A DNA stretch of 64,000 nucleotides, taken from an uncultured Chloroflexia bacterium. Its GTDB lineage: Bacteria; Chloroflexota; Limnocylindria; Limnocylindrales; CSP1-4. Made by a program: the position numbers and the translations under genes. Shown here in pieces: positions 1 to 64,000 of this stretch. A model generated the notes under the pieces. It ran no database searches. It had not been told where the DNA came from and saw nothing but the letters and a program-made list of their open reading frames with translations. Location of the stretch: NCBI GenBank assembly GCA_963720965.1, contig CAVRHD010000001.1, positions 19,703 to 83,702 on the forward strand. Reading direction: 5' to 3'. Within the stretch, counting starts at the first letter, position 1. Each line of letters starts with the position of its first letter.

Positions 1-345
1 GGCACGAACCACCAGATGATCGATGCGCGCGGCGATACGCTCGGGTCGCCGCCGCCCAGTCCCGGGCGTGTTGTCGACGACCCGCGACAGCCACGCGAGC
101 AGGGCGATCGCGGCCGCAATAAAGGTGCCCAGGTGGAGCTCGTTGCCCTTGGCCACGGCCAGCTGCCACTGATCGAGCTCGGCCGTTGACGGGATGCGGG
201 ACGGGTCGAGCAGGCTCAGGCCACGCAGCTCCTGGATGCCGGCCCAGGCGAGGGCCGCGCTGGCGATCCCGACAAAGGCCATGGCCCAGGTCGCGCGACG
301 GAGCGAGGAGCGTGGCCGGTCATGGGCCAAAGGTACTGGGGTCAC
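1..345 (-). CDS. DUF4328-like membrane protein, 5' part (runs off window edge; apparent frameshift near 66)
   Basis: Manual translation gives ...LLAWLSRVVDNT / PGLGGGDPSVSPRASIIWWFVP, resembling the DUF4328 W..R..N...SP...WFxP pattern. GTG start at 345 with TACAGT 6 nt upstream. Confidence 0.55.
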   Translation of the reverse strand, partial: MTPVPLAHDRPRSSLRRATWAMAFVGIASAALAWAGIQELRGLSLLDPSRIPSTAELDQWQLAVAKGNELHLGTFIAAAIALLAWLSRVVDNTPGTGRRRPERIAARIDHLVVRA

Positions 346-445
346 GCCGGGACTGTACGCGGTCGAGACGGCCGGGACGACCCCTTTGGCGCAATGCGGT
401 GCGCGCACAAACCAGCACGGGTTCGGATGCCCGGCCCCGTGGTCG

Positions 446-1189
446 TCAGCCGGGCGGCGGGTTCGCGGCGAAGACCTGGTTGCAGAGCGCACCGAACCGG
501 GCGATGAATCCGGGCAGGGCGGTCGGGTCGATGGCCGCGAACATGTCCTGGCCCGTCGTCGCCACCTTGAGCTGGCCGTCGCCGCCGGCCGCAGTCAGCT
601 CGCAGCTGACCTGACCCTTGTACGACTCCACCATCGGAAAGTAGCCGGCCAGCAGGCTCCACTTGGCCTGATCGCCGACGCCGCTCAAGGCCTGGACCGT
701 CGAGCCGTCGACCGGGCCCATGTTCGTATCGTAGGGCTCCTTGAAGTCAGACCCCGACACGACGTAGACGTTCAGACCGTCGCCCAACGACGGGTCGGCC
801 AGGTGGAAGTCGCAGGTACCCTGATGGTCCGTGGTCGGATCACCCAGCTGGGCCGAGAACAGGCCCTGAACATCGGCCTTGCTGATCATCGCGCACGGGT
901 CGACGTCCGGCATCGCACACAGCACCGCTCCGAGGATGGAGGCATACGGGCCCCCGACGGCGCCGACGGCGCTGCCGGCGGGGTTGCCGCAGCCGCCGGC
1001 CAATCCCGCTCCGGCCGGCGCAGCCGAGCCGGCGCTGCTGCCGGCCGGCGACACCGCCCCGGCCGGCGCCACGGCCCCACCCGCAGCGGTCGCGCCGGGG
1101 CCGGCGGTGCAGGCGGAAAGCAGGAGCAGGCAGGCGAGGGCCGCAAGGATCGACCGCCCCCCGGCGATGGTTCGACAGGCCGTGTACAT
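446..1189 (-). CDS. Lipoprotein, DUF3558-like (DPC motif)
   Basis: ATG at 1189 after AGGAG; signal peptide with lipobox LSAC; Ala/Gly linker; VDPCAMIS..DVQ...C.F...VQALSGVGDQA pattern. Confidence 0.7.
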   Translation of the reverse strand: MYTACRTIAGGRSILAALACLLLLSACTAGPGATAAGGAVAPAGAVSPAGSSAGSAAPAGAGLAGGCGNPAGSAVGAVGGPYASILGAVLCAMPDVDPCAMISKADVQGLFSAQLGDPTTDHQGTCDFHLADPSLGDGLNVYVVSGSDFKEPYDTNMGPVDGSTVQALSGVGDQAKWSLLAGYFPMVESYKGQVSCELTAAGGDGQLKVATTGQDMFAAIDPTALPGFIARFGALCNQVFAANPPPG

Positions 1190-1203
1190 CTCTACTCCTC
1201 CTT

Positions 1204-3315
1204 CTACGGGACACTCAGGGTGACGGTCGTGGTGGACTGCACTTCTGCGGACAGGCCGCCGAACCCCGCGTCGGCACCGTTCTCGGCCGAAATGCTCCAG
1301 GTCAGGCTGCCTGGCGCCACCGAGGACGGGGCGCCGATCGGCAGCGGCGGCACGAGGCCGGCCAGGGGGATCGTGATGCCGGTCGAGCCGCACGTACCGT
1401 GGCCGGTTGCGTGGCAGTCGGTGGCCGTCTCGCTGGCGAAGGTGAGGACCAGGTTGCACAGCGTGCCGCTGACGCCGGCGCCCTGCTCCAGCATGGTCGT
1501 ATCTGTCGTGCCCTGGGCCAGGCCCTGGAAGACCTGGTGATCGAGCACGGTCACCGAGAATGTCCCGCCAAGGGAGCCATCCGGCGCGACAGTCACGGTC
1601 AGCGGCCCGGTCCCGTGGTCGTTGGTCCCGCCAGACTCGCCGAGGTCGACCTGGCCGGGCGGCACGATCGTCGTGGAATCCTCGGTGAGGGTCCCCTGGT
1701 AGGTCCCTGCGGGAAGGGACGTTGCGCACTGACCGGAGGCGGCCGGGCTGGCCGCCGTCGACGGTCGCGGTGAGGCCTGGCCCCGGTAGCGCAGGACCAC
1801 GATCCCGTTGCCGGTGGCATCGAGGAGCTTGTTGAGGCGGTCCTGGAGCCCGTCGAGGTAGGGTGCGAACAGGCCGACCACGAACGGCTTCAGGAGCGTC
1901 GGAACCCAGCCGAGCAGCGCATCCGTGAGCCGCTGGCGGACCGTGTCGAGCTCGGGACGATGGGCGGTAACGGTCATCGAATCGACCTGGTTCAGCTCCT
2001 CGCCGGTCGGATCGCCCGGGTCGCGCGCGGTCAGGAACGTCCAGACCGCCTGGCCGTTCGTGTCGGTGACGTCGTTGGTCCGATCGGCGTCGATCGGGCC
2101 CAGGAGCGGATCCAGGGCCGGCTTGATCGGGCTCCAGGTGATCGGCACGGCGTTGGAGTGGAAGTTCGGCAGGGCGATTGCGAGGGTCGTCGCGCAGTCG
2201 CTCAGGACGGCCGGCCAATCGGGCAGGTCGCCGGCCGAGATCGTCGCGGTGAACGTGCCCCGGATCGGGTTCGAGCCGAGGACGATCGTGCCGCCTCCGG
2301 CCGGACCGGCTGCCCTGACGTTGACGGCATAGGGCAGGAGCGAGGCGACCTGCTCGGCGACCCCGCTGATCATTGCCGCGACCGACCGGATCTGGCCCAG
2401 GACGAGGCTCGTGAGCTGGCCGATCAGGCCGCGCACCAACGCCTCCCCGGCGCTGACCAGCCAGTTCCAGATCCCGGTGACGATCGCGCCGGGCAGGTTT
2501 GCCGGCGTCGCCAGCTTGAGGGCATTGAAGAGCGTGTGGATCATGCCGTCGGCCCAGTTGCTCACCGTCGAGCAGACTCCCCCGCCGTCGGCCGGGACGA
2601 TCGCGGTGACCGGGCCGGCGTGAGCGACCGCCAGTCGGACCAGCGGTACCAGGCCGGAAGCTGACCCCGTCGGTCCGGCGCTCGGGCTGGTCGGCGGAGC
2701 GAGGCGGCCGCCGTCGGTGGCGAGGTCCGAGGCGAACAGGACGAGCACGACCGACGGGAACCGCAGCGTCGCCGGATGGAGCAGGTCCTGGCCCGCCATC
2801 AGGGCCCGCGACAGGCTGCCGCCGGCTGAGTCGGCCGAACCGACGTAAGCCGCCAGCAGGTCCGAGGTGGAGGGCATGCCGGTCTGCCCAGCAGGCAGGG
2901 GAATCACAGTGTCGAGGTCGGCCCCGCTCAGCCCGTCACCGGCCCACGCCCCGACCGCCAGGGCATGGGCCTGGAAGTCCAGCAGGCGGAACGGGCTGGC
3001 GGTCCCGCCCAGGCCGACCTCGGGCGTGCCGCTAGCCGTATCCGGATACGTGCCGATCCCCGACTGGGCCAGGCCGGCCACGAGGGCGCCAGTCGTGTCG
3101 CTGGTGTAGGCCGGGGCCGCGAGCCGGTCGGCCAGGCTCCACGAAGCCGGGTCCACCGATGCGGTCGACCCGGCTGGGACGACATGGTCGGTCAGGGCCG
3201 CCTGGCCAGCGTGGGTCGTGGCGGTCGAGGGCACCGCCTGGGACGGACCGGGCGCCGGGGCGCAGCCGGCCAGGACGCCGATGACGATGACGAAGACCAG
3301 CGACAGGCGCTTCAT
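1204..3315 (-). CDS. Large lipoprotein of unknown function (~703 aa), paralog A
   Basis: MKRLSLVFVIVIGVLAGC lipobox at ATG 3315; extensive similarity to 10774-12886; Thr/Gly/Cys beta-rich C-terminal domain. Confidence 0.8.
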   Translation of the reverse strand: MKRLSLVFVIVIGVLAGCAPAPGPSQAVPSTATTHAGQAALTDHVVPAGSTASVDPASWSLADRLAAPAYTSDTTGALVAGLAQSGIGTYPDTASGTPEVGLGGTASPFRLLDFQAHALAVGAWAGDGLSGADLDTVIPLPAGQTGMPSTSDLLAAYVGSADSAGGSLSRALMAGQDLLHPATLRFPSVVLVLFASDLATDGGRLAPPTSPSAGPTGSASGLVPLVRLAVAHAGPVTAIVPADGGGVCSTVSNWADGMIHTLFNALKLATPANLPGAIVTGIWNWLVSAGEALVRGLIGQLTSLVLGQIRSVAAMISGVAEQVASLLPYAVNVRAAGPAGGGTIVLGSNPIRGTFTATISAGDLPDWPAVLSDCATTLAIALPNFHSNAVPITWSPIKPALDPLLGPIDADRTNDVTDTNGQAVWTFLTARDPGDPTGEELNQVDSMTVTAHRPELDTVRQRLTDALLGWVPTLLKPFVVGLFAPYLDGLQDRLNKLLDATGNGIVVLRYRGQASPRPSTAASPAASGQCATSLPAGTYQGTLTEDSTTIVPPGQVDLGESGGTNDHGTGPLTVTVAPDGSLGGTFSVTVLDHQVFQGLAQGTTDTTMLEQGAGVSGTLCNLVLTFASETATDCHATGHGTCGSTGITIPLAGLVPPLPIGAPSSVAPGSLTWSISAENGADAGFGGLSAEVQSTTTVTLSVP

Positions 3316-3374
3316 GACGGCTGTGTTCCCCTGCTGACGGCGGTCACCTTGACTGCCGGCAGGTTCGCGCCTGT

Positions 3375-3406
3375 CGATCGCAAACCGATCGCAAGCCGGA
3401 TCGCCG
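3375..3406. promoter_or_regulatory. Direct repeats CGATCGCAA at 11-bp spacing; candidate winged-helix (SARP/OmpR-type) binding site upstream of the lipoprotein operon
   Basis: cgatcgcaa at 3375 and 3386, weaker ggatcgccg at 3398, about 60-90 nt upstream of the lipoprotein A start. Confidence 0.45.
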
Positions 3407-3425
3407 GATTGAGGCGGTTTTCCGG

Positions 3426-6400
3426 CTAGCTCCTTGCCCGATCGCAGGCGCGCCAGGTTCGGGTCACTCCGGACCAGCTCGCGGGCGTAGGCAACAGCCA
3501 GGCCGTAGGCCCTGGCCGAGCTCAGCGGGTCGGCCTCAGTTCCGCCGGCCAGGTCGGTCCTGCCGGCCCGCGCCTGCTCGTCCAGGAGGATGCCTCCGGC
3601 CGTCGTCGCGTCGAGGTCGGCCAGCTCCGTCGGTGGCACCGGCTGGTGGATCGCGGCTCGAGTGTCGGCGGCCACCCCGAGCAGCTCGCTCGACCCGGGG
3701 CGCCCGACGGCAACGAGCAACCGGGCAACGGTTTCGAGGGCCTCGACGAGAACCCATCGATCCGCTTCAGGGTCGAGCCGTTCGAGCGCCTGTACGAGGT
3801 GGCCGGCGGCAGCCGGCTCGTCCGTGCGTATCGAGGTCCATCCGGGCGAGGTTGATGTGGCCGAGGGCGATCGTCGTGCGGGTGCTCGACTCGGCGCCGG
3901 CCTCGATCGCCAGCTGGGCGTAGCGCCGGGCGGCACGCGGGCGATCGAGCGCCCGGGCCACGGCGGCCAGGCGATAGGCGACGGTGCCCTCGGTGGTCCG
4001 GTGGCCGAGCTCGCGAAAGATCAGCAGGGCCTGGTTGCCGGTTTGCATGGCCGCGCCGAGATCGCCCGCCTTCCAGTGGGCCAGGGTCAGGGCCGCCAGG
4101 ACATGTCCGTTGGCCAGCGGGTCGCCGGTCGCGACGGCGATGGCCAGCGACCGTTCGAGCGCCGGGCGAGCCTCGCCGACGACACCCTCGTCGGCCAACA
4201 GGGAGCCGAGATGGAGCAGGGTCGTCCCGATCTCCTGCTCCTCGCCGGCCTCGTCCAGGCGGGCCAGCGAGGCCTCGAGGAATGCCTGGGCCGCCGGCAG
4301 GTCATCGGTCGCGGCCGCAATCGCCCCGCGCCGGCGCAGGGCACGGCCCTCGCCGAGCGGATCGCCCAAGTGCGGCGAACAGGGCCTGGGCCTCTTCGAC
4401 GATCTCGGCCCCGCGCGCGAAGTCGGTGACCCAGTAGGCGAGATGGCCACGGGCCAGGAGAGCGGCGGCGCGCAGGGCCGGGTCCGGGTCGGCCGCCTCG
4501 ATCAGCCGGCCGAGCCAGTCCATGCCCTCGGCAGGGTGTCGTCCGAGCCAGTAGTCGGTCAGGCCGACCGCGATCTCGAGGCCGCGAGCCGCGCCTGGCC
4601 GGTCCCCCTGCGAGCCCGTCGCCAGGACGCCCAGGATCGCCCGGACGTGGGGCATCTCGCGGTCGAGCCGGCGGAGCGTGTCGCTGCGCTCCGATCCCGC
4701 GAGCAGCTCGATCAGGCCGCCGGCTCGGCGCAGCACGGCTTCCGAGTAGCGAACGCGGGCCGCCGCCAGCTCGGCTCGGATCGGCCGTCTCGATGGTATG
4801 GCCGGCGAGGGTCCGGAGGAGCTCGTAGCGGGTCGGACCGAAGGCGCTCCGGACCTGGACCAGGCTGGCGTCGACGAGGCGAGCAACGATCTCGAACGAG
4901 TCGGCGCCGTCGCGGACCAAGATCGGCCACGCCCTCGATCAGGTCCAGGTCCGCATCGGCGACCATGACCGCGAGGGCGATGAGCGCCCGCCGATCGGCA
5001 GGGCCGAGCCGGTCGACACTGGCATCGAGCGCCGCCCACAGCCCGGCCCGGCCGCCGACCGGGCCGCCGGCCCATCGCCCGAGGTCGGATTCAACCCGCT
5101 GGATGACCTCGTCCATGCGGAGCAGGTGGAGGTGCCGGGCGACCAGCTCGAGCCCGAGCGGCAGCCGGTCGACGAGGGTGCACAGGCGGTCGGCACTGGC
5201 CAGCTCGTCCGGATTGAGCCGGAAGCGCGGATCGAGCAGGCGCGCCCGATCGACCAGGAGCTCGATCGCGTCCGACGCGGCGAGCGGGCCGATCGGCGAC
5301 GATGGCCTCGGCCAGGATTCCCAATCTCTCGCGGCTGGTGGTCATGATCCGGACCTGGGGACAGGCCGCCAGCAGCCGCTCGACCTCGTTGACGACCTCG
5401 GCCTGGCGAGCCTCGCAGCCGTCGAGGACGAGCAGGTCGGTCCCCGGGCCGAGTGCGCTCGCGACGCCCAGGCCGGCGTCGGCCGCCCGTGACGACGGGT
5501 CGACCACATCGAGGATCGCCCCGGCCACCGATTGCGCCGCCGGCAGCTGTTCGAGCGACACGTACCAGACGGGCGGCGCAGCAGCGCGCGCCAGCTCGAG
5601 CCCCAGGCGGGTCTTGCCCGCTCCGGGCGGACCGAGGAGGGTCACCAGGCGCGAACGGCCCCACGCCTCGGCCAGGTCCTGCTGCTCGGCCAGCCGGCCG
5701 ATCAGCCGGGTCGAGGTGCCCGGGATCCGGGGCGGGACCGGCTGCGGACCGCCGGACCCGCCGGCGCCCTCCGGGTCCAGCGAATGACTCGACACGGACA
5801 GGCCGGCCGGCGGTTCCAACGCCGGGTCCTGGGCCAGGACCGCCTGTTGCATCCGGCGCAGCCCGGTGCCCGGGTCGAGGCCAAGGTCGTCGAGCAATCG
5901 ACGGCGGCATTCGGCGTACGCGTCAAGGGCTTCGGCTTGCCGGCCGGCCCGATACAGGGCGAGCATCAGCAGCTCCCAGCGACGCTCGCGGTACGGCTGC
6001 TCGTCGACCAGGCGGCGAGCATCGCCGACCAGGTCGGTTGGACGGCCCACGTCGAGGTCGAGGCCGAGGAGGTCCTCACGCAGGCCTTCGATCAGCTCGT
6101 CCAGCCGGGCGGCCACGATGCGCGCCTCGGCCAGGTCGTCCAGGTCGGCCAGCGGCCGTCCCCGGATACCGGCGAGGGCCTGCCGAAGGAGCGCCGCCGC
6201 CTCCGCCGGCTCGCGCTCGGCCAGCCCGCGGCTCGCTCCGGCCAGGCGCTCGACCTCGTCGACATCGGTCGTCGCCTCGAGGGTGTAGCGATCATCCGTG
6301 GTCGAGATGACAAGCCCGAGCCGGCGCAGCCGGAAGACGTACGTCGCGATCGTGTGCCTGGCGGCCGGCGGCGAGTCGTCGCCCCACACGGCCTGCTCCA

Positions 6401-6533
6401 GGTCGTCCGGGGAGACCGGCCGTCCGGCATCCATCGCGAGGCGGGCCAGGACGCGCCGCTGGAGGCGGCCGCCCGCCGCGACATCAGCCGTCCCGGATCT
6501 GATGGTCAGCGGGCCAAGGATGCACACCTGCAC
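3426..6533 (-). CDS. AfsR/SARP-family regulator (wHTH-BTAD-ATPase-TPR), split by several frameshifts; 3' end approximate
   Basis: ILGPL N-terminus; BTAD motif PYRERRWELLMLALYRAGRQAEALDAY..CRRRL.DDLGLDPG; P-loop GPPGAGKT; TTSRERLG; DGLPLGLEL; TPR-like pieces in ORFs 4302-5075, 3767-4450 and the 5' part of 1204-3936. Confidence 0.85.
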
Positions 6534-6590
6534 CCCCCAACCTTAGCCGAGGCAGCCGGCTCTCCCGAGGCTGGCGAGCGAGCCGGTCCG

Positions 6591-7007
6591 CTACCAGCGC
6601 GGATGCAGCTCGGGACCTTCCCAGCGCGAGAACTCCTCGGTGGCGTAGCGTCCGAAGTGATTCTGGAAGTGCGCGCCGTGGCTGGCCAGGATGTCGCGCG
6701 CCGCGAGCAGGCGCGGACGGCTGCCGCAGTGGACGGCGACGATCGCCCGGCCGTCGTCCAGGGCCGCCTCATAGAGGCGCAGGTCGGGCGTCTGGTCCAT
6801 CGTCATGAACTGGACGAGCCGGATGAGCTGGCCCAGCGGTCCTCGGCTGGTGGGCAGGTCGGACAATGAGCCATCGGCGGTCGCGCCTGCCAGGACCCTG
6901 GCCTGATCGGCGGAGAATCCGGCGGCCACGAGCGCTGCGCGGGCCTCCTCGGCGGCCGCCGGGTCGTCGATGACCGCGAGCAGCCAGTCCATCGGGTAGC
7001 GGATCAT
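6591..7007 (-). CDS. Conserved hypothetical protein (~138 aa)
   Basis: MIRYPMDWLLAVIDDPAAAEEARAALVAAGF...YEAALDDGRAIVAVH...FGRYATEE; coding-like composition; start uncertain. Confidence 0.65.
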   Translation of the reverse strand: MIRYPMDWLLAVIDDPAAAEEARAALVAAGFSADQARVLAGATADGSLSDLPTSRGPLGQLIRLVQFMTMDQTPDLRLYEAALDDGRAIVAVHCGSRPRLLAARDILASHGAHFQNHFGRYATEEFSRWEGPELHPRW

Positions 7008-7101
7008 CGAGCGGCCGGACTTCACGTCCGTCTTGCGTGGAGGAGCCACGGCGTCAGCCTCCAGGCCCCTGCCCGGGGGGCCCATACCAGCTCGCGAGCG
7101 A

Positions 7102-7359
7102 TCAGCCCCCGCGGCGGGGCCGGGCCGGCTCGGGCTTTTCCTTGGGCTCATGACCGGGGCGAGGCGGGCGAGGCATCGTGCCCGGCGCCATGTCCGGCGC
7201 CGCGACGTGGGGCCCACGAGCGCGAGCCGCTTCGACGCCGGCGGCAAAGGCCTTGGCGACCGCCGGCGGCACGCTGCCGATCCAGGCGGCCTGGATCTGG
7301 TTGACCCGCTCGGTCTCCTGGGCGCGCCGCTCGCGTTCTCGCTTCGAATGCTTGGTCAT
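7102..7359 (-). CDS. Small basic hypothetical protein (85 aa)
   Basis: GAGGA Shine-Dalgarno before ATG; MTKHSKRERERR...; Pro/Arg-rich tail. Confidence 0.7.
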   Translation of the reverse strand: MTKHSKRERERRAQETERVNQIQAAWIGSVPPAVAKAFAAGVEAARARGPHVAAPDMAPGTMPRPPRPGHEPKEKPEPARPRRGG

Positions 7360-7565
7360 CGATTCCTCAGTCAGGTGTCGGCGGACACCGAAGGCCGGCT
7401 CGCCGCTGGATCGCGAGTATGCCCGACTTCACCCCGGCTCGCCGCTGAACGTCGTTGCCGGGGGCACAGCCGGGCGCTCGCCCGGGTAGTGTGCCGCGGG
7501 CCGAATGGTCTATCGTGTCAGCGGCCGCTCGGCCGACGAACCCGCACTCGTGAGGTAAGCGCACC

Positions 7566-7871
7566 ATCGCAACGAAGCCCCGCCGCAACGTCTACCGCCG
7601 CCCCCCGGCGCCCGTCAAGCCGCCCATCCCGGGCACCGAGCCACCGCCCGTCGTCCGGACAACTGTCGCTTCGATCAACCTATCCGCAACCAAGGGCCGC
7701 GAGGGGCTCACGGTTGGCGATCACGTCCGGATCATCGGCAGCGGCCTGTACACCGGCGAGGCCGCCGTCATCGAGAAGCTGCCCGGTGGGGTGATCCCGA
7801 CGGCGCTGGTGCGCACCGAGGCCGGCCGGACCCGACAGGTGCGGACCATCGACCTGGAGCCGATCCCCTGA
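7566..7871 (+). CDS. Small KOW/SH3-like protein (101 aa), apparent ATC start; absent from the ORF track
   Basis: Open frame IATKPRRNVYRR...GLTVGDHVRIIGSGLYTGEAAVIEKL...ALVRTEAGRTRQVRTIDLEPIP*; GAGGT SD at 7552-7556; in-frame TGA at 7551 excludes an upstream start. Confidence 0.7.
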   Translation: MATKPRRNVYRRPPAPVKPPIPGTEPPPVVRTTVASINLSATKGREGLTVGDHVRIIGSGLYTGEAAVIEKLPGGVIPTALVRTEAGRTRQVRTIDLEPIP

Positions 7872-8900
7872 GCATCGAGCCGGCTGCTGCCGCGCCCGCG
7901 ACCCCGACCGCCGGCCTGGCCCTGGCCACGCGCGGACTCCACAAGAGCTACGGCCCACGGGTCGCCCTGGCCGGCCTCGACCTGTCGGTTCCCCTGGGCG
8001 TGGTCTACGGCTTCCTCGGGCCGAACGGGGCCGGCAAGACCACCACGATGCGCCTGCTGACCGGCCTGATCCACCCGGATGGGGGCACGATCGAAGTCCT
8101 CGGCAAGCCCTTCGGACGGAGTGACCGGCGCCGGCTGTTCGAGGTTGGGGCGCTCGTCGAGTCACCCGCCTTCTACCCCTACCTGACCGGCCGGGCCAAT
8201 CTGCGGGCGCTGGCCGCGAGCGGAGCACCCACCCCGAAGGGCCGGATCGAGGAGGTCCTCGAGCTCGTCGGACTCAGGGAGCGAGGCGACGACAAGGTCT
8301 CGAACTATTCGCTCGGGATGAAGCAGCGCCTGGGCATCGCCGGAGCGCTCCTCAGCGATCCCAGGCTGCTCCTGCTCGACGAGCCGGCCAACGGCCTCGA
8401 CCCGGCCGGGATCGTGGCCATGCGCGACACCCTCCGCCACCTGGCCTCGACCGGCAAGACCGTGTTCATCTCGAGCCACCTGCTGGCCGAAGTCAGCCAG
8501 CTGGCTGACGTCATCGGGATCATCGCGGCCGGCAAGCTCGTCCGGGAAGGACCGATCGAGACGCTTCTGAGCGGCGAGGGCCGGGTGCGCGTCCGGGTCG
8601 AGCCGGACGAGGTCGGGCGCGCCGTCGCCGCCCTCGCGCCGCTGGGCGATTGCGGCCCGGCTCGATGGCTCCGACGATGGGCGGCCGAGCGGTCCCGCCA
8701 ACGAAGCGGGCTGGCTGGTCGTCCCCATCGCCACCGCCCGGGCGGCCGAAGTCAACCGGACCCTGGCAGCGGCCGGGATCTACGCCTCGGGAATCGAGAC
8801 CGGCAGCGACCTCGAATCGCTCTTCCTCGAGCTGACCTCGGCAGCCCCGGCGGACGAGCCTGGCGGCGGGCCGCAGCTGGCGCCCGGGAACTGGCAATGA
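7868..8900 (+). CDS. ABC transporter ATP-binding protein (BcrA-like exporter), frameshift near 8650-8700
   Basis: GLHKSYG, Walker A GPNGAGKTT, YSLGMKQRLGIA, LLLDEPANGLDP, ISSHLL. Probable CTG start overlapping the upstream TGA with GGAG SD; ends at ATGA overlap with the permease. Confidence 0.85.
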
Positions 8901-9706
8901 GGCTCTTCGTCTCCACCCTGGCCAAGCTGCGGAGCCGGCTGGCGACGGGCCTCACCCTGGGCCTCCTCATCCTGCTGATGGCCCTGATCTACCTCGCCGT
9001 GGGAGCCACTGCCAAGCAGGTGGCGTCCCGGCCCAACGGCGCCGCGGCGCTCGAGCTGTTGACATTCCCAGGCGCCTACGCCTTCATCTTCTCGTTCGTG
9101 CTGGCCCTTGGTGGGCTGTTCGTGATGGCTTACGCGGCCGCGATCGCCGGCTCGGAGTGGACCTGGGGCACGCTCAAGACGTCCGTTGCTCGAGGCGAGA
9201 GCCGCAGCCGTTACATGCTGACGACCTATGCCGGAATCGCCCTGCTTGCCGGAGTCGGCATGCTGGTGGCGTTCGGCGCGGGTGTGCTCCTGGCATTCCT
9301 CGGGGCCAAGCTGGCCGGGGTCTCGACGGACGGGATCAGCGACACGTCGATCTTCGGCAACCTGCCCGAGCAGTTCCTGCGGGGCTGGTTCGGCCTGATC
9401 GAAGTCGGGGCCATCGGGTTCACGATTGCCACGCTCGCCCGCAGCCAGCTGGCCGGAGTGGGCGCCGGGATCGGGATCTACTTCGCGGAAATGTTCGCGG
9501 GCGCATTCCTGCCAGACATCGTGAAGTACCTGCCGTTCAACGCGGCGAACTCGCTGATCCAGACCGACACGACGCTGGGCGGCGGCTCAAACCGATCGCT
9601 GGCGGTCCTCGATCCGAACACGGCGGTGGTAGTCGTGGCGGCCTGGATCGTCGTCGGCCTGGTCGTCACAGCGGTGTTCACCGAGCGAGCCGAGATCTCG
9701 GGCTGA
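8897..9706 (+). CDS. ABC-2 type transporter permease
   Basis: About six hydrophobic segments; GSEWTWGTLKT..ARGESR motif; KYLPF; ends ERAEISG. Confidence 0.85.
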   Translation: MRLFVSTLAKLRSRLATGLTLGLLILLMALIYLAVGATAKQVASRPNGAAALELLTFPGAYAFIFSFVLALGGLFVMAYAAAIAGSEWTWGTLKTSVARGESRSRYMLTTYAGIALLAGVGMLVAFGAGVLLAFLGAKLAGVSTDGISDTSIFGNLPEQFLRGWFGLIEVGAIGFTIATLARSQLAGVGAGIGIYFAEMFAGAFLPDIVKYLPFNAANSLIQTDTTLGGGSNRSLAVLDPNTAVVVVAAWIVVGLVVTAVFTERAEISG

Positions 9707-9707
9707 C

Positions 9708-10704
9708 GTGGCGCCCGACGCGATCGGACGCGACGTGCCCGAGTCGCTCACGGCCTACGCCCTGCGCGACGGCCAGGCCGTCGCGATCGACGATCCGGCC
9801 GAGCTGGCTCGACTGATCAGCCAGGGTTCGGACACGGTTGTGGATCGACCTGACCGACCCCAGCCCGCATGTCGTCGAAGACATCGGCCGCCGCCTCGGC
9901 CTTCACCCGCTGGTGGCCGAGGACATCATCGAGAGCAACGAGCGCTCGAAGGTCGAGTTCGTCGACGACATCATCCACCTGGTGATGTACGCCCTGACCC
10001 GGCCGGCCCAGGTCGAGCGACATGAGATCGACTTCGCCCTCGGGCCGGCAGTTCCTGCTGTCGGTCCATCCCGCGGCCTGGGATCCGATGTCGGCCCACC
10101 AGCTCAAGCTGGGAGTGGCGGCATTGCTCGAGCGCGGCCCGGACTTCCTGCTATGGGCCCTCGTCGATGGGCTCGTCGACGGCTACTTTCCCGATCTTCG
10201 ACGCGCTGGCCGACGAGATCGACGCGCTCCAGGACGACGTCGTCAGCAACGCCGTCCCGGCCACCCTCGAGCACATCTTCCGGCTCAAGACCGAGCTCGT
10301 CTCACTGCGCCACGTGATCGCTCCGAGCCGGGAGGTCTTCAGCCAGCTGACCAGCCGGGAGTTCGACCTGATCGGCGAATTCGCAGGTCTTCTACTTCCG
10401 GGACGTCTACGACCACCTGATCCGGCTGACCGACGAGTTCGATAGCTTCCGAGAGCTGGTGTCCGGTACCCTCGAGGTGTACCTCTCGACGATCAACAAC
10501 AACCTGTCGGTGATCATGAAGCGGCTGACCGGGGTGACCGTCGTGCTGGCCGGAATCGCCGCCATCGGCGGGCTGTTCGGGATGAGCGAGGCCGGCCCCG
10601 CCTTCGGCGGCCAGGAGCCAGACGGATTCTGGATCGTGGTCATCGCCTCGATCGTGCTGGCCGGAATCTCCATCGCCGTCCTGCGTCGGATCGACTGGTT
10701 GTAG
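9708..10704 (+). CDS. corA: CorA-family magnesium/cobalt transporter (multiple frameshifts)
   Basis: WIDLTDP, LHPLVAEDI...RSKVE, DGLVDGYFP, YFRDVYDHL, NNNLSVIMKRLT, GLFGMS (GMN-like) followed by two TM helices. Confidence 0.8.
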
Positions 10705-10773
10705 CGCCCCGGACCTGGCGCGACGCCCGCCAGCCATCAGCGTTTCGTAAGCCGCCGGGCCCAGGGTGCAGCC

Positions 10774-12886
10774 ATGAAGCACCTCCGCCTGCCCGCTGTC
10801 GTCTTCCTGGCCCTGATCGTGGTTGCCGGCTGCGCGCCGGCGAGCCAGGTGGGAGCGTCGCCGGCTCACAGCGCCGCGCCCACGGGTAGCAGCCGGGATG
10901 CGACCGGCCACATCGTCCCTGGGGGCGCTGTCGGCACGGTCGATGCGGGCGACTGGGCGACCGTCGACAGACTGGCCGCGCCGGACTACACCGCCGACAC
11001 GACGGCGGCGCTCGTCGCCGGACTCGCTCGTTCCGGCATCGGGACGTACGCCGATCCTGAGAGTCCAGCGCCCGAGGCGAGCATCAGCGGGGCGGCGAGT
11101 CCGTTCCGGCTGCTCGACTTCCAGGCCCATGCGCTGGCGGTTGGCGCCTGGGCGGGCTCGACCTGGTCTGGCGCGGAGCTCGACGGGGTGCTGCCGATCG
11201 CGCCGGGCATGACGGACGCCGCCCCGGCGTCCGTCCTGCTGGCGAGCTATGTCGCTGCCGTGGACTCGCCTGGGGCGAGCCTCTCGCGGGCCCTGATGGC
11301 CGGCCAGGACCTGCTCCAACCGTCGACGTTGCGCTTTCCCGGCGTCGTCCTTGTCCTGTTCGTGTCGGACCTCGCGACCAACGGTGGCCACGCTGCCGGT
11401 CCCAGCCCAGGCGCCAGTCCGGCTCCAAGCCCGATTCCGAGCCAGGCCGAGATCGGCCGATCGGCCCAGCTCGCGATGGCCGGCGGCAACTCCGGGGCGA
11501 GCCAAGCCGATCCTGCCCGCGATCGAGCTAGGCAGCGTCTGCTCGGCCACCACCAGCTGGCTCAAGGGGATGATCAACCGGGTCTTCAATGCCCTCAAGC
11601 TGGCGGAGCCGGACCAACTTCTTCGGGGCGATCTTCATCACGGTCTGGAACTACGCGGTCGACCGCCTCCAGTCGCTTGTGCAGGGCGTGATCACGACCG
11701 TCACCGACGCCGTGCTTGGCTCGATCCGGAGCGTTGCCGCGGCGATCTCGGTGGCCGCCGAGCAGGTTGCCTCGATCCTGCCGTACGCCGTCCGGGTCGT
11801 GGCCACGGAGGGACGGCCGGATCCGCGTTCCTGCTCGATGCCGACCCGCATCAGGGCATGTTCACGGCAACGGTCACAGCGGGCGACCTGCCAGCCTGGC
11901 CGGCCGTCCTCCAGGACTGCGCGCGCGTCGCGCGGATCGCGCTGCCCGACTTCACTGCCCACAACGTGCCCCTGACATGGGGGACCATCCAGGCGCCCGG
12001 CGACCCGCTCCTGTCGCCGCTCAGCTCTGCGACGACCGCGGTCACGGACGGAGCCGGCCAGGCCACCTGGGGCTTCATGACCAGTGTCGATCCGGGCGAG
12101 CCGACTGGCCAGCGGATGACCCAGTTGGACAGCTTGCCCGTCGCGATCCATCGGCCGGAGCTCGACCACCTGCGGGATCAGCTCACAGCCGCCCTGCTGG
12201 GGCCCATCCCGGCGATCCTTCGACCGTTCCTCGCCGGCCTGATCGCCCCGGCCTTTGACGGCCTGCAGGCCCGCCTGAATACGCTGCTCGACGCGCGTGG
12301 CACCGGCTGGGCGGCGCTCATCTACCACGGCAAGGCGTCACCGCCGCCGAGCCCGGCACCATCGGGTGTGTGCAGCCCGAACCCGGTGGCGGCCGGAACA
12401 TACGACGGGACGAACACGAGCGTGTCCCGGGAGTCGATCGACATCGGCGACGGCAACGTCGTCGGCAATGTGCTGGCGACGTCCGAGGGAACCGGCCCGG
12501 CGACGATCGTCGTCGCCGGCGATGGCTCGGTCAGCGGCAGCTGGTCGTCCCGGACGCACCTGCTCTTCCACGAGAAGGTCGAGAGCTACGGTGTCGTCGT
12601 CGATGACGTCCGCGACGAGGTCTCCGACTCGACCGGCACGTCGATCTGCGGGACCGCCTGCGACCTCCAGGTCGGGGTCGGCGGAGTTTCCATCGTTTCC
12701 TGCACCGACAGCCTCAAGGGCGACTGTGCCGGCGACCCACAGGCTCCGAGGAGCGGCCAGCTGGTTGACCTGGGGGCCCCGACTGCGGTGACTGCCAGTA
12801 GCGTCACCTGGACCTGGAGCTACACGGAGACCGGCGGCCAACCTTCGATCACGGCAACCTTGACGCTGTCGGTGAGTCGCCACTGA
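10774..12886 (+). CDS. Large lipoprotein of unknown function, paralog B (frameshifts near 11500-11600 and 11815)
   Basis: Lipobox VAGC; blocks shared with 1204-3315: ASPFRLLDFQAHALAVGAWAG, SLSRALMAGQDLL, AEQVAS.LPYAV, AGDLP.WPAVL.DCA. Confidence 0.8.
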
Positions 12887-12996
12887 GGCGCGTGGGCCAT
12901 CCGGCGGTGGCCACCACTAGCGCGTCGGCTAACGAGTGCCGGCACGTCGGGATCACCGCCGGCGCGTCGCACCATGGGACAGGCCGGCGATGGGCA

Positions 12997-13134
12997 TGCT
13001 AGGCTTCGGTCCTCGTACCTCGATGGGCGCTCCGGTCGGCGCCCCGGTTCTTTTGCCGTGAGATCAGCGAACCATCAACCAGTGCCCTGACCGGGCCCCG
13101 CAGATGCGGGAGGGCCCTCAGGAGCAACACGACC
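12997..13134 (+). promoter_or_regulatory. Candidate promoter and structured 5' leader of the DEAD-box helicase gene
   Basis: tgcTAGGCT extended -10; GC hairpin gggcgc..gcgccc followed by ttctttt; second hairpin 13086-13122 overlapping the AGGAG SD. Confidence 0.4.
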
Positions 13135-14808
13135 GTGTCCTTCGATCATCTTGGGCTTGCGCCCGAGCTTGTCCGCGTCGTCGCGGACCAGGGCTACACC
13201 GAGCCCACCCCCGTCCAGGCCGAGGCCATCCCGCTCGTGCTGGCCGGCCGCGACGTCCTTGCCGGCGCCCAGACCGGGACCGGCAAGACGGCCGCCTTCG
13301 TCCTGCCGATCCTGCAGCTGCTCAACGCAGACCGCCCGGCCACGCCCGCCACGCCGGCCTCCCAGCCACGCTCGGCCCAGGGGCTGCCGACGTACATCCC
13401 AACCAGCCGGGATCGGCGCAATGCCACGCCGGTCCGAATCCGGACGCTGGTCCTTGCCCCGACCCGGGAGCTGGCCCTCCAGGTCGAGGAGAGCGTCCGG
13501 ACGTACGGCGCCCGCCGTCCGATCCGCTCGACGACGATCTACGGCGGCGTCGGCTTCGACCCGCAGGTCCGCGCCCTGCGCTCCGGGCCCGAGATCGTGG
13601 TGGCGACCCCGGGACGGCTGCTCGACCACCTCGGCCAGGGCACGATCGATCTCGGCCACGTCGAGATCCTCGTCCTCGACGAGGCCGACCGGCTCCTCGA
13701 CATGGGCTTCATCCGGGATATCCGCAAGATCATCGGCGCGCTCCCCCGCGAGCGCCAGACCCTGCTGTTCTCGGCCACCTTCTCCGACGACGTCCGACGA
13801 CTGGCCGCCGACATCCTGCGCGATCCGGCCATGGTCCAGGTCGCCCGCCGAAATACCGCCGCGGAGCTCGTCCGCCAGCTCGTCCTGCCGGTCGATCGCG
13901 AGCGCAAGCGTGAGCTCCTGGCCCACCTCGTGAAGTCGGGCCGAATCGACCAGGCCCTCGTCTTCGCCCGGACCAAGCACGGTGCCAACCGGCTGGCCGA
14001 GCAGCTCGAGCGGGACGGCATCATCGCCACCGCCATCCACGGCAACAAGAGCCAGCCCCAGCGGATCCGGGCGCTCAACGACTTCAAGTCCGGCCGGGTC
14101 GCGATCCTCGTAGCCACCGACCTGGCCGCGCGCGGGATCGACATCGACGCCCTGCCCCACGTCGTCAACTTCGAGCTGCCGATGGTCGCCGAGGACTACG
14201 TCCATCGGATCGGCCGGACCGGCCGGGCCGGAGTGGAAGGGGACGCGATCTCGCTCGTGTGCGTCGACGAGAACAAGATGCTGCGCGACATCGAGCAGGT
14301 CCTTGGCCACCGGATTCCGACCGAGACCATCCCCGGCTTCGAGCCCGACCGGACGATCCGGCCCGAACCGATCCGGCTGCGCAGCCAGGGGATCCAGCCG
14401 GGCGGCCGGCCCGGGCGGGGTTTCGCCCCGGCCCGGCGCAGCACACCCCTGCCGGCGAACCGACCGCTCCATCCCGGCCAGGCGGCCCAGTCGGGCGGCG
14501 GCCGGCCGCACGACGGCCAGGCCCATCGGCCGAGCCGCGACGGCATGACCCGGCCGAACGGCGCCCCGGCCGGCCGCCCGGCTGGATCGCCGATGGCGCG
14601 ACCCCAGCTGCCCGCTCGCGGAGCTCGGCCGCAGGGTGGACGGCCCCAGGCTGGTCGGCCGCAGCCAGGCCGGCCCCAGGGCGCACCGCTCGGTCAACAC
14701 CACCCGTCCCACGGCCACTCGCCGAACGGCAATCGTGGCAACGGCCAGATCAATGCCCTGCCCGGTGAGACGTTCCGGCGGAACGCCGCTCCAGGCCGCT
14801 CGTCGTAG
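13135..14808 (+). CDS. DEAD-box RNA helicase (RhlE-like) with long disordered C-terminus
   Basis: Q motif, [43 protein letters not shown]. Confidence 0.95.
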
Positions 14809-14866
14809 CAACGGACCCATTGGCGCCACGGGCGGGACGATCGAGCGCGATACCTCCCTCTCGCCA

Positions 14867-14884
14867 CCACAATCGCTCCACATC
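14867..14884. promoter_or_regulatory. CCACA-N6-CCACA direct repeat, candidate OmpR/BaeR-type response regulator site
   Basis: ccacaat at 14867 and ccacatc at 14878 (11-bp period), upstream of the gene preceding the two-component system. Confidence 0.45.
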
Positions 14885-14958
14885 TGAGCTCGAGGATGGA
14901 CGCAACGGCCGGCGAGCCACGAGGCTCGCGGCAGCGTTCTGACCTGGGAGGTCACTCG

Positions 14959-15423
14959 ATGCGGTTCTTCGTGAGGGTCCTGGCGGTCCTCGGCATCCTC
15001 GCCCTCATCGGGCTCGTCACCGGACTGGCCTACACGGCCGGCCTCAACGCCGCCGGCGTCGCCGTCCACCCGGCCGTGTACGGCTTCGGCCTGGGCTTCT
15101 TCGGCTTCGGCCTGTTCCAGTTCTTCGGCTTCCTGCTCTTCATGTTCGTCCTGTTCTCGCTGCTCCGGCTCGCCTTCGGTGGTCGGCGCGGCTGGGCCGG
15201 GCGAGGAGGTTGGGGGCCGTACGGCCCCGGTCGCGGCTACGGTCCGGGCGGCTACGGCTCCGGCTATCCGGCCGGGACCGGTGGACCGGACCAGGCCAGC
15301 GGAGATCCGCGCGAGGCTTGGATCCGCGGGCGCCTCGAGGAGTGGCATCGCACGGCTCACGCCGCCGGGACCACGCCCAACGCCAGCCCGCCGGCCGGCC
15401 CGGACGCCAACCCGCCGGCCTGA
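14959..15423 (+). CDS. Membrane protein with Gly-rich tail
   Basis: GGAGG SD; two hydrophobic segments; GGWGPYGPG repeats; LEEWHR..H C-terminal motif. Confidence 0.75.
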   Translation: MRFFVRVLAVLGILALIGLVTGLAYTAGLNAAGVAVHPAVYGFGLGFFGFGLFQFFGFLLFMFVLFSLLRLAFGGRRGWAGRGGWGPYGPGRGYGPGGYGSGYPAGTGGPDQASGDPREAWIRGRLEEWHRTAHAAGTTPNASPPAGPDANPPA

Positions 15424-15432
15424 CCAGCGGTT

Positions 15433-15463
15433 CGATGAGGCTTCCCTGGCGGAGGCCTCATCG
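15433..15463 (+). terminator. Stem-loop after the membrane protein gene
   Basis: cgatgaggcttcc / ggaggcctcatcg inverted repeat; no U-tract. Confidence 0.5.
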
Positions 15464-15477
15464 TACGATGCGATTCG

Positions 15478-16167
15478 ATGAAGACCATCCTCGTCGTCGA
15501 TGACGAAGCCCGCATCGTCGACCTCGCCCGCGACTACCTCGAGCACGCCGGGTTCGGGGTGCTGACCGCGGCCGACGGCCGATCCGGGCTGGCCCTGGCC
15601 AGGACGAGGACGCCCGACCTGATCGTGCTGGACCTGGGCATCCCGGAGCCCGACGGGCTCGATGTGATCCGCTCCATCCGCCGCGAATCGAACCTGCCGA
15701 TCATCGTCCTGACCGCTCGCGATGACGAGCTCGACAAGCTGCTTGGCCTGGAGCTTGGCGCGGATGACTACATCACCAAGCCGTTCAGCCCGCGCGAGCT
15801 GGTCGCCCGGGTCAGGGCCGTCCTGCGCCGGCTCGAGCCGGGCGACGCGCCAGGCGACCTGATCCATGCAGGCGAGGTGACCCTCGACGTGCCCCGGATG
15901 CGGGTGGACGTCGGAGGCCGTGCCGTCGACCTCACGCCGACCGAGTTCGAGCTGCTGGCCACGATGGCCCGGCGACCCGGCCGGATCTTCACCCGCAACC
16001 AGCTCCTGGACGCGCTTCGGGGTGTCGCCTTCGAGTCCTACGAGCGCTCGATCGACAGCCACGTCAAGAACCTTCGGCGCAAGCTCGAACCGGATCCGCG
16101 GGCCCCCCGCTACATCCTCACGGTGTACGGCGTGGGCTATCGATTTGCCGACGAACGAACCTCGTGA
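15478..16167 (+). CDS. OmpR-family response regulator
   Basis: ILVVDDE, DLIVLD, GADDYITKPF, wHTH with LTPTEF and ILTVYGVGYRF. Confidence 0.95.
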   Translation: MKTILVVDDEARIVDLARDYLEHAGFGVLTAADGRSGLALARTRTPDLIVLDLGIPEPDGLDVIRSIRRESNLPIIVLTARDDELDKLLGLELGADDYITKPFSPRELVARVRAVLRRLEPGDAPGDLIHAGEVTLDVPRMRVDVGGRAVDLTPTEFELLATMARRPGRIFTRNQLLDALRGVAFESYERSIDSHVKNLRRKLEPDPRAPRYILTVYGVGYRFADERTS

Positions 16168-17438
16168 ACAGCTCGCCGGATGACCCCGGCACCGGCCAGC
16201 CACCGAGCCACCGAGCCCGGCGGCACGGACGACGAGCCGATGGCGGCCGGGGCTGGTGGGGTCCGGATGCAGGTTGGGGACCTGCCGGCGCGTGGGGCCG
16301 CGACGCCGATTGGGGTCCGCCCGAGCAATCAGCGACCGACAGCGGACCCCCGTGGACCCGCCCGGGCTGGGTTCCGCCGCCGCGCCGCTGGTTCCTGCGG
16401 CGCTTCGCCGGCCTGGTCATCGGCATCCTGCTGTTCGTGGTCGTCCTCGCGGCGATCGCCGGCTTCGTCTTCGCCTCGATCTTCGGGCTGCTGGGCCCTG
16501 ATCGCCCGGACCAGCCCGGCTGGGTGGTCCTGGCCCGCATCGCCGGGGTCATCGCTGTAGTCGCGGGAATTGCCGCGGTCCTGGGTCGGGTCCGATCCGT
16601 CGTGAGCCCGATCGACGAGCTCGTCGAAGCGACCCGTCGCGTCGGCGCGGGCGATTACTCGGTCCGGGTCGGCCGGCCGCGCCGCGCGCCCCGCGAGCTG
16701 CGCGAGCTGGCGGCGGGCTTCAACACGATGACCGAGCGACTCGAGGTTGACGAGCGCCAGCGGCGCTCGCTGCTGGCCGATGTCAGCCACGAGCTGCGCA
16801 ACCCGCTGGCCGTCGTGCGGGGCGACCTGGAGGCGATCGTCGACGGGGTCCACCCCGCCGATGCCGAGCACCTGGGCGCCATCCTCGACGAGACGCTCGT
16901 CCTCGGCCGGCTGGTCGAGGACCTGCGCACCGTGGCCATGTCCGAGGCCGGAACGCTGCCGCTCCACCGGGAGCCCACCGATCTCGGCCTGTTGATCCAG
17001 GACGGGGCGCGCTCGTTCGCGACCCTGGCCGGGGCCGCCGGGATCTCGATCGTCGCCGACCTCGGCCCCGACCGTGGCTTGCCACCGCTCGACATCGATC
17101 CGGTCAGGATCCGGGAGGTCCTCGACAACCTGATCGCCAACGCCCTGCGCTACACGCCCGCCGGCGGGACCGTGACCCTGACCGCGCTCCGACCGTCCGG
17201 TCGAGACGTCGTCCAGGTCTCGGTCAGCGACACCGGCGCGGGGATCGCTCCGGACGTCGCCGAGCACCTCTTCGATCAATTCGTCAAGAGCACCGACTCG
17301 CGCGGATCCGGGCTCGGCCTGGCCATCGCCAGGCACATCGTGGAGGCCCACGGCGGGCGGATCGAGGCGCACAGCCAGCCGGGCGGCGGCAGCACGATCC
17401 GGTTCAGCCTGCCGATTGGCGAGCCTGATCCGGCCTGA
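16164..17438 (+). CDS. HAMP-domain sensor histidine kinase (BaeS-like)
   Basis: Two TM helices, HAMP, H-box DVSHELRNPL, N-box NLIANALRY, DTGAGI, GSGLGLAI. Confidence 0.95.
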   Translation: MNSSPDDPGTGQPPSHRARRHGRRADGGRGWWGPDAGWGPAGAWGRDADWGPPEQSATDSGPPWTRPGWVPPPRRWFLRRFAGLVIGILLFVVVLAAIAGFVFASIFGLLGPDRPDQPGWVVLARIAGVIAVVAGIAAVLGRVRSVVSPIDELVEATRRVGAGDYSVRVGRPRRAPRELRELAAGFNTMTERLEVDERQRRSLLADVSHELRNPLAVVRGDLEAIVDGVHPADAEHLGAILDETLVLGRLVEDLRTVAMSEAGTLPLHREPTDLGLLIQDGARSFATLAGAAGISIVADLGPDRGLPPLDIDPVRIREVLDNLIANALRYTPAGGTVTLTALRPSGRDVVQVSVSDTGAGIAPDVAEHLFDQFVKSTDSRGSGLGLAIARHIVEAHGGRIEAHSQPGGGSTIRFSLPIGEPDPA

Positions 17439-17526
17439 GCTCGAGCCGAAGCCGGTGCGGCCAGGCGACGGGCCGGCGGGGCCGGTGCCGGAGCGCACCG
17501 ATCGAGCGTGGCCCGATCGACTCACT

Positions 17527-17540
17527 AGTACTTTCGTACT
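17527..17540. promoter_or_regulatory. AT-rich palindrome AGTAC-N4-GTACT, candidate operator
   Basis: Perfect 5-bp inverted repeat in an AT-rich intergenic patch upstream of 17647. Confidence 0.35.
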
Positions 17541-17646
17541 GTTGGGCGCCACGACCAAAGATGGTGTACTGCCGAGCACGGCGACGAGCATCAATCGCGG
17601 CCAGTGCCAGGCGCGGATGGCTTGCAGCCCCTACCGGAGAGCAGCG

Positions 17647-19215
17647 TTGACGCCCCCTGGTGTGACGATCGTACGCCGAGCCGACTCGCGCGTCCCCGTC
17701 CAGCCGGGATCGACCGGACGCCAGGCCCTCCATCGCCTCCTCGCCGCAGATCCGCGGCTCGAGCCACTCTTTCCGACCGTCCTGCTCGACCTCCAGGTTT
17801 CGACCGGCGAACGGATCGACATCGGCTGGCTGCTGGCGGCCTGGCTGGGACGGGCGGCCGCGGCCGGCCGGACGGGCCACGGGCCGGATAGCTATCCCTG
17901 GCCCCTGGCCCTGAACCCGGCGGCTGCTCGGCCCGAGTACATCGGGCCCGAGGACACCTGGCGAGCCTGGCGGCTGGCCGACGAGCCCGCCCGGTCGGCC
18001 GACCCCGGGCGGTTCTTCGCCCGTCTGATCGAGCCGCTGGTGATCACCGAATCGGGCGAGTTCCTTGAGTCGCTCATCGCGGTCGAGGGTCCGGCCACCG
18101 AGCTGGCCGAGGAGCTCCTGGCGCGAGCCCTGCCGGCCACCCGCCGGGCGCTGGCCGCCCATGCGGCCCATCGCCACGCGTGGGCGGACACGTTTGCCCT
18201 GTGGGCCCTCACCCGCCGCCCGCGCCTGCTCCGCAGGGTCCATCCGTTCGCGCTTGCGATTGCCGACGGCTACGCCGCCAGCGCCCTCCTCGACGAGGGC
18301 ATCGGGCGCGGATCCGAGGCTCCCTTCGAGGACCGGGCCCTGGCCTCGGTCAGCGCCCAGCTGGCCGGCGGGCTGATTGCCCTCGGCCTGCGACCGAAGC
18401 TGGCCGCCTCGCTCATCGGATTCGTCAAGCGGGCCGAGGACGCCCTTGGCGGCTGGGGCGACGGAGGTGGTCCGGTCGACGTGCTGACCACGCTGGTGTC
18501 GGCCGAGCTCCTCAGCCAGACCGATCCCGAGTTCGACCCGGGCCGGACTGCCCTGGCCCTGACCCGGCTGCAGGATCCTGATGGCTGGTGGCGGGCGGGC
18601 GGGCCGGATACGGCCTGGACGACCCGGGCCGTGGCCGAGCTCCTGACCAGCATCGAGACTCCCTTCGCGGCGCGCTGGCGCTGGCCGCAGCTCGCGATCG
18701 AGCATCGCGATCGCCGGACAGGCCTTGCCTGGGGCACCTGGCTGGCCGACCTGGGCCGGTTGATGAGCGAGGTCGCCGGATTGTCGCGCGCGCCGATCGA
18801 GATCGCATTCATCGACCTGGCCGGTTTCGGTGCCTGGAACACGCGCTTCGGCCAGGCCCTCGGCGACCGCGTACTGCGCTCATTTGCCCAGGTCCTGGCG
18901 GCGATTCCCGGCACGGTCGCCACCCGCGAAGGAGGCGACGAGTTCGTCGTGCTCGGCGCGCCCACCGCGGATGGGCTGGAGCGCCTGATCGAGGCTGCCT
19001 GCCTTACCTGGCAGTCGCGCTTCCGGGCCGAATACGGCAACGAGCTCGCCCCCGTCCGGCCCCGGATCCTGGTCACCGAAACGCGCGGGGCCGGCCTGCT
19101 CGCGGCACGGGACGCGCTGGGTTTCGCCATCGGGACGCTCAAGACCCGCTGGCCGGACCCACCCGCGCCGGGGATCGTGGAGCGGGTGGCCCTGAAACCG
19201 ACCCGCCCGGGCTAG
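17647..19215 (+). CDS. Helical prenyltransferase/terpene-cyclase-like repeat protein fused to a divergent GGDEF domain
   Basis: TTG start 7 nt after GGAG; QW-like motifs AEDALGGWG and LQDPDGWW; C-terminal DRRTGL, AFIDLAGF..WN..FGQ.LGD..L, REGGDEF. Confidence 0.75.
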   Translation: MTPPGVTIVRRADSRVPVQPGSTGRQALHRLLAADPRLEPLFPTVLLDLQVSTGERIDIGWLLAAWLGRAAAAGRTGHGPDSYPWPLALNPAAARPEYIGPEDTWRAWRLADEPARSADPGRFFARLIEPLVITESGEFLESLIAVEGPATELAEELLARALPATRRALAAHAAHRHAWADTFALWALTRRPRLLRRVHPFALAIADGYAASALLDEGIGRGSEAPFEDRALASVSAQLAGGLIALGLRPKLAASLIGFVKRAEDALGGWGDGGGPVDVLTTLVSAELLSQTDPEFDPGRTALALTRLQDPDGWWRAGGPDTAWTTRAVAELLTSIETPFAARWRWPQLAIEHRDRRTGLAWGTWLADLGRLMSEVAGLSRAPIEIAFIDLAGFGAWNTRFGQALGDRVLRSFAQVLAAIPGTVATREGGDEFVVLGAPTADGLERLIEAACLTWQSRFRAEYGNELAPVRPRILVTETRGAGLLAARDALGFAIGTLKTRWPDPPAPGIVERVALKPTRPG

Positions 19216-19257
19216 GCCGGGCCGCGCGGGCGGCCCGTCGGCTACGCTGTCGCGACC

Positions 19258-19833
19258 ATGTTCAACCCACGTGGCTCGATCACCGTCATCACCGGTCCGA
19301 TGTTCAGCGGCAAGACCGCCGAGCTGATCCGGCTGTGCGAACGAGCCAGGATCGCACGCCGGAAGGTCGTCCTGATCCGGCCCGCGCTCGACGACCGGAC
19401 CGAGCCGGAGACCGTGCGCAGTCGCTTCGGGGTCGCCTTCCCGGCCCGGCCCGTGGCCGACTCGACGATGATCGAAGCCGTCGTGACCGAGACCCGGGCC
19501 GATGTGGTGGCGATCGAGGAGGCCCAGTTCTTCGACGACGGCCTGGTCGACGTGTCCGAGCGGCTGGCCGACCGGGATCGCTCGGTGATCATCGACGGCC
19601 TGAACCGCGACTTCCTGGGGCGGCCCTTCGGACCCGTCCCCGACCTGATGGCGATCGCCGACGAGATCCTCATGCTCAGCGCGATCTGCATCGTGTGCGG
19701 CGAGGCCGCATCCCGGACCCAGCGAATCGTCGACGGCCGTCCCGCCACGCCCGCCGACCCGCTCGTCGTGATCGGCGGGATGGGCGACGAACGCTACGAG
19801 GCGCGCTGCCGCAAGCACCACGAGATCGGCTAG
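19258..19833 (+). CDS. tdk: Thymidine kinase
   Basis: GPMFSGKTAELIR, EEAQFF, GLNRDFLGRPFG, Zn motif CIVCG, YEARCRKHH. Confidence 0.95.
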   Translation: MFNPRGSITVITGPMFSGKTAELIRLCERARIARRKVVLIRPALDDRTEPETVRSRFGVAFPARPVADSTMIEAVVTETRADVVAIEEAQFFDDGLVDVSERLADRDRSVIIDGLNRDFLGRPFGPVPDLMAIADEILMLSAICIVCGEAASRTQRIVDGRPATPADPLVVIGGMGDERYEARCRKHHEIG

Positions 19834-19920
19834 GCAGAACCGGCTCCGGAACGATCGGCGTGGCCCGATGGGACCCCCGGCCCATGGCCCGGGCGGTGCC
19901 CGGCGGCAACACTTTCGGCG

Positions 19921-22041
19921 ATGACCAGAATGGTTCGGGTTCCGCATGCCCCGGGCTGGAGCAGCGACGAGCATCCGGCGGCCCGCCTGACGCGGCGGTT
20001 GGCCGGCGATCCGCATGTCCTGCTGGCGGTCGCCCTGGTCATCCCGATGACCCTGGTCAACCTCTTCGAGCGAGGACCGAACGAGCTTGCCGTGGCCGTC
20101 CTTGCGGTGGTGTTCCTTGCGGTCCAGGCAGGACTCGCCCTGATCGGGCCGGCTGTCTCGGGCCTCCGGACCACGCGACCGAGGACGGGTCGCCTGCCGA
20201 TCGACTCGTGGGCCCTTGCCCGGCTGGCCCTGGCCGTGGTCTTCGTCGCCTCGGCCGCGTTTGCCACGGCGGATCGCACGACGGTGCCGCTGGCCCCGCT
20301 GTATATCCCGATCGTGGCCCTGGCCGCGGCGATCGGATCGAGCGAGGCGGTCGTCGTGTTCCTGCTGGTGGTCGTCGCCCGGTTCGTGCCCATCGTGGAA
20401 GGCTCTGTCGTGGCCTCGGCCATCACCGAGCAGGCGCTGGTCCTCGGGTCGGTCGGCATCGTCCTGGCCATCGGCACCCGGCGGACCGTGTCCTCGCTCA
20501 ACCTGGCCCTCGACCGGCTGCGGTCGACGAACGCGTCGGAACGCCGGCGCAACCGCCAGATCGCCGGCATCGACGCGGTCGGCCGGACGCTGGCTGCCGA
20601 TGGTCCGGTCCCCCGCTCGCTCGAGGCCGTCATGGACCTGCTGACCGGGACATTCGGCTACAGCCACGGCTCGATCTACCTGGGCGAGGAGCTGGGTGGC
20701 TCGCCGGTCGAGCTGCGGATGGGCGCCCAGCATGGCTACGACCTGCCCATCCCCGTCTTCGACGGCACCTTTGGCGTGATCGGCCGGGTGATGCGGACTC
20801 GGCAGCCCGTGCTGGCCGCCGATGTCCACGGCGACCCGGACTATGTTGGAGCGGCAACCGGCCTGCGCAGCGAGGTCTGCGCGCCGCTGCTGGCGGGTGA
20901 GGAGCTCCTCGGGATCGTCAACGTCGAATCCGACCGGGAGGTCCTCGACCAGCACGACCTCGACGTCGTGCGCCTGGTCGCCGACCGGCTCGCCTCGGCC
21001 CTCACCCTGGCCCGCGAGCGCCGCCGCCTGGCCGAGCGCGCCCAGCTCTTCCAGCGGGTGGTCCAGTTCGGCGGCGAGGTCAACTCGAGCCTGGACGGTG
21101 CGATCCTGTACGACAAGATCGTGGCCGGCCTGGTCAACGTGGTGCCCGCCGATGTGGCCGGCCTGACCCTCCTGGATCGGCGCGACGGAACCTATCGGAT
21201 GGTCGCGATCCAGGGCAGCAACCCGGCCTTCATCGGCCTCGAGATCAGACCCGGTGAAGGCACCGCCGGCCGGGCCATTCGCGACCGGGCGCCGGTCGTC
21301 GACGACCACTTCGACCGCCGGCGCTTTCCGCTCGGTACGACCGACGCACCAATTCCTGACGTCGTCGCCAGCGTTGCGGTGCCCCTCCTCCGCGACCAGG
21401 TCGTGCTCGGTGCGGTGGCCCTGATCCGGCTCGACGCCCGGCCATTCAGCGCGCTCGAGCTGGAGGTCCTCCAGATGGTCGCCTCGAAGGCAGCCCTGGC
21501 CATCACCAACGCCCAGCTCCACGCCGAGGTGATGGAGGCGTCAATCCGCGACTCGCTCACGGGCACGTTCAATCGACGTCACTTCGAGCCGAGCCTCGAG
21601 CGGATGATCGCGGCCAGGCGCCGGCTGCCGGTCGAGGACCGACCGCCCCTTGCGGCGATCCTGTTCGATCTGGACCTGTTCGGGACCTTCAACAAGGCGC
21701 ACGGCCACCAGACCGGCGACGCGGTCCTGCGCGCCTTCGGCCGTCTTCTTCAGGAACGCTTCCGGACCAGCGACCTCGTCGCCCGCTACGGCGGCGAGGA
21801 GTTCGTGGTGATCCTCGACGGAGCGGGCCGGGACGAGGCCTTCCGGATCGCCGAGGAGGTCCGGGCGGCGTTCGCCGACGAGTCATTCCGGGGAGCCGAC
21901 GGGGCGCGCCTGGCTGCCACGGTCTCGGCCGGTTGTGCCGAGCTCGGGCCGGCCGACGGCCTGAGCGACCTGCTGGGTGCCTGCGACGTCGGCCTGGCGA
22001 TGGCCAAGGGCGCCGGCCGCAACCAGGTCGTGGCCGCCTAG
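19921..22041 (+). CDS. Membrane GAF-GAF-GGDEF diguanylate cyclase
   Basis: N-terminal TM helices, two GAF-like domains, DSLTGTFNRR, GHQTGD, RTSD I-site, RYGGEEF, AKGAGRNQV. Confidence 0.9.
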   Translation: MTRMVRVPHAPGWSSDEHPAARLTRRLAGDPHVLLAVALVIPMTLVNLFERGPNELAVAVLAVVFLAVQAGLALIGPAVSGLRTTRPRTGRLPIDSWALARLALAVVFVASAAFATADRTTVPLAPLYIPIVALAAAIGSSEAVVVFLLVVVARFVPIVEGSVVASAITEQALVLGSVGIVLAIGTRRTVSSLNLALDRLRSTNASERRRNRQIAGIDAVGRTLAADGPVPRSLEAVMDLLTGTFGYSHGSIYLGEELGGSPVELRMGAQHGYDLPIPVFDGTFGVIGRVMRTRQPVLAADVHGDPDYVGAATGLRSEVCAPLLAGEELLGIVNVESDREVLDQHDLDVVRLVADRLASALTLARERRRLAERAQLFQRVVQFGGEVNSSLDGAILYDKIVAGLVNVVPADVAGLTLLDRRDGTYRMVAIQGSNPAFIGLEIRPGEGTAGRAIRDRAPVVDDHFDRRRFPLGTTDAPIPDVVASVAVPLLRDQVVLGAVALIRLDARPFSALELEVLQMVASKAALAITNAQLHAEVMEASIRDSLTGTFNRRHFEPSLERMIAARRRLPVEDRPPLAAILFDLDLFGTFNKAHGHQTGDAVLRAFGRLLQERFRTSDLVARYGGEEFVVILDGAGRDEAFRIAEEVRAAFADESFRGADGARLAATVSAGCAELGPADGLSDLLGACDVGLAMAKGAGRNQVVAA

Positions 22042-22178
22042 ACCCGGGCCGGCCGGGCCACGGAGGCCCACGGTTCCCGTTTGAAATGGGTCTATTCGCA
22101 CGCTCCCCGAATGCGTATGCTCTGGGCGGCGACCGAGGATGGTCCCCGGTCGCGTCAGATCCCCAACAGGGAGGCACG

Positions 22179-22802
22179 ATGGACCAGAGTGGATCGACCG
22201 GCGACAAGGGCGCGCCCACGGAGCCGCCTTCGGGCTGGAGCAAGCCGCCGTCAATGCCGTCGCCAGCGCAGCCGGGACCGAAGGGCTTCGTCTACGCCGA
22301 CGTTCCGAACCGGGCGATTGCCTACCTCATCGACATCATCGTCCTGGCCATCATCAACTTCGTCATCTTCGCGATCCTCGGCGCCGTCGGCCTGCGTGTC
22401 GTCACCGTCGACCTGGCCAACGGGATCCAGTACAACTACATCCTGTCGCTGGTCTTCGCTGCGCTCGGCCTGGCGATCAGCGCCGGGTACTTCATCTACA
22501 CCTGGACCAGGATGCGGGCGACCCTGGGCATGAAGGCCCTCGGACTGCAGGTCGGAGACGCCGGCAACGGCACGACCCTGACCCAGGACCAGGCCATCAA
22601 GCGCTGGCTCGCCCTCGGCGCCATCTTCGGGATCGTGCAGGCCTTCAGTCCGCTGCCCCTCCTGAGCATCCTGATCTACCTGGCTGCCTTCGGTTGGTTC
22701 ATCTTCCTCGTGTACACCACGTACTCGAGCCCGACCAAGCAGGGCTGGCACGACATCTTCGCCCACACCATGGTGGTCAAGGCAACCAACACGGTCGCCT
22801 GA
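22179..22802 (+). CDS. RDD family membrane protein
   Basis: GGAGG SD; YADVPNRAIAYLID, ATLGMKALGLQV, KQGWHDIFAHTMVV. Confidence 0.9.
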   Translation: MDQSGSTGDKGAPTEPPSGWSKPPSMPSPAQPGPKGFVYADVPNRAIAYLIDIIVLAIINFVIFAILGAVGLRVVTVDLANGIQYNYILSLVFAALGLAISAGYFIYTWTRMRATLGMKALGLQVGDAGNGTTLTQDQAIKRWLALGAIFGIVQAFSPLPLLSILIYLAAFGWFIFLVYTTYSSPTKQGWHDIFAHTMVVKATNTVA

Positions 22803-22821
22803 CCCGCGCCGCGCGCACGAC

Positions 22822-22854
22822 CGAGGCCCGGCACCCGAGCGGTACCGGGCCTCG
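22822..22854 (+). terminator. Stem-loop after the RDD gene
   Basis: cgaggcccgg / ccgggcctcg inverted repeat. Confidence 0.5.
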
Positions 22855-22877
22855 TCATGTCCGGCACACTGGGAGCC

Positions 22878-23987
22878 GTGCGTGCAGCAGTGCTCCAGGA
22901 GCCGGGTCGGGCGGTCGTGATCGAGGACCTCGACCTCGACGAGCCACGGGCGGGCGAAGTCCGGGTCAGGATCCTGGCCAGCGGCGTGTGCCATTCGGAC
23001 CTTCACCTGCGCGACGCCGAGTGGCCGCGGCCGGGCCCGTTCGTGATCGGACACGAGGGCGCCGGTGTCGTCGAGGCGCTCGGGCCAGGCGTTGCCGGGG
23101 ACCCATCCGGCCTGCACGTCGGCCGGCTCGTCGCCCTCAGCTGGTATGCGCCGTGCGGTCGCTGCCCGGCCTGTCGCGGCGGCCGTGAGTGGCTGTGCTC
23201 TGGATCGGGCTCGAGCCGCCACCGCCTGGCCGACGGAACCACGCGCTGGCATCGCCGCGACGGATCGGAGATCTATCCGTACTGCGGGATCGGGACGATG
23301 GCCGAGGCAGTGGTCGTCCCGGTGGCTGCGGCGATCCCGATGCCCGACGGGCTCGCCCCGGAGGTCGCGGCACTGATCGGGTGCTGCGTGTCGACCGGCG
23401 TCGGCGCCGTGACCAAGACCGCCCAGGTGCCGGCCGGGGCCAGCGCCGTCGTGATCGGGCTCGGCGGCGTCGGGTTGTCGGCCGTGATGGGTGCGGTCCT
23501 CGCCGGGGCGGATCCGATCGTTGCCGTCGACCGGGTGCCGGCCAAGCTCGAGCTGGCCCGGCAGCTCGGTGCCACTGATGTCGTCCTGGCCGGAGCCGAC
23601 CCGACCGCGACCGAGGCCGAGATCCGAGCCCGATGCGGGGCCGGACCGGACTTCACGTTCGAAGCGATCGGCCTGGCGGCAACGATCGACCAGGCGATCC
23701 GGCTGCTGCCACCGGGCGGCACCGCCGTGCTCGTCGGGATGACACCGTTCGGGGTCCGGGCCAGCTTCGAGGTGTTCCCGTTCGTCGACGGCAGCCGCTC
23801 GATCCTCGGCAGCAACTACGGCTTTGCGGTCGCTTCGATCGACTTTCCGCGCTACGCCCGGCTGCAGCTGGCTGGACGCCTGCCGATCGAGCGCCTGATC
23901 GAGCGCCGGATCTCCCTTGACGAGGTGGAGGACGCCTTCGGCCGGCTGCGGGCGGGCGATGGGCTGCGCAACGTCGTCACCTTCTGA
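22878..23987 (+). CDS. Zinc-dependent alcohol dehydrogenase (MDR, class III-like)
   Basis: GVCHSD, GHEGAG, CGRCPAC..G...LC, GLGGVG. GTG start at 22878 preferred; ATG at 22857 is an alternative. Confidence 0.92.
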   Translation: MRAAVLQEPGRAVVIEDLDLDEPRAGEVRVRILASGVCHSDLHLRDAEWPRPGPFVIGHEGAGVVEALGPGVAGDPSGLHVGRLVALSWYAPCGRCPACRGGREWLCSGSGSSRHRLADGTTRWHRRDGSEIYPYCGIGTMAEAVVVPVAAAIPMPDGLAPEVAALIGCCVSTGVGAVTKTAQVPAGASAVVIGLGGVGLSAVMGAVLAGADPIVAVDRVPAKLELARQLGATDVVLAGADPTATEAEIRARCGAGPDFTFEAIGLAATIDQAIRLLPPGGTAVLVGMTPFGVRASFEVFPFVDGSRSILGSNYGFAVASIDFPRYARLQLAGRLPIERLIERRISLDEVEDAFGRLRAGDGLRNVVTF

Positions 23988-23993
23988 GACCGC

Positions 23994-25280
23994 CTAGCGA
24001 CCGGGCAGGACAGCCCGCCACAGCTCGGGGAAGGCCCTGGCCACGACGCCCACCCCGACCAGGCAGAGCAGGCCGCCGGACACGACCGAGAACTGGGCGC
24101 CAAAGATCGCGGCCACCCCGGTCGCCTCGAGGTCGCCCAGGCGCGGCCCGCTCGTGACGACCAGCAGGTGGATCGAGGTGACCCGCCCGCGCAGCTCATC
24201 GGGGGTCCCCAGCTGGAGGATCGTCGAGCGGAAGACCGCCGACAGGACATCGGCGGCCCCGGCGATCGCGATGAGCAGGAGGGCCAGTGGGAACGAGAAC
24301 GTGGCCAGGCCGAAGCCGGTGATCGCCAGGCCCCACACGATCACGGCCAGGATCACCGCCCGCCCGACCCGCCGGACGCTCGACACCCAGCCGGACAGGA
24401 GGGCGCCGAAGAACGCGCCAACCCCCGGCGCGGCGGCCAGCAGGCCGAAGCCGACCGGCCCAACCTTGAACACGTCGAGGGCCAGGACCGGGAAGAGCGC
24501 CGTGGGCATCCCAAAGATCATGGCCACGAGGTCGATCGCAAAGGTCGACAGGATGACCCGGTGCTGCCGCGCGAACCGGAGGCCCTCGACGATCGCGTCG
24601 ATCCCGGGCCGGGCGACCTGGCCGATCGGCGGCAGCGGGCCGATCACGGTCAGGGCGACGAGCGACGCTCCGAAGCTGACGACGTCGACGGCATAGGCGC
24701 CGGCCACGCCGACCGTGGCCAGGAGCAGACCGCCGACGGCCGGCCCGACGATCGAAGCCGCCTGGAAGCTGAGCTGGTTCAGTGCAATCGCCGCCGGCAG
24801 GCGGGCCGGGGTCACCAGCCGGGGCACGGCGGCCGCCCGAGTCGGAGCATCGACCGCGCCGATTCCGGCGGCGGCGAAGGCCACGACGTAGATCGCCAGC
24901 AGGGACGGCGAGGGAACGACGGCGAGGACCACCAGGAGCAGGCTCATCGAGGCCGACCCGATCTGGGTCACGACCAGGATCCTGCGCCGGTCGACGGCGT
25001 CGGCCACCGTCCCTGCACCGAGCGAGAAGAGCAGGATCGGGATGAGCTGGACGAGGACGAGTCCGCCAATCGCCAGGGTCGATCCGGTCAGGACGAACAC
25101 CTGGTAGGGCAGGACGATCCTGGTGATCTGGCTGCCCATCCCCGAGATGAGCTGGCCCAGCCACAGCGCCCGGAACTGGCGGTGGTAGCGAAGCGGGGCC
25201 GTGTCGAGGAAGAGGCCCCGCACGCGACCGCGGCGAGGTGCGGCCGGAGGTTCGACCGGCGCGGTCGCGGGGCTGGTCAC
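23994..25280 (-). CDS. MFS transporter (EntS/DHA3-like)
   Basis: FRALWLGQLIS, G.VADAVDRRR, GPAVGGLL, PDELRGRV; about 12 TM segments. Confidence 0.9.
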   Translation of the reverse strand: MTSPATAPVEPPAAPRRGRVRGLFLDTAPLRYHRQFRALWLGQLISGMGSQITRIVLPYQVFVLTGSTLAIGGLVLVQLIPILLFSLGAGTVADAVDRRRILVVTQIGSASMSLLLVVLAVVPSPSLLAIYVVAFAAAGIGAVDAPTRAAAVPRLVTPARLPAAIALNQLSFQAASIVGPAVGGLLLATVGVAGAYAVDVVSFGASLVALTVIGPLPPIGQVARPGIDAIVEGLRFARQHRVILSTFAIDLVAMIFGMPTALFPVLALDVFKVGPVGFGLLAAAPGVGAFFGALLSGWVSSVRRVGRAVILAVIVWGLAITGFGLATFSFPLALLLIAIAGAADVLSAVFRSTILQLGTPDELRGRVTSIHLLVVTSGPRLGDLEATGVAAIFGAQFSVVSGGLLCLVGVGVVARAFPELWRAVLPGR

Positions 25281-25324
25281 CGAGCCGGTCTGGGACCTGT
25301 TGTCGAGACGGGCGACTCGTTCGT

Positions 25325-28123
25325 CTAGCGATCCCGTTCGGCGGCCGAGGCGAGAGTCGCCTGGGCGGCCGCGAGGCGGGCCACGGGCACCCGGAATGGT
25401 GAGCAGGACACGTAGTCCAGGCCGATCCGCTCGCACTTCGCGATCGATTCCGGATCGCCGCCGTGCTCGCCGCAGATCCCCAGCTCGATGTCCGGCCGGG
25501 TGGCCCGGCCCTTGTCGACGGCGATCTTCATCAGCCCGACCGACGGCGTCATCCAGGGTCTGGAACGGATTGGCCGGCAGGATGTGGTCCTCGACGTACT
25601 TCAGCAGGAAGCCACCTTCGGCGTCGTCCCGGCTGTAGCCGAAGGTCATCTGGGTCAGGTCGTTCGTGCCGAAGCTGAAGAATGCCGCGTCGGTCGCGAT
25701 CTGGTCGGCGGTCAGCGCGCCGCGGGGGACCTCGATCATCGTGCCGAACTTGTAGTCGAGGGCGACGCCGGCCGCGCCGGCGACGGCGCGTGCCTCGGTC
25801 TCCAGGATCTGCTTCGTCGCCGAAAGCTCGTTCACGTGGCCGACAAGCGGGATCATGATCTTGGCGATCGGGTGACCGCCGGCCTTGGTGACCGCGATCT
25901 GGGCGTTCAGGATCGCCCGGGTCTGGATCTTCACGAAGTCCGGGATCATCAGGCCCAGCCGGCAGCCACGCAGGCCGAGCATCGGGTTCTGCTCGCGCAT
26001 CGATTCGACCACCGCCAGGACCTCGCGCGCCCGGCTGTAGGCGGGATCGTCCTCGGGCGTGCCTCGCTCGCGCAGCTCGGTCACCTCGACCAGCAGGTCG
26101 TCGTGGTTGGGCAGGAACTCGTGGAGGGGCGGGTCGATCAGCCGAACGACCACCGGCAGGCCGTCCATGGCCCGGAAGATCCCTTCGAAATCACCCTGCT
26201 GCAGCCGCTCCAGGCGAGCCATCGCCGAGTCGAACCGCTCGACGATCGCGCGCTCGTCGGGATCGAGCTCCTCGCCGGCGTCGCGCCGGGCCTTGGCCCG
26301 GGTGGCGGCATTGGCCACGAGAATCGCGCCGCGCACGATCTCGAGGCGCTCGCCCTCGCGGAACATGTGCTCGGTCCGGCACAAGCCGATCCCCTGGGCG
26401 CCGTACGAGCGGGCCAGGGCGGCCTCCTCGGGCTTGTCGGCGTTGGTCCACACCCCCATCCGGCGTATGCCGTCGGCCCAGCCCAGGATGGTCCGCAGGT
26501 CGGGCTGGTCCTCGAAGCGGGCCGAGACGGTGGGCATGGCGCCGAGGAAGACCTCGCCGGTCGAACCGTCGACGCTGAGCCAGTCGCCCTCGGCGAAGGC
26601 CAGCCCCGATTCGATGCTGCGGGCGGTCCGCGCGCCGTAGTCGATGACGAGCTCGGCACAGCCGGCCACGCACGGCTTGCCGATCTGGCGGGCAACGACC
26701 GCGGCATGGGAGGTCGCCCCGCCGCGGGCGGTCAGGATGCCCTGGGCGACGGCCATGCCGTGGAAGTCGTCGGGCGAGGTCTCGATCCGCACGAGGACGA
26801 CGCGTTCACCGCGACCGACCCAGGCGACGGCGTCGTCGGCCGACGAAGACGGCCCGGCCGACGGCCGCGCCGGGCGAGGCGTTCAGGCCGCGAGCGATCC
26901 GGGTTGCCGACTGGCGCGCGGCCGGGTCGTACTGGTCGCGCAGGAGCTGGTCGATCTGGGCCGGCTCGATCCGCCCGACCGCCTCCTCCTTGGTGATGAC
27001 GCCCTCGCCTACCATGTCGGCCGCGATCTTGACGGCCGCGGCGGCGGTCCGCTTCGCGCTGCGGGTCTGGAGCATGAACAGGTGGCCGCGCTCGATCGTG
27101 AACTCGAGGTCCTGGACGTCGCGATAGTGGCGCTCGAGGCGCTCCGCGATCCGCTGGAACTCGGCGTAGGCCTGGGGCAGGTCGCGCTCGAGGTTGCTGA
27201 TCTTGTGAGGCGTCCGGATCCCGGCCACGACATCCTCGCCCTGGGCGTTGGTCAGGTACTCGCCGTACAGCACCTTCTCGCCGGTGTTCGGGTCGCGGGT
27301 GAACGCGACCCCGGTGCCCGAGTCGTCGCCCATGTTGCCGAAGACCATCGTCACGATGTTCACGGCCGTGCCCAGGTCATGGCGGATCTTGCTGATTCTC
27401 GCGGTAGTCGTGGGCGCGCTTGCCGAACCACGACGCGAAGACCGCCTTCGATGGCCAGGTCGAGCTGGTCGAACGGGTCGCTCGGGAAGTCGCGGCCGGT
27501 GTCGGCCTTGACGATCGCCTTGAACGCCTCGCTCACGTGCTGGAGGGCCGCCGCGTCGAGGTCGGTGTCCTGCTTGGCGCCGTGGATCGACTTGGCGTGC
27601 GTCGAGGGCCTCGTCGAACTTCTCGGCATCGACGCCCATCACGATCCGGCCGAACATCTGGATGAACCGGCGGTAGGCATCCCAGCCGAAGCGCTCGTTG
27701 CCGGTCAGCGCGATCAGGCCGTGCAGCGTGTGCTCGTTCAGGCCCAGGTTGAGGACCGTGTCCATCATCCCCGGCATCGAGAACTTCGCGCCGGAGCGGA
27801 CGCGAGACGAGGAGCGGATTGGCCGGATCGCCGAAGCCCTTGCCGGTCTGCCGCTCGACATCGCGGACCGCCTCGAGGACGTCCTGCCACAGCCCGTCGG
27901 GGAGCTTCTCGCCGGCCGCGAAGTAGTCGTTGCAGGCCTCGGTCGTGATCGTGAAGCCGGGCGGCACCGGCAGGCCCGCGTTGGTCATCTCGGCCAGGCC
28001 GGCGCCCTTGCCGCCGAGCAGGTCTCGCATCGCCGCGCTGCCCTCGGCCCGGCCGCCGCCCCAGGCGTAGATGTAGCGCTTGGCGGCAACGTGGGAGCGC
28101 TCGCTCGTGGCAGTCTCGGTCAT
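25325..28123 (-). CDS. ppdK: Pyruvate, phosphate dikinase (several frameshifts)
   Basis: [93 protein letters not shown]. Confidence 0.95.
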
Positions 28124-28283
28124 CGGGGGTGGGGCTCCTTCGATTTGACGCTCGGGGCCGGACAGGATGTGTTCGTCCGATTGTACCCGTGGGCCTCGCC
28201 GACCCTCGGTTGTGGATCGGTTAGGAGGGTCCGGGGAGCGGCTGGCGGCCTCAGCCGCGGGCGCAGTGCTGCGCTCCTGCCCT

Positions 28284-28474
28284 CGATATCACTGCCATTT
28301 CTAGCGAACCAGCTCCGCGGACCCAGGCGACCCCCTCACGCCCGGTGCGGCGCTCAGCCCAACGAACGCTGAGCACGAAGTGACTGGTCGGGCCACCTGC
28401 CGTCTGGGCCTGGGTTGCCCCGGTGAAGGCCTCGGTGCCAGAAACCCGGTCTCCTAAGAATGGCCGTTATATCG
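28284..28474. repeat. ~190-bp palindromic element, copy 1 (MITE/REPIN-like)
   Basis: Imperfect terminal inverted repeats cgatatcactgccatttctag (28284-28304) and ctaagaatggccgttatatcg (28454-28474); central cgctgagcacgaa at 28367. Confidence 0.65.
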
Positions 28475-28513
28475 GATGGATCAGCCCTGTCGCCTGCGAC
28501 TATCCTGGCTCGC

Positions 28514-29420
28514 GTGAGCCTCGACGCACAGGTTCGTCTCCACGCCTTCGGGTGGCTCCGCGACCGAATCTCGGAGCACGGCGAAGTCCTGCCCCGCGCG
28601 ATGCTCGCCGAGGGTTTCATCTTCGAAGGTGATCGCGTGGCCCTGCTCGGTCCTCAGGGGATCTTCAAGCCACGCCTGTGCGAGCTACCACTGTCAATCA
28701 CGACCTCGCCGAACGGGCCGTACAAGGACATCGCGGGCGACAACGGACTCATCGAATACCGCTATCGGGGCGTCGACCCGGCGCACCCGGACAATGTTGG
28801 ACTGCGAAGGGCGATAGCCGCCCAGACGCCGCTGGTTTACTTCGTCGGCATCGAGCCGGGTCGCTATGCCGCCGTCCTGCCAGCCTTCATTGTCGGCGAT
28901 GACATCAATGCCCTGACATTCACCGTACAGGCCGACGACCTCGATTTGACCCTGATTGGACGCGAACCGAGGGTCGCCGTGGCTGATGATCCCGGTGACG
29001 CGCGCCGGCGGTACATCACGACGACCGTCCAGCGACGTCTCCACCAGGCGGCCTTCCGCGAGCGAGTCCTGCGCGCCTACACAGGCGCCTGCGCCCTGTG
29101 TCACTTGCGTCATGCCGAGCTGCTCGATGCAGCTCACATCGACGAGGATTCGAGCGAGCTCGGCGAGCCGCTCATCTCGAATGGGCTCGCGATGTGCAAG
29201 CTTCACCATGCTGCCTTCGACAGCGACCTGCTCACGGTCCGTCCCGACTACCGAGTCGAGAATTCGACCGTCGATCATGGGCGAGTCTGACGGTCCCATG
29301 TTGGTTGTCGGCCTGCAGCAGGTTCAGGGCCAGCTGATCGGACTGCCCCGCCGGTCATCCGAGCGACCCGATCCGGTCCGCTTGGAACGCCGCTACGAAC
29401 GGTTCATCCGAGCGTCGTAG
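28514..29420 (+). CDS. HNH endonuclease with SRA-like N-terminal domain (putative modification-dependent restriction enzyme); frameshift near 29260
   Basis: PY.D...IEYRYRG..P.HPDNVGLRRA; RRLHQAAFRERVLRAY...CALC...LDAAHI...NGLAMCKLHHAAFD; C-terminus continues in another frame (DGPML..GLQ...RYERF). TATCCT 7 nt before GTG. Confidence 0.85.
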
Positions 29421-29434
29421 CCGGCGGCCCAACG

Positions 29435-29728
29435 TCAGGCGACCAGGCCGACGTATGGTCTTCGGTCATGGCCTTGACCTCGATCGTGTGACCGCTCACA
29501 TCCGCCGCCGTGGCAAGTTGACTCCAATTCCTGCAGGCCCTGGGAGATCGCATCCTCGTCGCTGACCGCATCCATATCGAAGGACACGCGCAGCACGCTC
29601 AGTGCGTCAGGCTCAATCCCAACGCATGCCTCGGGGTCATTTGGACGAAACGCGGCATCCAGACGCTGCAGGGTCGGCTCGTCAATGGAGAGACCGTGAT
29701 CCCACCGGCCATAGATCGCGTACTCCAT
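29435..29728 (-). CDS. Small acidic hypothetical protein (possible 3' frameshift)
   Basis: TATAGT 6 nt before ATG; MEYAIYGRWD...LRVSFDMDAVSDEDAISQG. Confidence 0.55.
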   Translation of the reverse strand: MEYAIYGRWDHGLSIDEPTLQRLDAAFRPNDPEACVGIEPDALSVLRVSFDMDAVSDEDAISQGLQELESTCHGGGCERSHDRGQGHDRRPYVGLVA

Positions 29729-29806
29729 CGGGCGACTATAGGTGGCGCTCGGAAGACAAGATCTCAGCAGCCCAAGCAGTTGGCAGCTGAACGGCGGTCG
29801 GGGCGA

Positions 29807-29993
29807 AATATCACCACAATTCGTAGCTTGCGTGCTGGCCGCTGTGAAACGGGTGTTTGAGCCACGTCGAGGTGTGCAGAGCTCGGCCGCTGAGCACGAA
29901 ATCTGCTCAGCGGACCCGCCGAGAACCGGGATTCTCCCGGCCGAACCCGACTTCTCGCACCGCTAACGGTTAGCTAGCAATAGTGGTGATATT
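29807..29993. repeat. ~187-bp palindromic element, copy 2
   Basis: aatatcaccacaattcgtagc (29807-29827) and gctagcaatagtggtgatatt (29973-29993) match 18/21 as inverted repeats; central perfect stem ccgctgagca-N7-tgctcagcgg at 29887-29913. Confidence 0.7.
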
Positions 29994-30095
29994 GGTGCCA
30001 TCGACGAGGTGAGCCCGGGGCGGCTCACGCTCGACCGAGTTGTCAGACGCCCGGCCGCGCCGGGCAGGGCCCGAGCCACGGCCCTTGACGAAGGG

Positions 30096-30932
30096 TCACT
30101 CGTCTTCGTTGACGCTCGGATCGATGCCCTCGGCGGCGGCCAGCTTGGGCTCCTTGCCCTTGGGCCAGTAGAGCTCTTTGCGGATCGACTCCTCGGCAAA
30201 GCCGAGCGACTGGAATGTCGCGTCGGCGTTCAGGATCATGTCGGGGTTGCCGCAGATGTAGGCAATCGCGTTGTCCGGGGTCAGCTCGAACTCGCGGCAG
30301 ACGTCCTCGAGGATCGCTTCGACCCGGCCCGTCCGGGCGGTCCAGCCGGCGTTGCGCGGATCGGCCGTCCGCGAGACGGTCGGAATGTACGTCACGGGGA
30401 ACCCGCCCGAGCGCTGCCAGCCCTCTACCAGGCTGCGGTAGCCCAGCTCCTCCTGGTAGGACACGCCGTTCAGGAACAGGGCCCGGCGTGGCGCGCCATC
30501 GATGATCAGGGTCCGAATCATCGACACGAATGGGGCGTTGCCCGTGCCCGACGAGATGAACAGGTGGCTCCGGTCGTCTCCGGGCTGAAGGGTGAACTTG
30601 CCCTTCGGCCCGATCAGGCGCATCCGGTGCCCGATCGGCAGCTCCCACAGCAAGGGCGTGAACTGGCCACCCTCGACCAGCCGGACGTACATCTCGTAGC
30701 CGTCGGCGGCCGTCCGCGGCGACGACGCCACCGAGTACGGACGCTGGACCATCCGGCCGCCGGCGATCACTCCGATCGTCATGTACTGGCCCGGCTCGAA
30801 CGCGAGTGGCTCGCCGTCCAGCCGGACGGTGAAGTAGCCGAGGCTGCTGGTCTCGTCCGTGCGAGCGACCAGGGTCGCGTTGTACTGGGGTGCGTCCGTC
30901 TCGACCAGGCGGACCTCGCTGGGCTCGAGCAT
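30096..30932 (-). CDS. Ferredoxin/flavodoxin-NADP reductase (Fpr-like)
   Basis: FEPGQY, RPYSVASSP, GQFTPLL, GPKGKF, SGTGNAPF, YICGNPDMI, ELYW. Confidence 0.9.
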   Translation of the reverse strand: MLEPSEVRLVETDAPQYNATLVARTDETSSLGYFTVRLDGEPLAFEPGQYMTIGVIAGGRMVQRPYSVASSPRTAADGYEMYVRLVEGGQFTPLLWELPIGHRMRLIGPKGKFTLQPGDDRSHLFISSGTGNAPFVSMIRTLIIDGAPRRALFLNGVSYQEELGYRSLVEGWQRSGGFPVTYIPTVSRTADPRNAGWTARTGRVEAILEDVCREFELTPDNAIAYICGNPDMILNADATFQSLGFAEESIRKELYWPKGKEPKLAAAEGIDPSVNEDE

Positions 30933-31033
30933 CAGCCGCCCGCCGCCGTCGTGAACAGCCACACGCCGAGGAGGATCCCGGCGAGCACGGCCACGACGGT
31001 CGCCCCGAGCAACCAGGCCGGCCGGATGCTCAT
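30932..31033 (-). CDS. 33-aa single-pass membrane peptide
   Basis: MSIRPAWLLGATVVAVLAGILLGVWLFTTAAGG*; ATGA overlap with the upstream gene and TGATG overlap with the reductase. Confidence 0.6.
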   Translation of the reverse strand: MSIRPAWLLGATVVAVLAGILLGVWLFTTAAGG

Positions 31034-31764
31034 GGGTGGCCCTCGATCAGGGCTCGCTTGGCCGCCGCGAACTCGTCGTCCGAGAGGTTGCCCTGTTGGT
31101 GGAGCGTCGTCAGGCGCTCGATCGCATCGACCATCTCGGTTCCGACCGGTCGGTCATGGCCTGCCTCACGCTCGGCCGCGGCCATCGAGCCGAACATGCC
31201 CGACGCCGAGAACGGATCATCCTGGCCGGCCGAGGAATCGAGAGGGCCGCCTGCGGCCCGGGTGCCGGAGCCGTCCCGGGTGGCGGAGCCATACGGCAGG
31301 TCGCGTCCCGCGCGCAGGGCGATCAGCGATGTCACCAGCGGGACGAGGCCCATGACCTCGAACATGATCCCAAGCAGGATGAAGATCACGCCCGCGCCGT
31401 CGGCGTCGGGGTCACCCAGCGCGGCGAAGCCGTACTGCAGGAAGTTGAAGCCGAGGCTGCAGAACAGGCCGACCCAGGCCAGGCCGGGCAGCGAGGCGTA
31501 GATCCCGCCGATCCTCGTCCCGGCGGCGATCGCCAGGAACACGAACAGGAGCCCGACCGGGATCGCCAGCGGCAGCAGCCAGGTGCCGTCGGGACACGGC
31601 GTGGCGATCACGTAGGGCCCGCCGCTGGCGCATTGGCCGCCCACGTCGAGGACGGCCCGCATCGCCAGGAAAGTGACGGTCAGTGCCGCGGCGATGCCGG
31701 CCATGGCCAGCAGGTACCCGACGATCGCCAGCCACGGCAGGCTCGAGCGGGCGGACGCGGTCAT
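31030..31764 (-). CDS. Membrane protein with C-terminal SHOCT domain
   Basis: Four TM helices, CASGGPYVIATPCP loop, IERLTTLHQQGNLSDDEFAAAKRALI. Confidence 0.85.
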   Translation of the reverse strand: MTASARSSLPWLAIVGYLLAMAGIAAALTVTFLAMRAVLDVGGQCASGGPYVIATPCPDGTWLLPLAIPVGLLFVFLAIAAGTRIGGIYASLPGLAWVGLFCSLGFNFLQYGFAALGDPDADGAGVIFILLGIMFEVMGLVPLVTSLIALRAGRDLPYGSATRDGSGTRAAGGPLDSSAGQDDPFSASGMFGSMAAAEREAGHDRPVGTEMVDAIERLTTLHQQGNLSDDEFAAAKRALIEGHP

Positions 31765-31780
31765 CCGGCGGTCGGGGCGC

Positions 31781-33205
31781 TCACGGCCGAAGCGCCGCGA
31801 GACGATCGAGGATCACCCGCCTGACGTGGTCGACCCCGACCCGTTCCTGGGTCATCGAGTCGCGATCCCGGATCGTGACGGCCCCGTCCTCGAGCGAGTC
31901 GACATCGACGGTCACGCACCACGGCGTGCCGATCTCGTCCTGGCGCCGGTAGAGCTTGCCGATCGCCGCCGTGTCGTCGTACACGGCCATCACGTCGCGC
32001 TTCAGGTCGTCCTTGATCTTGTGGCACAGCTCGACGATCTCGGGGCGCTTCTTCAGGAGCGGCAGGATCGCAACCTTGTACGGCGCGAGATCGGGGTGGA
32101 GGGCCAACGAGACCCGGGTCTCGCCCTTGACCTCCTCCTCGCGATAGGCATCGATCAGGAAGGTGAACGCCGCTCGATCCGCCCCGGCCGCGGTCTCGAC
32201 GATCCACGGGATGAAGTGCTCCTCGGTCGCCGGATCGAAGTACTCGAGGTTCTGGCCCGACGCCGCGGCATGGCGGGACAGGTCGAAGTCGCCCCGGTTG
32301 TGGATGCCCTCGAGCTCCTTCCAGCCGAACGGGAATCGATACTCGATGTCGACGGCCTTCTTGGCGTAATGGGCCAGCTCATCCGGGGCATGCTCGCGCA
32401 AACGGAGCCGGGCCGGGTCCACGCCGTAGGCCTCGTACCAGGCCCGGCGGCGGGGCAGCCACTCGTCGAAGGCCCTGACCGAGGCCGGTCCGCCGGGGTG
32501 GACGAAGTACTGCATCTCCATCTGCTCGAACTCGCGCATCCGAAACACGAAGTTGCCCGGGCTGATCTCGTTGCGGAAGCTCTTGCCAATCTGGGCGATC
32601 CCGAACGGGATTTTCTTGCGGCTCGATTCCCGGACGTTCTTGAAGTTCACGTACGAGCCCTGGGCCGTCTCGGGCCGGAAGTAGATCACCGACGACTCGT
32701 CCTGGACCGGGCCCATGTTGGTCTGGAACATCAGGTTGAACTGGCGCGGCGCCGACAGCGGCCCGGCGTCATTGGGACAGACCAGGTGGTGGCTCTCGAT
32801 CACGGCCGGGTCGGCCAGCTCGGCGACCGTGAGGCCTTCCGCTCCGGGAAGCTCGTCGAGGCGGTAGCGCCGATGGCAGGTGGCGCATTCGACCAGCGGG
32901 TCCGAGAACGAGCCGACATGGCCCGAGGTCACCCATACCTGGGGATGCATCAGGATCCCGGCGTCGAGCCCGACGATGTCGTCGCGATCCTGGACCATCG
33001 CCCGCCACCAGGCCCGTTTCACGTTGTTCTTCAGCTCGACGCCGAGCGGCCCGTAGTCCCACACGGCGTTGATCCCGCCGTAGATCTCCGAGCTGGGAAA
33101 GACGAATCCGCGCCGCTTGCTGAGCGAGACGATCGTGTCGAGGCTGGCGACAGCCGGCGCGACGGCGTTCGGATCCGGCGCCGAGACGCTCCGAGGGTTG
33201 GTCAC
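31781..33205 (-). CDS. glyQS: Glycine--tRNA ligase (homodimeric type)
   Basis: KRRGFVFPSSEIYGG, FRPETAQG, GIAQIGKSFRNEI, REFEQMEM, IGKLYRRQDEIGTP. Confidence 0.96.
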   Translation of the reverse strand: MTNPRSVSAPDPNAVAPAVASLDTIVSLSKRRGFVFPSSEIYGGINAVWDYGPLGVELKNNVKRAWWRAMVQDRDDIVGLDAGILMHPQVWVTSGHVGSFSDPLVECATCHRRYRLDELPGAEGLTVAELADPAVIESHHLVCPNDAGPLSAPRQFNLMFQTNMGPVQDESSVIYFRPETAQGSYVNFKNVRESSRKKIPFGIAQIGKSFRNEISPGNFVFRMREFEQMEMQYFVHPGGPASVRAFDEWLPRRRAWYEAYGVDPARLRLREHAPDELAHYAKKAVDIEYRFPFGWKELEGIHNRGDFDLSRHAAASGQNLEYFDPATEEHFIPWIVETAAGADRAAFTFLIDAYREEEVKGETRVSLALHPDLAPYKVAILPLLKKRPEIVELCHKIKDDLKRDVMAVYDDTAAIGKLYRRQDEIGTPWCVTVDVDSLEDGAVTIRDRDSMTQERVGVDHVRRVILDRLAALRP

Positions 33206-33214
33206 CCGGCGAGT

Positions 33215-33649
33215 CTAGCCGAGCCGCAGGCGGGTCGGCCGGATGCGGATCGGGTCGGGATAGTCGCGCGAGAACGATTCGGGCGTCCAGCCGTAGGCCC
33301 TGATCTTGCCGCCGTACTTGGCGACATACGCCGGATTGGCCGATGCGGGCGGCGCGCCGGGCTCGAGCCTGGCCTCGCCCTCGAAGGTGACGATGCCGTC
33401 GCCCTGGTCGTCGCTGTTGAGGTGGATCGAGACGTGCCCGTTCGCGGCCACGTTGCGGGCTCGCGGTGCGCCGGCCCGGCTGAAGACGAGGAACTCCCCA
33501 TCCGCCCACAGGAACCAGACCGCCGAGCTCTGGAGCCGGCCGTCGGCGGTGATCGTGGTCAGCCATGCCACGACCTCGCTGTCGAGCCGGGCCAGGACGG
33601 CCCGGCCGGCCTCGGTGGCGGGATCGGGCATGACGCTGGGCGTCGTCAT
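33215..33649 (-). CDS. PPOX-class probable F420-dependent oxidoreductase (Rv3369-like)
   Basis: VAWLTT..DGRLQSSAVWFLW, ARNVAAN.HVSIHL, YVAKY, IRIRP. Confidence 0.8.
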   Translation of the reverse strand: MTTPSVMPDPATEAGRAVLARLDSEVVAWLTTITADGRLQSSAVWFLWADGEFLVFSRAGAPRARNVAANGHVSIHLNSDDQGDGIVTFEGEARLEPGAPPASANPAYVAKYGGKIRAYGWTPESFSRDYPDPIRIRPTRLRLG

Positions 33650-34467
33650 CGGCGGGCCTCCACGGCTAGTGCTGGATCAGGCGTCGAGCGGGCCGGCCGA
33701 CGGCCGGGTCCGGCCCGGACCATGTCCAGGAAGGGCAGCGAGCGGGCGTCGCGCTCGAGGCTGAACCGGACGAAGTCGCGCATCGCGGCCTCGACCTCAC
33801 GCTCGGCGGGGACCGGGACCCGGAGGGCCGCGATCGCTGCGATGTCGAGGCGCTGGTAGGCCTTGAGCAGCTTGAGGCCGTCGAGGCTGAGGCCGGTCCG
33901 CTCGGCCGGCGGTCCCGGGTCCCGCCCGCACAACACGCCGCCGAGCGGCGGGACCCAGCGGAAGGTGTCCTCCGGCTCGAGCATCCGGTCACACTCGACG
34001 CAGCGGTCGACCTCGGGCCGCATGCCCAGCTCATCGGTCAGGTGCATCTCGTACCAGCGCGCGACCCGGCCGGGCTGCATCCCCGCGTCGAGCAGCTCGT
34101 AGGCCCGCTTGAGGAGCGTGTAGAGCGGCTCGGCCGGGTGGCGCTCCTCGAGCGAGCGGTCGGCCAGCTCCGCCAGGTACCAGGCGGTGGCCGTCGACTC
34201 GAGCGAGTCGCGCAGGGCCAGCCAGGCATGTCCGACGCTGACCTGGGTGACCACGTCGAAGGTCCGGCCGTGGGCCAGCTGGAGGCGCAGCTCGGCGAAC
34301 GGCTCGACGCTGCCACCAAGCCGGCTGGTCGGCCGCCGGACGCCCTTGGCGATCGCTTTGAGCTTGCCGTCGTGCGGGGTGATCAGGGTCAGCACCCGGT
34401 CGGCCTCGCCCAGGTCGAACCGGGACAGGACGATCGCGTCGGTCGACCACAGGCGCTTCACGGGCAT
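33646..34467 (-). CDS. recO: DNA repair protein RecO
   Basis: AIVL...LGEADRVLTL.T...GKLKAIAKGVRRP.SRLGG; CVEC...GGVLC. Confidence 0.95.
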   Translation of the reverse strand: MPVKRLWSTDAIVLSRFDLGEADRVLTLITPHDGKLKAIAKGVRRPTSRLGGSVEPFAELRLQLAHGRTFDVVTQVSVGHAWLALRDSLESTATAWYLAELADRSLEERHPAEPLYTLLKRAYELLDAGMQPGRVARWYEMHLTDELGMRPEVDRCVECDRMLEPEDTFRWVPPLGGVLCGRDPGPPAERTGLSLDGLKLLKAYQRLDIAAIAALRVPVPAEREVEAAMRDFVRFSLERDARSLPFLDMVRAGPGRRPARSTPDPALAVEARR

Positions 34468-34570
34468 GCCGTCACGGTAGCATCGGAGGCGCCAGCCGGT
34501 GGCGCAAAGCGGGTTTGGCTGTCAACCCGCTACCGGAAGCGTGCACGTTCGCGTGTACACTCAGGCGGCG

Positions 34571-35593
34571 ATGACCGTGACCCGCCCAGAGCTCGACCTG
34601 CCCACCCTGATCGCCGCGACCGAGGACGAGATCCTGGCCCTGGTCGGCGATCGTGACCCGTCGACCCGGGGCATGTACGAGATGGTCCGCTACCACCTCG
34701 GCCTCGACGGCAGCGGCTCGGCCGGCAAGCGGATGCGGCCCCTCCTGGGCCTCCTTGCCTACGCCTCGATCACGGGCACGTACGAGCGGGCCCTGCCGGG
34801 GGCGGCCGCGGTCGAGCTCGGCCACAACTTCAGCCTGATCCACGATGACATCGAGGACGCCGACCTCGAGCGCCGGCATCGGCCGACCCTGTGGTCGCTG
34901 CACGGCATTCCCCAGGCGATCAACACCGGCGACGCCGTGTTCGTCCTCAGCCGGATCGCCCTCCATCGCCTGACCGCGCTCGGCTTCAGCGACCACAAGG
35001 TGCTCCGCCTGATGCGCCTCTACGACGAAACCTGCCTGGCGTTGTGCGAGGGCCAGTACATCGACATCTGGACGTCCGGCCACGACGACCCGATGACGGT
35101 CGAGCTGTACTTCGACATGATCGGCCGAAAGACCGCCGCCCTGATCTCGGCCGCGATCGAGGCCGGGGCGCTCCTGGCGACCGATGACGAGGCCGTCATC
35201 AGTCGCTACCGGGCCTTCGGCTGGGCCCTCGGGCTGGCGTTCCAGCTGAACGACGACCTGCTCGGCATCTGGGGTGACGAGTCGGCCACGGGCAAGGCTC
35301 CCAGTGACATCGCCAAGCACAAGAAGACACTCCCGATCGTGTACGCCTTCGCCCAGGCCGGAGCGGTCGACCGGGCCCGCCTCGGGGCGGTCTATCGCGA
35401 CCCGGATCCGACGCCCGCCGATGTCGCCGAGGTCGTGGCGATCCTGGAACGCACCGGCGCCCGGACCTATACCCGCGACCAGGCCCACCACCACCGCGAT
35501 CGGGCGCTGGCCGAGCTCGCCGCGGCCGGCACGGTCGACCAGGCCGCCCGGGATCGCCTGGAGGCGATCATCGAGTCGGTGATCAGCGCCTGA
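34571..35593 (+). CDS. Polyprenyl diphosphate synthase (GGPP synthase-like)
   Basis: GKRMRP, HNFSLIHDDIED, RRHRPT, GQYID, KTAAL, FQLNDDLLG, KKTLP. Confidence 0.93.
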   Translation: MTVTRPELDLPTLIAATEDEILALVGDRDPSTRGMYEMVRYHLGLDGSGSAGKRMRPLLGLLAYASITGTYERALPGAAAVELGHNFSLIHDDIEDADLERRHRPTLWSLHGIPQAINTGDAVFVLSRIALHRLTALGFSDHKVLRLMRLYDETCLALCEGQYIDIWTSGHDDPMTVELYFDMIGRKTAALISAAIEAGALLATDDEAVISRYRAFGWALGLAFQLNDDLLGIWGDESATGKAPSDIAKHKKTLPIVYAFAQAGAVDRARLGAVYRDPDPTPADVAEVVAILERTGARTYTRDQAHHHRDRALAELAAAGTVDQAARDRLEAIIESVISA

Positions 35594-35596
35594 CGG

Positions 35597-36931
35597 TCAG
35601 CGATCGTCCCCGTCGTCCGGGTCGTCGTCGGGATCGCGCCGGCGGACGGCCAGGACCTTCCCGACCCGCCGGCCGTCGGTCGTCTCGACGGTCAGGTTGA
35701 GCCCATCCAGCCGGACTTCGTCGCCTGGCCGCGGGACGTGGCCGAGGCGATGGAAGATCAGCCCGCCCACGGTGTCGTACTCGTCGGCGTCCTCGAGCAT
35801 GAGCGGAATCTCGAAGATCTCGGCGAGCTCGTCGACGTCGACCCGGCCGTCGATCCGGGCCTCGTCCGGTGACAGGCGGACGACCAGGGGCTCCTCGACG
35901 TCGTACTCGTCCTGGATCTCTCCGACGATCTCCTCGAGCAGGTCCTCGATCGTCAGCAGGCCCGCCGTGCCGCCGTATTCATCGAGCACGATCGCGATGT
36001 GGACCTTGCGCCGCTGGAACTCGTGGAGCAGGTCGTCGATGGACATCGACTCGGGCACGAACAGCGGCGCGCGGAGCAACGAGCGCACCGTCGGCCGGGC
36101 ATCGGTCCCGATCTTGAGGACGGGCAGGAGGTCCTTGGCGTAGATGATCCCGAGGACCTCATCGATCAATTCTTCGTAGATCGGGATCCGGCTGTGGCCC
36201 GCCTCGACGAGCAGGTCGATCGCCTCGTCGAGGGTGGCCGAGGCAGGCAGGGCCACGATCGCAATCCGGGGCACCATCACCTCGTGCAGGCGGCGGTCGC
36301 CGAGCTCGATGACCGCGTTGATCATCTGTTCCTCTTCGGCCTCGAGGATGCCCTGCTCGCCACCCCGCTCGACGATCAGCTTGAGCTCCTCGGCCGTCAT
36401 CTGGGCTTCGCTGGACATGCTCACCCCGAGCAGCCGGGTGATCCCGCTGGTCACCCGGGTGAGGAACCACACGATCGGCCCGAACACCCGGGCGATCCAC
36501 TCGACCGGGCCGGCCACCAGCATTGCCAGACGCTCGGCATAGGCCAGCCCGATCGACTTGGGCACGAGCTCGCCGAAGACGATCGTGAACAGGGCCAGGA
36601 GCACGGTCACGATCAGCAGAGCAACGCCGTCGGCGCTGCCGCCGATCGCCGGGATCGTGCGCAGGTTGTCGGCCAGCTTGCTGCTCAGGTTGACCGCCGC
36701 GTAGGCCGAGGCGAAGAAGCCGAGGACGGTCAGCCCGAGCTGGACGACAGCCAGGAAGCGACCAGGCTCGTCCTTCAGCCGGCGCACCCGGCGAGCCCGG
36801 CGATTGCCCTCCTCGGCCAGCTGGTCGAGCCGGCTCCGGCGGATCGAGATGATCGAGATCTCGGCCGAGACGAAGAAGCCCTGCAACAGCGTCAGGACGA
36901 TGATGACCAGCAGCTCGGTCAGGCCGGTCAC
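35597..36931 (-). CDS. Hemolysin/CorC-family protein (DUF21-CBS-CorC)
   Basis: FFVSAEI, FGELVPKSI, VMVPR, GHSRIP, DEYGGTAGLLTIEDLLEEIVGEI, TVGG. Confidence 0.93.
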   Translation of the reverse strand: MTGLTELLVIIVLTLLQGFFVSAEISIISIRRSRLDQLAEEGNRRARRVRRLKDEPGRFLAVVQLGLTVLGFFASAYAAVNLSSKLADNLRTIPAIGGSADGVALLIVTVLLALFTIVFGELVPKSIGLAYAERLAMLVAGPVEWIARVFGPIVWFLTRVTSGITRLLGVSMSSEAQMTAEELKLIVERGGEQGILEAEEEQMINAVIELGDRRLHEVMVPRIAIVALPASATLDEAIDLLVEAGHSRIPIYEELIDEVLGIIYAKDLLPVLKIGTDARPTVRSLLRAPLFVPESMSIDDLLHEFQRRKVHIAIVLDEYGGTAGLLTIEDLLEEIVGEIQDEYDVEEPLVVRLSPDEARIDGRVDVDELAEIFEIPLMLEDADEYDTVGGLIFHRLGHVPRPGDEVRLDGLNLTVETTDGRRVGKVLAVRRRDPDDDPDDGDDR

Positions 36932-38367
36932 CCGGGCGGCGCCTCCTCTGGCTCCGGCCGCGGGTCGCGCAGGCGGGCCGGCACGCCAACCGCCAGCTTG
37001 CCCGCCGGCACGTCCCGGTTGACTACGGCTCCGGCCCCCGTCCGGGCACCCGGGCCGATCTCGACCGGGGCGATGAGCATGGTGTCCACCCCGATGAAGG
37101 CATCCGCGCCGATCGTCGTGCGCTTCTTGCGGCGGCCGTCGTAGTTGGCGGTGATCGTGCCCGCGCCGATGTTGGTCCGGGCACCAACCGTGGCGTCGCC
37201 CAGGTAGCTCATGTGGTGCTGCTGGACGCCGGCCTCGAGGCGACTGTTCTTGACCTCGGCGTAGTTGCCCAGCTTGGCCCCCCGGCCGATCGAGCTGCCC
37301 GGCCGGAGATGTGCAAACGGCCCGATCTGGACCTCGTCCTCGACCTCGGACGACTCGAGCACGCTCGCCCGGATCAGGCAGTCACTCCCGACGATCGTGT
37401 CGACCAGCTGGCTGCCCGCCCCGATAACCGTGCCGCTCCCGATGCGGGTCGAGCCGCGCAGGATCACGTTCGGCTCGAGGGTCACGTCGGCCGCCAGGAC
37501 GACGGTCGCGTCGATGTGGGCCGTGGTCGGGTCGTACATGGTCACCCCGGCCAGCAGGTGACGCTCGTTGATCCTCGCCTGGAGCGCGAAGGTGGCCTCG
37601 GCCAGCTGGGCTCGGTCGTTGATCCCGTCGAGCGAGCCGTCGTCGCCGACCTGGATCGAGCCCACCGTCCGGCCGTCGGCCCGGGCAAGGCCGACGAGCT
37701 CGGTGAGATAGACCTCGCCCGAGGCCGCCGAGGGCGACAGGTCGGCGATCCGCCGGCGGACCCAGGCCGCGTCGAAGGCGTATAGCCCGCTGTTGACCTC
37801 GTCGATCTCGAGCTCGTCGTCGGTCGCGTCGCGGGCCTCGACGATCCGCTCGACCTCACCCTCGTCATCGCGCACGACCCGGCCGAGACGACCCGGGTCG
37901 GTGGTCAAGACGGTGACCAGGGATACGGCGGCGACGGCCTCCCGATGGGCCTCGAGGAGCGCATCGAGCAGGTCGACCTCGACCAGGGGCACGTCTCCGG
38001 ACAGGACCAGCAGGTCGCTGACCGCGGCCGCCGCCCGGCTCGATCGCTTCGTCCGCCCCGCCGCCCCGCCGCCCTCGTCCAGGACGGCCAGCGCCGCCGC
38101 CAGCGCATCCCCGGTGCCGCGGGGCTCGGCCTGGCGGGCCGGATCGGCCCGACCCGCGACGGCGTCGCGCACGGCCTCCACCGGCGGCGACCAGACCACG
38201 ATGGGACGAGCGCCGGTCGCAGCATCGGCGGCGTCGAGGACGTACTCGATCATGGGCCGGCCGCAGATCGGATGGAGGACCTTGGGCAGCCGCGATTTCA
38301 TGCGCGTGCCGAGTCCCGCGGCGAGGACGATTGCTCGTGTGCGCGCGAGCTTCGGTTGGGGTGTCAT
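36928..38367 (-). CDS. glmU: Bifunctional UDP-GlcNAc pyrophosphorylase/acetyltransferase
   Basis: LAAGLGTRMKSRLPKVLH, GDVP, NSGLY, GPFAHLRP, HMSYLGDA, NYDG. Confidence 0.96.
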   Translation of the reverse strand: MTPQPKLARTRAIVLAAGLGTRMKSRLPKVLHPICGRPMIEYVLDAADAATGARPIVVWSPPVEAVRDAVAGRADPARQAEPRGTGDALAAALAVLDEGGGAAGRTKRSSRAAAAVSDLLVLSGDVPLVEVDLLDALLEAHREAVAAVSLVTVLTTDPGRLGRVVRDDEGEVERIVEARDATDDELEIDEVNSGLYAFDAAWVRRRIADLSPSAASGEVYLTELVGLARADGRTVGSIQVGDDGSLDGINDRAQLAEATFALQARINERHLLAGVTMYDPTTAHIDATVVLAADVTLEPNVILRGSTRIGSGTVIGAGSQLVDTIVGSDCLIRASVLESSEVEDEVQIGPFAHLRPGSSIGRGAKLGNYAEVKNSRLEAGVQQHHMSYLGDATVGARTNIGAGTITANYDGRRKKRTTIGADAFIGVDTMLIAPVEIGPGARTGAGAVVNRDVPAGKLAVGVPARLRDPRPEPEEAPPG

Positions 38368-38426
38368 GCGTTGGGCGAGCGTAGGGGCCGTCCAGCGGGG
38401 GTGTCAACCAAACGAGCCGGCCGGGA

Positions 38427-38813
38427 TCAGGCCGGCCTGCCGGCGATCAGCTCGATCTCGACCCGGGCACCCTTGGGCAGGGCGGTCACGCCGATCGTCG
38501 AGCGAGCCGGCGGCGGATCCGGCATGTAGCGCCCGTAGACCGCGTTCATCGCCGCAAAGTCGTTGATGTCGACCAGGAAGACAGTCGTCTTGATGACGTC
38601 GGCCATCGTTCGGCCGGCGGCTGCCAGGACGGCCGTCAGGTTGTCCAGGACGCGAGCGGTCTGGGTCGCGATGTCGCCCTCGACCAGCGTGCCGGTCGAG
38701 GGCTCGAGGTGAATTTGGCCGGAGCAGAACAACAGGTCGCCGGAGGCAATGGCCTGGCTGTACGGACCGACCGCGGCCGGGGCGTCGGTGGTGGCGATGG
38801 CCTGGCGATCCAT
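38427..38813 (-). CDS. RidA/YjgF family enamine deaminase
   Basis: APAAVGPYSQA, SGQI, KTTVFL, PPARS, LPKGARVEIE. Confidence 0.93.
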   Translation of the reverse strand: MDRQAIATTDAPAAVGPYSQAIASGDLLFCSGQIHLEPSTGTLVEGDIATQTARVLDNLTAVLAAAGRTMADVIKTTVFLVDINDFAAMNAVYGRYMPDPPPARSTIGVTALPKGARVEIELIAGRPA

Positions 38814-38887
38814 GAGGGCGCTCTCCTGTTGTCCGACTGGGCGGGGCTGCGCCTATCTTGGCAGGAGAGGTCGCATCCGATTCGGCC

Positions 38888-39910
38888 TCAGGCAGGGGCG
38901 GGCGGATCGTCGGAGGCGGCCTCGCTCACGATCGTCGTGGCCATGACGAATGGCGGCCGATCGCCCGGCGAGGCGAGCGAGCCGTCGGCCAGGGCGCCGC
39001 GCACGACCACCTCGGCCTGGCGGGCTTCGGCCTGCGACGGGTACATGATCCACAAGGTTGGCCCCGAACCGGACAACCCGACCGGACGACCGGTCAGCCG
39101 GACCAGGGCGCGCCGGAAGGGCAAGATCGCCGGGACCAGCATGATCGTGGCCGGCAGGAGATCATTGGCCGCGGCCAGGATTCCAGCCCGATCGTGCAGG
39201 ATCCGCGCCGTCACACCCCGCTGGAGCTCACTCGCAAGGTGCTCGGACGTGGTCCGGGTGGCACCGTTGAGCGCTGTCCCGGCGGCCGCCAGGGCGGCGA
39301 ATACGGCGCCGGTCGGGACGGTCAGGCCGGCGGTGACCAGGAGGATCCCAGGTGGCTCGCCCCGGATCGCGTTGGGCAACGCGCTCACTCGTTCCCCGCG
39401 GCCCTCCACGACGGCGACGCCGCCGGCCAGGAAGAAGGGCACGTCTGAGCCGAGGCGCGCCGCGAGCCGGTCCCGCTCGTCGGGTGACAGGACTTGCCCG
39501 CCCGGCGCGCCCCATGCCTCGAGCGCCGCGTCGATGGCCGCGGCCGCATCGCTGCTCCCGCCGCCCAGGCCGGCCGCGATCGGGATCCGCTTGTCCAGCC
39601 GGGCGGCGAGGGCGGGCGTCGGCAGGGCTCCCCCGACGGCTGCCCGGGCCACTGCGATCGCGCGCAGGACCAGGTTGTCGTCGGGCGGCCCGAGGGCGGC
39701 CCGATCGGCCGGCCCGGCCGCAACGTGGAGGGTGTCGGCCGGGCCGGCCGCCGGGGCGACGGACAGCCGGTCGGCCAGGGCCAGGGGCGCCATGACCGAG
39801 TGCAGCGCGTGGTAGCCGTCCGGTCGGCGGCCGACGATCGCCAGGGTCAGGTTGAGCTTCGCCGGGGCCAGCCGGACCGCCGGCCCGAGGGATCGATTCG
39901 AGCCCGTCAT
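38888..39910 (-). CDS. ispE: 4-diphosphocytidyl-2-C-methyl-D-erythritol kinase
   Basis: APAKLNLTL, DGYHAL, NLVLRA, KRIPIAAGLGGGSSDAA, LGSDVPFF, SGSGPT. Confidence 0.93.
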   Translation of the reverse strand: MTGSNRSLGPAVRLAPAKLNLTLAIVGRRPDGYHALHSVMAPLALADRLSVAPAAGPADTLHVAAGPADRAALGPPDDNLVLRAIAVARAAVGGALPTPALAARLDKRIPIAAGLGGGSSDAAAAIDAALEAWGAPGGQVLSPDERDRLAARLGSDVPFFLAGGVAVVEGRGERVSALPNAIRGEPPGILLVTAGLTVPTGAVFAALAAAGTALNGATRTTSEHLASELQRGVTARILHDRAGILAAANDLLPATIMLVPAILPFRRALVRLTGRPVGLSGSGPTLWIMYPSQAEARQAEVVVRGALADGSLASPGDRPPFVMATTIVSEAASDDPPAPA

Positions 39911-39920
39911 GGCAGGCCGA

Positions 39921-40850
39921 TCACGATGATCGGGCGGCTCGTGTCCGACGCTCGGCCGGCCGGCCTCGATCGTCCGCGCCGATCGGGCCGAGTGCCTCGA
40001 GCAACCGGATCCATTCGCCCACGGCCACGGTCTGCGGCCGGCGATCCGGATCGATCCCCGCCTCGGCCAGGGCGGCGGCGACCCGTTCGGGTGGAACCGG
40101 CAGCTGGCGGGCGAGCACGTTGTGGAGCATCTTGCGGCGCTCCCGGAAGGCGGCCTGGACGAGACGCCAGAGGGCCTCCTCGGCCGCCGCATCGAGCCGG
40201 TCATCCTCGGCGAACGGCTCGATCACGATCACCGCGGAGTCGACCGCCGGGGCCGGCTCGAAGGCAGCCGCCGGGACGAGCCGGGCGATCCGGACCGCCG
40301 CGTGGTACTGGACGAACACCGACAGGTAGGACAGGCCACCCGGCTTCGCGGCGATCCGCTCGGCCACCTCGCGCTGGACCATCAGGATCAACCGGCGCGG
40401 CCGGGGCGGCTGGCCGAGCAGGCGATGGAGGATCGGGCTGGTGATGTGATAAGGCAGGTTGGCCACGACGTCGTAGGGCTCGGCCAGCAACCGGGTCAGG
40501 GGCTGGTCGAGGGCATCGCCTTCGATCAGGTGGAGGGTGCCCGGGTCGCCGCTCGCGCCGAGCCGGTCCGCGAGCTCCTCCCGCAGGAACTCGGCCAGGC
40601 CACGGTCGAGCTCGACCGCCGTGACCGCCGCGCCGGCCGTCAGCAGCGCCCCGGTCAGGAGGCCCAGGCCCGGGCCGATCTCGAGCACGTTCAGGCCGGG
40701 CTCCGGCGCCGCTTCGGCCAGGATCGCCTCGAGCACGTCGATGTCGGCCAGGAAGTTCTGGCTGAGCGAGTGCCGGGGGCGCAGGCCGGATCGGCGGAGC
40801 GTCCGACGGATGGCCGCCGGGTCGAGCACGGGTGGGCTGGAGCGGCTCAC
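39921..40850 (-). CDS. rsmA: 16S rRNA dimethyladenosine transferase
   Basis: LSQNFL, EIGPGLG.LT, VELDR, VANLPYHITSP, MVQREVAERI, PAPAVDS. Confidence 0.95.
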   Translation of the reverse strand: MSRSSPPVLDPAAIRRTLRRSGLRPRHSLSQNFLADIDVLEAILAEAAPEPGLNVLEIGPGLGLLTGALLTAGAAVTAVELDRGLAEFLREELADRLGASGDPGTLHLIEGDALDQPLTRLLAEPYDVVANLPYHITSPILHRLLGQPPRPRRLILMVQREVAERIAAKPGGLSYLSVFVQYHAAVRIARLVPAAAFEPAPAVDSAVIVIEPFAEDDRLDAAAEEALWRLVQAAFRERRKMLHNVLARQLPVPPERVAAALAEAGIDPDRRPQTVAVGEWIRLLEALGPIGADDRGRPAERRTRAARSS

Positions 40851-41938
40851 GTGGCCCCCGGAGCGGCCGTGGCCCGGACGGCGAGGGGCAGGTTCGGCCG
40901 GGCGTCGAGGTCGAGGCCGGCCCTGGCCCCAGCCAGGAAGCGCCGGCCGCCGGCGGCCCCGATCATCGCTCCGTTGTCGGTGCACAAGCCGGGCCGGGGA
41001 ATATACAGGGGCAGGCCCAGATCGGCCGCCTCGCCGGCCATCCGCTCGGCCAGCACCCGATTGGCCGCGACGCCGCCACCGACCACGATCGAACGCGCCC
41101 CGACGGCTCGCGCCGCGCGGGCGGTCTTGCGGGCGAGGACGTCGATCACCGCGTCCTGGAAGCCCCAGGCCAGCTCGGCCACGACCAATTCCGGGAGGGC
41201 CACGTCGGGCTCGTCCGCCGGCAGGCCGGCCTCCAGCCGGGCGGCGTCGGTGATCCGCCGAGCGGCCGTCTTCACGCCGCTGAAGCTGAAATCGTAGGAG
41301 TCGCCCAACCAGGCCCGCGGGAAGGCGACATCGCGGCTGGTTGCGGACCCGGCGGCGCGCATGATCGCCGGACCGCCCGGGTAGCCCAGCCCGAGCAGGC
41401 GGCCGACCTTGTCGAAGGCCTCGCCGGCGGCGTCGTCGACCGTCTCGCCCAGCAATCGATAGTCGCCGTGGTCGCGCATCTCGGCCAGGAAGGTGTGCCC
41501 GCCCGAGACGACGAGGGCGACCAGGGGGAACTCCGGCTCTGGACCGGGTTCGTTGCCCGGATCGGTCAGCCACGCCGCCTCCACGTGGCCGTCGAGGTGG
41601 TTGACCGCCACGAGCGGCTTGCCGCGGACGAAGGCCAGGGCCTTGGCGAAGTTCAAGCCCACCAGGAGCGAACCGGCCAGGCCCGGGCCGTAGGTCACCG
41701 CGACGGCGTCGACGTCGGACCAGGCCACGTTGGCGTCCGCCCAGGCGGCATCGAGGACGGGCACGATCCAGCGCAGGTGAGCCCGGGCGGCCACTTCCGG
41801 AACGATCCCGCCCGTTCCGGCGTGCAGCGCGACCTGGCTGGCCACGACGTTGGCCAGGATCCGCCGGCCGCCCTCGACCAGGGCGATGCCGGTCTCGTCG
41901 CAGCTCGACTCGACCGCCAGCAGGAGTGGCCCGCTCAC
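40847..41938 (-). CDS. tsaD: tRNA N6-adenosine threonylcarbamoyltransferase
   Basis: ESSCDET, GGIVPEVAARAH, VNHLDGH, VSGGHT, DDAAGEAFDK, FSFSG, DNGAMI. Confidence 0.96.
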   Translation of the reverse strand: MSGPLLLAVESSCDETGIALVEGGRRILANVVASQVALHAGTGGIVPEVAARAHLRWIVPVLDAAWADANVAWSDVDAVAVTYGPGLAGSLLVGLNFAKALAFVRGKPLVAVNHLDGHVEAAWLTDPGNEPGPEPEFPLVALVVSGGHTFLAEMRDHGDYRLLGETVDDAAGEAFDKVGRLLGLGYPGGPAIMRAAGSATSRDVAFPRAWLGDSYDFSFSGVKTAARRITDAARLEAGLPADEPDVALPELVVAELAWGFQDAVIDVLARKTARAARAVGARSIVVGGGVAANRVLAERMAGEAADLGLPLYIPRPGLCTDNGAMIGAAGGRRFLAGARAGLDLDARPNLPLAVRATAAPGAT

Positions 41939-42510
41939 GGTCGACCGTCCAGGCCGGCCGGCGGCACGCCCACGGCGCGGACCGGGTCCGGGGCTGACTC
42001 GAGCGCGGCCCGCCGCTCGGCCAGGCGGGCAATCATCTCGGCCGAGCGGAAGGGCTCGGTGGTCATGATCAGGGCATCCTCGTTGTTGTCGCTGTAGTAG
42101 CCCGGCCGGATTCCCACCGGGCGGAAGCCGAACTTCTCGTACAGCCGGCGAGCCGGCAGGTTGGACAGCCGGACCTCGAGCGTCGCCTCGCTCGCCCGGC
42201 GCTCGAGGGCCAGGTCGAACAGGGCCACGAGGAGGCGCTCGCCGAGGTGGTTGCGGCGCCACGCGGGCGCGATCGCGAAGGTGGTCACGTGGGCCTCGTC
42301 GACCATCAGCCACAGGCCGGCGAAGCCGGCCACCTCGGCGCCGACCCGGACCACCAGGTAGTAGGCGAGCTTGTTCGTCTCGAGCTCGGTCCGATAGGCG
42401 TTGGCCGGCCAGGGCGCCGAGAACGACGCCCGCTCGATGACCTGGACCGACGGGATGTCGTCGAAGCCCATCGGCCCGACGACAACCTTCAGCGGTGGTC
42501 GCGCGACCAT
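41935..42510 (-). CDS. rimI: Ribosomal-protein-alanine N-acetyltransferase
   Basis: IERASF..PW, DEAHVTT, TLEVRLSN, LYEKFGF, YYSDNNEDALIM. Confidence 0.9.
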   Translation of the reverse strand: MVARPPLKVVVGPMGFDDIPSVQVIERASFSAPWPANAYRTELETNKLAYYLVVRVGAEVAGFAGLWLMVDEAHVTTFAIAPAWRRNHLGERLLVALFDLALERRASEATLEVRLSNLPARRLYEKFGFRPVGIRPGYYSDNNEDALIMTTEPFRSAEMIARLAERRAALESAPDPVRAVGVPPAGLDGRP

Positions 42511-43163
42511 TCGATCGTGCCCGACAGGGTCTTCACGCCACGGGGCAGGCTGACGTACTCGGGCACGAGCCGGGCGAGGTCGTCGACCTGGCCGGCCTCG
42601 AGCCGGCCAGCGCCCAGGACGAGCAGGCTGGCACCGAGGCCGGCCAGCGCCGCCGCGCCGCGGACCAGTGCGGCCTCCGGCGCCCGCCCGTCGAGGTCGA
42701 CGGCGACGAGCTCCGCATCGATCGGCACCTCCGGATCGGTTCCGGCCGGCAGCAGGCGCGGCCCACCACCGTCGACGATGACCCGGTCGCGGGGCCCGGC
42801 CGGCAGGAGCAGGACGGCCGCCGCGGCCGGCCCAGCGGTTCGAGGACCGGCGAGCAGCGCCATCGACGTCGGGATCCCGATGATCGGGATGGCAAGCGCG
42901 TGGGCCAGGCCCTTGGCCGTCGCCAGGCCGACCCGCAGTCCGGTGAACGCACCCGGGCCGGTGCCGACCACGATCGCCCGGATCGCGGGCAGCTCAACGC
43001 CCTCGGCCCGGAGCAGCCGGTCGAGGCCGGCCAGCAGCTCCTCCCCGTGACGCTGGCCGGCCGGCCAGGCCGAGACGGACGGCCGGCCACCCGGCCGCTC
43101 GATGGCCACGACCGTGCGGCTCGTCGCCGTGTCGATCGCGAGGATGGGCGTGGCGGCGGTCAA
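42489..43163 (-). CDS. tsaB: tRNA threonylcarbamoyladenosine biosynthesis protein TsaB
   Basis: ILAIDTAT, GPGAFTGLRVG..AKGLA, LVPEY. Confidence 0.92.
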   Translation of the reverse strand: MTAATPILAIDTATSRTVVAIERPGGRPSVSAWPAGQRHGEELLAGLDRLLRAEGVELPAIRAIVVGTGPGAFTGLRVGLATAKGLAHALAIPIIGIPTSMALLAGPRTAGPAAAAVLLLPAGPRDRVIVDGGGPRLLPAGTDPEVPIDAELVAVDLDGRAPEAALVRGAAALAGLGASLLVLGAGRLEAGQVDDLARLVPEYVSLPRGVKTLSGTIEWSRDHR

Positions 43164-43639
43164 GGCACGACCGCCAGGTAGCGTTCGTGGTCCGGGCCGG
43201 TGGCCACCAGCTCGATCGTGCGCGGCTCGTCGGCCCGCCCGTCGATCGTGATGTCAAGGCGCTCCTCGGGCAGGACCGGTCCCATTCGCTCGGCCCACTC
43301 GACCAGGCTGACCCCGCCTGCCTGGCGCTCGTCGAGGAGCCCGTCGGCATACGGGTCGAAGCCATCGTCGAGACGGTACAGGTCGATGTGGAAGAGGGGC
43401 AGGCGGCCGGCGTACTCGCTCATCAGGACGTAGCTCGGCGAGGTGATCGTGGCGGCCACCCCGAGGCCTGCCCCGAAGCCCTTGGCCAGCTCGGTCTTGC
43501 CGGCACCCAGGTCGCCATGGAGCGCGATCAGGTCACCCGCCTGGGCGACCCGGGCGAGCTCCATCGCAAGGGCCCGGGTGGCCGCGGGTGAAGCTGACAC
43601 GATCTGGCGCCGGGCGATATCGGGGCGGGCGGCTGGCAT
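43160..43639 (-). CDS. tsaE: tRNA threonylcarbamoyladenosine biosynthesis ATPase TsaE
   Basis: GDLGAGKT, SPSY, HIDLYRL, VEWAE. Confidence 0.94.
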   Translation of the reverse strand: MPAARPDIARRQIVSASPAATRALAMELARVAQAGDLIALHGDLGAGKTELAKGFGAGLGVAATITSPSYVLMSEYAGRLPLFHIDLYRLDDGFDPYADGLLDERQAGGVSLVEWAERMGPVLPEERLDITIDGRADEPRTIELVATGPDHERYLAVVP

Positions 43640-43681
43640 GGCCCGAGGGTACCCGAACCGGCGCTTCGGAGGCCCGCTCTG

Positions 43682-44713
43682 TCAGCTGAACCGCTCGAGG
43701 TCGGCGATCGCAACCACGACGATCGACCCGTCGTCCAGCTCCACGCTGCCTGCCTCCAGCTGGACCCCGGCCGGGAACCGGCGCCGGCCGGCCGGGCCGC
43801 GCCAGCGGCCCTCCCGCCCCGACAGCTCGCCATGGCGGATCCGGACCCAGTCGGCAGGAACGGCCGGCGGATCCAGAGGCGGGTCGACGACGAGCATCGG
43901 CGGGTCGGCCACGATGCCGACTTCACGGCCGACCAGCCGTTCGAACAGGCGCTGCAGCGGACCTGCGATCGGTCGCCGGAATGTGCCATCGAGGACCAGC
44001 ACGGCGAACGGCGCGATCGCCTGCAGGCTGGCTCGCTGGCGTGCTTCGGACGCGACGAGGTCGCGCAGGTCCTTGCCGGCCAGGCCGGGCACGACGATGC
44101 CCCGGACGCCCATCGCCCGGGCCCGGCCGATCGTCTCGGAATCGAGCCGGCCGCCGACGACCAGGATCGAGCCCGCCCGGCCCACATCGAGCTGGCCGCG
44201 CAGGCCGGCCTCGCCCGTGACCAGCTCCAGGCGGCCCCGGGTGGGACCGCCTGCCGCGAAGGCGCCGGGGATGCCGTGGCCGGCCAGGGACAGGCCGATG
44301 CCCCGCCCGGGCACGACCTCGCGGACGATCCCGGCCGCCGGCGACTCGAGCAGCTCGGTGTGCTCGCCGCTGACCACCTGCCAGCGCCCGCCTTCGGCGA
44401 CGAGCACCTCGCCGGGCGGCGTCCTTGGCCGGCGGCGGCGGAGCATGGTCCCGGATTCGTGGCCGTCGCCGGCCCACCAGTCGCCCGGGGCGAGCCCGGC
44501 CGCCGCGTCGTCCGGCTCGGCCACCGTGGGCGGCCCAATCTCGATCCTCGGGTCGCGCCGCCGCTCCGCCAGACCCAGCCCAGCCGTGACCGGCTCGCCT
44601 GCTCCAACCAGGATTCGGTCGCCCGGACCTAGCTGGAACCAGGTCGTCGGGGCCGGGATCGCCATGGGCCGGCTGGGGACCACCCAGACCGTGCTCGGGG
44701 CGTGCTCAGACAT
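43682..44713 (-). CDS. Conserved hypothetical protein with barrel-sandwich-like N-terminus and KOW/SH3-like C-terminus
   Basis: ILV..GE.V..G..LAE; ARAMGVRGIV; VLDGTF; DWVRI..G...GREG...FPAG; ATG overlaps the stop region of the upstream gene. Confidence 0.7.
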   Translation of the reverse strand: MSEHAPSTVWVVPSRPMAIPAPTTWFQLGPGDRILVGAGEPVTAGLGLAERRRDPRIEIGPPTVAEPDDAAAGLAPGDWWAGDGHESGTMLRRRRPRTPPGEVLVAEGGRWQVVSGEHTELLESPAAGIVREVVPGRGIGLSLAGHGIPGAFAAGGPTRGRLELVTGEAGLRGQLDVGRAGSILVVGGRLDSETIGRARAMGVRGIVVPGLAGKDLRDLVASEARQRASLQAIAPFAVLVLDGTFRRPIAGPLQRLFERLVGREVGIVADPPMLVVDPPLDPPAVPADWVRIRHGELSGREGRWRGPAGRRRFPAGVQLEAGSVELDDGSIVVVAIADLERFS

Positions 44714-46301
44714 CGAGGCCCGGCCAGAGGGCGGCCTGCCAGGCTCCGAGGAGGGCCCGCCGGCGATCGAGCCGGTCAGGCAGGTGGAGGGGCACGTCGC
44801 GCAGGTCCACGAGGAGGCCGCCGAGGCCGCCGCCGACCTCGACCCGGGCATGCCGGACGCGCGCGCCGAGGTCGACCTGATCGCGAAAGCGGAACTCTGC
44901 GATCCCCAGCTGGCCGGGGGGCAGGTCGACGAGCTGCAGGCCGCCGGGTACCAGGTCGATCTCGCTCGACGATGCTTCGGCGTGGACGATCAGGTGGCCG
45001 GCGGTCTTGCCGGACCTCAGGCCGGCCGGCGTGACGACCGTCCCGAGCGGCACCAGGAGGTCCTCGGCCAGCTCGGCCAGGAGCGCCCGGCGCTCGGACG
45101 GGTCGGCGATCATCCCGATCGGCCCTAGCAGGCGGGCATGATCCCAGGCCAGCTGGCTGGCTCCCGGCCGCCGGACCAGATCGGCCAGGGCCAGGGCGAT
45201 GGCCGGTCCCGGAGAGACCGCCCAGCCGCCCCCGGCGACGACGATGAGGTCGGGTGCCGGCAGCCGGCCGATGTCGGGCGTCAGCCTGACGAGTCGTTCC
45301 AGGGCAGCCCGGGCGGCGGCATAGCGGACGACGGCTCCAGCACCATGCGCCTCGCCCCATGGCGTCAGGCGCAGCTCCCGCAGCCGGTCGCGCATGCGAT
45401 GGCGATCGAACGGGATCGACGACCAGGCGAGGACGCCGTCGACGAGCCCGTCCTCGGGTTCGCCCGGCGGCACGAGGGCAGCATCCGCCACGACGGCCGG
45501 CGGAGCCTCGAGACCGTCGGGACCGGCCAGCACGCGCAGTCCCCCGTTGAATCCGATCTCAACCAGCTCGACCCGCCGCTCGATCACGGCGGCCAGGTCG
45601 ACGACTGCCCGGACCAGGCCGTAGCGCCCGTCGCCGGATGACGGCTGGACGGCATCGAGCAGACGGCGCAGTCCGGATCCGGCCGGATCGCCGGCGGTCG
45701 CGGCCGGTCCGTACGGTGGTGGCGTGCCTTCCGCGTCAAGGACAAAGCGACTGGCCTCGTCCCGGACGAGGCCGGCCAGCACGACCGGACGGCCCGGATC
45801 TCGGCCGGCGATGGCAGCGCCCAGCGTGGCCAGCGACGTCACGCTGGCCTTTGGATCGAGAGCCGGGGATTCGCCCGCCGCGATCACGATCGCGGCCACG
45901 TCCCGCTCGAGGGCCAGTCCGGCCATGTCGATCGGATCCGCCCGCTCGAGGCTCAGCCCGGTTGCCCGCCAGCCACTCGTGTCGGCCAGGCGCTGGAGGG
46001 CGGCTCGTTCGCGCTCGCTGGTCGCCAGGATGGCGAGGCGCGGCAGCTCGGCCGTCCGGGCGACCAGCCGGGCCGGGGTGGTGATCGTGGCTCCAGCAAC
46101 GCGCAGCTCGGCCGCCAGGTCCGGGTCGGTCCCGGCCAGCCGGTCGACCAGGCGTCCCAGGAGCGCCTCGACATCGGCCCCGGCCGGGGCCGATTCGGCC
46201 GCGAGCAAGCGCCGGCGACCATTGATCCGACCGATCAGGGCGACCGCCGAGGTTGCCGACCCGAGGTCGAGCGCGAAAGAGGCTCGCGGGTCGCTCGTCA
46301 C
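44706..46301 (-). CDS. Glutamate mutase L (GlmL/MutL)-like actin-fold protein
   Basis: N-terminal ALDLGSATS..ALI....G..RL; DLIVVAGG; ALALAD...P; C-terminal GGLGGLLVDLRDVPL; family assignment by recall. Confidence 0.65.
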   Translation of the reverse strand: MTSDPRASFALDLGSATSAVALIGRINGRRRLLAAESAPAGADVEALLGRLVDRLAGTDPDLAAELRVAGATITTPARLVARTAELPRLAILATSERERAALQRLADTSGWRATGLSLERADPIDMAGLALERDVAAIVIAAGESPALDPKASVTSLATLGAAIAGRDPGRPVVLAGLVRDEASRFVLDAEGTPPPYGPAATAGDPAGSGLRRLLDAVQPSSGDGRYGLVRAVVDLAAVIERRVELVEIGFNGGLRVLAGPDGLEAPPAVVADAALVPPGEPEDGLVDGVLAWSSIPFDRHRMRDRLRELRLTPWGEAHGAGAVVRYAAARAALERLVRLTPDIGRLPAPDLIVVAGGGWAVSPGPAIALALADLVRRPGASQLAWDHARLLGPIGMIADPSERRALLAELAEDLLVPLGTVVTPAGLRSGKTAGHLIVHAEASSSEIDLVPGGLQLVDLPPGQLGIAEFRFRDQVDLGARVRHARVEVGGGLGGLLVDLRDVPLHLPDRLDRRRALLGAWQAALWPGLDV

Positions 46302-46347
46302 CTGCCCATGCTACCCGGCCGGGCGCCGGCCGGGGCCGGCGGGAACC

Positions 46348-46644
46348 TCAGGCGTCGAGGGTATCGTCCTCGTCCCACTCCTCGAGGCGCTCGATCAGCT
46401 GTTCGATCCCGATATCGTCGGCGAGCAGCTCGTTGGCCGAATCGACATCGCCGCCGAACAGCCCTCGAAGGGTCGGGTCGAAGAACAGCATCGCGTTGCT
46501 GCCCAGCGGCCGATAGGGCCGGCTGGCATTCAGGAAGTGGACCGCCGGCGCGGCCAGCCCGCGCAGGTGGATCTCGCGGGCGACCTGGTCGACGAGCTCG
46601 TCGCGTTGCTCTTCGGTCCGGTCAGGCGGAGGCGGCAGCATCAT
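46348..46644 (-). CDS. Conserved hypothetical protein (98 aa)
   Basis: ATGA overlap with the macro-domain gene; LVDQVAREI..RGL..PAV.FL....P..PL...IEQLIERLE. Confidence 0.75.
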   Translation of the reverse strand: MMLPPPPDRTEEQRDELVDQVAREIHLRGLAAPAVHFLNASRPYRPLGSNAMLFFDPTLRGLFGGDVDSANELLADDIGIEQLIERLEEWDEDDTLDA

Positions 46645-47189
46645 CGCGGCGCACCCGCTTCCGGCTCGGGGACGGCCGGCATCCCCTCGGCGCCGTGCAC
46701 GGCAGCCTCGAACGCGGCGTACGCGGCCGCGCCCCGCAGGGCGAACGTGACGACCTCGATCGAGGGCGAGCGGGGCAGCTCTTCGTGGATCGTGGCCAGG
46801 GTGATCTGGGCGGCTTCATCGATCGGGTAGCCGCCGACGCCGGTGCCGAGCGCCGGGAAGGCAATGCTCGTGACGTTGTTCTCGCGGGCCCGGGCCATCG
46901 CGCTGTGGACGGCTGCCCGGATCGCGGCCGCACTGGTCCGCCGATCGCGATCAAGCGATGCCGCGTGGATGACGATCCGGGCGGCGAGATCGCCGGCCTC
47001 GGTGACCACCGCGTCGCCTACCTCGATCGGGCCCTGGCGCACGGCGGCGAACTCGATCGCGTCACCGCCGGCGCGCTTGATCGCCCCGCCGACTCCCGTC
47101 GCCATCCACAGGCTGGGGTTGGCCGGGTTCACGATCGCGTCGACCTCGAGCTCGCAGATGTCGCCGTTCCAGAGCTGAATTCGAGCCAC
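46641..47189 (-). CDS. Macro domain protein (ADP-ribose processing)
   Basis: GDI, VDAIVNPAN..L.M..GVGGAI, IHAA, SIAFPALGTGVGG. Confidence 0.93.
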   Translation of the reverse strand: MARIQLWNGDICELEVDAIVNPANPSLWMATGVGGAIKRAGGDAIEFAAVRQGPIEVGDAVVTEAGDLAARIVIHAASLDRDRRTSAAAIRAAVHSAMARARENNVTSIAFPALGTGVGGYPIDEAAQITLATIHEELPRSPSIEVVTFALRGAAAYAAFEAAVHGAEGMPAVPEPEAGAPR

Positions 47190-48441
47190 CTTGCCTCCAC
47201 CCGGCGAGCGTCCGAACGCTCAGGGGTACCAGCCCGGCATGGTACACCCGGGGCAATCGGTGAGCCATGCTGGTAACGACTTCCCACGAGATCGTGGTGC
47301 GGGCCTGCGCCACCTCGCGAGCCGTGATCTCCTCGGTCCCCTGCCGTCCAATCAGCACGAATTCGTCGTCGACGCTGACCGGCGCACCGGGCACGTCGGT
47401 CACGTCGGCCATCAGGGCGTCCATTGCCACCGTCCCGACGATTGGCGCCCGGCGCCCGCGCACCAGGACCTCGGCCCGGTTCGAGAGCACCCGGGCCCAG
47501 CCATCGCCGTAGCCCAGGGGCAGCGTCGCGATCCGGCTCGGCCGGTCGGTCGTGAAGCTCGGGCCGTAGCTGATACCCGAGCCGGCCGGCAGGTCGACGA
47601 CCCGGATCGGCCGGGCGTGCAGGGCGAGGACCGGCTGGAGCTCGCTGGCAGGGGTCCGCCGGCCGGCGTCGTCGGGCAGGTCGTCGGGCAGCAGCCCGTA
47701 CAAGGCCAGGCCGATCCGTACACCGTCGAGGGCCGGACCGCTGCCGCCCAGCAACCCGCCGCTCGCGGTGAGGTGGCGGACGGGGATCCGGATGCCGTCC
47801 GCCCCGAGCTGGCTGACCGCCGCGGCGAAGCGCTTCTGCTGGGTCGCAGTCCGGTCCCGGTCAGCTGGCGCCTGCAGATGTGACCAGATCCCGGCCAGGC
47901 GCACGCCCGGCGCGGCGGCGATCCGGGCGGCCATGGCCGATACCTCGGTCGGCAGGATCCCGGCCCGGCCGAGCCCGGTTTCGAGCTCGAGCTGGATGTC
48001 CAGCCGATGGGGCGGATGCCGCCGCCCGGTCGAGCGGGCCGAGGAGCGCGCCTGCTCCAGGCTGGCCAGGGTCAGCTCCAGGATCGTCGGGTCACTGGCG
48101 GCCAGGGCGATCCTGCGCCGGGCGGCCTCGGGCGCACGTTCGGGCGGCACCGGAAACAGGACCAGGATCGGCAGGTGCAGGCCCGCCTCGCGCAGCTCGA
48201 CCGCCTCGTCGAAGGTCGCCACGGCCAGGCCGTCGGGCGGTTGTGCGGTGGACTCGAGGGCGTGCCCGACGGGCACCGCGCCATGGCCGTAGGCGTCGGC
48301 CTTGACCACGACGTCGAGACGAGTACCAGCGGGCAAGGACCCACGCAGGACGGCCAGGTTGGCGCCGAGGCGCCCGAGATCGATCTCCAGCCAGGCGGTC
48401 CTGGGCAGCCCCGGCAGGCCAGCCCCGGCGAGGGCCGCCAT
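47062..48441 (-). CDS. alr: Alanine racemase (3' end overlaps the macro-domain gene as given)
   Basis: VVKADAYGHG, ETGLGRAG, WSH, VRIGLALYG, ISYG, PLGYGDG, GTVAMD, ISWEV. Confidence 0.93.
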   Translation of the reverse strand: MAALAGAGLPGLPRTAWLEIDLGRLGANLAVLRGSLPAGTRLDVVVKADAYGHGAVPVGHALESTAQPPDGLAVATFDEAVELREAGLHLPILVLFPVPPERAPEAARRRIALAASDPTILELTLASLEQARSSARSTGRRHPPHRLDIQLELETGLGRAGILPTEVSAMAARIAAAPGVRLAGIWSHLQAPADRDRTATQQKRFAAAVSQLGADGIRIPVRHLTASGGLLGGSGPALDGVRIGLALYGLLPDDLPDDAGRRTPASELQPVLALHARPIRVVDLPAGSGISYGPSFTTDRPSRIATLPLGYGDGWARVLSNRAEVLVRGRRAPIVGTVAMDALMADVTDVPGAPVSVDDEFVLIGRQGTEEITAREVAQARTTISWEVVTSMAHRLPRVYHAGLVPLSVRTLAGWRQGGSNSALERRHLRARGRRDREPGQPQPVDGDGSRRGDQARRR

Positions 48442-48458
48442 GAGCGACGGCAGGGCGC

Positions 48459-49490
48459 TCAGCGGTGGCCCCCGGCGGGTCGCGTGCCGAAGCCGAGCCG
48501 GCGCTCGGCTGTCCGTCGCGTACGGGCGACCGTCAGGCGCTTGCGGGCGAGGGCGATCTCGAAGGGCAGGTCGGAGGCCAGCAGCCCGGCGTCACCGACC
48601 CGGTCGCGCACCGCCTCGCCGGCCGTGCCGTGCAGGAAGACTCCCAGGCGGGCCGCGTCGAACGGCGCGAGATGCTGGGCGAGCAAGGCGCCAATCGTGC
48701 CGCTCAGGACGTCACCGGTCCCGCCGCTGGCCATGGCCGGATTCTCGAAGGTCGCCCGGGCGAGCCGGCCATCCGGGGCGGCGATCACCGAGCGGGCGCC
48801 CTTCAGGACCACGACCTGGCCCCAGCGCCGGGCTGCATCGGCTGCCGCGGCCGCCCGGGCCCGATCGTCGCCGAGGAGATCGCCGTCGCTGCCGGCTTCG
48901 ATCCCGGCGGCGGCCCGGAGACGCTCGAACTCGCCGCTGTGGGGGGTCAGGACGCACGGCCGGTGGACGCCCAACCACCAGTCGTCCTCGGCGGCCAGCG
49001 AGCGCAGTGCCTCGGCATCGACCACGGCGGGCGGGGCTCCTTCGTCCTCGACCCCCAGCAGGCGTCGAATCAGCTCCACCGTGGTCAAGCCAGGTCGAAG
49101 GCCGGGCCCGACGACGAGCGCGTCGTGGGCGTGGTCGAGGATCCGGGCCAGGGCATCGTCCGGATCGACCTCCTCGACATCATCCTCGGGCAGGCCCAGC
49201 GTGGTCGCCTCGACGACCTTGGCCGCGAACAGCGGCTGGAGCGACTCGGGCACGGCCAGGGCGACGAGGCCCGCCCCGGCCCGGCCGGCCGCCGTGCACA
49301 CGAGCAGGGCCGCGCCGGCATAGTCGAGCGAACCGGCCATGACCAGCAGCCGTCCGAACGTGCCCTTGTGGCCGCGCACGGGGCGCTCCGGCAGGAGCGC
49401 GCCCATGAGGGCATCGTTGAGCTCCTCGATCGGACCTGGCTCGATCGGACCTGGCTCGATCGGACTTGGCTCAACCGTCAACGGTGGCAT
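48459..49490 (-). CDS. nnrD: ADP-dependent NAD(P)H-hydrate dehydratase (stand-alone)
   Basis: HKGTFG, GSLDYAGAA, GPGL, VDAEAL, LTPHSGEF, VLKG, MASGGTGDVLSG; start uncertain. Confidence 0.9.
   Translation of the reverse strand: MPPLTVEPSPIEPGPIEPGPIEELNDALMGALLPERPVRGHKGTFGRLLVMAGSLDYAGAALLVCTAAGRAGAGLVALAVPESLQPLFAAKVVEATTLGLPEDDVEEVDPDDALARILDHAHDALVVGPGLRPGLTTVELIRRLLGVEDEGAPPAVVDAEALRSLAAEDDWWLGVHRPCVLTPHSGEFERLRAAAGIEAGSDGDLLGDDRARAAAAADAARRWGQVVVLKGARSVIAAPDGRLARATFENPAMASGGTGDVLSGTIGALLAQHLAPFDAARLGVFLHGTAGEAVRDRVGDAGLLASDLPFEIALARKRLTVARTRRTAERRLGFGTRPAGGHR
49425..49472. repeat. 15-bp tandem repeat x3 encoding (P-S/G-P-I-E)n
   Basis: ctcgatcggacctgg twice, then ctcgatcggacttgg. Confidence 0.85.
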
Positions 49491-49986
49491 CCTCGACGAG
49501 CGATCGAAGGCGGTCGATCCGGGCCAGGATCCGCCGCTCGCGGTCATCGAGGCGAGCCTCGATGTCGGGCGGGAAGACGTAGCGGCCGCCGTGGGTTCGC
49601 ACGCCGAAGGCGACCGCGACGGCGTAGTCGGCCTCGTGGCTGATCGACACAGCGATCCGGCCCATCCCGAGCTGCTCGGCCCGGGCCGCCGCCCGGTCGT
49701 GGAGCCGGACCGAAGGCTGGCCCGTGGGCAATCGCTCGATCTCGATCTCGCGCCAGCCGATGCCTCGCACGCCCAATCCGAGGACCTTGCTGACCGCCTC
49801 CTTGGCCGCCCAGCGCCCGGCGAAGGTCTCGGGCCGGTCGCGGACGTAGGCCTGCTCGGCCGGGGTCAGGACCCGACTGGAGAACCGCGCGCCGAAGCGG
49901 GCCATCGTCGCCCGGATCCGGCCGATCGCGATGATGTCGATCCCAAGCTCGGTCGTCCCGGGAGGAACTGCCGGGACCGACGCCAT
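49471..49986 (-). CDS. acpS: Holo-[acyl-carrier-protein] synthase
   Basis: LGIDII, AGRWAAKEAVSKVLG.G, EIEI, VSISHE..YAVA. Confidence 0.92.
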   Translation of the reverse strand: MASVPAVPPGTTELGIDIIAIGRIRATMARFGARFSSRVLTPAEQAYVRDRPETFAGRWAAKEAVSKVLGLGVRGIGWREIEIERLPTGQPSVRLHDRAAARAEQLGMGRIAVSISHEADYAVAVAFGVRTHGGRYVFPPDIEARLDDRERRILARIDRLRSLVEDATVDG

Positions 49987-49988
49987 GG

Positions 49989-51818
49989 CTACTCGACCGT
50001 GACCGACTTGGCCAGGTTGCGCGGCTGGTCGACATCCGTCCCGCGGGCGACGGCGGTGTAATAGGCGAACAGCTGGAGCGGGATGACCGCCAGGATCGGG
50101 CTGAGCACTTCGTCCGTATCGGGCACCCAGCAGACCTCGTCGGCAAAGCGCTCGATCTGGGGGTCGCCCTCGGTCGCCACGGCGATCACCCGGGCGTCGC
50201 GGGCCCGGCCCTCCATGACGTTGCTGATCAGCTTGTCGTAGACCGACGAACGGGTCGCGACGGCGACCAGCGGACACTCCGCGTCGAGGAGCGAGATGGG
50301 GCCGTGCTTGAGCTCGCCGGCGGCATAGCCTTCGGCGTGGACATAGCTGACCTCCTTGAGCTTGAGCGCCCCTTCGAGGGCCGCCGGATAGCCGAAGCCC
50401 CGGCCCACGAACATGAACCCGCGCGAGTTCACGTAGCGCCGGGCGAGGGCCGCCGCGCCGGTGTTGAGGTCGAGCGTCCGCTGGGCGGCCTCGGGCAGCC
50501 CGCGCAGGGCCCGGCCGAGGGCGACCTCGCGCTCGACCGCCAGGCTGCCCCGGACCCGGGCGATCGCCGCGGCCAGGATGACCAGCGTCGTGACCTGGGT
50601 CACGAACGTCTTCGAGGCGGCCACCGCGACCTCCGGGCCGGCCTGCAGGAACAGGACGGCGTCGGCCTCCCGGGTGATCGCCGACCCGACGGTGTTGGTC
50701 ACGGCGATGACGGGGCAGCCCCGTTGCCGGGCCAGCCGGGTCGGGGCAATCGTGTCGGCGGTCTCGCCCGACTGGGTGACCGCGATCACGAGCGTATCGG
50801 CGTCCAGCGGGGGCGGGCTGTAGCGGAACTCCGAGCCCACGGTCGCCCGGGCGGGCAGGCCCGTCCACTCCTGGAGCGCCGCCGCCCCGATCAGGGCAGC
50901 GTAGAAGGCAGTTCCGCAGGCAACCAGCTCGATTCGCCGGACCCGGGCGAGGACCGGATCCAGGCCGGCCAGCTCGTCGACCACGATCCGGTCGTCGCGG
51001 GTCAACCGGCCGGTGATCGACTGGAGCAGCGCGGCCGGCTGCTCGTGGATCTCCTTGAGCATGAAATGGTCGAAGCCGCCCTTCTCCGCCGCCTCCGCCG
51101 TCCAGGTGATCGTGGTCACGCTGCGGCTGATGGGCTCGCCGGCCACGTTGGTGATCTCGACGCCCGACGGATGGAGGTCGGCAACATCGCCTTCCTCGAG
51201 GAAGACGACCTGGTCGGTGTGGGCCAGGATCGCCGCCACGTCGCTGGCCAGGAACGTCTCGCCGGGCGCCAGGCCCACGACCAGGGGCACGTTCTGGCGG
51301 GCCCCGATGAGTCGATCCGGCTCACCCCGGTGCATCACGGCCAGGGCGTAGGCACCCTCGATCCGGCGCAGGGCCGAGCGGGTCGCCGCGGCGATGTCGC
51401 CCTCGTAGGCCTCCTCGATCAGGTGGGCGATCGCCTCGGTGTCGGTCTCCGAGGTGAGCACGTGGCCGCGGCTCTCGAGGCCATCGCGCAGCTCCCGGAA
51501 GTTCTCGATGATCCCGTTATGGATGACCGTGACATTGCCGGTGCAATCCTGGTGGGGATGGGCGTTCAGGTCGTTGGGCCGCCCGTGGGTTGCCCAGCGG
51601 GTATGGGCCAGGCCAATCGCGGCATGGGGCGTGCGGTCGGCGATCGCGGTCTGGAGATTGGCCAGCTTGCCGGCCCGCTTCTCCACGAACAGCACACCCT
51701 GATCGTCGACCAGGGCAATCCCGGCCGAATCGTAGCCGCGGTACTCGAGGCGCTTGAGGCCCTCGATCAGGATGGGCCCGGCCTCGCGCGGTCCGGTATA
51801 GCCGACGATTCCGCACAT
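49989..51818 (-). CDS. glmS: Glutamine--fructose-6-phosphate transaminase
   Basis: MCGIVG, EYRGYDSAG, HTRWATHG, QSGETADT, ELKHGP, PRNLAKSVTVE. Confidence 0.97.
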   Translation of the reverse strand: MCGIVGYTGPREAGPILIEGLKRLEYRGYDSAGIALVDDQGVLFVEKRAGKLANLQTAIADRTPHAAIGLAHTRWATHGRPNDLNAHPHQDCTGNVTVIHNGIIENFRELRDGLESRGHVLTSETDTEAIAHLIEEAYEGDIAAATRSALRRIEGAYALAVMHRGEPDRLIGARQNVPLVVGLAPGETFLASDVAAILAHTDQVVFLEEGDVADLHPSGVEITNVAGEPISRSVTTITWTAEAAEKGGFDHFMLKEIHEQPAALLQSITGRLTRDDRIVVDELAGLDPVLARVRRIELVACGTAFYAALIGAAALQEWTGLPARATVGSEFRYSPPPLDADTLVIAVTQSGETADTIAPTRLARQRGCPVIAVTNTVGSAITREADAVLFLQAGPEVAVAASKTFVTQVTTLVILAAAIARVRGSLAVEREVALGRALRGLPEAAQRTLDLNTGAAALARRYVNSRGFMFVGRGFGYPAALEGALKLKEVSYVHAEGYAAGELKHGPISLLDAECPLVAVATRSSVYDKLISNVMEGRARDARVIAVATEGDPQIERFADEVCWVPDTDEVLSPILAVIPLQLFAYYTAVARGTDVDQPRNLAKSVTVE

Positions 51819-51875
51819 GTTGGTCGCTCTCCGTCGCGCTTGTGGGCCCCGGTTCCGACCGGCGCCGGAGCCGGG

Positions 51876-53207
51876 CTAGTGTAGACGCTCGCCGGCGAGG
51901 GTCACGATCGAGTCGGCCAGCTCGCGGACGAGGCCCGCATCCGGGCCCTCGACCATGACCCGCAGGACCGGCTCGGTGCCCGAAGGTCGGACGAGGACCC
52001 GGCCGCCGGAGCCGAGCCGTTGCTCGGCCTCGACGATGGCTCGGTGCAGGACCGGGTCGCCTTGCCACTGGTCCTTGTGACGAACGCGGACGGCTCGTTG
52101 CTCCTGCGGAAACAGGGGAATCTCGGCGGCCAGCTCATCGACCGTCCGGCCGGTCCGGACGAGCACTCCGAGCAGTTCGAGCCCGGTCACCAGGCCGTCG
52201 CCGGATGAGCTGTGGTCCAGGCTGATGACATGACCGCTCTTCTCGCCACCGAGGTTGGCGTCGTTGATCAGCATCCCCTCGAGGATGTACTTGTCGCCGA
52301 CGGGCGTCCGGACAACCTGCCCGCCGACCTGGCCCAGGGCTGCCTCGAGCCCGCCGTTGGACAGGACCGTGACCACCACGATCCCGTGGCGCAGCGCTCC
52401 GCGCCGGAGCCGGTCGAGGGCGATCAGGCCGATCAGCTTGTCGCCGTCGACGACCTCGCCGTGGCGGTCGACCACGACCAGCCGGTCGGCGTCACCGTCG
52501 AGCGCGAAGCCAAGGTCGGCCCCGCGCTCGATCACGGCTCGAGCCAGTGCGGCCGGAGCCGTCGCCCCACAGTCGACGTTGATGTTGACCCCGTCGGGCT
52601 CGTTGTTGATCACGTCGACCGCGGCGCCGGTCGCGGCCAATACCCCCGGCGCCGACACGCCCCCGGCGCCATTGGCGCAATCGAGGACGATCCGGAGCCG
52701 GGTCTGAATCGTTCCGGCCAGGGCCACGCGGTTCAGCCTGTAGCGCTCGAGCAGGTCGGCCGAACCGCTCACCCGGCCGATCCCGGCGTTGCGGGGCCCG
52801 ACCAGCTCCTCGGCCCGCCAGATCAGGGCCTCGAGGGCATCCTCGCGATCGTCGTCGAGCTTCATGCCCCGCGCGTCGAGGACCTTCAGGCCGTTGTCGT
52901 CGGCGGGATTGTGGGACGCCGAAACCATGATTCCGGCACCGAAGTCGCCGCTCCCGGCGATGAACGCAAGGGCCGGCGTCGGCAGCGTGCCGGCCAGCTG
53001 GACATCGGCGCCCAGGCTGGCCGCCCCGGCCGCGATCGCCTGCACGAACATGCCCCCCGATCGGCGAGTGTCCTGGCCCACCACCAGGACGCCGCTCGGA
53101 CCGAGCAGCTCATGGGCGGTGGCCCGGCCGAGGGCGAAAGCGAGGGTCGGCTTGAGATCCACGTTGGCCACCCCCCGGATGCCATCCGTCCCGAACAGCC
53201 GGGCCAC
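51876..53207 (-). CDS. glmM: Phosphoglucosamine mutase
   Basis: LFGTDGIRG, SASHNP, DGDADR, GGEKSGH, RPSGTEP. Confidence 0.96.
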   Translation of the reverse strand: MARLFGTDGIRGVANVDLKPTLAFALGRATAHELLGPSGVLVVGQDTRRSGGMFVQAIAAGAASLGADVQLAGTLPTPALAFIAGSGDFGAGIMVSASHNPADDNGLKVLDARGMKLDDDREDALEALIWRAEELVGPRNAGIGRVSGSADLLERYRLNRVALAGTIQTRLRIVLDCANGAGGVSAPGVLAATGAAVDVINNEPDGVNINVDCGATAPAALARAVIERGADLGFALDGDADRLVVVDRHGEVVDGDKLIGLIALDRLRRGALRHGIVVVTVLSNGGLEAALGQVGGQVVRTPVGDKYILEGMLINDANLGGEKSGHVISLDHSSSGDGLVTGLELLGVLVRTGRTVDELAAEIPLFPQEQRAVRVRHKDQWQGDPVLHRAIVEAEQRLGSGGRVLVRPSGTEPVLRVMVEGPDAGLVRELADSIVTLAGERLH

Positions 53208-54487
53208 TAGGGGCCCACCGAAGGGGACGCGCCGGCGGACGGGGACGGGCTGGGTGACGGTGGGGCGGCAACGGTGATCGTGACTGTGACGGTGGCTGGA
53301 CTCAGGCCGACCAGCTTGAGGCTTGCCGGGAGGTTGACCGACGGGGTCAGGACATGGACCCCGGGTGCCAGGCCGTCCACGTCGAGGGTCACCGCGAATG
53401 TCTGGCCGTCCACGCTGGCGAGGGCATCGGGCGATCCTCCGAGGGTGACCAGCACCTGGTCCACCGACAGGCTGTAGATCCGGTCGTCCCGGGCGCCCGA
53501 CAGGACGATTCCGGCCGAGAATGTCTGGGAGGCGCTCCGGGCGATGAGCTGGACCGTGACCGACACGGTCGGCGGGCCGACGATCGTGACCCCCGGCGGG
53601 AGGACCAGGTTGAGCTGGCGGGTCACGTCGGCCACCGCGCCGGTCAGGTCGAGCGGCACCGTCTCGACCTGGTCAAGGCTGTTCAGCGCGGCGGCATCGC
53701 CGGCCACGGTGACCACCACCGGATCGACGGTCACGCTGCTGACCTGGTAGCCACTGTCGGGCGAGCCCGTCAGGTCGGGCACGACCGGCACAGTCCGCGT
53801 CTGCTGGGTGCCGACCCGGATCTGGACGCGGATCGAGTCCGGGTCGATCCGGACCGGGCTCAGCACGTTGTTCAACGCGTCGACCGCGACCAGCGGGACC
53901 TGCTGGTCGATGTCGAGGCCGGCCGGCTGGATCACCACCCGGGCGACCGCGGCCGTCGCCAGGCGGACGACGGAATCCGGGCCGGACACGGTCACCGTGG
54001 TTGCCGACAGGACCGCCGGCTGCGGGTGGAGGCCGGCCGGAACCTCACCCGTGTCGACGACCACCGGGACCGACTTGGATACGAGCGGATCGAGCTGGAC
54101 CTGGATCACCTGCGGGTCGAAGTCGAGGACCTGGATGCGCGGGTCGACTGCCTGCACGTGGACCTGGACGGTGGCGAACGGCGTCCCGGCCTGGGGCGTG
54201 GCCGTCGAAAGGTCGGCGCTGGCAATGAAGCTGCTGCTGGTGACCCGGTCAACGACGTCCGACGGCGCGAAGTAGCGGACGTTGGTCACGTCGCCCAGAT
54301 CGCTCGTGAGCAGGACCGCGTTGGTCGGTTGATTGGTCGCCACGATCGGGATCCGGCCGGGCCAGACCTGGGCATTCTGGGACAGGACGAGGCCGGCATA
54401 CAGGAACGTTGCGAGCACGACGGAGCCGAGCTTGAGCGGCCAGTTCCGGACGATTCGAGCCAGCACCCGGCCCGCCGTTCGCCTCAT
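53207..54487 (-). CDS. cdaR: YbbR-like CdaR regulator of diadenylate cyclase
   Basis: NWPLKLGSV.LA..L membrane anchor; repeated beta-rich YbbR-like units; lies between cdaA and glmM. Confidence 0.85.
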   Translation of the reverse strand: MRRTAGRVLARIVRNWPLKLGSVVLATFLYAGLVLSQNAQVWPGRIPIVATNQPTNAVLLTSDLGDVTNVRYFAPSDVVDRVTSSSFIASADLSTATPQAGTPFATVQVHVQAVDPRIQVLDFDPQVIQVQLDPLVSKSVPVVVDTGEVPAGLHPQPAVLSATTVTVSGPDSVVRLATAAVARVVIQPAGLDIDQQVPLVAVDALNNVLSPVRIDPDSIRVQIRVGTQQTRTVPVVPDLTGSPDSGYQVSSVTVDPVVVTVAGDAAALNSLDQVETVPLDLTGAVADVTRQLNLVLPPGVTIVGPPTVSVTVQLIARSASQTFSAGIVLSGARDDRIYSLSVDQVLVTLGGSPDALASVDGQTFAVTLDVDGLAPGVHVLTPSVNLPASLKLVGLSPATVTVTITVAAPPSPSPSPSAGASPSVGP

Positions 54488-54563
54488 CGACCCCCACCAA
54501 CAGTCTCATCCGGCGGCTGGCCCAGATCGGCCGGGGCGGGACCAGCGCCGGCCTCGGCTGCGG

Positions 54564-55487
54564 TCACCGAGCCCGCCGGGCTCGCTCCGGCGGGGGCCGG
54601 CCGAGCTCCCCGGAGCCATCGTGACCGACGTGGCGGAGGCGGGAGATCCGGGCACTGGTCGGCCGGAGGCTGCCCGACGGCATCCGGCTCATCATCGAGC
54701 GCGGTCCGCCAGACGTGTCGAGGAGGACGAGCAGGGCCCGCTCGAGCTGAGCCGGGTTGAGGTTCCGGACGATCCTGACCCGCTCGACCAGGCTGGTCTG
54801 GCCGGTCTCCTCGGACACGACCACGACTACCGCGTCGGTCTGCTCGGCGATCCCGACGGCCGCCCGATGGCGGGTGCCGAAGCGCTCGGCCGGCAGGATC
54901 GTGGTCTCGGCCAGGGGCAGCACCGCCCCTGCCGCCACGACCTGGTCGGCCCGGATGATCACCGCCCCGTCATGGAGCGGGGACCGGGGCATGAAGATCG
55001 TCCGGAGCAGATCGGCCGTGAGGTCGGCATGGAGCATCACCCCGGTCTCGGCGATCTCGCCCAGCGCGGTCTCGCGCTCGATCACGATCAGGGCGCCGTA
55101 GTGGTCGGCCGCCAGCAGGCCACAGGCGTGGGCCACCTCGGCCGCGACGTGGCCGACCACGCGCTCATCGGTTCCGCTCAGGAGCCACGCGAACGATCCG
55201 ACCCGGCCGAGGCGGTCGAGCGCCCGGCGAAGCTCCGGCTGGAACACCACCACGAGGGCGAAGACACCGATCAGGGCTCCGGTCTCGAGGACCTGGCGAA
55301 GGAGCCGGAGGTCGAAGAAGCGGGCCGCCGCGTAGACCAGGAGCATGACCGTGACGCCGATCACCAGGCTCACCGCGCGGGTTCCGCGGATCAGGCTGAA
55401 CAGGCCGTAGATCAGGAGGGCGGTGATCCCGATGTCGACGATCGTGTTGAGCTGGACCTGGTCGAGGATCAACTGGACGAGCTGCAT
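54564..55487 (-). CDS. cdaA: Diadenylate cyclase CdaA
   Basis: Three TM helices, VFQPELRRAL, PLHDGAVII, GTRHRAAVG, VVSEETG. Confidence 0.93.
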   Translation of the reverse strand: MQLVQLILDQVQLNTIVDIGITALLIYGLFSLIRGTRAVSLVIGVTVMLLVYAAARFFDLRLLRQVLETGALIGVFALVVVFQPELRRALDRLGRVGSFAWLLSGTDERVVGHVAAEVAHACGLLAADHYGALIVIERETALGEIAETGVMLHADLTADLLRTIFMPRSPLHDGAVIIRADQVVAAGAVLPLAETTILPAERFGTRHRAAVGIAEQTDAVVVVVSEETGQTSLVERVRIVRNLNPAQLERALLVLLDTSGGPRSMMSRMPSGSLRPTSARISRLRHVGHDGSGELGRPPPERARRAR

Positions 55488-55504
55488 CGTGGGCTCAGTC
55501 TAGG

Positions 55505-56476
55505 TCAGGCACACAGACCCGCGAGCCGGCTGTCGTCGGGCAGGAGCCGGGTCGCGGCGGCACACAGCCGGTCGCGCACGGCCGCGTCGCCCGACAGCTC
55601 GACCAGGCGACCGAGGAGAAGCAACTTGTCGCCGGCGAGCGTGCGCCAGCCTCGGGCCACGTACAGCTCGACCAGCACGAGGTGCAGGTCGGGGTCATCC
55701 GGGGCGAGCCCGAGGGCCGAGTCGGCCGCATCGAGGGCGGCCTCGTCCAGGCCGGCGGCGGCCAGCTCGCGACTGGCCGCGACGATCGTGCCGATCCGGC
55801 CGGTCGCGTCGTCGGACGCCAGTGCCGCCTCGAGCCGGGCCGAGACGGCGGCGATGTCGACCGGCACCAGCTGGACCCTCGCGGGGCGGTCCGGTTGTGC
55901 ACCTGCCGGCGTCGCGACCTCATCGGGCAGGCCCGGCTCGTCCGACGGTACGGCCTCGATTGCCGGCTGGGCCACGAGGACCGGTTCTTCGAGGACCCGC
56001 AGCGCCCGGGCCAGGGCCGCTTCGGCCGCGCTGCCCGGCGAATCCCGGACCAGCTCGGTCAGGTCGGCCAGGTGTCGCCGCCGGGCCCGGGATTCGGCCA
56101 GCTCGAGGGCACGCCGGGCCGTGTCGCAGGCCTCGGGCAGGCGACCGCTGACGGCCTGGATCTCGGCCAGCAGGTCGAGCGCACCGGCCGCCTCGGCCGG
56201 CCGGCCGGCCCGGACCAGCGCGTCGGCCCGGCCGCCCAGGGCCGACTCATCACGGGGCGCCAGCCCGAGGGCCGTCCCGTAGGCGTCGAGGGCTTCGTCG
56301 AGCCGGCCCTGGCGAACCAGGACACCCGCCCGGCTGGTCAGGGGCAGGGCTCGATCCGGGGCGACCGCGGCCGCCTCGTCGTAGGCCGCCAGGGCATCGT
56401 CCAGGCGGCCGTGGAGGGCCGCCACGTGGCCGACCCGGAGGGCCTCCTTGTAGCGCTCGTAGGGAACGTCGCTCAT
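55505..56476 (-). CDS. Tetratricopeptide repeat protein
   Basis: Repeated A...Y..A....P helical motifs; Ala/Leu-rich; ATGA overlap with argF. Confidence 0.8.
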   Translation of the reverse strand: MSDVPYERYKEALRVGHVAALHGRLDDALAAYDEAAAVAPDRALPLTSRAGVLVRQGRLDEALDAYGTALGLAPRDESALGGRADALVRAGRPAEAAGALDLLAEIQAVSGRLPEACDTARRALELAESRARRRHLADLTELVRDSPGSAAEAALARALRVLEEPVLVAQPAIEAVPSDEPGLPDEVATPAGAQPDRPARVQLVPVDIAAVSARLEAALASDDATGRIGTIVAASRELAAAGLDEAALDAADSALGLAPDDPDLHLVLVELYVARGWRTLAGDKLLLLGRLVELSGDAAVRDRLCAAATRLLPDDSRLAGLCA

Positions 56477-57456
56477 GCCACTCCCCCGGCCACCGAGCCT
56501 GGCTGGTCGTCGGCCCCGATCAGCTCGACGAGGAGCGCCTTCTGGACATGGAGGCGGTTCTCCGACTGGTCGAAGACAATGCTCTGCGGACCATCCATGA
56601 CCTCGGACGTGATCTCCTCGCCGCGATGGGCCGGCAGGCAGTGCATCACGAGCGCGGCCGGGCCGGCCCGGGCCATCAGGGCGGCGTTGACCTGGAATCC
56701 CCGGAAGGCGTCCCGGCGCTCCTCGGTCTCGGCCTCCTGGCCCATCGACGTCCAGGCGTCGGTGTACACGACCGAGGCACCCTTGACCGCCTCGGCCGGG
56801 TCCGCGCTGAACACGATCCGACCGCCGTTAGCGCGGGCCAGCACCTGCGCCCGCTCGACGATCCGGGCGTTCGGGGCATAGCCGGGGGGATGGGCCAGGC
56901 GGACCTCGATCCCGAGCGTCGCGCCGAGCAGGGCCAGGGAGTGGTAGACGTTGTTGCCGTCGCCGACAAAGGCCAGGACGACGCCGTCTAGCCGGCCCAG
57001 CCGCTCCCGGATCGAGAACAGGTCGGCCAGCGCCTGGCACGGATGCTCGCGCAACGTCAGGCCGTTGATCACCGGCACGGCGGCCTGGGCGGCCAGCTCG
57101 ACGGCAACCTCCTGGGGACCCGTCCGGACCACGATCGCGTCGACGAACCGCTCGAGGTTTCGGGCGACGTCGCGCACGCTCTCACGAGCACCCAGGACCA
57201 CGTCGTTGGTGAGGTAGATCGCCGCGCCGCCGAGCTGGGCCATGCCCGCCTCGAAGGTGACCCGGGTGCGCAGGCTCGGCTTCTGGAAGAGCATCGCCAG
57301 GGTCCGCCCGGTCAGGCGCGTTCGGTCGTGACGGCGGCTGGCGCTGAACTCGGCCTTCAGCCCGGCCGCCCGCTCGAAGAGCAGCTCGACCTCGGCCCGC
57401 GACAGGTCGGCCACGCTCAGCAGATCGCGACCTCGCAGCGAGCTCCCGGTCGACAT
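56473..57456 (-). CDS. argF: Ornithine carbamoyltransferase
   Basis: KPSLRTR.TFE, HPCQALAD, GDGNNV, YTDAWTSMG, HCLPAHRGEE, ENRLHVQK. Confidence 0.95.
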   Translation of the reverse strand: MSTGSSLRGRDLLSVADLSRAEVELLFERAAGLKAEFSASRRHDRTRLTGRTLAMLFQKPSLRTRVTFEAGMAQLGGAAIYLTNDVVLGARESVRDVARNLERFVDAIVVRTGPQEVAVELAAQAAVPVINGLTLREHPCQALADLFSIRERLGRLDGVVLAFVGDGNNVYHSLALLGATLGIEVRLAHPPGYAPNARIVERAQVLARANGGRIVFSADPAEAVKGASVVYTDAWTSMGQEAETEERRDAFRGFQVNAALMARAGPAALVMHCLPAHRGEEITSEVMDGPQSIVFDQSENRLHVQKALLVELIGADDQPGSVAGGVA

Positions 57457-57491
57457 CTGCTGGCGTCCCCTGGCGCGCCGCGCCGCGCTGC

Positions 57492-57887
57492 CTAGCGCTT
57501 CGTGTACTGAGGCGCCTTGCGCGCTCGCTTCAGGCCGTACTTCTTGCGCTCCTTCATCCGCGGGTCGCGAGTGAGCAGGCCGGCCTGGCGGAGCGAGAGG
57601 CGATGGGCTTCGTCAAGCTGGAGGAGCGCCCGGGCGATGCCGTGCCGGATCGCCCCTGCCTGGCCGGTCACGCCGCCGCCTTCGACCTTGACCAGGGTGT
57701 TGAACCGACCATCGGTACCGGTCACCCGGAACGGCATGCGCACGTCGGTCTCGTTGACCGCATTGCCGAAATGCTGGTCCATCGTCCGCCCGTTGACGAT
57801 GATCTCGCCCTCTCCGGGCAGCAGGCGAACGCGCGCGACGGCCGTCTTGCGGCGGCCCGTCCCGTAATAGAACGCAGGGGTCGACAT
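57492..57887 (-). CDS. rpsI: 30S ribosomal protein S9
   Basis: [12 protein letters not shown]...[19 protein letters not shown]. Confidence 0.98.
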
Positions 57888-57904
57888 GGGGTGCGGTTCC
57901 TCCG

Positions 57905-58336
57905 TCAGGCCAGCGGCTCAGGCCGCTGGGCCTGATGCGGGTGATCCGAGCCGGCGTAGACCTTCAGCTTGCGCAGCTGCTGGGCACCGAGGCGGTTGTG
58001 CGGGAGCATTCCCTTGACGGCTCGCCGGATCACCTCTTCGGGACGGCGCTCGAGGAGGTGGCCGAGGGTCTCCTCCTTGAAGCCCTGGGGATGGCCGCTG
58101 TGGCGGGCATAGACCTTTGATTCGAGCTTGTCGCGGCTGACCGAGATCCGGGCGGCGTTGAGGATGATCACGTGGTCGCCCGAGTCGAGATGGGGAGCGT
58201 AGGTGGGCTTGTGCTTGCCGACGAGGACATGGGCGACCCGCGATGCGAGGCGGCCGAGGGTCTCGTCCGCCGCATCGACGACGTACCAGCGTCGGTCGAT
58301 CTCGCTCTCTCGAGGCGTATAGGTCTTCGTGGTCAT
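57905..58336 (-). CDS. rplM: 50S ribosomal protein L13
   Basis: WYVVDA...LGRLAS...GKHKPTY.PH.D.GD...GMLP. Confidence 0.97.
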
Positions 58337-59127
58337 GATGCTCCGAGCTCTCCATCCAAATCCAGCGCCGGCTGCCCGACGACAACCCGCCTGGGACCGG
58401 GCCGCCCGAGGGCGACTCGTCGCAGGCACAGTCCCCGGGCCGGAGCCGCTGCTCCGGCGAGGGCAGGCCGCCCGGCTTCGAGCGCCGCAGCGACCTCGGC
58501 CAGGTCCATCTTGCCGTGACCGACCTTCAACAGGACGGCCACGATCCGGCGCACCATCCCCCGCAGGAAGGCGTCGGCCCGGACGTCGATCGTCACGACC
58601 CGACCCGTCCGGCGGACCCGGACCGAATGAACGGTCCGGACCGGCTGGCGGTCCGGCGCCCCGAAGGCGGAGAAGTCGTGGCGGCCAACGAAGACCGACC
58701 CCGCCCGCTCCATCGCGGCGTCATCTAGTGGCGTCCGCACCCCGAGCGCAAAGCGCTCGACGAGCGGCCGGTGCGGCCCGTTCCAGACGGTGTAGCGATA
58801 CTCCCGGTAGCGCGCCGCGTAGCGTGGGTTGAACCCGTCGGCGACCCGTCGAACCTCGCCGATCGCGATGTCCGCCGGGAGCAACGCCTCGACCGAGCGC
58901 TCGAGCCGGGCTCCGCTGAGCGTCCCGGTGTAGGTGAATGCGATCACCTGCCCGGAGGCGTGGACCCCGGCGTCGGTTCGACCGGCCCCGTCGACCCGGC
59001 TCGAGCCCTGCGGCGCGAGCCGCGCCAGCGCGGCTTCGAGTTCTCCCTGGACCGTCCGCTTGCCAGGCTGCACCTGGAAACCGGCAAAGTCCGTGCCGTC
59101 ATATTCGACCCGGGCGCGGTAGCGCAC
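58333..59127 (-). CDS. truA: tRNA pseudouridine synthase A
   Basis: EYDGTDFAGFQ, AGRTDAGVHA.GQ, GRHDFSAF, FLRGMVR, APARGLCL. Confidence 0.96.
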   Translation of the reverse strand: MRYRARVEYDGTDFAGFQVQPGKRTVQGELEAALARLAPQGSSRVDGAGRTDAGVHASGQVIAFTYTGTLSGARLERSVEALLPADIAIGEVRRVADGFNPRYAARYREYRYTVWNGPHRPLVERFALGVRTPLDDAAMERAGSVFVGRHDFSAFGAPDRQPVRTVHSVRVRRTGRVVTIDVRADAFLRGMVRRIVAVLLKVGHGKMDLAEVAAALEAGRPALAGAAAPARGLCLRRVALGRPGPRRVVVGQPALDLDGELGAS

Positions 59128-59164
59128 GGGCGCGCCCTCTCGAGCGCTCCTGGTCCGGCTCGTC

Positions 59165-59518
59165 CTAGACGAGCTCGAGCTGGACGATCTCGGCCGAATC
59201 GCCGAGTCGCCGGCCAATTCGCACGATCCGGGTGTACCCCGAGGTGCGGTCGGCGTACTTGGGGGCAATCTCGTGGAACAGCTTGTCGACGACCAGCGGC
59301 TCGTTCGGGAACTCGGCGATCACCTGCCGGCGCGCGGCAAGGTCACCGCGCTTGGCCAGGGTGATCATCCGCTCGACGCGGGGCCGGATTTCCTTGGCCT
59401 TGGCCTCGGTCGTCTGGATCTTCTCGTAGCGCAGGACCGACACGGTCATGTTCTTGAACAGGGCCAGCCGGGGGCCCTGCTTGCGCGAGAGCTTGCGGCC
59501 GTCGATCCGGTGCGACAT
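59165..59518 (-). CDS. rplQ: 50S ribosomal protein L17
   Basis: RKLSR, IQTTEAKAKE, SGYTRI, RLGD.A. Confidence 0.97.
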   Translation of the reverse strand: MSHRIDGRKLSRKQGPRLALFKNMTVSVLRYEKIQTTEAKAKEIRPRVERMITLAKRGDLAARRQVIAEFPNEPLVVDKLFHEIAPKYADRTSGYTRIVRIGRRLGDSAEIVQLELV

Positions 59519-59521
59519 GGC

Positions 59522-60496
59522 TCAGACTTCCTCGCCGTCTTCATCGTCGAACGGCTCATCCGACGGCTCCGTGTCGGGGATGACGAAGCCGCGCATGCGC
59601 AGGCGCTCTTTCATCTCGTCGAGCGACTTGCGCCCGAAGTTGCGCATTCGGAGGAGATCGTCATCGGACAGCTGCAGGAGCTGGCCGACCTTGACGATGT
59701 TGTTGCGCTTGAGCGAGTTGTACGCCCGCATGGGCAGGTCGAGCTCCTCGATCGGCATATCCAGCATGTTCGGAGGCAGCTGAGTGGTGCCGCCGTTGGC
59801 GGCTCCCGGAACCGCGGCGAGGCCGATATTGGCGAACAGCGAGAACTGCCGGACGAGGATGTCGGCGGAGCGCGACAAGGCCTCCTCAGGCGTGATCGAG
59901 CCGTCTGTCTCGATCTCCATCGTGAGCTTGTCGTAGTTGGTGATCTGGCCGACCCGGGTCGGCTCGACCCAGTAGTTGACCTTGCGCACGGGGGTGAAGA
60001 TCGCGTCGACCGCGATCACCCCGATTGGGAGCGACTCGGACCGCTCGGCGGCGAGGTAGCCGACGCCTCGCTCAACCGTCAGGTCGAGCTCGATCGTCAC
60101 GTCGTCGGTGTCGAGGGTCATCAGGAGCTGCTCCGGATTGACGATCTCGACATCGGCCGATTCGACGATGTCGGCGGCAGTGACCGCGCCGGCGCCGCTC
60201 TTGACCAGCTTGAGCTGGACCGGGTGCGCAGCAAAGCTCTTGAGGCGAAGCTTCTTCACGTTGAGCACGATCTGGGTGACGTCTTCCTTGACCCCCGGGA
60301 TCGTGGAGAATTCCTGGTAGACGTCGCGGATCTGGATCGAGGTCACGGCCGCGCCCTCGAGCGACGACAGCAGGACACGCCGGAGGGCATTGCCGAGGGT
60401 GACCCCGTAGCCAGCCGGCAGCGGCCCTGCCTCGTACTTGGCGAAGGTGCCGAGCTCCTCGACAGGCTCGATCTGCGGGCTCTCGAGTTCGATCAT
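59522..60496 (-). CDS. rpoA: RNA polymerase subunit alpha
   Basis: GYGVTLGNALRRVLLSS, GVKEDV, VDAIFTPV, NFGRKSLDE. Confidence 0.98.
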   Translation of the reverse strand: MIELESPQIEPVEELGTFAKYEAGPLPAGYGVTLGNALRRVLLSSLEGAAVTSIQIRDVYQEFSTIPGVKEDVTQIVLNVKKLRLKSFAAHPVQLKLVKSGAGAVTAADIVESADVEIVNPEQLLMTLDTDDVTIELDLTVERGVGYLAAERSESLPIGVIAVDAIFTPVRKVNYWVEPTRVGQITNYDKLTMEIETDGSITPEEALSRSADILVRQFSLFANIGLAAVPGAANGGTTQLPPNMLDMPIEELDLPMRAYNSLKRNNIVKVGQLLQLSDDDLLRMRNFGRKSLDEMKERLRMRGFVIPDTEPSDEPFDDEDGEEV

Positions 60497-60506
60497 GGTC
60501 TGGGGC

Positions 60507-61133
60507 TTACCTCGAGTAGTACTCGACCACGAGCTGCTCGTTCAGGTCGAGCGGCATCTGGTCGCGCCGGGGCTGGTCGATGATGGTTCCGGCGAGCTTC
60601 GCCGGGTCGATGCTCAGCCACTCGGGTGGCTGGTGCGAACGAAGGGTTTCCCTGGCCACCTTGAACGGCTCGCGGCCGGCGTGCGACTGGCGAACCTCGA
60701 CCCGATCGCCGGGTCGGAGCTGGTGGGAGGCGATGTTGGTGGGCCGGCCGTTCACGGCGAAGTGGCCGTGGTTGACAAGCTGGCGGGAGGCCGCCCGGGA
60801 CGGGGCAAAGCCCATCCGGAAGACGATGTTGTCGAGACGGAGCTCGAGCAGACGAAGGAGATTCTCTCCGGTCACGCCGGGCCTCGACTCGGCGGTATCG
60901 AAGTAGTTCTTGAACTGCCGCTCAAGTACGGCGTACACCCGGCGGACCTTCTGCTTCTCGCGCAGCTGCAGTCCGTACTCGCCCACCTTGCGCCGGCGGA
61001 CGCCATGCTGGCCGGGCGGTGTCGGGCGCCGTTCGAAGGCGCATTTCTTGGAATAGCAGCGTGAGCCCTTCAGGAAGAGCTTCATGCCCTCGCGGCGGCA
61101 GAGGCGACAAACGGAGGCGGTGTAACGGGCCAT
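60507..61133 (-). CDS. rpsD: 30S ribosomal protein S4 (Zn-binding Cys form)
   Basis: MARY...CRLCRREG, PPGQHG, LELRLDN, VVEYYSR. Confidence 0.98.
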   Translation of the reverse strand: MARYTASVCRLCRREGMKLFLKGSRCYSKKCAFERRPTPPGQHGVRRRKVGEYGLQLREKQKVRRVYAVLERQFKNYFDTAESRPGVTGENLLRLLELRLDNIVFRMGFAPSRAASRQLVNHGHFAVNGRPTNIASHQLRPGDRVEVRQSHAGREPFKVARETLRSHQPPEWLSIDPAKLAGTIIDQPRRDQMPLDLNEQLVVEYYSR

Positions 61134-61144
61134 CGATTCCTGAC

Positions 61145-61540
61145 CTAGACCCGGCGCCGCTTGGGGGCGCGGCAGCCGTTATGCGGGATGGGCGTGACAT
61201 CGGTGATCGCGGTCACCTCGAGTCCGGCGGCCTGGAGCGAGCGGATGGCCTGCTCCCGGCCGGCCCCTGGGCCCTTGACGTAGACCTCGACCTGGCGCAT
61301 GCCGTGCTCCATCGCGCGGCGGGCAGCAGCTTCGGCCGAGAGTGCCGCGGCGTACGGCGTGCTCTTGCGGGAGCCCTTGAAGCCGGCGATGCCGGCCGAG
61401 CCCCAGCTGATCACGGCACCACCGAGATCGGTGATCGTGATGATCGTGTTGTTGAACGTCGCCTGGATGTGAACGTGGCCCTGGGGCACGTTCTTGCGCT
61501 CCTTGCGACGCTGCTTGACGGCACGCTTGCGGTCGGCCAT
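61145..61540 (-). CDS. rpsK: 30S ribosomal protein S11
   Basis: [27 protein letters not shown]. Confidence 0.98.
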
Positions 61541-61558
61541 GGCTGGGCTGGGTTCCCC

Positions 61559-61930
61559 TTACTTCTTCCGGCGAACGCCGACCGTCTTCTTCGGTCCGCG
61601 CCGCTGGCGTGCATTGGTTTTGGTTCGCTGGCCACGGGCCGGCAGGTTGCGCCGGTGGCGACTGCCGCGATACGAGCCGATCTCGATCAGGCGCTTGATG
61701 TTGAGGGCCACCTCGCGTCGCAGGTCGCCCTCGACCTTGTAGCGGCGGTCGATGATCTCGCGCAGCCGGTTGACCTGCTCCTCGGTGAGGTCGCGGACAC
61801 GCGTGTCGGGGTTGATGTTGGCCTGGGCGAGGATCTTCTGGCTGGTCGGCAGGCCCAGGCCGAAGATGTAGGTCAGGGCGATCTCGACCCGCTTCTCGCG
61901 CGGGATATCAACGCCGGCAATGCGAGCCAT
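61559..61930 (-). CDS. rpsM: 30S ribosomal protein S13
   Basis: [27 protein letters not shown]. Confidence 0.98.
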
Positions 61931-61933
61931 CGA

Positions 61934-62050
61934 TTACCCCTGCCGCTGCTTGTGCTTTGGATTGGCGGTGCAGATGACCATCACGGTCCCGTGGCGGCGA
62001 ATCACCTTGCAGTGGTCGCAGCGGGTCTTGACGGACGCTCGAACTTTCAA
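61934..62050 (-). CDS. rpmJ: 50S ribosomal protein L36 (TTG start, Zn-ribbon form)
   Basis: Manual translation [38 protein letters not shown]. Confidence 0.96.
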
Positions 62051-62079
62051 CGGTTCCTCGATCGAACTCGAAACAGGCG

Positions 62080-62298
62080 CTACTTGAGGCGGTAGGTGAT
62101 CCGACCGCGGGTGAGATCGTAGGGAGAGAGTTCGACCCGGACTCGATCGCCCGGCAGGATCCGGATGAAGTTCATCCGGAGCTTGCCGCTGATGTGGGCC
62201 AGGACCCGATGTCCGTTCTCCAATTCGACCGCGAACATCGTGTTCGGGAGCGGCTCGATGACCGTTCCTTCGACTTCGATCGCGTCTTTCTTGGCCAC
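62080..62298 (-). CDS. infA: Translation initiation factor IF-1
   Basis: [10 protein letters not shown]...[36 protein letters not shown]. Confidence 0.97.
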
Positions 62299-62401
62299 GG
62301 GCTTACGGTTTCCCTTTCTCGCGTGGAATGTCGGCCCGATGGGCTGACACACGAACGGTGAGGATATCAAATGTCCACCGATCCGGCAACCGCCGGCCCG
62401 G

Positions 62402-63172
62402 TCAGACGGTGGTCAGGATCTCCGGTCCACGCTGGGTGATGGCGATGGTGTGCTCGAAATGGGCGGCCAGCGAGCCGTCCCGGGTGACGATCGTCCAGTC
62501 GTCCGGCAGCATCACGGCTTCGTAGCTCGCCGAGGGTGAACATCGGCTCGATCGCCAGGCACAGGCCGGCTTCGATCCGGCGGCTGGCTCGTTGCGGTGC
62601 GGATAGTTGGGGACCTGCGGGTCCTCGTGCATCGCCCGGCCGATGCCGTGGCCGACGAACTGGCGGACGACGCCGTAGCCGTGGGGCAGGGCGACGTCCT
62701 CGACGGCCGCGCCGATGTCCTCGATCCGGTTGCCGGGCTGGGCGGCCGCGATCCCGGCCATCATCGCCAGGCGGGTCGTCTCGATCAGCTCGCGGATGGG
62801 CTCCGGCGGCTGTCCGACGAAGAAGCTTCGAGCAGCGTCGCCATGCCAGCCGTCGACGATGGCGCCGGCGTCGATCGACACCAGCTGGCCCTCGCGGATC
62901 GTCCGCTCGCCCGGGATGCCGTGGACGATCTCGGAGTCGATCGAGACGCAGATGCTGCCGGGAAACGGCCGGCGCGGGTTGGCGCCGGGATAGCCCTTGA
63001 ACGACGGCAGCGCGCCGCTGCGCCGGACATGGGCCTCGGCGAGGGCGTCGAGATGGGCCGTGGTGACGCCCGGCTTGAGCTCCGATTCGACCAGGGCCAG
63101 GACCTCGGCGACCACCCGCCCGGCCCGGCGCATCGACTCGATCTCGGCCGCTGACTTCAGGGTGACGGCCAT
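62402..63172 (-). CDS. map: Methionine aminopeptidase type I (compensating frameshifts near 62525-62600)
   Basis: HGIP, IDAG, GDAA, GHGIG..MHEDP, AHFEHT; the AIEPM motif is present in the shifted frame. Confidence 0.93.
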
Positions 63173-63829
63173 CAGGCTGGCCTCGCCGCGGCGGCCGACG
63201 AACAGCGCCTCGGTCACCTCGACCACCGGGCGCCGGCCGTCGACCGTGCTCAACAGGCCGTGCTCGCGGTAGTACTCGACGACCTGGTGGAGGTCGCTCA
63301 GCTGGATCGACAGGCGGGCGCTGACGGTCTCCCGACGGTCGTCGTCGCGCTGGATCAAGGGTGAGTCATCGAGGTCGCAACGGCCCGCCACCCGGGGCGG
63401 GTGGCTGGTCTCGTTGTAGACGTGGCCATTGGCCTTGCAGATCCAGCGCCCGGACAGGCGCCGGACCAGCTCCTCCTGGGGGACCTGGATCTCGAGCGCC
63501 CGGTCGACCCGGCTGCCCCGGGCGGACAGGGCCTCGGTCAGGATCCCGGCCTGGGCCAGGTTGCGCGGAAAGCCGTCGAGGATCGCCCCATCCAAGGCAT
63601 CGGGCCGGGCCAGCCGGTCGAGGAGCATCTCGACCGTGATCGCGTCCGGCACGAGCTGGCCTCGCTCCATGTAGCGGCGAGCCTCGAGCCCGATCGCCGA
63701 GCCCTCGTTGACGGCGGCCCGGAACAGCTCGCCCGTGGCAACGTGGGGGAGGCCCAGCCGGCTCGCCAGAATTGGTGCCTGGGTGCCCTTGCCGGCGCCG
63801 GGGGCGCCGAGCAGGACCAGGAAGGTCAC
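63172..63829 (-). CDS. adk: Adenylate kinase (3' frameshift fuses it to map in the ORF track)
   Basis: [30 protein letters not shown]; TGATG junction at 63170-63174. Confidence 0.93.
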
Positions 63830-64000
63830 CGGATGAAGCCCTCGTAGTTCCGCATCAGGAGCTGGGCTTCGATCTGTTTCATCGTCTCGACCACGACGCT
63901 GACCACGATCAGGAGGCTCGTGCCACCCAGGGTCAGGCCACCCAGGCTGTTGAAGACGGCGGCCAGGATCGTCGGCGAGACGGCCACGATTGCCAGGAAG
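63826..64000 (-). CDS. secY: Preprotein translocase SecY, 3' end (partial)
   Basis: [34 protein letters not shown], directly upstream of adk. Confidence 0.95.

Follow-up and report, generated by a model that had tools for sequence, protein, structure and literature searches.

A genus-restricted superfamily of short dispersed repeats with periodic lengths, found around an HNH nuclease gene of an uncultured Limnocylindrales bacterium

A nuclease gene that stands between two copies of a short repeat raises the question whether the repeats brought it there. Such a locus occurs in the DNA studied here, a window of 64,000 nucleotides from a MAG of Ca. Limnocylindrales (3.1 Mb, 77% complete; G000 in the following). 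A sequence-only reading of this locus had proposed that the repeats belong to an undescribed family resembling REPIN, MITE or attC sequences, and that they act as recombination or capture sites which shuttle defence cargo.

The two elements have the same architecture. Element 1 (28285..28473, 189 bp) and element 2 (29807..29993, 187 bp), to which no strand is assigned, both belong to an arm family designated A, and the imperfect terminal inverted repeats of some 21 bp that were first noticed are real, with arms of about 22 bp. The arms of element 1 (28285-28306 and 28452-28473) agree at 16/22 positions when read inward, and those of element 2 (29807-29828 and 29972-29993) are 22 nt each and 86% complementary. 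The cross-match between the left arm of element 1 and the right arm of element 2, originally given as 19/25, exists and was measured as 25 nt at 80%. Four matches to the arm pattern are present in the window against 0.48 expected, a number reached in 0/100 shuffles. The central motif CGCTGAGCACGAA is identical in both (28367-28379 and 29888-29900), lies on the same strand, which places the elements in direct orientation, and starts at the offsets of 82 and 81 that had been described; at the midpoint of element 2 it is part of a hairpin with a perfect 10-bp stem and a loop of 7 nt. The stretches between these sites, considered unrelated from the start, have no BLAST similarity beyond the shared 13-mer. 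An orthologue of element 1 is present in the congeneric genome G009, with arms that have co-varied.

Between the elements lies the pair of convergent, less GC-rich genes that had been reported (GC 0.61-0.66, against 0.68-0.74 in the flanks). The first, on the plus strand (28514..29420), encodes a restriction-type nuclease (Pfam HNH_2, PADLOC HNH), its frame in the window being followed across a single surplus base near 29261, and the second, on the minus strand (29435..29728), is an ORF of 97 aa (ORF97). This base is left out in contigs of three public runs (X1, X2, X3), and the frameshift is probably an assembly error. The orthologue in G009 is intact, with 301 aa and a GTG start, and by this comparison the true start in G000 is most likely the GTG at 28514, so that the gene would not overlap element 1. 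The proposed neighbours were also recovered: on the left the 5' part of ppdK (27533..28123, minus strand), a gene that is split in this assembly, with PPDK_N, PEP-utilizers and PEP-utilizers_C spread over three ORFs, and on the right a gene for an fpr-type FAD/NAD(P) oxidoreductase (30096..30962, minus strand), which borders a variable spacer. The HNH protein has no PDB relative by sequence, and ORF97 matches no family in Pfam, NCBIfam or PADLOC; a homologue of the latter adjoins HNH in G009 and G005, but at 0/4 HNH loci outside the genus. The arm motif was also considered as a conserved leaderless N-terminus (M-x-V-I), and this idea was rejected because in G009 the start of the intact gene lies downstream of its element and because the motif occurs on both outward-facing arms, whatever the neighbouring gene.

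Elements 1 and 2 do not form a special pair; they are two ordinary copies among the many of a dispersed inverted-repeat family. At least 75 elements, about one per 40 kb, were catalogued in G000 in three arm families (A, 18; C/D, 50; E, 7). They are non-coding, measure 157-217 bp, carry family-specific arms of 22-45 bp, and are intergenic in 74/75 cases (outside ORFs supported by GC3), mostly beside housekeeping genes. The central motif GAGCACGAA[A]TC is common to elements 1 and 2 and to families C/D, and centre and architecture are shared across different arm families. For family A, a PWM of the arm applied at ≥18 bits gave 36 matches in G000 and none in the reversed genome, and 20 inverted arm pairs 103-216 bp apart (19 without one nested pair), against 0 in the same control. 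An ungapped inverted-repeat finder was too insensitive for such a census (39 hits versus 12 in a Markov control), and nhmmer found fewer family-A arms than the PWM. Family A occurs in 12/15 congeners and in 0/25 other genomes searched, all from other genera; arms of family C number 57 in G000, 21 in G003, 12 in G009 and 7 in G004, with none in 12 other congeners. Nothing was found in print on mobile DNA of Ca. Limnocylindrales. These data support a previously undescribed, genus-restricted superfamily of short dispersed repeats, and bear out both the suggestion of a family in which spacing is kept rather than sequence (18-19 family-A pairs in G000 against none in the control) and the expectation of further copies with conserved spacing.

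Orthologous spacers bear on the question whether such elements capture genes. The ppdK-fpr locus is not invariant among relatives: its spacer ranges from 72 bp in G004, where it is empty, to 1873 bp; G003 has element 2 only and lacks the block of element 1, HNH and ORF97; and in G002, G012 and G015 an ORF of 135 aa takes the place of HNH (a PIN toxin assignment made by eye was dropped, as there is no Pfam match). Cargo that differs by species, together with the direct orientation of elements 1 and 2, would suit a process in which a copy on a circular cassette recombines with a chromosomal copy and inserts the cargo between two direct copies. The recombinase content of G000 is compatible with this, its only tyrosine recombinases being two Xer-like Phage_integrase genes (three matches, one gene being split), both of which are conserved in all five genomes searched, and so is the clustering of elements, with 12 neighbouring pairs found within 3 kb where 5.7 ± 2.2 would be expected. 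At another locus, three related copies in direct orientation (E0, E1 and E2) are found, and the entire block E1-DUF2461-E2 is missing from the orthologous spacer in G009 and in G012, which leaves 63 and 30 bp, respectively, between the flanking genes.

Most other observations argue against capture, which we consider improbable. The majority of copies stand alone next to housekeeping genes, and 13 other copies are flanked by unrelated genes of this kind; only 6/67 neighbouring pairs enclose genes, and 6/12 of the clustered pairs are tandem with no gene between. The gene enclosed by one pair (L136) is a resident one, which occupies the same position in G015, G012 and G002, where the elements are absent. 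The indel that adds HNH to the ppdK-fpr spacer includes element 1, not element 2, and ends outside the arms; the readable indel boundaries lie 25-60 nt outside the arms and not at them, which counts against an explanation by mobility. G005 has HNH and ORF97 with no adjoining family-A arm in the 3.9 kb examined, HNH loci in four other phyla lack such elements, and vertical decay in place is evident from the HNH remnants of G013 and G014; the cassette looks old and decaying at this locus. The copies that were compared within the same spacer keep their orientation and place. In Logan contigs of public runs, which cannot reveal rare forms, none joins across either element and no circles were seen.

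Integron attC sites and Xer-dependent pdif sites are likewise imperfect inverted-repeat sites around small accessory genes, with structure and spacing conserved over sequence. The resemblance of the present elements ends there: G000 has no IntI-type integrase, cassette arrays are absent, most copies carry no cargo, and the elements exceed attC or dif sites in length by a factor of three to seven.

A different view of the elements follows from their lengths, which are periodic. For families C/D (n=41) R=0.85 was obtained at 10.4 bp, with 0/2000 random sets as high; for family A it was 0.63 at 10.3 bp in G000 (n=18, p=0.011), 0.68 at 10.5 bp in 13 species (n=54, 0/3000) and 0.72 in the relatives alone (n=36). 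The distances from arm to centre are stepped as well (70/81/92/102 and 76/87/98/108/120 in the 31/41 C/D copies with a recognisable centre), and both half-lengths are phase-locked to the centre. The sequence in between is no more similar among copies than after shuffling: interior identity was 0.587 versus 0.565 in shuffles for C/D and 0.569 versus 0.551 for A, and only 8/820 and 4/153 copy pairs, respectively, exceeded the shuffled maximum. Since lengths and arm-to-centre distances are quantised at about 10.4-10.6 bp, a complex that assembles on double-stranded DNA and loops the element is suggested.

The best explanation, to which we give roughly even odds (about 0.5), is that the elements are genus-restricted dispersed repeats that act as looped double-stranded DNA and are, or formerly were, served by an enzyme in trans. 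Three working parts make up each copy, namely two inverted, family-specific arms and a short central motif, and the DNA between these parts is free in sequence and held in length to whole helical turns. A putative protein complex would contact the centre and the two arms from the same side of the helix and loop the spacers of about 80 bp, much like a small transpososome or excision complex; its enzyme, present or past, would fall outside the transposase and recombinase families searched. Copies would spread into permissive intergenic spacers, and only those whose arms and centre are intact and whose phase is right would leave descendants or be retained. Mobility is supported by copies that are present or absent at orthologous spacers, by two family-D copies that flank a resident gene in G000 only, by the uneven numbers of family-C arms among species, and by copy E1, which shares 72% identity along its whole length with a copy located elsewhere in G009. 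The HNH cassette lies in one permissive spacer that changes fast, and the density and clustering of the elements account for its bracketing by two copies. This is no evidence of dedicated capture; at about one element per 40 kb, bracketing alone does not prove that defence cargo is captured.

A precedent for such lengths is provided by the internal eliminated sequences (IESs) of Paramecium. Conservation in IESs is limited to the ends, their interiors decay, and their sizes have a periodicity of about 10 bp, which is taken as a sign that the DNA is looped within a transpososome-like complex for excision (PMC3464196). They occur in a eukaryote as single copies and are removed by a domesticated PiggyBac transposase, the need for precise excision being the basis of selection, whereas the present elements are intergenic copies in a bacterium, have a third, central site that is conserved, and would depend on a putative enzyme.

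The looped complex need not be one of mobility. Six copies in the same ppdK-fpr spacer of different species have an identity of 76% in the arms and 81% in the centre against 54% in the interior, which drifts, and TGAGCACGAAA is invariant; the counterparts of element 2 in five other species keep this sequence and a length of 186-188 bp. A copy with the same layout also occurs in the spacer between acyl-CoA DH and aldehyde DH genes of G000, G002, G003 and G009. Such conservation of arms and centre from species to species would not be expected of resident copies under selfish decay and is better accounted for by a host function. The elements might be domesticated chromosomal sites of an architectural or regulatory nature, comparable to BIME-1 (RIP) of E. 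coli or to Correia elements. A DNA-bending protein of the host would occupy the centre and a host dimer the arms, and copies would be kept because this complex is useful (for example in supercoiling, insulation or the definition of transcript ends) and spread by rare duplication and gene conversion. This explanation would account for the phasing of both half-lengths with the centre, for a centre and architecture common to different arm families, and for the presence of 75 copies even though G000 lacks the three large transposase families searched. It also agrees with a mild enrichment in convergent spacers (22/70 copies against a background of 116/588). We regard it as somewhat unlikely, however, as the arm families are lineage-specific (C in 4/16 species, A in 0/25 genomes of other genera), the binding protein is putative, and copies occur in every class of spacer, including 12 divergent ones. 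Moreover, many orthologous spacers are empty in relatives with no sign of harm; between PIG-L and PGA_cap genes, an element is present in 2/11 genomes and eight others have spacers of 7-64 bp.

Two features of the arms and interiors count against the preferred explanation. Arms of the same copy are more alike (16.44/22) than arms of different copies within a species (15.54/22; p=0.0001), and 5/24 terminal pairs have changed on both sides; a single protein that reads all arms would not explain this. Unrelated interiors and the restriction of family C to 4/16 species are hard to reconcile with simple copy-and-paste.

For short repeats that bind a host protein, the Correia elements of Neisseria (CREE/NEMIS) are the obvious comparison. 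Their TIRs measure about 26 bp and they make a TA duplication. They are described as bacterial MITEs that are short, non-coding and intergenic, with inverted ends and a conserved core that binds IHF, and that are present or absent between strains (PMC2649163), all of which resembles the present family apart from the IHF binding, for which no IHF-type site was identified. The present elements further differ in having no detectable target duplication, unrelated interiors, several arm families on one architecture and lengths quantised by the helical repeat.

Invertible DNA switches (invertons) also come to mind, as inverted arms surround about 165-215 bp of DNA in which an internal motif is conserved. 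Recombinases would act on the arms, the centre would serve as promoter or enhancer, and the phasing would be a consequence of invertasome assembly. Short inversion substrates are expected to show periodic lengths too, for which helical-repeat work on the Hin invertasome reportedly offers a precedent. Such switches are highly improbable here: no serine recombinase (Resolvase family) was found in G000, G003, G004 or G007, the centre has the same orientation in 6/6 ppdK-fpr copies and 4/4 copies of the acyl-CoA DH spacer, a simple scan of 28100-30150 gave 0 promoters and 0 terminators, elements 1 and 2 being devoid of a promoter-like site, and 22/70 copies lie between convergent genes.

The same scan, by its lack of promoters and terminators, speaks against structured RNAs, either as genes or as cis-elements, whose 5' and 3' ends would pair. 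Whole elements do surpass shuffled sequences in folding, with z values of -4.4 (element 2) and -1.9 (element 1) and a mean of -3.4 over 75 copies, and the arm pairs co-vary, but the excess comes from the arms alone: interiors are neither palindromic (z about 0.3) nor structured beyond expectation (MFE z -0.25). With nothing matching in Rfam for 27500-30800 (E up to 1), and a length period of 10.5 bp with phase-locked half-lengths that has no rationale in RNA, this interpretation is scarcely credible.

An autonomous partner that would supply the enzyme in trans was not found among the families searched, which counts against the preferred explanation. The sequence-only reading noted no transposase or integrase nearby and no clear target duplication, and wider searches agree with it. 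Direct repeats of 2-9 bp were absent at all offsets from -6 to +7 around 18 family-A and 41 C/D copies, with the reservation that in family A a TA or ATAT duplication is indistinguishable from the palindromic ATAT terminus. Transposases of the rve, DDE_Tnp_1 and DDE_3 families are lacking in G000, which is 77% complete, and in G003, and arms of families A-E are absent from 11 inspected IS loci of G009, G004 and G007. The comparison with MITEs thus holds for inverted repeats, size, copy number and insertion polymorphism, and fails for target duplication, similar interiors and a full-length IS partner.

Short dispersed repeats are commonly classed as decayed transposons or REPs, and BIME-1 (RIP) of E. 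coli consists of two inverted REPs around an IHF site. The present elements share with REP, BIME and REPIN sequences that they are dispersed, intergenic, palindromic and lineage-specific, form tandem clusters and maintain complementarity. However, Y1_Tnp/RAYT genes (PF01797) were found in 0/16 genus genomes, with a control search positive in 6/14 reference genomes; in addition, the arms are not hairpins themselves, they stand 160-215 bp apart instead of a few tens of bases, and the interior is unique to each copy.

A bolder version of the looped complex, which we put forward tentatively and regard as unlikely, would have a DNA-looping machine outside the families searched that reads arms and centre in helical register and both spreads and constrains the elements. 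Within a single genus, machine and arm families would evolve together, and the HNH-ORF97 and DUF2461 blocks would have been moved or lost through it. If true, the elements would represent a new bacterial system of mobility or chromosome architecture and not a decayed MITE family. Apart from this bolder version, more than 100 copies in 13 species, in which only the ends, the centre and the number of helical turns are kept, in effect amount to a natural helical-twist experiment. The prediction that follows from it, a looped nucleoprotein complex in this uncultured lineage from soil, can be tested, with arms and centre as sequence handles to fish out the protein.

Metagenomes were scanned with a 21-nt pattern of the family-C arm, which gave 44 loci (GC 0.45-0.67), but at no locus was there an inverted partner at a distance of about 180 bp. 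Two loci, L166 and L175, were inspected and lie inside long coding ORFs that by eye resemble murE and aspS. The contigs of the public runs contain one joint with a replaced segment, from 29369 to 29714, with 33 other letters and a likeness of 85, which probably stems from another organism.

The elements around the HNH gene in the window belong to a real and undescribed superfamily of short palindromic elements that are intergenic, restricted to the genus and built of three sites locked to helical phase. Both are of family A. Element 1 (28285-28473) has terminal inverted repeats (arms) that agree at 16 of 22 positions read inward, and element 2 (29807-29993) has 22-nt arms that are 86% complementary. 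The left arm of element 1 and the right arm of element 2 agree at 80% over 25 nt, and the 13-mer CGCTGAGCACGAA occurs identically in both at offsets of 82 and 81, so the description in the sequence-only reading holds. Its claim that the interiors are unrelated also stands, since a BLAST comparison of the two elements found no similarity apart from arms and 13-mer. The arm core pattern has four matches in the 64-kb window against 0.48 expected, a number reached by none of 100 shuffles. When folded end to end as single strands, element 2 gives z values of -4.4 (RNA) and -5.4 (DNA), and element 1 gives -1.9. The elements are flanked by ppdK on one side and an fpr-type oxidoreductase on the other, and the DNA between them holds a gene for an HNH_2 nuclease and, convergent with it, a 97-aa ORF; its GC content is 0.61-0.66 as compared to 0.68-0.74 in the flanks, in agreement with the two convergent, GC-poorer genes noticed earlier. 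An ungapped scan of the window also detected two unclassified inverted-repeat pairs at 14391-14588 and 46175-46338, 198 and 164 bp apart, with 27-nt GC-rich arms in one and 17-nt arms in the other.

That the family is multicopy, as the sequence-only reading had supposed, was established with a 22-nt weight matrix derived from arms taken by coordinate. In the 3.1 Mb (nine contigs) of G000, the genome holding the window, it detects 36 sites of at least 18 bits and 20 inverted pairs spaced 103-216 bp (19 without one nested pair), against none of either in the reversed genome. For 13 other copies, the immediate neighbours are unrelated housekeeping genes, which include thrS, msrA, kdpD, dnaK, an ABC ATPase, aldehyde and acyl-CoA dehydrogenases, GNAT, NUDIX and others. 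Of the 15 other genomes of the genus, 12 contain the arm pattern, in inverted pairs spaced 160-205 bp, whereas none of nine genomes of other genera in the family or of 16 in the sister family has it; the reversed pattern is absent from all genomes searched. The spacer between the acyl-CoA and aldehyde dehydrogenase genes carries a family-A copy in G000 and the congeners G002, G003 and G009, and similar-sized palindromic elements with entirely different arms in G011, G010 and G006 (L034, L038, L041), which could be due to independent arrivals at a hotspot or to arm replacement in place.

Searching G000 for inverted repeats 130-240 bp apart yielded further families: C (arms beginning TGACAAATTCGCGC), D (beginning TGACAAATCGTTC) and E (ending GAACACCAAA). 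In the ppdK-fpr spacer of G007, G010 and G012 there is a fourth type, which has terminal hairpins. The central motif GAGCACGAA(A)TC or its complement is common to C/D copies and elements 1 and 2; most other family-A copies have a third, arm-like motif as centre instead, which in three is scored by the matrix itself. The merged G000 catalogue holds 75 elements (A 18, C/D 50, E 7), of which 74 lie outside ORFs supported by codon-position GC; 36 are in tandem, 22 in convergent and 12 in divergent spacers (background 348, 116 and 124). Family-C arms number 57 in G000, 21 in G003, 12 in G009, seven in G004 and zero in the other 12 congeners, with no more than background counts in 60 genomes from other genera. 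The densest cluster of the genome is formed by nine family-C elements in 32 kb on contig C5 (6498-37778; L066, L067), among adenylate/guanylate cyclase-AAA_16-TPR genes, a MoxR-DUF58-VWA set and small accessory genes. Contig C2 has a head-to-tail array of three elements (E, an unclassified one and C) at 928798-929613, and contig C3 an array of three copies of family C at 51550-52369, separated by 71 and 179 bp.

The arms of copies within a family are alike (mean 0.67-0.71). Interior identity is 0.587 for C/D (0.565 when shuffled) and 0.569 for A (0.551), with eight of 820 and four of 153 pairs, respectively, above the shuffled maximum. The interiors are not palindromic (z about 0.3), and in isolation their folding does not surpass that of shuffles (z -0.25, against -3.4 for the whole element). 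Length, on the other hand, is quantised. C/D copies cluster at 157-158, 167-171, 178-180, 187-190 and 197-200 bp, with a Rayleigh R of 0.85 at 10.4 bp that is matched by none of 2000 random sets. Family-A lengths in G000 give R=0.63 at 10.3 bp (p=0.011). From relatives, 40 sites were taken, of which 34 yielded pairs, and two pairs from other loci brought the set to 36. The resulting 54 copies, which represent 13 species, fall into clusters at 164, 174-176, 185-187, 195, 205-206 and 216-217 bp, with R=0.68 at a period of 10.5 bp (reached by none of 3000 random sets), and the 36 relatives' copies alone give R=0.72. Both arm-to-centre distances are quantised too: in the 31 C/D copies (of 41) whose centre could be recognised, they fall at about 70/81/92/102 and 76/87/98/108/120. 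The period matches the helical repeat of B-DNA and holds for all three sites together, which points to a complex that forms on double-stranded DNA and requires all three sites on one face of the helix. For Paramecium IESs, a size periodicity of about 10 bp is described and the same helical argument made in passages of PMC3464196.

In the literature outside subscription journals, we found no account of such repeats in this lineage and no report of helical phasing in bacterial MITEs; together with the catalogue and the quantised lengths, this bears out the earlier proposal of an undescribed repeat family with conserved spacing. Among known systems, Correia-type MITEs and BIME/RIP elements come nearest to the superfamily, but it does not pass several of the tests that define each of them.

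Constraint is visible in the ppdK-fpr spacer, where copies of 186-188 bp in six species have pairwise identities of 76% (arms), 81% (centre) and 54% (interior), with TGAGCACGAAA invariant. Orthology is clear throughout for G000, G003 and G009 only; the remaining copies may have arrived independently, all in the same length class. In these six copies, five of 24 terminal pairs changed on both sides, and the G009 orthologue of element 1 has five substitutions common to both arms. More generally, the two arms of one copy are more alike than arms across copies of the same species (16.44 vs 15.54 of 22; p=0.0001, within-species permutation). A single protein reading every arm does not account for this co-variation, which may reflect subfamily descent, inter-arm correction of quasi-palindromes, or a hairpin or cruciform stage.

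Regarding spread, the PIG-L/PGA_cap spacer (11 loci with both flanks) has an element in G000 and G009, measures 7-64 bp in eight other species and holds an unrelated 267-bp insert in one. Copy E1 (contig C5, 8031-8223) has a counterpart in G009 with 72% identity along the full length, flanked there by genes that sit elsewhere in G000. A plain transposon is disfavoured by the lack of any visible target duplication at the copies, as noted earlier for the window, and by readable indel ends that fall 25-60 nt outside the arms. The reported lack of a transposase or integrase extends to the families searched: Y1_Tnp is absent from all 16 genus genomes, rve, DDE_Tnp_1 and DDE_3 from G000 (77% complete) and G003, and Resolvase from G000, G003, G004 and G007. 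The only tyrosine recombinases in G000 are two Xer-like ones, and none of 11 IS loci of relatives carries the arms.

Element-bounded capture may apply to individual blocks. Neighbouring elements lie within 3 kb in 12 of 67 pairs (5.7 +/- 2.2 expected), and a second element-gene-element block, E1-DUF2461-E2, is missing as a whole from both G009 (neighbouring genes 63 bp apart) and G012 (30 bp); G000 has no second DUF2461 copy. However, six of the close pairs are gene-free tandem copies, and among the six that enclose genes, one (L136; two 158-bp family-D copies) surrounds a resident gene, kept in place in G015, G012 and G002 with element-free spacers of 45-107 bp. Thus, capture is not the behaviour of the family as a whole. 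The position of elements 1 and 2 on either side of the HNH cassette is most likely incidental. With housekeeping neighbours, gene-free pairs and an HNH gene that looks to be under loss in several lineages, the earlier idea that the elements shuttle defence cargo is not supported.

The comparison of ppdK-fpr loci suggested earlier reveals a variable spacer: 72 bp and empty in G004, 285 bp with element 2 only in G003, 326 bp in G007, 385 in G010, 748 in G002, 920 in G015, 1176 in G012, 1795 in G009 and 1873 in G000. In G009, elements 1 and 2 are both present, with an intact 301-aa HNH and the small ORF between them. In G005, an HNH (72% identical) and the small ORF adjoin ppdK, and the 3.9 kb examined there contain no family-A arm; since the pair recurs there, the two genes may work together. 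Their stops are about 15 bp apart in G000 (window 29418-29440) and overlap in G009 (L013:2418-2423). Only C-terminal HNH remnants are left in G014 (66 residues) and G013 (36). The spacers of G002, G012 and G015 have another ORF, of 135 aa, without a Pfam match; it lies right of the element (L020:771-1178 in G002), the G000 HNH being on the other side, and G015 seems to have a second, decayed copy. The HNH protein matches HNH_2 and a PADLOC HNH model, and matches a phosphorothioate-dependent restriction nuclease model below its cut-off. Relatives of 41-56% identity in four other phyla lack the small ORF and such elements. The cassette seems to be an old accessory module, located in a rapidly changing spacer and undergoing loss in several lineages rather than shuttling.

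What shifts the HNH frame in the window is a single extra base at 29261. Since this base is missing from contigs of three public runs from two studies, and ppdK, dnaK, DUF58 and other genes of the assembly are split likewise, we read it as an assembly error or strain variant. Together with that base, the split genes suggest frequent single-base indel errors in the assembly rather than pseudogenes. The ppdK gene (window 23994-28123, minus strand) is split over at least three ORFs, its C-terminal part continuing into an MFS transporter ORF, and dnaK, DUF58, MoxR and a class-V aminotransferase are truncated or split too (including L004:4356-5303 and L067:8227-9402).
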